12,844 bases of DNA from Candidatus Aenigmatarchaeota archaeon (GTDB lineage: Archaea; Aenigmatarchaeota; Aenigmatarchaeia; Aenigmatarchaeales; Aenigmatarchaeaceae): positions 1-12,844 of the forward strand of contig JBDRJK010000007.1 in the NCBI GenBank assembly GCA_043814985.1, read 5' to 3'. Positions 1 to 12,844 of this stretch are shown one piece after another. Under the pieces are notes generated by a model, which was given only the letters and a program-made list of their open reading frames with translations, ran no database searches and was not told where the DNA came from. Both the position numbers and the translations under genes were made by a program. How positions within the stretch are numbered: position 1 is the first letter of the stretch; the number at the start of each line of letters is the position of its first letter.

Positions 1-1
1 T

Positions 2-910
2 AAACTAATCAACATTACAAATACAAGAACAGAAAGAGAGTACGTATTCATAAGAGAATTGTTTAGAAAAGAAGGAAATGAAGTAGTACAAAGTTTCTGC
101 CAGATAGTTGAAATAAATAAGAAATTAGGAAGTATAGTAAACGGATTCAAAAAATCTAATGAACAGATGTTAAAAACACAGAAAGTTGTTACCGAATTAC
201 TAAGATTGGAAGAGGAACTGAAGAGAAATAAAACCATTGAATCAAACAAAAATTTAAAGGAAATAGAGGATAAAAACAATAAAATTGAAAATATGTTAGA
301 AAAATTGCTTGATAGCGATGATTGGAAAATATTTTTAGAAATGCAAAAAAGTATGGAAGATTTGAAAACGGGTATACAAAATAAAAGAAACGATTTTATA
401 CAAGCTGTAGCAAAAGTAGAAAAACCTTTAAAAAAGTACAGGTGGTCTGTAGAAAATAAAATATTGGATGATTATGTACAAAACTCATTTGAATCTATTT
501 TATTTGAAGATCCCAAAGGAGAAGTTTTTATGTCCGCCATCAAAGATATAAAAACGAAATTACTTGAAGGTAAGATGGTTTTAAAGGATAGTGAAAGGTT
601 TCTAGACATTATGGAAAATATGACAAAAAACAAAACTATGGAAAAAATTATTGAGGATTGTTTAAAACTTTCAGAAAAGTTAAAGGAACAAAAAGAAAAA
701 ATAGCATTACAGGGAATGCTAAAAAGAAAGAATTATTTAGAAAGTGAGTTAATCAGATTAAAAAAAGAGCTGGAAGTAATTAAAGTCGAGAAAAAAAGAG
801 CTGAAGAACAAAGAAAAATAATGTATGAGAACAAAGAACAAAAATTAAAAGAATTAGGAAATTTATTAAAAAATATCACTGGCAAAAGGATTTTATTGGA
901 AGTAAACTGA
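2..910 (+). CDS. Lys/Glu-rich coiled-coil hypothetical protein, 5'-partial
   Basis: The frame is open from position 2 with no stop before the TTG at 59, so the true start lies upstream of the window. K/E/L-rich helical composition. Confidence 0.85.
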   Translation, partial: KLINITNTRTEREYVFIRELFRKEGNEVVQSFCQIVEINKKLGSIVNGFKKSNEQMLKTQKVVTELLRLEEELKRNKTIESNKNLKEIEDKNNKIENMLEKLLDSDDWKIFLEMQKSMEDLKTGIQNKRNDFIQAVAKVEKPLKKYRWSVENKILDDYVQNSFESILFEDPKGEVFMSAIKDIKTKLLEGKMVLKDSERFLDIMENMTKNKTMEKIIEDCLKLSEKLKEQKEKIALQGMLKRKNYLESELIRLKKELEVIKVEKKRAEEQRKIMYENKEQKLKELGNLLKNITGKRILLEVN

Positions 911-941
911 TTTTTATTGCCCTATCTAAGTTGTTAGGATG

Positions 942-960
942 TAGAAAAATCAAGATTTAA
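942..960. repeat. Junction motif copy TAGAAAAATCAAGATTTAA
   Basis: 19/19 identical to 1259-1277. Contains the last codons and TGA stop of ORF 950-1177. Confidence 0.85.
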
Positions 961-1177
961 ACCCTCTTTTTTCATATTCAAATTCCATCTCTTCTTGAAA
1001 ATCTGGCGGGAGAACAAGCCTATTAGCATATTCATAAACATTTGAAAAACTTTTAAAATCCAATTCCTTTATTTTTTCCAGAAGCCCTGCTAATCTGCTT
1101 GCTGTAATACAAGTATAAGGTTTAACTCTCGGTGCTTCTGTACACTCACGAAGACATCCTTTAATTTCTTCAGCCAT
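950..1177 (-). CDS. Hypothetical protein, 75 aa
   Basis: ATG lies 29 nt downstream of a TTAAAT box starting at 1206 on minus. Ends inside the junction motif. Confidence 0.75.
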   Translation of the reverse strand: MAEEIKGCLRECTEAPRVKPYTCITASRLAGLLEKIKELDFKSFSNVYEYANRLVLPPDFQEEMEFEYEKRGFKS

Positions 1178-1213
1178 ACTTAGTTAAAGGAAACAAAACA
1201 ATTTAAACACAAA

Positions 1214-1246
1214 CTAAACGCCGCCGTAGAATGTGAGTGAGACCAT
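1214..1246 (-). pseudogene. 10-codon stump MVSLTFYGGV*, resembling the N-terminus of archaeal MBL-fold/beta-CASP hydrolases
   Basis: ATG lies 31 nt after the TATA within motif 1259-1277. The peptide matches the recalled family start 'LTFYGGVxEIGGN' and then stops. Confidence 0.5.
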
Positions 1247-1258
1247 ACTAAAAATTTA

Positions 1259-1277
1259 TAGAAAAATCAAGATTTAA
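1259..1277. repeat. Junction motif copy TAGAAAAATCAAGATTTAA
   Basis: Its TTA at 1274-1276 is the TAA stop of ORF 1274-1582. Identical to 942-960. Confidence 0.85.
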
Positions 1278-1582
1278 GAATTGATCAAATAGTGTCCGGC
1301 AAGCCCAACCCTTCTGAATACATCTTCGCAGTTGTTGTCTTCTGGAGTTCCGGTACATTCCATGCATGAATTGCAAGCAGTCTGAAGATACTGTTTTGTC
1401 AGCTCCTCTTTCCCAAAGTTCTTTTCAGCATAATCAACAAGGTCCTTTACCATTGTTGCCCTATATTTGCACTTCTCTGTGTTGCATTGTTCAGGGCTGA
1501 CAGTCCCGTCTTTGTGGAAACTTTCAATAATGGCTGCGAATTCCCTTTTGGCTCTTGCCCCAGGCAGGAAATTAAGATTCAT
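1274..1582 (-). CDS. Hypothetical Cys-rich protein, 102 aa, possibly metal-binding
   Basis: Six Cys, including CNSCMEC. TATA at 1611 is 29 nt upstream of the ATG. Confidence 0.75.
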   Translation of the reverse strand: MNLNFLPGARAKREFAAIIESFHKDGTVSPEQCNTEKCKYRATMVKDLVDYAEKNFGKEELTKQYLQTACNSCMECTGTPEDNNCEDVFRRVGLAGHYLINS

Positions 1583-1616
1583 AAAATAATTTTACACATA
1601 AAGCAATTTAAACGGA

Positions 1617-1634
1617 TAGAAAAACCAGATTTAA
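1617..1634. repeat. Junction motif copy TAGAAAAACCAGATTTAA (1-nt deletion)
   Basis: Lies 11 nt after the stop of ORF 1646-2023. 1605-1628 matches 4065-4088 at 20/24. Confidence 0.8.
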
Positions 1635-1645
1635 TATCCTAACCC

Positions 1646-2023
1646 TCATCTCCTGTCTTTGGACATCATGTAAAGAGGCACTGTGATAACCAGACCGACA
1701 AGATTGACAAACAATACAGGATAAATCCAAGTGTATTCAGGGCCTATCCGGCCATGAAGAATGATGGTCATGAATGACCCCTGAATTAAGTATAATACTG
1801 AAAACAAGAATGCTACTGACAGTATGGTCAGATTTCTTTTGTTATCTCCTTCCAAGGCACAGTAAACAGAAAAAAGGCCGGTGGCTAAAAAAATAGCAGA
1901 CCTGTAAAGGGGAAGCGCGACAATTGGAAGGAAGGCAAGCGTATAGAACGAGTAGAGAACTAAGACTATACCCACCACGATCAGGACAAACATCAGGGTC
2001 TCCTTTACTGGAATGTCCTTCAT
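1646..2023 (-). CDS. Hypothetical membrane protein, about 4 TM helices, 125 aa
   Basis: Four hydrophobic stretches. TTATAT box starting at 2053 is 30 nt upstream of the ATG. Confidence 0.8.
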   Translation of the reverse strand: MKDIPVKETLMFVLIVVGIVLVLYSFYTLAFLPIVALPLYRSAIFLATGLFSVYCALEGDNKRNLTILSVAFLFSVLYLIQGSFMTIILHGRIGPEYTWIYPVLFVNLVGLVITVPLYMMSKDRR

Positions 2024-2028
2024 ACTAT

Positions 2029-2460
2029 CTATATAGAAAAACTCAGAATATAAGGTTCGATAGAGGAGAAAACCCTTTGTTTAAGAACACATTCTACCTT
2101 TTCACAGTCGGCTTTTTTGGACCACTCCTCCTTCACATAACCAATTGGAACAAGCCCCTTTGGCGTCCTATCATGCTCGAAGGTGATGCTCTTTATTTTA
2201 GCATTCTCCCCGTTTACTATGGCTGGGAACTTTATCTCAGTTATTACCTTTCCGTAACTTGACCAATCCTTGTCCCTTTTTTCCAAAGTCGTGTTCGTTA
2301 GATTCACATAGACAGTGCCTATTTTTTCAACATCTTTCTTGAGGCAGTCTGTTATTGAGTTCCCTTTCCCCTCCATTCTTTTTAGAAATTCAAAGCCCGA
2401 ATCCCTGTACATTAGTTCAATATCTAAGACATTTAGAAATCTTGGTTTTAGACCTTCCAT
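2029..2460 (-). CDS. Hypothetical protein, 143 aa
   Basis: TATA at 2489 is 29 nt upstream. The C-terminus YILSFSI reads through the junction motif. Confidence 0.75.
   Translation of the reverse strand: MEGLKPRFLNVLDIELMYRDSGFEFLKRMEGKGNSITDCLKKDVEKIGTVYVNLTNTTLEKRDKDWSSYGKVITEIKFPAIVNGENAKIKSITFEHDRTPKGLVPIGYVKEEWSKKADCEKVECVLKQRVFSSIEPYILSFSI
2034..2053. repeat. Junction motif copy TAGAAAAACTCAGAATATAA
   Basis: Overlaps the 3' end of ORF 2029-2460 and forms the promoter of ORF 1646-2023. Confidence 0.7.
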
Positions 2461-2515
2461 ACATTTGTATAGAACCTAAAATAATTTAAACCCTATTTTA
2501 GTAAACAGAGAACCG

Positions 2516-3055
2516 TTAAGATATGTAATTGAGATATTTTTTGCCCAGCCTTTTAAGCTCATCTTCTAATTTTATATTCAATTCCATCTGGCTTGGAGAA
2601 ATATCTTCAAGATCGATTATATCAAAGCCAGTAAAGGGCCCAACCATCATCATCTCAGTGTCAGCTTCGTCGTAGGAAACAGGATGTGCTTTCTTTGCTC
2701 TCTCCTCTTCCTCCTTTAATCTTGAAATAGCGTACCCCCTTTTGTTCAAAAGGTCTTTAATCTCCTTTTCTGTCAAATTCAAGGGCCTTATTCCAAACTC
2801 TTCGTCAAAGAAAGAATCATTCAGTAATGAAAGTTCTTTATCATTAAAACCGGCTCTGACACCAACGCAGATATGGTCATAGCCGTGCGGAGAGGTGAAC
2901 TTTAACCAGAACTGCTCTTCAAGTATTTTGTTTGCCATGATTATGTTGTAGCAGCCATTCTTATCCTTCCCATAGAAATACCCCCATCCTAATGGGTGGT
3001 TATCGTACCTTTTAATCAATTTTTCATTAAATTTTTTTCCTGCCATAATTTCCAT
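2516..3055 (-). CDS. Hypothetical protein, 179 aa
   Basis: TATA near 3084 is 29 nt upstream. Globular composition with C-terminal helix ISPSQMELNIKLEDELKRL. Confidence 0.8.
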   Translation of the reverse strand: MEIMAGKKFNEKLIKRYDNHPLGWGYFYGKDKNGCYNIIMANKILEEQFWLKFTSPHGYDHICVGVRAGFNDKELSLLNDSFFDEEFGIRPLNLTEKEIKDLLNKRGYAISRLKEEEERAKKAHPVSYDEADTEMMMVGPFTGFDIIDLEDISPSQMELNIKLEDELKRLGKKYLNYIS

Positions 3056-3078
3056 GCTTAGAATTGAGAGTAAAACAA

Positions 3079-3105
3079 TTTAAAACTAATTTCAAGCTTA
3101 AATAA
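3079..3105. promoter_or_regulatory. Back-to-back divergent TATA boxes
   Basis: TTTAAAA at 3079-3085 serves ORF 3055(-). TCAAGC-TTAAATAA at 3092-3105 has its TATA 31 nt before ATG 3129(+). Confidence 0.65.
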
Positions 3106-3128
3106 GCATTGAATACAAAAACACAGAT

Positions 3129-3575
3129 ATGAGATACGTAGTCCTCACTGGAATAATTATTATAATATGCCTTCTTCTAATATTCGCCTATGGCATTTCA
3201 GGAAACAAGCAGGCTCGAGTCTGCTTTGAATCCAACTGCTTTGATGTCAGCCTTGCCCTGACACCAGAGGAGCGTTCCCGCGGGCTCATGTTCGTTGAAC
3301 ACCTTGATGATGACAGGGGCATGCTTTTCGTTTTCGACAGGTCCGGCATCTATCCTTTCTGGATGAAGAACACCCTGATTCCTCTGGACATAATATGGCT
3401 TGATTCAGACAGCAGCGTCGTGTTCATTAGCAGGGACACGCAGCCCTGCATATCATCGACATGCGATTCCACAAACCCGGAGAAGCAGGCCAGCTACGTT
3501 CTGGAGATAAATGCAGGCATCTCAGACAGGATGAATATAGATATTGGCGACAAGATGACTATGGTTTTGGATTGA
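3129..3575 (+). CDS. DUF192 family protein with N-terminal membrane anchor
   Basis: Family motifs ERSRGLMF, GMLFVF, FWMKNTLIPLDIIW and YVLEINAG. Confidence 0.92.
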   Translation: MRYVVLTGIIIIICLLLIFAYGISGNKQARVCFESNCFDVSLALTPEERSRGLMFVEHLDDDRGMLFVFDRSGIYPFWMKNTLIPLDIIWLDSDSSVVFISRDTQPCISSTCDSTNPEKQASYVLEINAGISDRMNIDIGDKMTMVLD

Positions 3576-3578
3576 TTA

Positions 3579-3597
3579 TAGAAAAACCAAGATTTTA
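3579..3597. repeat. Junction motif copy TAGAAAAACCAAGATTTTA
   Basis: Fills the gap between two convergent genes and contains the TAA of ORF 3595-4044. Confidence 0.8.
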
Positions 3598-4044
3598 TCT
3601 TTTATCAGCATAGAAGTAAGCTTTCCTTTTAGACCTTTCCTTCTTTAAATAACCCATTATAACAAGTTGGTTCAAGTAGCCGCTTTCAACAGCTCTTGCC
3701 CTTTTGGTTTGCTTAGCAACTTCTTCCGCATTTGCCTTTTCAAGTTTGCAAAGCGTTACAGCTGTCTTTCTTAAATGGTCTGGCAAGCTAAGCAGGTCCA
3801 TTATGCCCATTTTTTCATCTATTATTTCAATATCGGATTTTTCAGTTCTCTCTCTTTCAGAAATCTTAAGTAGAGTGACATAGTTTTGAAATTCCCTGCA
3901 TTCCGGCTTGCTAAAAATACAACGATAAGTATCATCTGGGTCTTTTATTATTCCCCCTTCCTGATTGGGACCCTTACTACTGATATTGCAGTCGTAGCAT
4001 CTTGCCACAAAATTTATTTCTGAATTTTTACTCACATTTATCAA
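3595..4044 (-). CDS. Winged-helix transcriptional regulator with N-terminal Cys-containing domain
   Basis: C-terminal LSLPDHLRKTA...AEEVAKQTKRARAVESGYLNQLVIMGYL is an archaeal wHTH pattern. The N-terminus has CxxC plus two more Cys. TTG start 27 nt after TATA. Confidence 0.8.
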   Translation of the reverse strand: MINVSKNSEINFVARCYDCNISSKGPNQEGGIIKDPDDTYRCIFSKPECREFQNYVTLLKISERERTEKSDIEIIDEKMGIMDLLSLPDHLRKTAVTLCKLEKANAEEVAKQTKRARAVESGYLNQLVIMGYLKKERSKRKAYFYADKR

Positions 4045-4152
4045 GTATAGATAGAATACAAAATAATTTAAACGGATAAAAAGACTGGTTCCTTCATAAA
4101 AAATAAGTTTTGAAATGACTAGAATTTAATAGCTATTGCATAATTGTATTAT

Positions 4153-4938
4153 ATGTTAATGGAAAAATACTGGATGATTGTTGAGGAAGTTATAAACGAG
4201 TCAGACTTTGTCATAGAGGTAGTTGATTCCAGAATGATTGAATCGACCAGGAACAAAAGGGCTGAGGACTATGTCAGAAAAAATGGCAAGCAGCTGATAA
4301 TCGTTGCCAGCAAGTCGGATCTTGTGTCAGAAGAAACTATTGAATATTACAGAAGAAAATTCAGAAGGATCCCATTTTTCTTTGTGTCTGTCAGAGAAAG
4401 GGAAGGAGTCACGCACCTGAAGAAAAAAATGTTTGAGATTATCAAGAAAAGGTCCAAAACCTACATGATAAGCATAAGCGTTATAGGCTATCCCAATACG
4501 GGAAAGTCTTCGTTGATAAATGCCTTGTCAGGAAAGAGAAAGACCAATGTAGGGTCAAAGCCGGGAATGACGAGGAGCATCCAGTGGATAAAATTAGTTT
4601 CCAACATAAGATTCATAGATACTCCAGGCGTCATACCGATGTCAGATGATGACGAGGTAAAGCAGATAATGATGAACACTCTTGACCCTTCGAATTCCAA
4701 CAGGGTTGACGAAGCTGCAAGGGAGATTGTGAAAACACTTTTGAAACACGACAGGGATTCCTTTGAGAAACTTTACAATATCGAGACAAATGGAAAGACG
4801 TTTGAAAAAATTGTTGAAGGTATAGGCAAGTTGAGGAAGATGATGATCAAGGGCGGAAAGATAGACAAGAGAAGGGTTCACCTTAGAATAATAGACGACT
4901 GGCAGAAAGGTAAAATAATAATGAAAAAACAGAACTAG
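4153..4938 (+). CDS. Circularly permuted GTPase, RbgA/YlqF family (ribosome biogenesis)
   Basis: G4-G1-G3 order: SKSD, GYPNTGKS, PGMT, DTPG. Start is ATG 4153 or 4159 given the TATA at 4125-4131. Confidence 0.92.
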   Translation: MLMEKYWMIVEEVINESDFVIEVVDSRMIESTRNKRAEDYVRKNGKQLIIVASKSDLVSEETIEYYRRKFRRIPFFFVSVREREGVTHLKKKMFEIIKKRSKTYMISISVIGYPNTGKSSLINALSGKRKTNVGSKPGMTRSIQWIKLVSNIRFIDTPGVIPMSDDDEVKQIMMNTLDPSNSNRVDEAAREIVKTLLKHDRDSFEKLYNIETNGKTFEKIVEGIGKLRKMMIKGGKIDKRRVHLRIIDDWQKGKIIMKKQN

Positions 4939-4941
4939 AAT

Positions 4942-5079
4942 TTAAGAATCTATCATTTCTAAGAATCTTTTGATTATACCTTCTATCTCCTCTGCAAGCA
5001 TTTCAGCCTTTTGTTCTACCCATTTCTCAAATTTCTCTTCCTTGGTTTTCTTCTTGGCTCGCTTCTTCCTTTTAGGCAT
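4942..5079 (-). CDS. Microprotein, 45 aa, MPKRKKRAKKKTKEEKFEKWVEQKAEMLAEEIEGIIKRFLEMIDS (not in ORF track)
   Basis: Hand-translated. Basic N-terminus followed by an amphipathic helix. A motif half-site lies upstream at 5087, and the stop sits in TCT-TAA-AT context. Confidence 0.65.
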   Translation of the reverse strand: MPKRKKRAKKKTKEEKFEKWVEQKAEMLAEEIEGIIKRFLEMIDS

Positions 5080-5152
5080 AATAATATAGAAAAACCATAA
5101 TAAAAACCAGACGTTTAAACACCGGCTTTAATTCCCCGCAAACCATATATAT

Positions 5153-5263
5153 ATGATGAGAAGAAGCGTAAAGGGACTGACACGCGCGCAAAGAAAAGAG
5201 CTAAAGGGCAAGTGCCACAAAGGAAAAGGCAAGTCTCTTTGCTCCTGGTTCTTCGTGTATTAA
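5153..5263 (+). CDS. Basic microprotein, 35-36 aa, MMRRSVKGLTRAQRKELKGKCHKGKGKSLCSWFFVY (not in ORF track)
   Basis: Hand-translated. TTTAATT at 5127-5133 is 26-29 nt upstream. The ORF fills the gap up to the convergent rpoK stop. Confidence 0.5.
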   Translation: MMRRSVKGLTRAQRKELKGKCHKGKGKSLCSWFFVY

Positions 5264-5266
5264 GCT

Positions 5267-5452
5267 TTATTTGGCACTGCCGGGTCTTTTAACGTCTATT
5301 GGTATTATACCCTTTTCAAACTCCATTTGAGCAATCTCGATTGGGTCCTTCAACTTTGTCTTGACCATTAGCGGAGCTCCCCTTGATATCTGCAGAGCCC
5401 TCGCTCCGACAATCCTTGCTTTTTCAAACCTTGTGTATACCTTTTCTAACAT
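5267..5452 (-). CDS. rpoK: DNA-directed RNA polymerase subunit K (Rpo6)
   Basis: Rpb6/RpoK signature [21 protein letters not shown]...DPIEIA..EF..G.IP. Start is ATG 5452 or 5458. Confidence 0.96.
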
Positions 5453-5466
5453 AATCATCAATCTTT

Positions 5467-5560
5467 TCTGATACAGTGTTTTCGAAATCTAAGCACATGC
5501 TGCTGTAAGGCTTTTCGATCTATCGTCTGTTGTCCTCAGCATGTCGAAATACACATCTGA
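5467..5560 (-). ncRNA. Candidate structured RNA / long hairpin upstream of rpoK
   Basis: Nested complementary arms GTGT/ACAC, TTTCGA/TCGAAA, ACATGCTG/CAGCATGT, AGG/CCT. Strand assignment is inferred from the flanking genes. Confidence 0.4.
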
Positions 5561-5574
5561 ATAAAATTCTATAA

Positions 5575-5664
5575 CTAACCGAATCTCCTTTTGATAAGTT
5601 CCTCTTCTGACCATTCCCTATGCTTATTCAGGGATATCTCCCTTTTTACGAATGTATTAACCAA
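5575..5664 (-). CDS. 29-aa microprotein, copy A, MVNTFVKREISLNKHREWSEEELIKRRFG (not in ORF track)
   Basis: GGTGA SD 5 nt before TTG. 20/29 identical to the paralog at 7330-7419. Confidence 0.8.
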   Translation of the reverse strand: MVNTFVKREISLNKHREWSEEELIKRRFG

Positions 5665-5815
5665 ATTAATCACCCTTAACTCTTCTTAATACCTCAAAGT
5701 TTAGAATAAGAAACAAAATACGATTTCTTATAACTTCAAGTATCTCCTTATAATAAATATGGCGTTCTAACTACTTAAAGCAGTTACTACTGTTTTATAA
5801 TAAAAATTATCAATA

Positions 5816-5834
5816 TAGAAAAACCGGGATTTAA
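5816..5834. repeat. Junction motif copy TAGAAAAACCGGGATTTAA
   Basis: Contains the TAA stop of ORF 5831-6061. Confidence 0.8.
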
Positions 5835-6061
5835 GGATTATTCTTCTTTTCCAATTTCGCAACCCTTCTTTCCAATTCCAGCATATTCTTGCCTAGAATT
5901 TCTATAAGTTCCGCCAATTGAATGTCCCTGTCTTCAGATTTCTTATCCTTAGCACTTTCTCGAGTGTCATGATTCTGCTCTTTGTCCTTTTGCTCCTTTA
6001 GTAACTTTAAGAGTTCATTCAGCCTTTGCTGCGGGGCAACATGCTCCCAGATGTCAGCCAT
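5831..6061 (-). CDS. Hypothetical coiled-coil protein, 76 aa
   Basis: Flanked on both sides by the junction motif. TATA at 6090 is 29 nt upstream. Zipper-like LERRVAKLE. Confidence 0.8.
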   Translation of the reverse strand: MADIWEHVAPQQRLNELLKLLKEQKDKEQNHDTRESAKDKKSEDRDIQLAELIEILGKNMLELERRVAKLEKKNNP

Positions 6062-6071
6062 ACTAAATATA

Positions 6072-6090
6072 TAGAAAAACTAAGATTTAA
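6072..6090. repeat. Junction motif copy TAGAAAAACTAAGATTTAA
   Basis: Occupies the promoter position of ORF 5831-6061. Confidence 0.8.
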
Positions 6091-6129
6091 GATTAAACGT
6101 ACCAAAGACCCGAAACAATTTGCCTGTAA

Positions 6130-6243
6130 TCAGGGATCGTATGCGGTGCCGCATGCCTGGCATATCAAAGCACCGGCCTTCTCGTCCCATTTGAGAACAT
6201 TGTTGAATACCCTGCACCTGCTGCAGCATATCTCCTGAACCAT
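6130..6243 (-). CDS. Stand-alone TFIIB-type zinc-ribbon microprotein, 37 aa (not in ORF track)
   Basis: MVQEICCSRCRVFNNVLKWDEKAGALICQACGTAYDP has the CxxC...D..xG.lxCxxCG pattern. TTTTAT box 28 nt upstream. Confidence 0.75.
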   Translation of the reverse strand: MVQEICCSRCRVFNNVLKWDEKAGALICQACGTAYDP

Positions 6244-6360
6244 TCTAAAAGTTCGGTAGGAAAGGATAAAAGTCTTTTCAGATAATTCAAAAAAATCGTC
6301 TCCTGACGTAGGTGCTATAAAGGCTTAAGAAACTTTCCCTTCAAAAATATTGAAGCCCTT

Positions 6361-6546
6361 CTATTCCTCTATGAAGAAATCGTCCTTCTCGTAGGAATAC
6401 CTGAAATTTGTCCTTAGGTTCATGTCCTTTATCATCCCATTCTCCCAGAACACCATTAATTTACCGTTGAACCTGTCCCTCTTCAGCTTGTCCAGCGCTT
6501 CCTTGGAGAACAATGAGTTAACTTTCTTCCTTTTCATAGAGACCAA
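6361..6546 (-). CDS. Hypothetical protein, 58-61 aa
   Basis: Compact ORF with FNGKLMVFWENG hairpin-like segment. TTG 6546 or ATG 6537 start, TATA-like TTTAAC near 6572. Confidence 0.65.
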   Translation of the reverse strand: MVSMKRKKVNSLFSKEALDKLKRDRFNGKLMVFWENGMIKDMNLRTNFRYSYEKDDFFIEE

Positions 6547-6685
6547 TACTAAAATTCATCTGAATAGTTAAATTGATTTGTCGGCTTGAACACGAGAATT
6601 AGAAAATAACCTCTGCTAAATCAATATCTTGTTCCATATTTTCCGGAAATAGAAAAAATAAAAACTTTCAACCAGAACTATCCTT

Positions 6686-7318
6686 ATGAAGATTGATTCT
6701 AAGGGCAACTCCTGGATAGCAATATCAGAATTCCACCAGCAGTCCTACTGCGAGGTCCAATTAGAGTTCAAGTGGAAGGGAATAAGAATAGAGACAGACG
6801 CAATGAAGAAGGGGACAGCCGTCCACGACCAAAAATTCAAGACATTTGAAGAAAAGACAAAGGGATTAGAAGAAGTGGATATAGTTAATGCAATAAAGCT
6901 GGCTGTGGAAAAGGATGAAAGATTCTCAGGAAGGGAAGTCTTCGTGATATCACCAACATTCAGGATTTTCGGAGTCATTGATTCGATAGAGATAGGGCCA
7001 AATGGCATAATGATAGCTGACGACAAGCCCTCCAAGTATGCCTACCTGTCAGAAAAGTCCCAGGTATTAGGCTATGCAATTGCCTTCAAGGACAAATACA
7101 GGCCTCCAGTTGACATCTTCATCTCGATCAAGAACAGGGACACTGGAGACATAGTCTGGGAGGACGTGTTAACTCAGGAATGGGTCGATTTCATGATGGA
7201 AAAGATTAATAGATTGCATGAACTGGCATTAGGCAAGCGCGAATTTGAACCGACCAAGAATCCCAAGAAGTGTTTGGCCTGTTCTTACAAAAAATTATGC
7301 AAGAAGAAAGTATGCTGA
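6686..7318 (+). CDS. cas4: Solo Cas4-like PD-(D/E)XK nuclease with Fe-S staple cysteines
   Basis: N-terminal YC, GTAVH, E...GVID...DDK, QVLGY and C-terminal CLACSYKKLC. No cas1/cas2 or CRISPR array in the window. Confidence 0.85.
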   Translation: MKIDSKGNSWIAISEFHQQSYCEVQLEFKWKGIRIETDAMKKGTAVHDQKFKTFEEKTKGLEEVDIVNAIKLAVEKDERFSGREVFVISPTFRIFGVIDSIEIGPNGIMIADDKPSKYAYLSEKSQVLGYAIAFKDKYRPPVDIFISIKNRDTGDIVWEDVLTQEWVDFMMEKINRLHELALGKREFEPTKNPKKCLACSYKKLCKKKVC

Positions 7319-7329
7319 AAATAAAAAAG

Positions 7330-7419
7330 CTAACCAAACCTTCTTTTAACCAAGTCTTCCTCTAACCAATCCTTATGCTTCTTCAAAGACTGCTCCCTTA
7401 CCACAAAACAATTAACCAA
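7330..7419 (-). CDS. 29-aa microprotein, copy B, MVNCFVVREQSLKKHKDWLEEDLVKRRFG (not in ORF track)
   Basis: GGTGA SD 5 nt before TTG, with an alternative in-frame ATG at 7425. Paralog of 5575-5664 with the same length and TAG stop. Confidence 0.8.
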   Translation of the reverse strand: MVNCFVVREQSLKKHKDWLEEDLVKRRFG

Positions 7420-7589
7420 ACTCATCACCTACCATTTTTTTATACAAAACATTTCAAGCTTCAGAACAAGCCTAAAAATATTTGTCGAGTATATTATTAT
7501 TGGGTGTCTAGGCATATATAGTACTCTTTTTTGAGAGTTATTTGTTTGGTATACAAGAGAATTAAACACAATTTCAAAAAGAAATTTTA

Positions 7590-8078
7590 TTAAATGCCCA
7601 TTCTGAAAGGATTGCTCTTCTTTCTAGTGACCCTTCTGCCCCCTTCCTTCCAATTAAGCTGTCCGTATTTGAGTCTGTTGAAGATTCTTTCAAAGTTGTT
7701 CTTTGGATAGTATATGTATAATGCCTTCAGGCACATCATTCCCCTGTCAGTAAGAAGGAAAAACTTCTCTCTAGTCAGTTTCATCGATGCTATTATGTCC
7801 ACTTTCTCAAGTTCTTTGAGGTGGTACATTGTTTTTGCGACAGAATTGTTTGTTTCCTTGGCTATCAGAGTCAGATATTTCTTCTCCTTTCTAAGATTCC
7901 TTATTATGTCTCTTTTAATCTCGTCCTTTAGGACATTATTAATCTGGAGCGGCGCTTCTTTAATGTCCACATATTTTTTAGAGAAGTGCTTTCGCCTGAA
8001 CAGATAAGACATGACTGACATGAATGCCACGCCTCCTACCCCTGCTGCTACCAGCATCGTTATTGTGTCGTACACCAT
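7590..8078 (-). CDS. Membrane-anchored winged-helix (ArsR-like) regulator
   Basis: N-terminal TM segment, then IIRNL...LTLIAKET...MYHLKELEKVDII...FLLTDRG. ATG 8078 lies 29 nt after TATA at 8107, preferred over TTG 8090. Confidence 0.85.
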   Translation of the reverse strand: MVYDTITMLVAAGVGGVAFMSVMSYLFRRKHFSKKYVDIKEAPLQINNVLKDEIKRDIIRNLRKEKKYLTLIAKETNNSVAKTMYHLKELEKVDIIASMKLTREKFFLLTDRGMMCLKALYIYYPKNNFERIFNRLKYGQLNWKEGGRRVTRKKSNPFRMGI

Positions 8079-8100
8079 ATAGAAGTTCAAGTTCCTAACT

Positions 8101-8173
8101 TATTTAAACTTTATTAAAAGTTTATAAAACTTTATAAAGTTTCATAAAACTTCATGGACTTCTATCAAGCTTT
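8101..8173. repeat. About 7 degenerate 10-bp tandem units (TTTATAAAAC-like) with internal dyads; candidate operator array
   Basis: tatttaaact ttattaaaag tttataaaac tttataaagt ttcataaaac ttcatggact tctatcaagc. Includes the palindrome AAACTTTATAAAGTTT. Confidence 0.7.
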
Positions 8174-8534
8174 GTTTGTTCATCTGAATGGAGCCTTTAT
8201 AAGTGGTTTTTCAGGCAGTAGATTTGTATGGGCATTCAGTCCAATGAAATATTTTTTTTAATTGAGGATAAAAAGGAGGTGGATGTTATGGATGAAGATC
8301 CAGAATAGAGTGAAAACACAGAATAACACAAACAACAAACCGGGCTAGAGGCTCGTTTCATATCCGGGCCTGTGAAAGCACTACTTCTGTTTTTTAAATA
8401 TCAACATCCAACAGCCATTATAGGCATTGATAAAATTAAAGGCAATTTAAAATGACAAGAGATATTATTAAGGAAATAGCAAAGTGTAAGTATAGGTGGT
8501 CAGCCCTCGTGGCAGATCCGAAAGAGTGACCTAA

Positions 8535-8759
8535 ATGCAAAACCAGGAACTTGAGACAACAGAAATGAGTGAAACATTAGAAAGACTGATATATTTGAGA
8601 AAAACATGCTTTAATCTTTTTTTACAGAATTATAATTGTGTACAGAATTACAACGACTATGTTCATTACACATCAGAAATCGAGAGATACTGCAATGAAA
8701 AAGGAATTCCTAACACTTATTGTACTGACCTTACAAAGAGATTGAAGGTGAAAAAATGA
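8535..8759 (+). CDS. Hypothetical protein, 74 aa
   Basis: Only reasonable ORF here. Four Cys, no recognisable family. Confidence 0.55.
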   Translation: MQNQELETTEMSETLERLIYLRKTCFNLFLQNYNCVQNYNDYVHYTSEIERYCNEKGIPNTYCTDLTKRLKVKK

Positions 8760-8994
8760 ACGACAAAAAGATATTCCCAAATAAAAAAGACGTGTAAAGA
8801 ATATACGAATGTTGAAAGCATATCATAATAGCAACATACTCTGTTGGATTTTTGTTTGCTTTCAAAACATTTATGTTCCCGCAGCAGCATCTGTCATAAA
8901 TCTTTATTCCTCCCATTGCTACTGAAGGAAACCCGGTGCCCCCTATTTCTCCAACGGCGTGCGAACAGTTCCGCCACGTCCTTGTCTCGCCCAT
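8731..8994 (-). other. TATA-driven transcript: doubtful 87-aa ORF or structured RNA
   Basis: ATG lies 29 nt after TTAAAT at 9023. The 5' half is GC-rich with hairpins, and the 3' end overlaps the convergent ORF by 29 nt. Confidence 0.35.
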
Positions 8995-9051
8995 GATTGA
9001 TTAAGAAACACAAAAAAATTTAAGCTTTCTGTATGAAAAATGAGCATATTA

Positions 9052-9315
9052 TCAGGCGTACATGTTGGGGTCATCATCAACCTCTTCATCAACCAAGAAC
9101 CTCCTGTTCCTGTAAATGCCCTCGTATTTGCTGCTGTTTACAAACAAAGAGGGGTTCATGTAGGAGCGTGGCAGATAGCTTTCTTCCCCTTGTGTGCTAC
9201 CACAGTACATGCCGCCAGATAGGTGCCCTGTCCCTTGTGTGCTGTTATTCTCCTTTTCATCAATGTTCCCTGCAGCCTCCCCCCGTCCGCTTATGTCGAA
9301 CATGCTGCGGAGCAT
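9052..9315 (-). CDS. Hypothetical, probably disordered protein, 87 aa (MLRSMFDISG...DDDPNMYA)
   Basis: GGGGTGA SD just upstream of ATG 9315, preferred over the track's GTG 9513. Confidence 0.6.
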   Translation of the reverse strand: MLRSMFDISGRGEAAGNIDEKENNSTQGTGHLSGGMYCGSTQGEESYLPRSYMNPSLFVNSSKYEGIYRNRRFLVDEEVDDDPNMYA

Positions 9316-9603
9316 AATATCACCCCTGTCTGGAATGCCAAGAAAAACATTCTTTTTATTTGAGAGCAATGCAGCGTTGCAACCTATCCGACCAGTTGCA
9401 TTAGTTTGTGGAAGAAGTGTTGCTATTTTTTTCTTCACATTTCTTTGGGGTAGCCTTTTACCAGTCCCACCCGCCAAATAATTCGTTTTTCCCTTTAACA
9501 TAAAGGACTGCACGCCCTCCCTAGAGGTATAAGAGAAATTGATAGCATATATTATTTAAAGCAATCACTTCAAGCTTAAATTCTAATAATGACTTTTATT
9601 TGT

Positions 9604-10203
9604 ATGTACGTGGTCTGTCTTGACTTTGAGAGCATACTGGTGCCTGAGATATGGATAAGCGTTGCCGAGAAGAAGAACGTTCCTGAGCTTAGCCTGACAA
9701 CTAGAGACATCCCCGATTATGACGCGCTTATGAAGAAGAGACTGGAAATCCTAAAGGAACACGACATTAGTTTGGATGAAATACAGGAAGTAATCGGAAA
9801 CATGGAACCATTAGAGGGAGCAGTTGAATTCCTTAATTGGTTAAGGCAGCGATGCCAGGTAATAATTCTATCGGGTAGTTTCTACGAGTTCGTCGCTCCT
9901 CTGATGAAGAAGATGGGCAACCCCACAATATTCTGCAACTGGTTGGTTGTTGACAATAACAGTTCTATCAATAACTATGTGATGAGGCAGAGCAGCGGCA
10001 AGATGGAAGCTGTCAAATCCTTGAAATCCTTAGGATTCAAGGTGATTGCAGTGGGAGACTCTTACAACGATGCTGACATGCTTGAGGCAGCTGATGTTGG
10101 CATCCTCTTCAATGCTTCTGATAACATGAAAGAAGAATTCCCACAATTTTCTAGTGCAGATGATTATCAGGAACTGAAAGCTGTTATAAAAAAATACATA
10201 TGA
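9604..10203 (+). CDS. thrH: Phosphoserine phosphatase / homoserine phosphotransferase ThrH (HAD family)
   Basis: CLDFESILVPEIW, TTRDIPDYDALM, ILSG.FYEF and GDSYND motifs. ATG 9604 is 28 nt after TTAAAT at 9576. Confidence 0.9.
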   Translation: MYVVCLDFESILVPEIWISVAEKKNVPELSLTTRDIPDYDALMKKRLEILKEHDISLDEIQEVIGNMEPLEGAVEFLNWLRQRCQVIILSGSFYEFVAPLMKKMGNPTIFCNWLVVDNNSSINNYVMRQSSGKMEAVKSLKSLGFKVIAVGDSYNDADMLEAADVGILFNASDNMKEEFPQFSSADDYQELKAVIKKYI

Positions 10204-10428
10204 TTACATCAGGTCTTCCCTTTTCAGCCTGTCATAGTTCTTTCTCGAGTGAACATTGTCAACCAAGGCTATGCCGCACTCAGGACAGGCCGGTTTCTTG
10301 AATATCATACCTATCTTCTTGGAGCAGTCAAAACAGAATATCTTTAGACATCTAGTGCACTGGTGTCCCGAGGGCTTGAACAGAGTGCCAACTTCCTTTT
10401 CGCATAAAGAGCAGAATCCCTTTGCCAT
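10204..10428 (-). CDS. Small zinc-finger protein with four CxxC motifs (RING/FYVE-like), 74 aa
   Basis: CSLC, CTRC, CFDC, CPEC. TATA at 10456 is 28 nt upstream. Confidence 0.85.
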   Translation of the reverse strand: MAKGFCSLCEKEVGTLFKPSGHQCTRCLKIFCFDCSKKIGMIFKKPACPECGIALVDNVHSRKNYDRLKREDLM

Positions 10429-10437
10429 AGGAATAAA

Positions 10438-10456
10438 TAGAGATATTAGGATTTAA
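10438..10456. repeat. Degenerate junction motif copy TAGAGATATTAGGATTTAA
   Basis: Provides the stop of ORF 10453-10809 and the TATA of ORF 10204-10428. Confidence 0.6.
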
Positions 10457-10809
10457 GAATTTTGGTCCTTTCCAAGATGTTTTTTCAGACTCTTCACACT
10501 CTTTGTATCAAGCGGTTTGTAGTGATAAGAATCCACCACATCCATTGCCCTCGGGTATGGTGGGTGTTCAGGTGATACCTCTATCATAGGTGGTGGAACA
10601 AATACCAGACTATCACAATCTTCTAGAGGACATGACAAATCTGTTCCACTGGTCAACATTCCAGCCAGTTTTTTCATGGTCATACATTTTTTACTGAAGT
10701 AAAAAGAATTTTCACCATCATTGATGTGATAAAAAATCTTCTCTTCAGTTTCACAATATGGTTTAGACCATTCAACATCCACCAAGCATACGAGTACATC
10801 CTTAGGCAT
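10453..10809 (-). CDS. Hypothetical protein, 118 aa
   Basis: TATA at 10838 is 29 nt upstream. Stop lies in the motif. Confidence 0.75.
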   Translation of the reverse strand: MPKDVLVCLVDVEWSKPYCETEEKIFYHINDGENSFYFSKKCMTMKKLAGMLTSGTDLSCPLEDCDSLVFVPPPMIEVSPEHPPYPRAMDVVDSYHYKPLDTKSVKSLKKHLGKDQNS

Positions 10810-10834
10810 AACAAAACTAAGGTCAGAAAATAAT

Positions 10835-11014
10835 TTAAGGCTTAACTTTACAAAACTGAACTATAACATCACAAGAACAATTATACATGATTGATTTGCC
10901 GTTTGGGCAATAACTCAGACCAACACAAGCACCATCGATATGGAATGCAGGGCAGTATGACTGTTTCATTGCCTCTTCAAGGCTGCTGTATTCGCTTTTC
11001 ATCACACTTTCCAT
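10835..11014 (-). CDS. 6-Cys microprotein, 59 aa (not in ORF track)
   Basis: MESVMKSEYSSLEEAMKQSYCPAFHIDGACVGLSYCPNGKSIMYNCSCDVIVQFCKVKP. Starts 2 nt after the upstream stop, and its TAA is the next gene's TATA. Confidence 0.65.
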   Translation of the reverse strand: MESVMKSEYSSLEEAMKQSYCPAFHIDGACVGLSYCPNGKSIMYNCSCDVIVQFCKVKP

Positions 11015-11016
11015 TT

Positions 11017-11253
11017 TTATTCTTCCCAGTCCACTTCATTTGTTGGTTTGGCAACCTTCATCTCAACCCTTTTCAGATATGAGAGGACAGAAAAGCCGAA
11101 CATGAGGAATGCTACTCCAATAAAGCCCATTATGAACAGGTCCCATTCGCTCAAGTCTGGGGCCTTGCCTGATGCCTCAACAATAGAGCCCATTATGAAA
11201 CCTAGAAAGAAGAAACCAGCTGTTATGGCAGTGTAAACTCCCAGGTATTTCAT
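11017..11253 (-). CDS. Small 2-TM membrane protein, 78 aa
   Basis: Two hydrophobic helices. TATA at 11282 is 29 nt upstream. Confidence 0.8.
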   Translation of the reverse strand: MKYLGVYTAITAGFFFLGFIMGSIVEASGKAPDLSEWDLFIMGFIGVAFLMFGFSVLSYLKRVEMKVAKPTNEVDWEE

Positions 11254-11263
11254 ACTAAAGAAT

Positions 11264-11297
11264 TGGAAAAACCAGCATTTAAATCAGGCTTAAATAA
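11264..11297. promoter_or_regulatory. Junction motif copy TGGAAAAACCAGCATTTAA plus divergent TATA
   Basis: TTTAAA-TCAGGC-TTAAATAA places two TATA boxes 6 nt apart, 29 and 28 nt from divergent ATGs. Confidence 0.7.
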
Positions 11298-11317
11298 TTT
11301 TTCAGAACACTTTTATT

Positions 11318-11587
11318 ATGTCTGATCGCAAAAGATTACCTGATACAAGATTACCAATCATATTAAGTATTGTTGGAAAAGAAGGCAAAATAATCTATGA
11401 AAATTTAGTTCGAAAACTGGAGCACAGGTCATTTGAGAGAATAAGTTATGAAAGAAAGAGAATTTATCTTTCCAGGATAATAGACGATATAATGGAAAAA
11501 AGGAAACTAATTAGATTTACAAATCATGACCCACCAATGATTGAACTGACAGAAGAAGGAAGAAGGCAAATTGATTATCCGTTCTAA
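11318..11587 (+). CDS. Small winged-helix-like protein, 89 aa
   Basis: C-terminal LI...IELTEEGR wing motif. TATA 28 nt upstream. Confidence 0.7.
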   Translation: MSDRKRLPDTRLPIILSIVGKEGKIIYENLVRKLEHRSFERISYERKRIYLSRIIDDIMEKRKLIRFTNHDPPMIELTEEGRRQIDYPF

Positions 11588-12744
11588 TTTTTAATGTCTT
11601 CTCTAAGCATCAGCAGCAGTCCGATGAATATTATTGCAGCTGAAATCAGGCCTAGGAATCCTGGGAAGAAATAGCTTATGACAAACCCTCCCAATAGAGG
11701 ACCGATTATCTGGGAAATGCTCATGAGTGAGTTGGTGACTCCCATCAGGGCGCCCTGCTTCTTTGAGGAAACTATCCTTGATATGCTGCCTTGAAGAACT
11801 GGTCTTGAGACGCCTGAACCGAAAGCGAACAAAGACAATATTCCTATTAATGAAATCCACTCATTTGCGAAAGCAGACCAAAGCATTCCTATCATTATTG
11901 AAATCATCCCAGCATATTTCAGATTTTTCTCCCCGAACCTGTTTATCATCTTAGGAAGAAAACTCATTATTATGATACTGAGAAAGCCTATGTAGGTTAG
12001 CGAGTAGCCTATGTCAGTTGAGTCAAGGCCCATCTGCTTCTGAGAGAACAATGCGAATGTGCTGACCCATACAGCGAATGATAGGGCATAGGTGAAGAAC
12101 TCCCATAGCCTTGGGGACAGCTTCTTGTTGGAGAAGAACTTCCTAAAGTCGTTGAAGTGGAATATTTTTATGCTGAACTTTATCTTCTCCTTTCTCTTGA
12201 CTGTTTCCGGGAGGAAGAAGAATATTATTAAAAGTGTTGCGAATGATACCGCCGCCGCAAGCATGGAAGGCAACTGGTAATTGAATTGGGAAAGGAAGCC
12301 GCCAATTCCAGGACCAACAAGGAAGCCCAGACCGAATGCTATGCCGCTTATGCTAAAGGCTTTTGACCTGTCCTTTTTTGTTGATATGTCCGACAAATAT
12401 GCTTGGGATATGGTAAAGTTGCTTCCGAAAAGACCGTCAATTATCCTTGATAGGAAAATCATCCATAAGGAATTGGCAAAACCCAGAACAACGAATCCAA
12501 TGAATGTGGCAAACTGTGATATTAACAACAAAGGCTTCCTACCGTACTGGTCGCTGAGCCTCCCCATTATGGGAGCAGAGAGGAACTGGAAAAATGAGAA
12601 CGTTGTCAATAATAATCCAATAACTAACGGGCTTGCACCGAACTCCTGCGCATAGAAGGGAAGGAACGGCAATATCAGCGAGAATCCCATGGTCTCGGTG
12701 ATCAAGACTATCATTATTGTAATGTGTTCTTTGCCAAATTTCAT
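11584..12744 (-). CDS. MFS transporter, DHA1/TetA-like drug:H+ antiporter family
   Basis: About 12 TM segments, with ILPFLP, motif A GRLSDQYGRKP and motif C GFLVGPGIGG. Confidence 0.93.
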   Translation of the reverse strand: MKFGKEHITIMIVLITETMGFSLILPFLPFYAQEFGASPLVIGLLLTTFSFFQFLSAPIMGRLSDQYGRKPLLLISQFATFIGFVVLGFANSLWMIFLSRIIDGLFGSNFTISQAYLSDISTKKDRSKAFSISGIAFGLGFLVGPGIGGFLSQFNYQLPSMLAAAVSFATLLIIFFFLPETVKRKEKIKFSIKIFHFNDFRKFFSNKKLSPRLWEFFTYALSFAVWVSTFALFSQKQMGLDSTDIGYSLTYIGFLSIIIMSFLPKMINRFGEKNLKYAGMISIMIGMLWSAFANEWISLIGILSLFAFGSGVSRPVLQGSISRIVSSKKQGALMGVTNSLMSISQIIGPLLGGFVISYFFPGFLGLISAAIIFIGLLLMLREDIKN

Positions 12745-12844
12745 TAAAATAAGAGGAACTCCGGAGCTTTTATTTCTAATTCAAAATCAAGATATAATAA
12801 TTCAGAGCAGTGGCAACAGTGACCCACAATATGTACGGTATTAG

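What the first reader, a model, noticed from the sequence alone, without database searches (positions are those of the whole stretch)
942..11282. A ~19-bp motif marks orphan-gene junctions: candidate gene-cassette system whose site is also stop codon, U-tract and TATA box
Seen: TAGAAAAAYYARGATTTAA (minus strand TTAAATCYTRRTTTTTCTA) at 942, 1259 (identical to 942), 1617, 2034, 3579, 5816, 6072, 10438 and 11264, with partial copies near 4077, 4926 and 5087. All have the same orientation and sit at a boundary of a short minus-strand gene. It supplies the stop at 950, 1274, 3595, 5831 and 10453, and is the TATA 28-31 nt before the next ATG at 1246, 2023, 6061, 10428 and 11253. Copies at 942, 3579 and 5816 have no gene start at that spacing. 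A second signature, AAA(A/G)YAATTTAA, marks orphan 5' ends near 1195, 1600, 2478, 3072, 4060 and 10827. Established: archaeal TATA boxes and oligo-U terminators are normally short and degenerate, so 19-bp identity exceeds what they require. Inference: either self-contained promoter+ORF cassettes are inserted or shuffled at these sites (integron-like, but without attC), or it is a lineage-specific fused terminator-promoter or protein-binding element.
Basis: partly seen in the sequence, partly recalled or inferred. Interest (0 to 1): 0.85.

Follow-up and report, generated by a model that had tools for sequence, protein, structure and literature searches.

The report
Promoter repeats that shuffle archaeal genes
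A short repeated promoter sequence in the chromosome of an uncultured, small-genomed archaeon marks points where small genes are swapped in and out between strains and genera, much as in some phages, and no dedicated recombinase for it was found.

Summary
The motif is real (7 hits against 0.13 expected). On the minus strand it is a leaderless archaeal promoter (TATA 29 nt before ATG). It precedes 6 of 51 genes in one variable region and 0 of 900 elsewhere. Of 371 Aenigmarchaeota genomes, it is multi-copy in 9, all in three genera of one family. Relatives show it is a gene-exchange junction: 152 of 161 neighbouring copies are co-oriented, and filled and empty alleles exist, one empty site being chimeric. 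It is not an integron: no attC, no IntI, and crossovers spread along the repeat. Best reading: a chromosomal analogue of T4 PeSL cassettes, shuffled by short-homology recombination. Caveat: motif-free junctions also break often (odds ratio about 1.9). A rare solo Cas4/Exo5-like nuclease (6686-7318) usually lies nearby and may drive this, which is unproven. The scan noted similar junction repeats in other archaea and their viruses, but not this element.

The parts
942..960 (-). Motif A, terminal copy; holds the stop of the 75-aa gene; no ATG at promoter spacing
   Evidence: the homologous gene ends at motif A in G001 and G020 with unrelated downstream DNA, and again in L081
950..1177 (-). 75-aa cargo gene, between motif B and motif A
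   Evidence: 73% DNA match to G001 running from B to A, window 942-1211; map
1195..1208 (-). Motif B (second promoter-type repeat), ATG 30 nt downstream
   Evidence: stub-to-B junctions also occur in G001 and G002
1214..1246 (-). 5' stub (10 codons, then stop) of a 487-aa beta-CASP/MBL-fold nuclease gene; the full gene was not found in this assembly
   Evidence: first 30 bp identical to a stub in G001
1259..1277 (-). Motif A, promoter-type copy in front of the stub; holds the stop at 1274
   Evidence: score 32.3
1600..1613 (-). Motif B, directly joined to the degenerate A copy at 1617
1617..1634 (-). Motif A with a 1-bp deletion (weak)
   Evidence: sequence; score 3.1
2034..2052 (-). Degenerate motif A, ATG 29 nt downstream (weak)
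   Evidence: score 7.1
2478..2491 (-). Motif B
3072..3085 (-). Motif B
3579..3597 (-). Motif A, terminal copy, facing the convergent DUF192 gene
4060..4073 (-). Motif B
5087..5105 (-). Right half of motif A behind a different TATA-like stretch; ATG at 5079
   Evidence: score 7.9
5816..5834 (-). Motif A, terminal copy; homology with relatives starts or stops here
   Evidence: 5485-5834 in G001; 5830-6079 in G002; read joint 12754 to 5798 in two runs
5831..6061 (-). 76-aa cargo gene bounded by motif A on both sides
6072..6090 (-). Motif A, promoter-type copy
6686..7318 (+). Solo Cas4/Exo5-like nuclease, candidate processing enzyme (link inferred)
10438..10456 (-). Motif A, stop at 10453 and ATG at 10428
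10827..10838 (-). Motif B variant
11264..11282 (-). Motif A, promoter-type copy; a contig of one run joins 11282 to 11591, skipping the convergent gene

Best explanation
Motif A is a roughly 30-bp leaderless promoter (BRE, TATA, T-tract, ATG) that is repeated many times in one variable chromosomal region. There it serves as a short patch of homology for recombination. A crossover between two co-oriented copies deletes, inserts or swaps the 1-3 genes between them and leaves a chimeric copy. A gene that lands behind a copy gets a promoter, and the T-tract probably ends the transcript before it, so the products stay viable. Motif B and the 5' end of a beta-CASP gene appear to be used in the same way, which points to general short-homology recombination (RadA or single-strand annealing) and not to a site-specific recombinase. 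New DNA seems to enter by one-sided joins that cut a copy short in or after its T-tract. Tyrosine-integrase elements that carry A-bounded genes could ferry cassettes between cells. Shown by comparison: exchange at the motif, filled and empty alleles, spread of crossovers, three repeat classes. Inferred: promoter and terminator activity, the enzyme, circular intermediates, the capture step, the vehicle.
For: Promoter geometry: genome-wide TATA at -30..-24 and A-rich BRE at -35..-32; ATG exactly 29 nt after TTAAAT in 30 of 79 sites from relatives. Restriction: 6 of 51 region genes against 0 of 900 others; multi-copy in 9 of 371 genomes, all in three genera of one family. Exchange: among 233 distinct sites, 39 pairs share only the upstream flank, 57 only the downstream flank and 16 both. 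A 158-bp A-gene-A unit is identical in L121 and L128 with both flanks different. One site is empty in L164 and filled with different 1.5-kb and 1.8-kb inserts in L142 and L131, and the empty copy is a left/right chimera. Six of 12 indels are A-bounded. 48 of 84 breakpoints at 90% identity or more lie at an A window, which covers 1.4% of bases. 152 of 161 neighbouring copies are co-oriented. Crossovers: a uniform spread fits better than the best fixed point (log-likelihood -344.9 against -350.3; 21 thinned pairs). Stubs: 11 in G001 keep an 11-bp core unchanged while upstream codons differ mostly silently (26 synonymous, 8 other). Reads: joints at 11282, 5798 and 941/1259.
Against: Per junction the enrichment is modest: 39 of 89 motif junctions broke against 41 of 141 others at 90% identity (odds ratio 1.9, p 0.02). 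At 95% it was 15 of 60 against 16 of 103 (p 0.15), and the pairs are not independent. Five of 12 indels have no motif. The metagenome loci were chosen for carrying the motif. The crossover estimate rests on 4 upstream and 17 downstream pairs, and point mutation can mimic a chimera. 14-30 bp is short for RecA-family exchange (recalled). Of 233 sites, 82 have no ATG at promoter spacing and 31 of those face a convergent gene, so promoter function alone does not explain why they persist. No circular junction was seen, in contig data only.
Confidence: 0.62

Rival explanations
1. Integron-like system: a site-specific recombinase acting in trans, such as the tyrosine integrases of resident elements, uses motif A as its site.
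For: Co-oriented array, and conservation of 21 bp across three genera. A sites lie near tyrosine integrases in G000 C19, L017, L111, L126, L137 and L165; in L111 the integrase stop overlaps the motif. Copies persist in front of reverse-oriented genes.
Against: No PF00589 match in G001 (89% complete, 7 contigs) or G013, which both carry arrays. The three integrases scanned score 23-43 bits against an integron-integrase cut-off of 265. No attC boxes (1 of 233 against 2 in controls) and no hairpin (mean z -0.19). No resolvase, IS110 or Cas1 in 5 of 5 genomes searched. Crossover ranges of single pairs do not overlap (10-20, 22-23, 23-25, 28-31). Three unrelated repeats are used.
Confidence: 0.13
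2. The motif is only a lineage-specific promoter or operator of accessory genes. Breakpoints fall at it because random rearrangements survive only if promoters and terminators stay intact.
For: Perfect promoter spacing. Motif-free junctions also break often, 41 of 141. A 5-bp inverted repeat lies inside the motif. An earlier scan note read a similar DPANN repeat this way.
Against: Filled and empty alleles with one extra copy and a chimeric empty site. An identical A-gene-A unit sits in different contexts. The inverted repeat shows no compensatory change (3 double changes in 233 sites, about 3 expected). The downstream genes are unrelated to each other. This reading does not explain the beta-CASP stub arrays.
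Confidence: 0.17
3. CRISPR-like or casposon-like capture: DNA is integrated at the motif, and the motif is duplicated as a target-site repeat.
For: Reverse-oriented inserts between co-oriented copies. The copies at 942 and 1259 are identical. A Cas4-like gene lies nearby.
Against: No Cas1 in 5 of 5 genomes searched. Adjacent copies are hardly more alike than non-adjacent ones (3.5 against 3.8 mismatches; 82 and 181 pairs). The stubs differ at synonymous sites, which local duplication and decay would not give.
Confidence: 0.05

Closest known systems
PeSL promoter/terminator cassettes of T4-type phages (PMC2839356, passages read; PMC4122927, abstract read)
   Same: Co-oriented promoter-type repeats between small orphan genes in a hyperplastic region; indels that leave one chimeric motif; crossovers within the promoter-to-ATG stretch; no dedicated recombinase known.
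   Different: Here the host is a cellular archaeal chromosome; there is no stem-loop; the elements are TATA/BRE; some cargo is reverse-oriented; three repeat classes are used, one of them a coding 5' end; and the repeat is shared across three genera. Mini-circles were shown for PeSLs and not here.
TATA-plus-inverted-repeat motif of haloarchaeal virus HGTV-1 (PMC3950731, passage read)
   Same: An archaeal promoter motif in front of many ORFs, proposed to shuffle them.
   Different: It is viral and has an inverted repeat, and the passage only suggests shuffling. Here exchange is seen by comparing genomes.
Integrons and CALINs, including archaeal ones (bioRxiv 10.1101/2022.02.06.479319, passages read)
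   Same: An array of small mobile units with one site per unit and one orientation; toxin-antitoxin-type cargo between the stubs.
   Different: No attC, no IntI, no fixed insertion point; the site is itself the promoter.
Tandem integrated islands that restore the target gene with a replacement fragment (recalled), and homology-facilitated illegitimate recombination (recalled; one search gave a search listing only)
   Same: Gene-end stubs from other alleles pile up beside the intact gene, at the 5' end in G001, G002, G008, G010 and G017 and at the 3' end in G004.
   Different: The units are mostly under 3 kb with no integrase, and the target is a beta-CASP gene, not a tRNA gene.
Solo Cas4 nucleases (PMC5704561, passages read)
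   Same: A CRISPR-independent Cas4-family protein in a DPANN genome, with four invariant cysteines and nuclease residues.
   Different: The passages I read link solo Cas4 to no cassette array. They describe it as common in DPANN and mostly vertically inherited, which weakens the link seen here.

Membership tests
Integron / CALIN | Integron integrase (IntI) | tested here: not met
   Two of the three PF00589 matches of G000 and one from L111 score 23-43 bits against cut-off 265; the third G000 match, at a contig end, was not scanned; no PF00589 match in G001 or G013
Integron / CALIN | attC site with paired R boxes and a bottom-strand hairpin | tested here: not met
   R-box pair (consensus recalled) near 1 of 233 sites against 2 in control windows; mean folding z -0.19 over 118 strands of 59 sampled sites, 14 below -2
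Integron / CALIN | Fixed crossover point | tested here: not met
   A spread fits better than the best fixed point by 5.4 log units; 21 pairs only
Integron / CALIN | Co-oriented array of site-bounded mobile units | tested here: met
   152 of 161 neighbours co-oriented; filled and empty alleles
PeSL cassettes | Promoter-type repeat at orphan-gene boundaries in a hyperplastic region | tested here: met
   by sequence only
PeSL cassettes | Terminator stem-loop | tested here: not met
   No folding signal around the sites; a T-tract only
PeSL cassettes | Indels between copies that leave a chimeric motif | tested here: met
   L164 against L131 and L142
PeSL cassettes | Mini-circles | not testable with these tools
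   Only assembled contigs were available
PeSL cassettes | Located in a T4-type phage genome | tested here: not met
   Chromosomal region of an archaeon; two IMG/VR scans gave one hit each, both inside coding sequence
CRISPR/casposon-type integration | Cas1-family integrase | tested here: not met
   0 of 5 genomes
CRISPR/casposon-type integration | Target-site duplication | tested here: not met
   Adjacent copies 3.5 mismatches against 3.8 for non-adjacent
Regulon operator of a dimeric factor | Palindrome kept by compensatory change | tested here: not met
Regulon operator of a dimeric factor | Binding by a transcription factor | not testable with these tools
   Needs a pull-down or footprint
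Solo Cas4 nuclease (window 6686-7318) | Cas4/RecB-like fold with four Fe-S cysteines and no cas1 | tested here: met
   Invariant C22, C196, C199, C205, D99, D112, K114 in 45 aligned homologues; model pLDDT 94.6 matches human Exo5 and Cas4; no Cas1

The most novel reading that the evidence does not exclude
This is a dedicated gene-capture platform without an integrase. A solo Cas4/Exo5-like 5' nuclease kept inside the region resects DNA ends so that 14-30-bp repeats (two promoters and the ends of a beta-CASP gene) anneal, a natural counterpart of recombineering. Each captured gene is switched on by the repeat it lands behind, and three genera share one cassette pool. This would give solo Cas4 of DPANN archaea a first concrete role.
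Probability: 0.2. Interest if true: 0.92.

Novelty: new variant of a known kind. Interest (0 to 1): 0.72.

Why it matters
It shows one route by which a reduced, uncultured archaeon gains, expresses and reorders small unknown genes without an integron. It extends PeSL-type shuffling from phages to a cellular chromosome, with comparative evidence (filled, empty and chimeric sites). It gives a sequence handle for finding cassette genes across three genera. It also yields a testable role for solo Cas4, a protein described as common in DPANN and functionally uncharacterised (PMC5704561).

Tried and rejected
Topoisomerase IB as the driver: present in only 4 of 41 genomes, and not found in G000, G013, G019 or G020, which are motif-rich; treated as cargo. 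Reverse transcriptase: 2 of 5 genomes, one of them motif-free. ComEC: 0 of 5, so the DNA uptake route is open. The beta-CASP gene as a required part: not found with this query in G000, G003, G013, G019 or G020. Viral origin: two IMG/VR pattern scans gave only in-gene chance hits. Known RNA: no Rfam match in the window. tRNA att sites: a tRNA was found in 3 of 24 loci scanned and in none of the three G000 integrase stretches. Cas4 link outside the family: the six distant homologues (31-38% identity) have no A, B or stub mark in the fetched stretches. De novo repeat finding there showed no clear co-oriented array, but it was insensitive (4 copies in the positive control), so this is inconclusive. 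Expression: no RNA holder was listed, which is no evidence either way. The 941-to-1259 and 1279-to-2471 read joints rest on one contig each, with short sides, and are weak. A single-sequence structure model was useless (pLDDT 32). Literature searches for this element listed nothing that describes it by title or abstract start; the library lacks most subscription papers and I opened no supplements. Scan look-ups by place and by sequence returned nothing.
Full report
Observation. The pattern matches 7 times in the window, all on one strand, against 0.13 expected. The copies at 1617, 2034, 5087 and 4926 are weak, and 4077 is unsupported. The window is the whole of contig C7 of an 808-kb, 21-contig genome, and its end overlaps contig C12 by 141 bp. 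Record titles and source names place the family in Ca. Aenigmarchaeota.

It is a promoter, but not the general one. My own gene calls (951 genes) show TATA at -30..-24 and an A-rich BRE at -35..-32 before ATG. Read on the minus strand, motif A fits this: ATG lies exactly 29 nt after TTAAAT in 30 of 79 sites from relatives, and 23 of 79 have no ATG within 45 nt. In G000, 14 sites score 18 or more against 0 in reversed sequence. At promoter spacing the motif precedes 6 of 51 genes in the C6/C7/C12-start/C14-start region and 0 of 900 outside. I defined that region after seeing the hits. The second signature (motif B) has 7 of 9 matches there, with 0.3 expected. Promoter activity is inferred, not measured.

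Distribution. With one mismatch the motif occurs in 13 of 371 genomes of the phylum: 9 in three genera of one family (8 with four or more copies or two, G001 with one by this pattern) and 4 single hits elsewhere. An exact scan of the genome collection gave 33 stretches. These mix family members, single hits in unrelated bacteria (three inspected, no array), and short contigs in bins of other taxa whose proteins match the family at up to 88%. A metagenome scan gave 78 loci, 39 of them with two or more copies.

It is an exchange point. Among 233 distinct sites from relatives, G000 and the metagenome loci, 39 pairs share only the upstream flank, 57 only the downstream flank and 16 both. At 90% identity or more the counts are 7, 12 and about 15. 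The window's 75-aa gene ends at motif A in G000, G001, G020 and L081, with different DNA following in each. A 158-bp A-gene-A unit is identical in L121 and L128 while both flanks differ. One site is empty in L164 and holds different inserts in L142 (about 1.5 kb, two copies) and L131 (about 1.8 kb, left copy cut short). The L164 copy matches the left copy at position 7 and the L131 right copy at 11 and 17. Of 15 indel rows, which collapse to 12 events, 6 are A-bounded, 1 has a copy inside and 5 have none. Neighbouring copies are co-oriented in 152 of 161 cases. Contigs from four runs show joints at 11282 to 11591 (X4), 12754 to 5798 (X1, X2) and, weakly, 941 to 1259 (X1).

Results against. 48 of 84 breakpoints lie at an A window covering 1.4% of bases, but breakpoints fall between genes anyway. 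Counted per junction, 39 of 89 motif junctions broke against 41 of 141 others (odds ratio 1.9, p 0.02). At 95% identity the difference is not significant, and the pairs are not independent. Several 'motif-free' breaks lie in truncated copies that fall below the score threshold (by eye), but many do not. The whole region is fluid.

How the exchange happens. For 21 thinned pairs, single-pair crossover ranges do not overlap (10-20, 22-23, 23-25, 28-31). A uniform spread over positions 0-31 fits better than the best fixed point (-344.9 against -350.3). Adjacent copies are hardly more alike than others, so target duplication is unsupported. There are no attC boxes, no hairpin and no palindromic covariation. 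Tyrosine recombinases were not found in G001 or G013, and the three integrases scanned are not IntI. Cas1, resolvase, IS110 and ComEC were found in 0 of 5 genomes and reverse transcriptase in 2 of 5. Topoisomerase IB occurs in 4 of 41. These genomes are 81-91% complete, so absence is not proven.

A third repeat. Window 1246-1214 is the first ten codons of a 487-aa beta-CASP/MBL-fold nuclease gene. G001 has 11 such stubs in about 13 kb upstream of the intact gene, each followed by different cargo. G002 and G008 have two each, and G010 and G017 one each. A decayed stub lies in G003. G004 has two in-frame 3' stubs downstream of its gene. In G001 the core positions 15-25 never differ from the resident gene, while upstream codons differ mostly silently (26 synonymous, 8 other). 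The stubs are therefore old 5' ends of other alleles, left by crossovers in a shared core (inference). Seven stubs are followed within 27 nt by motif B. The window's stub-B-gene-A unit equals G001's stub-B-gene-B-gene-A less one B-bounded gene. Cargo between stubs includes toxin-antitoxin-type pairs. Three unrelated repeats acting as junctions argue for homology-driven exchange.

Candidate enzyme and vehicle. The solo Cas4-like gene at 6686-7318 has intact cysteines and nuclease residues, and it models as Exo5/Cas4. Close homologues occur in 13 of 21 family genomes, including all with motif arrays or stubs, and in 19 of 371 phylum genomes. It lies within 10 kb of an A, B or stub mark in 9 of those 13; three of the others are on contigs under 10 kb. 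In G000, 15% of positions are that close to a mark. One ancestral location could explain all of this, the six distant homologues show no marks, and solo Cas4 is common in DPANN (PMC5704561, passages). The link is suggestive only. A sites also lie in tyrosine-integrase elements (G000 C19, L017, and 4 of 78 metagenome loci), which could carry cassettes between cells.

Comparison. The closest system is the PeSL of T4-type phages. Its promoter/terminator repeats bound orphan genes, recombine to leave chimeric copies and form mini-circles, with the enzyme unknown (PMC2839356, passages; PMC4122927, abstract). A similar motif was proposed for haloarchaeal virus HGTV-1 (PMC3950731, passage). Archaeal integrons have attC and a canonical insertion point (bioRxiv 10.1101/2022.02.06.479319, passages), which this lacks. 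It works like a PeSL but is not one: no stem-loop, not a phage. Four searches found no description of this element. Earlier scan notes report similar junction repeats in Bathyarchaeia and archaeal viruses; they are unchecked and concern other sequences.

Verdict. Real, and a new variant of a known kind; interest 0.72. Best reading 0.62, promoter-only 0.17, site-specific in trans 0.13, target duplication 0.05.

Noticed in passing
L031:14170-15909; also G003:C11, G008:C23, G017:C4: A eukaryote-type topoisomerase IB (three Pfam domains) occurs in only 4 of 41 relatives, each time inside the motif-rich region.
   Followed up: partly
window 5267-5461: A second RNA polymerase subunit K (RpoK) gene, 90% identical in DNA to the copy on contig C21; relatives also carry a copy in this region.
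   Followed up: partly
L050:19913-20000 onward (G004:C7:49913-50949): Two in-frame 3' stubs of the beta-CASP gene begin at the same codon and resemble another genus's allele more than the resident gene.
   Followed up: partly
window 5575-5674 and 7330-7429: Two 100-bp stretches are 72% identical; relatives match both regions. They may be decayed copies of a small gene.
   Followed up: no
window 8095-8160: A palindromic, repeated AT-rich stretch upstream of the helix-turn-helix gene 7590-8090, probably its operator.
   Followed up: no
L081, L085, L071, L076: DNA of this family sits in bins labelled as other taxa. L081 switches abruptly from a transporter gene to a family cassette end, so it is probably chimeric or misbinned.
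   Followed up: partly
L018:13668-13832 and 16 homologues: Small treble-clef zinc-finger genes (PF23477), often with acidic N-termini, recur in reverse orientation next to motif A, sometimes twice per array.
   Followed up: partly
L196 (G004:C7:10001-30000 and beyond): Genus g2 has its own repeated promoter variant related to motif A, on both strands.
   Followed up: partly
L200 (G000:C9:12986-13603): A reverse transcriptase in a 581-aa frame in the window's genome; its type was not determined.
   Followed up: no
L185:2999-3376: A cluster of short palindromic repeats in a distant genome that has a Cas4 homologue.
   Followed up: no
L032:18876 onward; L018:3265-5483: The intact beta-CASP gene is followed by a MazG-like gene and a Schlafen-group helicase gene in G001 and G008, and has DNA methylase and DUF6996/6997 genes close by in G017, a defence-island-like setting.
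   Followed up: no

Follow-up and report, generated by a model that had tools for sequence, protein, structure and literature searches.

The window analysed here, a stretch of 12,844 nt from a Candidatus Aenigmatarchaeota archaeon, carries two short minus-strand open reading frames, A and B, of 29 codons each. The explanation that best covers the whole of our observations, and that we consider reasonably probable, is that they encode translated, paralogous and lineage-restricted microproteins, each made from an expression unit of its own. Annotation routinely overlooks genes of this size or gives them no name. The organisms are uncultured, very small symbiotic archaea with genomes of ~0.8 Mb, in which each gene that is kept likely matters, and the leader element, the partner microprotein and the partial-lineage operon with an RNA polymerase subunit described below provide handles for experiments.

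Two similar microprotein genes in the window

The first-pass annotation of the window had described a pair of minus-strand ORFs with GGTGA-N5-TTG starts, TAG stops and 20 of 29 residues identical in a gap-free alignment of their translations, and all of these features were reproduced (Table 1). In a tblastn search of the whole 808-kb genome with A, B was found at E = 9e-11 and the next match only at E = 0.1, so the likeness of the two is far beyond chance. Ten of the 29 codons differ by a synonymous change only, and counting by the Nei-Gojobori method gave pS = 0.78 and pN = 0.20. The genes between A and B were likewise as described earlier, namely a coiled-coil ORF, a Zn ribbon, a small ORF and a Cas4-like gene. 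The flanks, however, had been called dissimilar, and this did not hold for the ~100 nt upstream, where A and B share short conserved blocks: a AATAATAA/ATAC box, the motif CTT(A/G)TTCT(A/G)AA and a GGTGAT Shine-Dalgarno sequence.

The organism or near relatives of it were present in four DNA sequencing runs (contigs only), which showed one variant pair in B (a synonymous change at E9, and Q10E).

Table 1. Features of the window around microprotein genes A and B, with positions counted from the first letter of the window.
Feature	Position	Strand	Remarks
rpoK (RNA polymerase subunit Rpo6/K)	5267..5458	(-)	PF01192, E = 2.6e-11
Element X, A-rpoK spacer	5478..5572	(-)	82% identical to the same place in genome G001
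Microprotein gene A	5575..5664	(-)	29 codons + TAG, TTG start; translation LVNTFVKREISLNKHREWSEEELIKRRFG
Shine-Dalgarno GGTGA (GGTGAT) of A	5670..5674	(-)	5 nt ahead of TTG at 5662-5664
Leader motif of A, CTTATTCTAAA	5700..5710	(-)	5' UTR; family-wide CTT(A/G)TTCT(A/G)AA
Promoter-proximal block of A	5738..5783	(-)	conserved upstream sequence; putative promoter role
AGATACTT of A	5738-5745	(-)
AT-rich TATA-like ATATTTATTATAAGG of A	5746-5760	(-)
CTGCTTTAAGTAGTTAGAACGCC box of A	5761-5783	(-)	part of promoter-proximal block
Coiled-coil ORF, 76 aa	5831-6061		between A and B
Zn ribbon, 37 aa	6130-6243		between A and B
61-aa ORF	6361-6546		between A and B
Cas4-like PD-(D/E)XK nuclease gene	6686..7318	(+)	PF01930, E = 3.5e-9
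T-rich run CTTTTTTATTT	7319..7329	(-)	directly after B stop; T-runs after the stop in several copies
Microprotein gene B	7330..7419	(-)	29 codons + TAG, TTG start; translation LVNCFVVREQSLKKHKDWLEEDLVKRRFG
Shine-Dalgarno GGTGA of B	7425..7429	(-)	5 nt ahead of TTG at 7417-7419
5' UTR hairpin of B, AGGCUU-GUUCUG-AAGCUU	7456..7473	(-)	leader motif in loop
Conserved promoter region of B	7489..7521	(-)	conservation; likely transcript start
CCCAATAATAATATAC of B	7489-7504	(-)	likely transcript start
TATA-like CTATATATGCC of B	7511-7521	(-)

Sequence evidence for protein coding

The proposed GGTGA-N5-TTG start model was examined in 15 genomic copies and 60 distinct metagenome copies of the gene, and the aligned start codon was ATG, TTG or GTG in all 75. 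The genomic copies use TTG (10), ATG (4) and GTG (1), and the metagenome copies ATG (31), TTG (25) and GTG (4), never a non-start Leu codon. GGTGAT or a near variant was located at equal distance from the start in most family copies inspected.

The metagenome copies were found by a degenerate DNA pattern that left some positions free, and the amino acid conservation of codons 2-10 in this set follows from the search pattern and is not counted as evidence. The sites that the pattern left free are informative: among the 60 copies we observed AAT 34 and AAC 26, TTT 32 and TTC 28, AGG 35, AGA 24 and CGG 1, as well as AAG 37 and AAA 23. Codon 12, which lies outside the pattern, encodes Leu in 60 of 60 (TTG 30, TTA 29, CTG 1), and all 60 ORFs end after 24-32 codons. 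Across the family, wobble positions vary freely, the N-terminal M-G-N-V-F-V-M-R-E/Q-K-F-L is kept and the tails are variable. The wobble variation beside fixed residues, together with the excess of pS over pN between A and B, bears out the earlier suggestion of selection at the protein level, and indicates that A and B are almost certainly real protein-coding genes. Comparative sequence alone was thus enough to establish a 29-codon frame as a gene and to reveal strong constraint on 12 of its residues. A and its positional orthologue in G001 gave dN/dS of ~0.94 over 28 codons, so the tail of the copy at the locus of A evolves almost freely within the genus.

A lineage-restricted family of short, predicted helical proteins

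The 15 genomic copies were found in 9 of the 371 genomes of the class, all nine within three genera of one taxonomic family. The microprotein was found in only 3 of the 12 genera of this organism's own taxonomic family, so the lineage can do without it, provided that the profile has not overlooked divergent copies. Two copies are present in six of the nine carrier genomes. The metagenome scan yielded the 60 further distinct copies, and six metagenome contigs each contain two different ones. A search of 1.84 billion representatives gave 23 matches at E <= 1e-3, all of them 26-74 aa long and with the motif located C-terminally in the ORF as called. In a collection of ~15 billion predicted proteins the window's two 32-residue GTG-start forms were absent, and relatives were unnamed or labelled 'hypothetical protein'.

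Proteins of the family have 24-33 residues and begin with a near-invariant dodecapeptide (consensus MGNVFVMRE/QKFL), which in this genome reads MVNTFVKREISL and MVNCFVVREQSL. The C-terminal tail is variable and highly charged, with Glu, Lys and Arg dominating after residue 12. AlphaFold2, run with 64 sequences, predicted helices at residues 4-20 and 23-31 of the 32-residue form, with a mean pLDDT of 86.

Neither A nor B had a match in Pfam or NCBIfam at E <= 10, and a profile of 64 sequences retrieved nothing from the PDB at E <= 10. One relative gave a match to Pcf11_helical below threshold (E = 0.0028, 17.8 bits against a cut-off of 27). From the ESM Atlas only unnamed clusters at 0.85-0.86, under the counting level, were obtained, and a second query gave no usable match. 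None of the papers retrieved on archaeal and DPANN small proteins or on Aenigmarchaeota small ORFs appears to describe such a family. The proposal that the pair represents an unannotated microprotein family therefore stands, as it has no match in Pfam, NCBIfam or the PDB and its public copies are nameless; it is a lineage-restricted family of short, predicted helical proteins that matches no described family.

Two loci with distinct putative promoters

Genomes of the lineage usually carry a pair of paralogues, at loci whose promoters differ. The gene at the E locus stands alone; the one at the Q locus usually has a second microprotein, rich in arginine (M..PPNWRRR..), behind it, with rpoK also following in some lineages. 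Here A is at the Q locus, as the positional orthologue of the Q-locus copies of relatives, and B is the stand-alone unit at the E locus. The copy in G002 has a B-like ORF start (the first 18 nt) preceded by 125 nt of B-like upstream sequence, and its 3' part is A-like. In G001 and G003 the copy at the E locus carries a quite different tail. The likeness of A and B would probably be the result of gene conversion, in which the Q-locus copy replaced the coding region of the E-locus copy in an ancestor of this genome and G002. We favour gene conversion because the coding regions of A and B are alike and yet their flanks differ.

Putative promoters, leaders and a likely terminator

Each gene appears to form a complete small expression unit, with a TATA-like box, a leader, a Shine-Dalgarno sequence and an NTG start. 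The box of A is also found ahead of its orthologues in G001 and G003, as well as before several metagenome copies of the Q type, and the two promoter boxes of B precede most E-type copies. When B was compared with the G002 copy, conservation started sharply at the promoter region and extended at ~90% identity across ~125 nt. Based on the usual archaeal TATA spacing, transcription of B likely starts near CCCAATAATAATATAC. The T-rich run CTTTTTTATTT is likely an archaeal oligo-T terminator. A scan with models of sigma-70 promoters and intrinsic terminators, which are unsuited to archaea, gave nothing useful.

The leader is ~70 nt long and conserved, and its stem-loop carries CUU(A/G)UUCU(G/A)AA. 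In B the hairpin was kept in both the MFE and the centroid fold. Among 21 distinct leaders, 79.4% of cells pair in the hairpin, in comparison to 70.3% in shuffles, and the covariation score was 0.268, in comparison to 0.147 in shuffles, with 1 of 500 shuffles scoring as high. This lends moderate support to the leader hairpin; in A-type leaders it was not retained in the same register. The folds of the whole transcripts were unremarkable (z-scores -0.87 and -0.71), and Rfam gave no match at the gathering threshold for the whole window and none at E <= 1 for positions 5300-7650.

Several further roles of the leader were considered and rejected. The leader motifs occur in matching context solely before A and B in this genome, which speaks against a regulon signal. 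A box C/D or K-turn reading of the B leader (CUGA...GUGAUGA) failed because other copies do not preserve the UGAUGA-like part. Base pairing between the leader motif and codons 12-14 works for A alone, and the loop can pair with the Shine-Dalgarno region only in some leaders of the Q type.

Small neighbours and the link to rpoK

In a motif scan, 6 of the 15 genomic copies had the arginine-rich microprotein immediately behind them, and an ORF listing added a seventh genomic locus, in G001. It follows 11 of 31 Q-type metagenome copies as compared with 1 of 26 E-type copies. Within the class it is present in 6 of 371 genomes, all six of which carry the family, and it always adjoins a copy; in relatives it sits between the Q-locus copy and rpoK. 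A third neighbouring microprotein has 39 residues (MTGN..NGNKW..GHIFKK). Neither of the two was found in this organism's own genome, which is 91% complete.

In the window, rpoK lies 116 nt downstream of A in the same direction, and A is the first gene of an A-rpoK unit, whose arrangement indicates an operon in this genome. The first-pass annotation had suggested a link with RNA polymerase. This holds within the genus, where A and its positional orthologues are directly upstream of rpoK in all three species in which the locus was found, but not for the metagenome, where rpoK comes next in only 2 of the 26 Q-type loci that extend 500 nt or more downstream; the association is genuine, yet confined to certain lineages. 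In a co-fold of RpoK (63 aa) and the 29-aa microprotein, made with an alignment of 15 rows, the score was 0.02 against a mark of 0.32, which counts neither for nor against binding. Of 21 genomes of the family, this one and G001 were the only two in which element X, in the spacer, was found. It could be a short ORF (of 27 aa in G001) or an RNA element, and its fold was unremarkable (z-score -0.92).

Archaeal rpoK is usually transcribed together with ribosomal-protein genes. As at other archaeal rpoK loci, the genes that precede rpoK here in the same direction encode very small basic or charged proteins; unlike those at the usual loci, they match no known ribosomal protein, and the arrangement is confined to part of one family.

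Possible function and alternative explanations

The product would be a peptide of two helices. The N-terminal one, conserved and amphipathic, would dock onto a partner that is itself conserved in the cell, the charged tail would modulate the binding, and the arginine-rich neighbour would usually act together with the peptide. Of the possible targets, the gene-expression machinery (RNA polymerase, the ribosome or RNA) would be the most likely. That the microprotein is a docking subunit of this machinery is a tentative suggestion, drawn from neighbourhood and composition. The neighbourhoods are mostly variable; recurrent neighbours include a treble-clef zinc-finger protein, topoisomerase IB, an AsnC regulator, the Cas4-like gene, rpoK and uncharacterized proteins. 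Still more speculative, and rather unlikely in our estimation, is that the family together with the arginine-rich and 39-residue neighbours forms a lineage-specific, co-regulated set that assembles into a small nucleic-acid-binding module, which would provide RNA polymerase (through Rpo6/K) or the ribosome of these genome-reduced archaea with extra subunits or regulators. If so, the shared pyrimidine-rich leader stem-loop would be a site of autoregulation by the peptides themselves.

Stand-alone microproteins of prokaryotes include sP26 of Methanosarcina mazei (23 aa), which binds glutamine synthetase, as well as MciZ and SpoVM of Bacillus subtilis. A and B resemble them as tiny genes with their own promoter and ribosome-binding site that encode a helical peptide of 20-40 residues, presumed to act by docking onto a larger protein. 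They differ in having two paralogues, a conserved structured leader and often an arginine-rich microprotein in the operon, and in that we found no sequence similarity to any described family.

Alternatively, the 29 codons could be regulatory uORFs, that is leader peptides which control a downstream gene (rpoK in the case of A) and are functionless as peptides. The same-strand position of A and its orthologues upstream of rpoK (116 nt for A), the cold-shock-domain gene that follows the G002 copy and the long, conserved leaders would all fit such a role. However, a co-directional downstream gene was found for the A-type copies only and not for all members: B and many of the E-type copies with a neighbourhood that was read (for example G008_a, L060, L064 and L100) are followed by a convergent gene instead. 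Moreover, T-runs stand after B and after the copy in G002 and G001_b and G003_b, the downstream genes differ from locus to locus, and there are no runs of regulatory codons. The pattern seen here, a conserved N-terminus with the stop at a variable distance (24-33 codons), is the reverse of that in stalling peptides. We thus regard the uORF explanation as improbable.

Less likely still is that A and B are RiPP-like precursors, modified or exported as peptides with an N-terminal leader and a hypervariable C-terminal core. Their invariant first 12 residues, variable tail and several paralogues per genome do recall RiPP precursors, but no gene for a modifying enzyme, protease or transporter recurs beside the copies, and none for maturation is nearby. 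The tails are also unlike known cores in composition: Glu, Lys and Arg abound in them, there is hardly any Cys/Ser/Thr pattern, and a double-glycine site is missing; the conserved part begins at residue 1 and is predicted to be helical, and the genomes are only ~0.8 Mb. A different comparison can be made with type I toxin genes, which share the very short ORF, the long conserved 5' UTR with a stem-loop, the variable neighbourhoods and the several copies. Unlike those toxins, the peptide is hydrophilic and charged, has no membrane-spanning stretch and is modelled as two soluble helices, and both paralogues hold fixed loci across genera. The Rfam searches turned up no antisense RNA gene either.

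The first-pass annotation had also drawn attention to the way in which A and B bracket a solo Cas4-like nuclease gene, and to a possible link with it. On such a reading the microproteins would be Cas4- or defence-linked accessories that regulate the nuclease or work with it. In favour of this, B ends 11 nt from the Cas4-like gene, and in G008 and at three metagenome loci such a gene is found near a copy, at no more than 3.2 kb. Nevertheless, the two genes are convergent, with 11 nt between their stops, and so are not co-transcribed. Among the metagenome loci, a Cas4-like gene turned up in the retrieved +/-3 kb at just 3 of the 26 of E type and at none of the 34 of Q type. It was present, conserved and single-copy, in all five family-bearing relatives searched and was never adjacent to the microprotein gene, from which it was separated by 3 to 16 kb (9-16 kb in G001, G003 and G017) or placed on another contig (G002). 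As a general rule the Cas4 link was thus not upheld; the adjacency looks incidental rather than part of the microprotein unit, a working connection with the nuclease is highly improbable, and the bracketing seen here is not to be mistaken for a new module related to CRISPR.

Finally, a non-coding RNA or cis-acting DNA/RNA element in which the frames are fortuitous, as might be suspected from the 125 nt upstream of B and the G002 copy, which are better conserved than the synonymous sites of the ORF, and from the leader hairpin with some covariation, is already close to refuted by the start codon in 75 of 75 copies, the free wobble beside fixed amino acids, the conserved frame length, the lack of an Rfam match even at E <= 1 and the ordinary fold z-scores.

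A conserved microprotein family

The two similar 29-residue frames reported by the first-pass annotation, each with GGTGA-N5-TTG and TAG, were confirmed. The proteins of the two genes, A and B, are identical at 20 of 29 positions without gaps, and the TTG of each has GGTGA five bases upstream. A tblastn search of the whole assembly (807,958 bases in 21 contigs, the window being the whole of contig C7) with A matched B at E = 9e-11 and all others no better than E = 0.1, so that the genome has exactly two detectable copies. The two genes show a purely synonymous difference at ten codons, with pS of 0.78 and pN of 0.20 by Nei-Gojobori counting. A variant of B in which codon 9 differs synonymously and residue 10 is changed (Q10E; window 7392-7393) is present in two public DNA runs, at low depth and on one contig per run.

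A profile built from the two sequences sufficed to detect copies in related genomes, and its iteration gave 15 copies in nine of the 371 genomes of the class (E <= 0.001), all nine belonging to three genera within a single family. The proposed start codon of these 15 copies was TTG in ten, ATG in four and GTG in one; a non-start leucine would also show CTN or TTA. When metagenome contigs were scanned with a degenerate pattern for G-N-V-F-V-M-R-E/Q-K, 63 loci were obtained, which came to 60 distinct copies once identical units were collapsed. The amino acids of codons 2-10 were set by the search pattern and hence carry no evidential weight; the wobble positions, however, were mixed (AAT 34/AAC 26; TTT 32/TTC 28; GTN four ways; AGG 35/AGA 24/CGG 1; AAG 37/AAA 23). 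The codon preceding the pattern was a start codon in all 60 copies (ATG 31, TTG 25, GTG 4), the frame was closed in every copy at 24-32 codons, and codon 12, beyond the pattern, encoded Leu in 60 of 60 (TTG 30, TTA 29, CTG 1). A non-coding element in place of a gene, against which the start codons, closed frames, free wobble and codon 12 all speak, is close to excluded. As read from the pS and pN values and these codon patterns, selection acts on the peptide rather than on the RNA sequence, as the first-pass annotation had proposed.

A profile search among 1.84 billion representative proteins returned 23 matches at E <= 0.001, all 26-74 residues long, the motif lying in each at the C-terminal end of the ORF as called, which indicates that gene callers chose upstream starts; the motif was found in no long protein of this set. 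Public names, where given, are 'hypothetical protein', and the 32-residue GTG-start forms of A and B were absent from the public protein collection searched. The family had no match in Pfam, NCBIfam or PDB, and no curated family, structure or paper on it was found, the literature being judged by titles and abstract openings. The earlier description of the family as unannotated is thereby upheld, and as far as these searches reach the family, with its leader, paralogue pair and partner microproteins, is new; a conserved unannotated microprotein gene is, as a kind of thing, already known.

The N-terminal twelve residues (consensus MGNVFVMRE/QKFL) are near-invariant: N3, F5, V6 and R8 never vary in 64 aligned sequences, and L12 almost never does. 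Beyond residue 12 the sequence is variable, forming a tail in which Glu, Lys and Arg abound. For the 32-residue form AlphaFold2, run with the 64-sequence alignment, predicted two helices (residues 4-20 and 23-31), with a mean pLDDT of 86.

Features of the microprotein loci and their coordinates (window positions, or locus:positions)
Feature	Coordinates	Strand	Description
Microprotein gene A	5575-5664	-	29 codons, TTG start, TAG stop; product MVNTFVKREISLNKHREWSEEELIKRRFG
Microprotein gene B	7330-7419	-	29 codons, TTG start, TAG stop; product MVNCFVVREQSLKKHKDWLEEDLVKRRFG
Element X	5478-5572	-	95-nt stretch, all that remains between A and rpoK
E-type upstream region			in order: CTATATATG(C/T)C box; ~16 bases on, CCAATAATAAAG(G/A)AATACTT; short hairpin GGCUU-RUUCUN-AAGCU; A-rich stretch and GGTGAT
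Q-type upstream region			GCTTTAAGTAGTT box or other promoter; hairpin, e.g. GGUAGCC-UUUGUUUCUUCA-GGCUACC
Arginine-rich partner genes	L024:6328-6417, L025:1359-1445, L026:8390-8476, L027:5587-5676, L054:1415-1480, L043:493-567, L022:7795-7860		directly downstream of copies of the family
Third microprotein loci	L108:3042-3158, L062:2828-2980, L093:540-716		seven similar loci in addition

Promoters and leaders of the two locus types

Two copies are present in six of the nine genomes, and on each of six long metagenome contigs two different copies occur together, separated by 1.4 to 23 kb. The copies split into two types by their upstream region: E-type copies, with MREKFL, are stand-alone genes, and Q-type copies, with MRQKFLD, often have a second tiny gene behind them. 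By the usual archaeal spacing, the AT-rich box would be a TATA box and the transcript would start within the AATAATAAAG box, which would make the leader about 70 nt long, almost the length of the ORF.

The stem of the Q-type hairpin shows compensating changes between copies. For the E-type hairpin, in 21 distinct leaders picked by presence of the loop motif, so that only stem columns are informative, pairing reached 79.4% of cells (70.3% in shuffles) and the covariation score 0.268 (0.147 in shuffles, 1 of 500 of which scored as high). The three A-type leaders paired in another register, and the whole-transcript fold energies were ordinary (z = -0.87 and -0.71). A leader stem-loop is plausible. 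We take the pyrimidine-rich CUU(A/G)UUCU(G/A)AA to be the best-conserved non-coding feature; in the genome of the window it occurs in matching context before A and B only.

Companion microproteins

An arginine-rich partner of 22-30 codons, which begins M..PPNW(R/K)RR.. and has an acidic end, lies directly behind six of the 15 genomic copies according to a motif scan, and at a seventh genomic locus, in the related genome G001, according to an ORF listing. Among metagenome copies with enough flank it follows at least 11 of 31 Q-type and at least one of 26 E-type copies, these counts being lower bounds from a motif search within 130 nt. With a profile it was detected in six of the class's 371 genomes, each of which also has the first family, and always adjoining a copy; the window's genome (91% complete) gave no match. 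These partner genes make up a second microprotein family that is likewise undescribed. At one group of loci a third microprotein of ~39 residues (MTGN..NGNKW.DE.Y.K.TG.SNKGHIFKK) ends 7-16 nt ahead of the first-family start, forming a three-gene micro-operon, and its own leader also bears the leader motif. It was likewise not found in the window's genome, and neither companion had a Pfam or NCBIfam match.

Origin of the two copies

A has the Q-type upstream box and the position of the Q-type copies in the related genomes G001 and G003, just upstream of rpoK. The order in G003 is microprotein, arginine-rich gene and rpoK, back to back; in G001 it is microprotein, 27-codon frame, 37-codon frame, arginine-rich gene and rpoK. 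Element X has 82% identity with the same place in G001, being conserved better than the microprotein itself; among the genomes of the family, these two alone gave a match to it. At this site G001 has a 27-codon ATG frame, and the window is without ATG there.

B has the E-type promoter and leader, ~90% identical to those of the relative G002 over some 125 nt, with conservation beginning sharply at the TATA-like box. The tails of A, B and the G002 copy are alike (..H.(E/D)W.EE(E/D)L(I/V)(K/R)RRFG), those of the E-locus copies of G001 and G003 are quite different, and the G002 copy is a mosaic, B-like through codon 6 and A-like beyond. The simplest account, which we consider somewhat probable from these comparisons, would be a gene conversion in which, in the ancestor shared by the window's genome and G002, the Q-locus copy overwrote the coding region at the E locus; the alternative is an independent duplication of the ORF only. 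Gene conversion would explain the similar ORFs within dissimilar flanks noted at first pass. Behind the G002 copy, 133 nt downstream and in the same orientation, lies a cold-shock-domain gene (L021:2160-2468, minus strand), so that this copy does not face Cas4.

Genomic neighbourhood and possible function

The Cas4-like gene (PF01930, E = 3.5e-9) is convergent with B, its end 11 nt away, and the first-pass annotation had suggested a link of the pair to Cas4 or RNA polymerase. A Cas4-like homologue was present within the fetched +/-3 kb at three of 26 E-type and none of 34 Q-type metagenome loci. In five relatives the gene is conserved, single-copy and 67-88% identical, and lies 3.1 kb (G008), 9 kb (G001), 10 kb (G017) or 16 kb (G003) from a copy, or on another contig (G002). 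The Cas4 link is not borne out as a general rule; the genes share a chromosomal region in loose synteny and do not make up a module. The link to rpoK stood in part: rpoK follows the Q-locus copy in the window's genome, G001 and G003, which makes for a real operon in this genus. The arrangement is no family-wide trait: in the metagenome set, rpoK is found behind two of the 26 Q-type loci that had 500 nt or more of downstream sequence, and behind none of 24 E-type loci. No pathway emerges from the other genes that recur nearby, which encode a treble-clef zinc-finger protein, a eukaryote-type topoisomerase IB, an AsnC regulator and a SHOCT protein. In several relatives the eukaryote-type DNA topoisomerase IB gene, with all three Pfam domains, lies no more than a few kb from the E-type locus (L023:3241-4728, L026:188-1687 and five metagenome loci).

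The family encodes a short helical, translated-looking peptide with a strongly constrained 12-residue N-terminus; it has two paralogues and a conserved leader, its arginine-rich partner gene is fixed in most relatives, and in this genus it shares an operon with a gene for an RNA polymerase subunit. The N-terminal amphipathic helix may dock onto a conserved partner, in an interaction that the tail would tune. The presence of the arginine-rich neighbour hints at RNA or nucleic-acid-bound machinery, and the leader at post-transcriptional control, which may include feedback. Assignment to the gene-expression machinery, as a small subunit or a regulator, is tentative and rather doubtful, yet we place it above any single rival, be it a pure leader peptide, a modified-peptide precursor, a non-coding element or a Cas4 accessory, the last favoured by the gene convergent with B and disfavoured by its distance in the relatives.

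The 76-residue coiled-coil ORF of the window (5831-6061, minus strand) has a 75% identical homologue on the metagenome locus L080, ~750 nt downstream of a Q-type copy, which makes it likely to be a true gene that belongs to the conserved region. A 37-residue four-cysteine zinc-ribbon ORF (6130-6243, minus strand) gave two weak matches, Trm112p-like at E = 1e-4 and TFIIB zinc-ribbon at E = 2e-3, and is overlapped by a 49-residue frame in a different reading frame.
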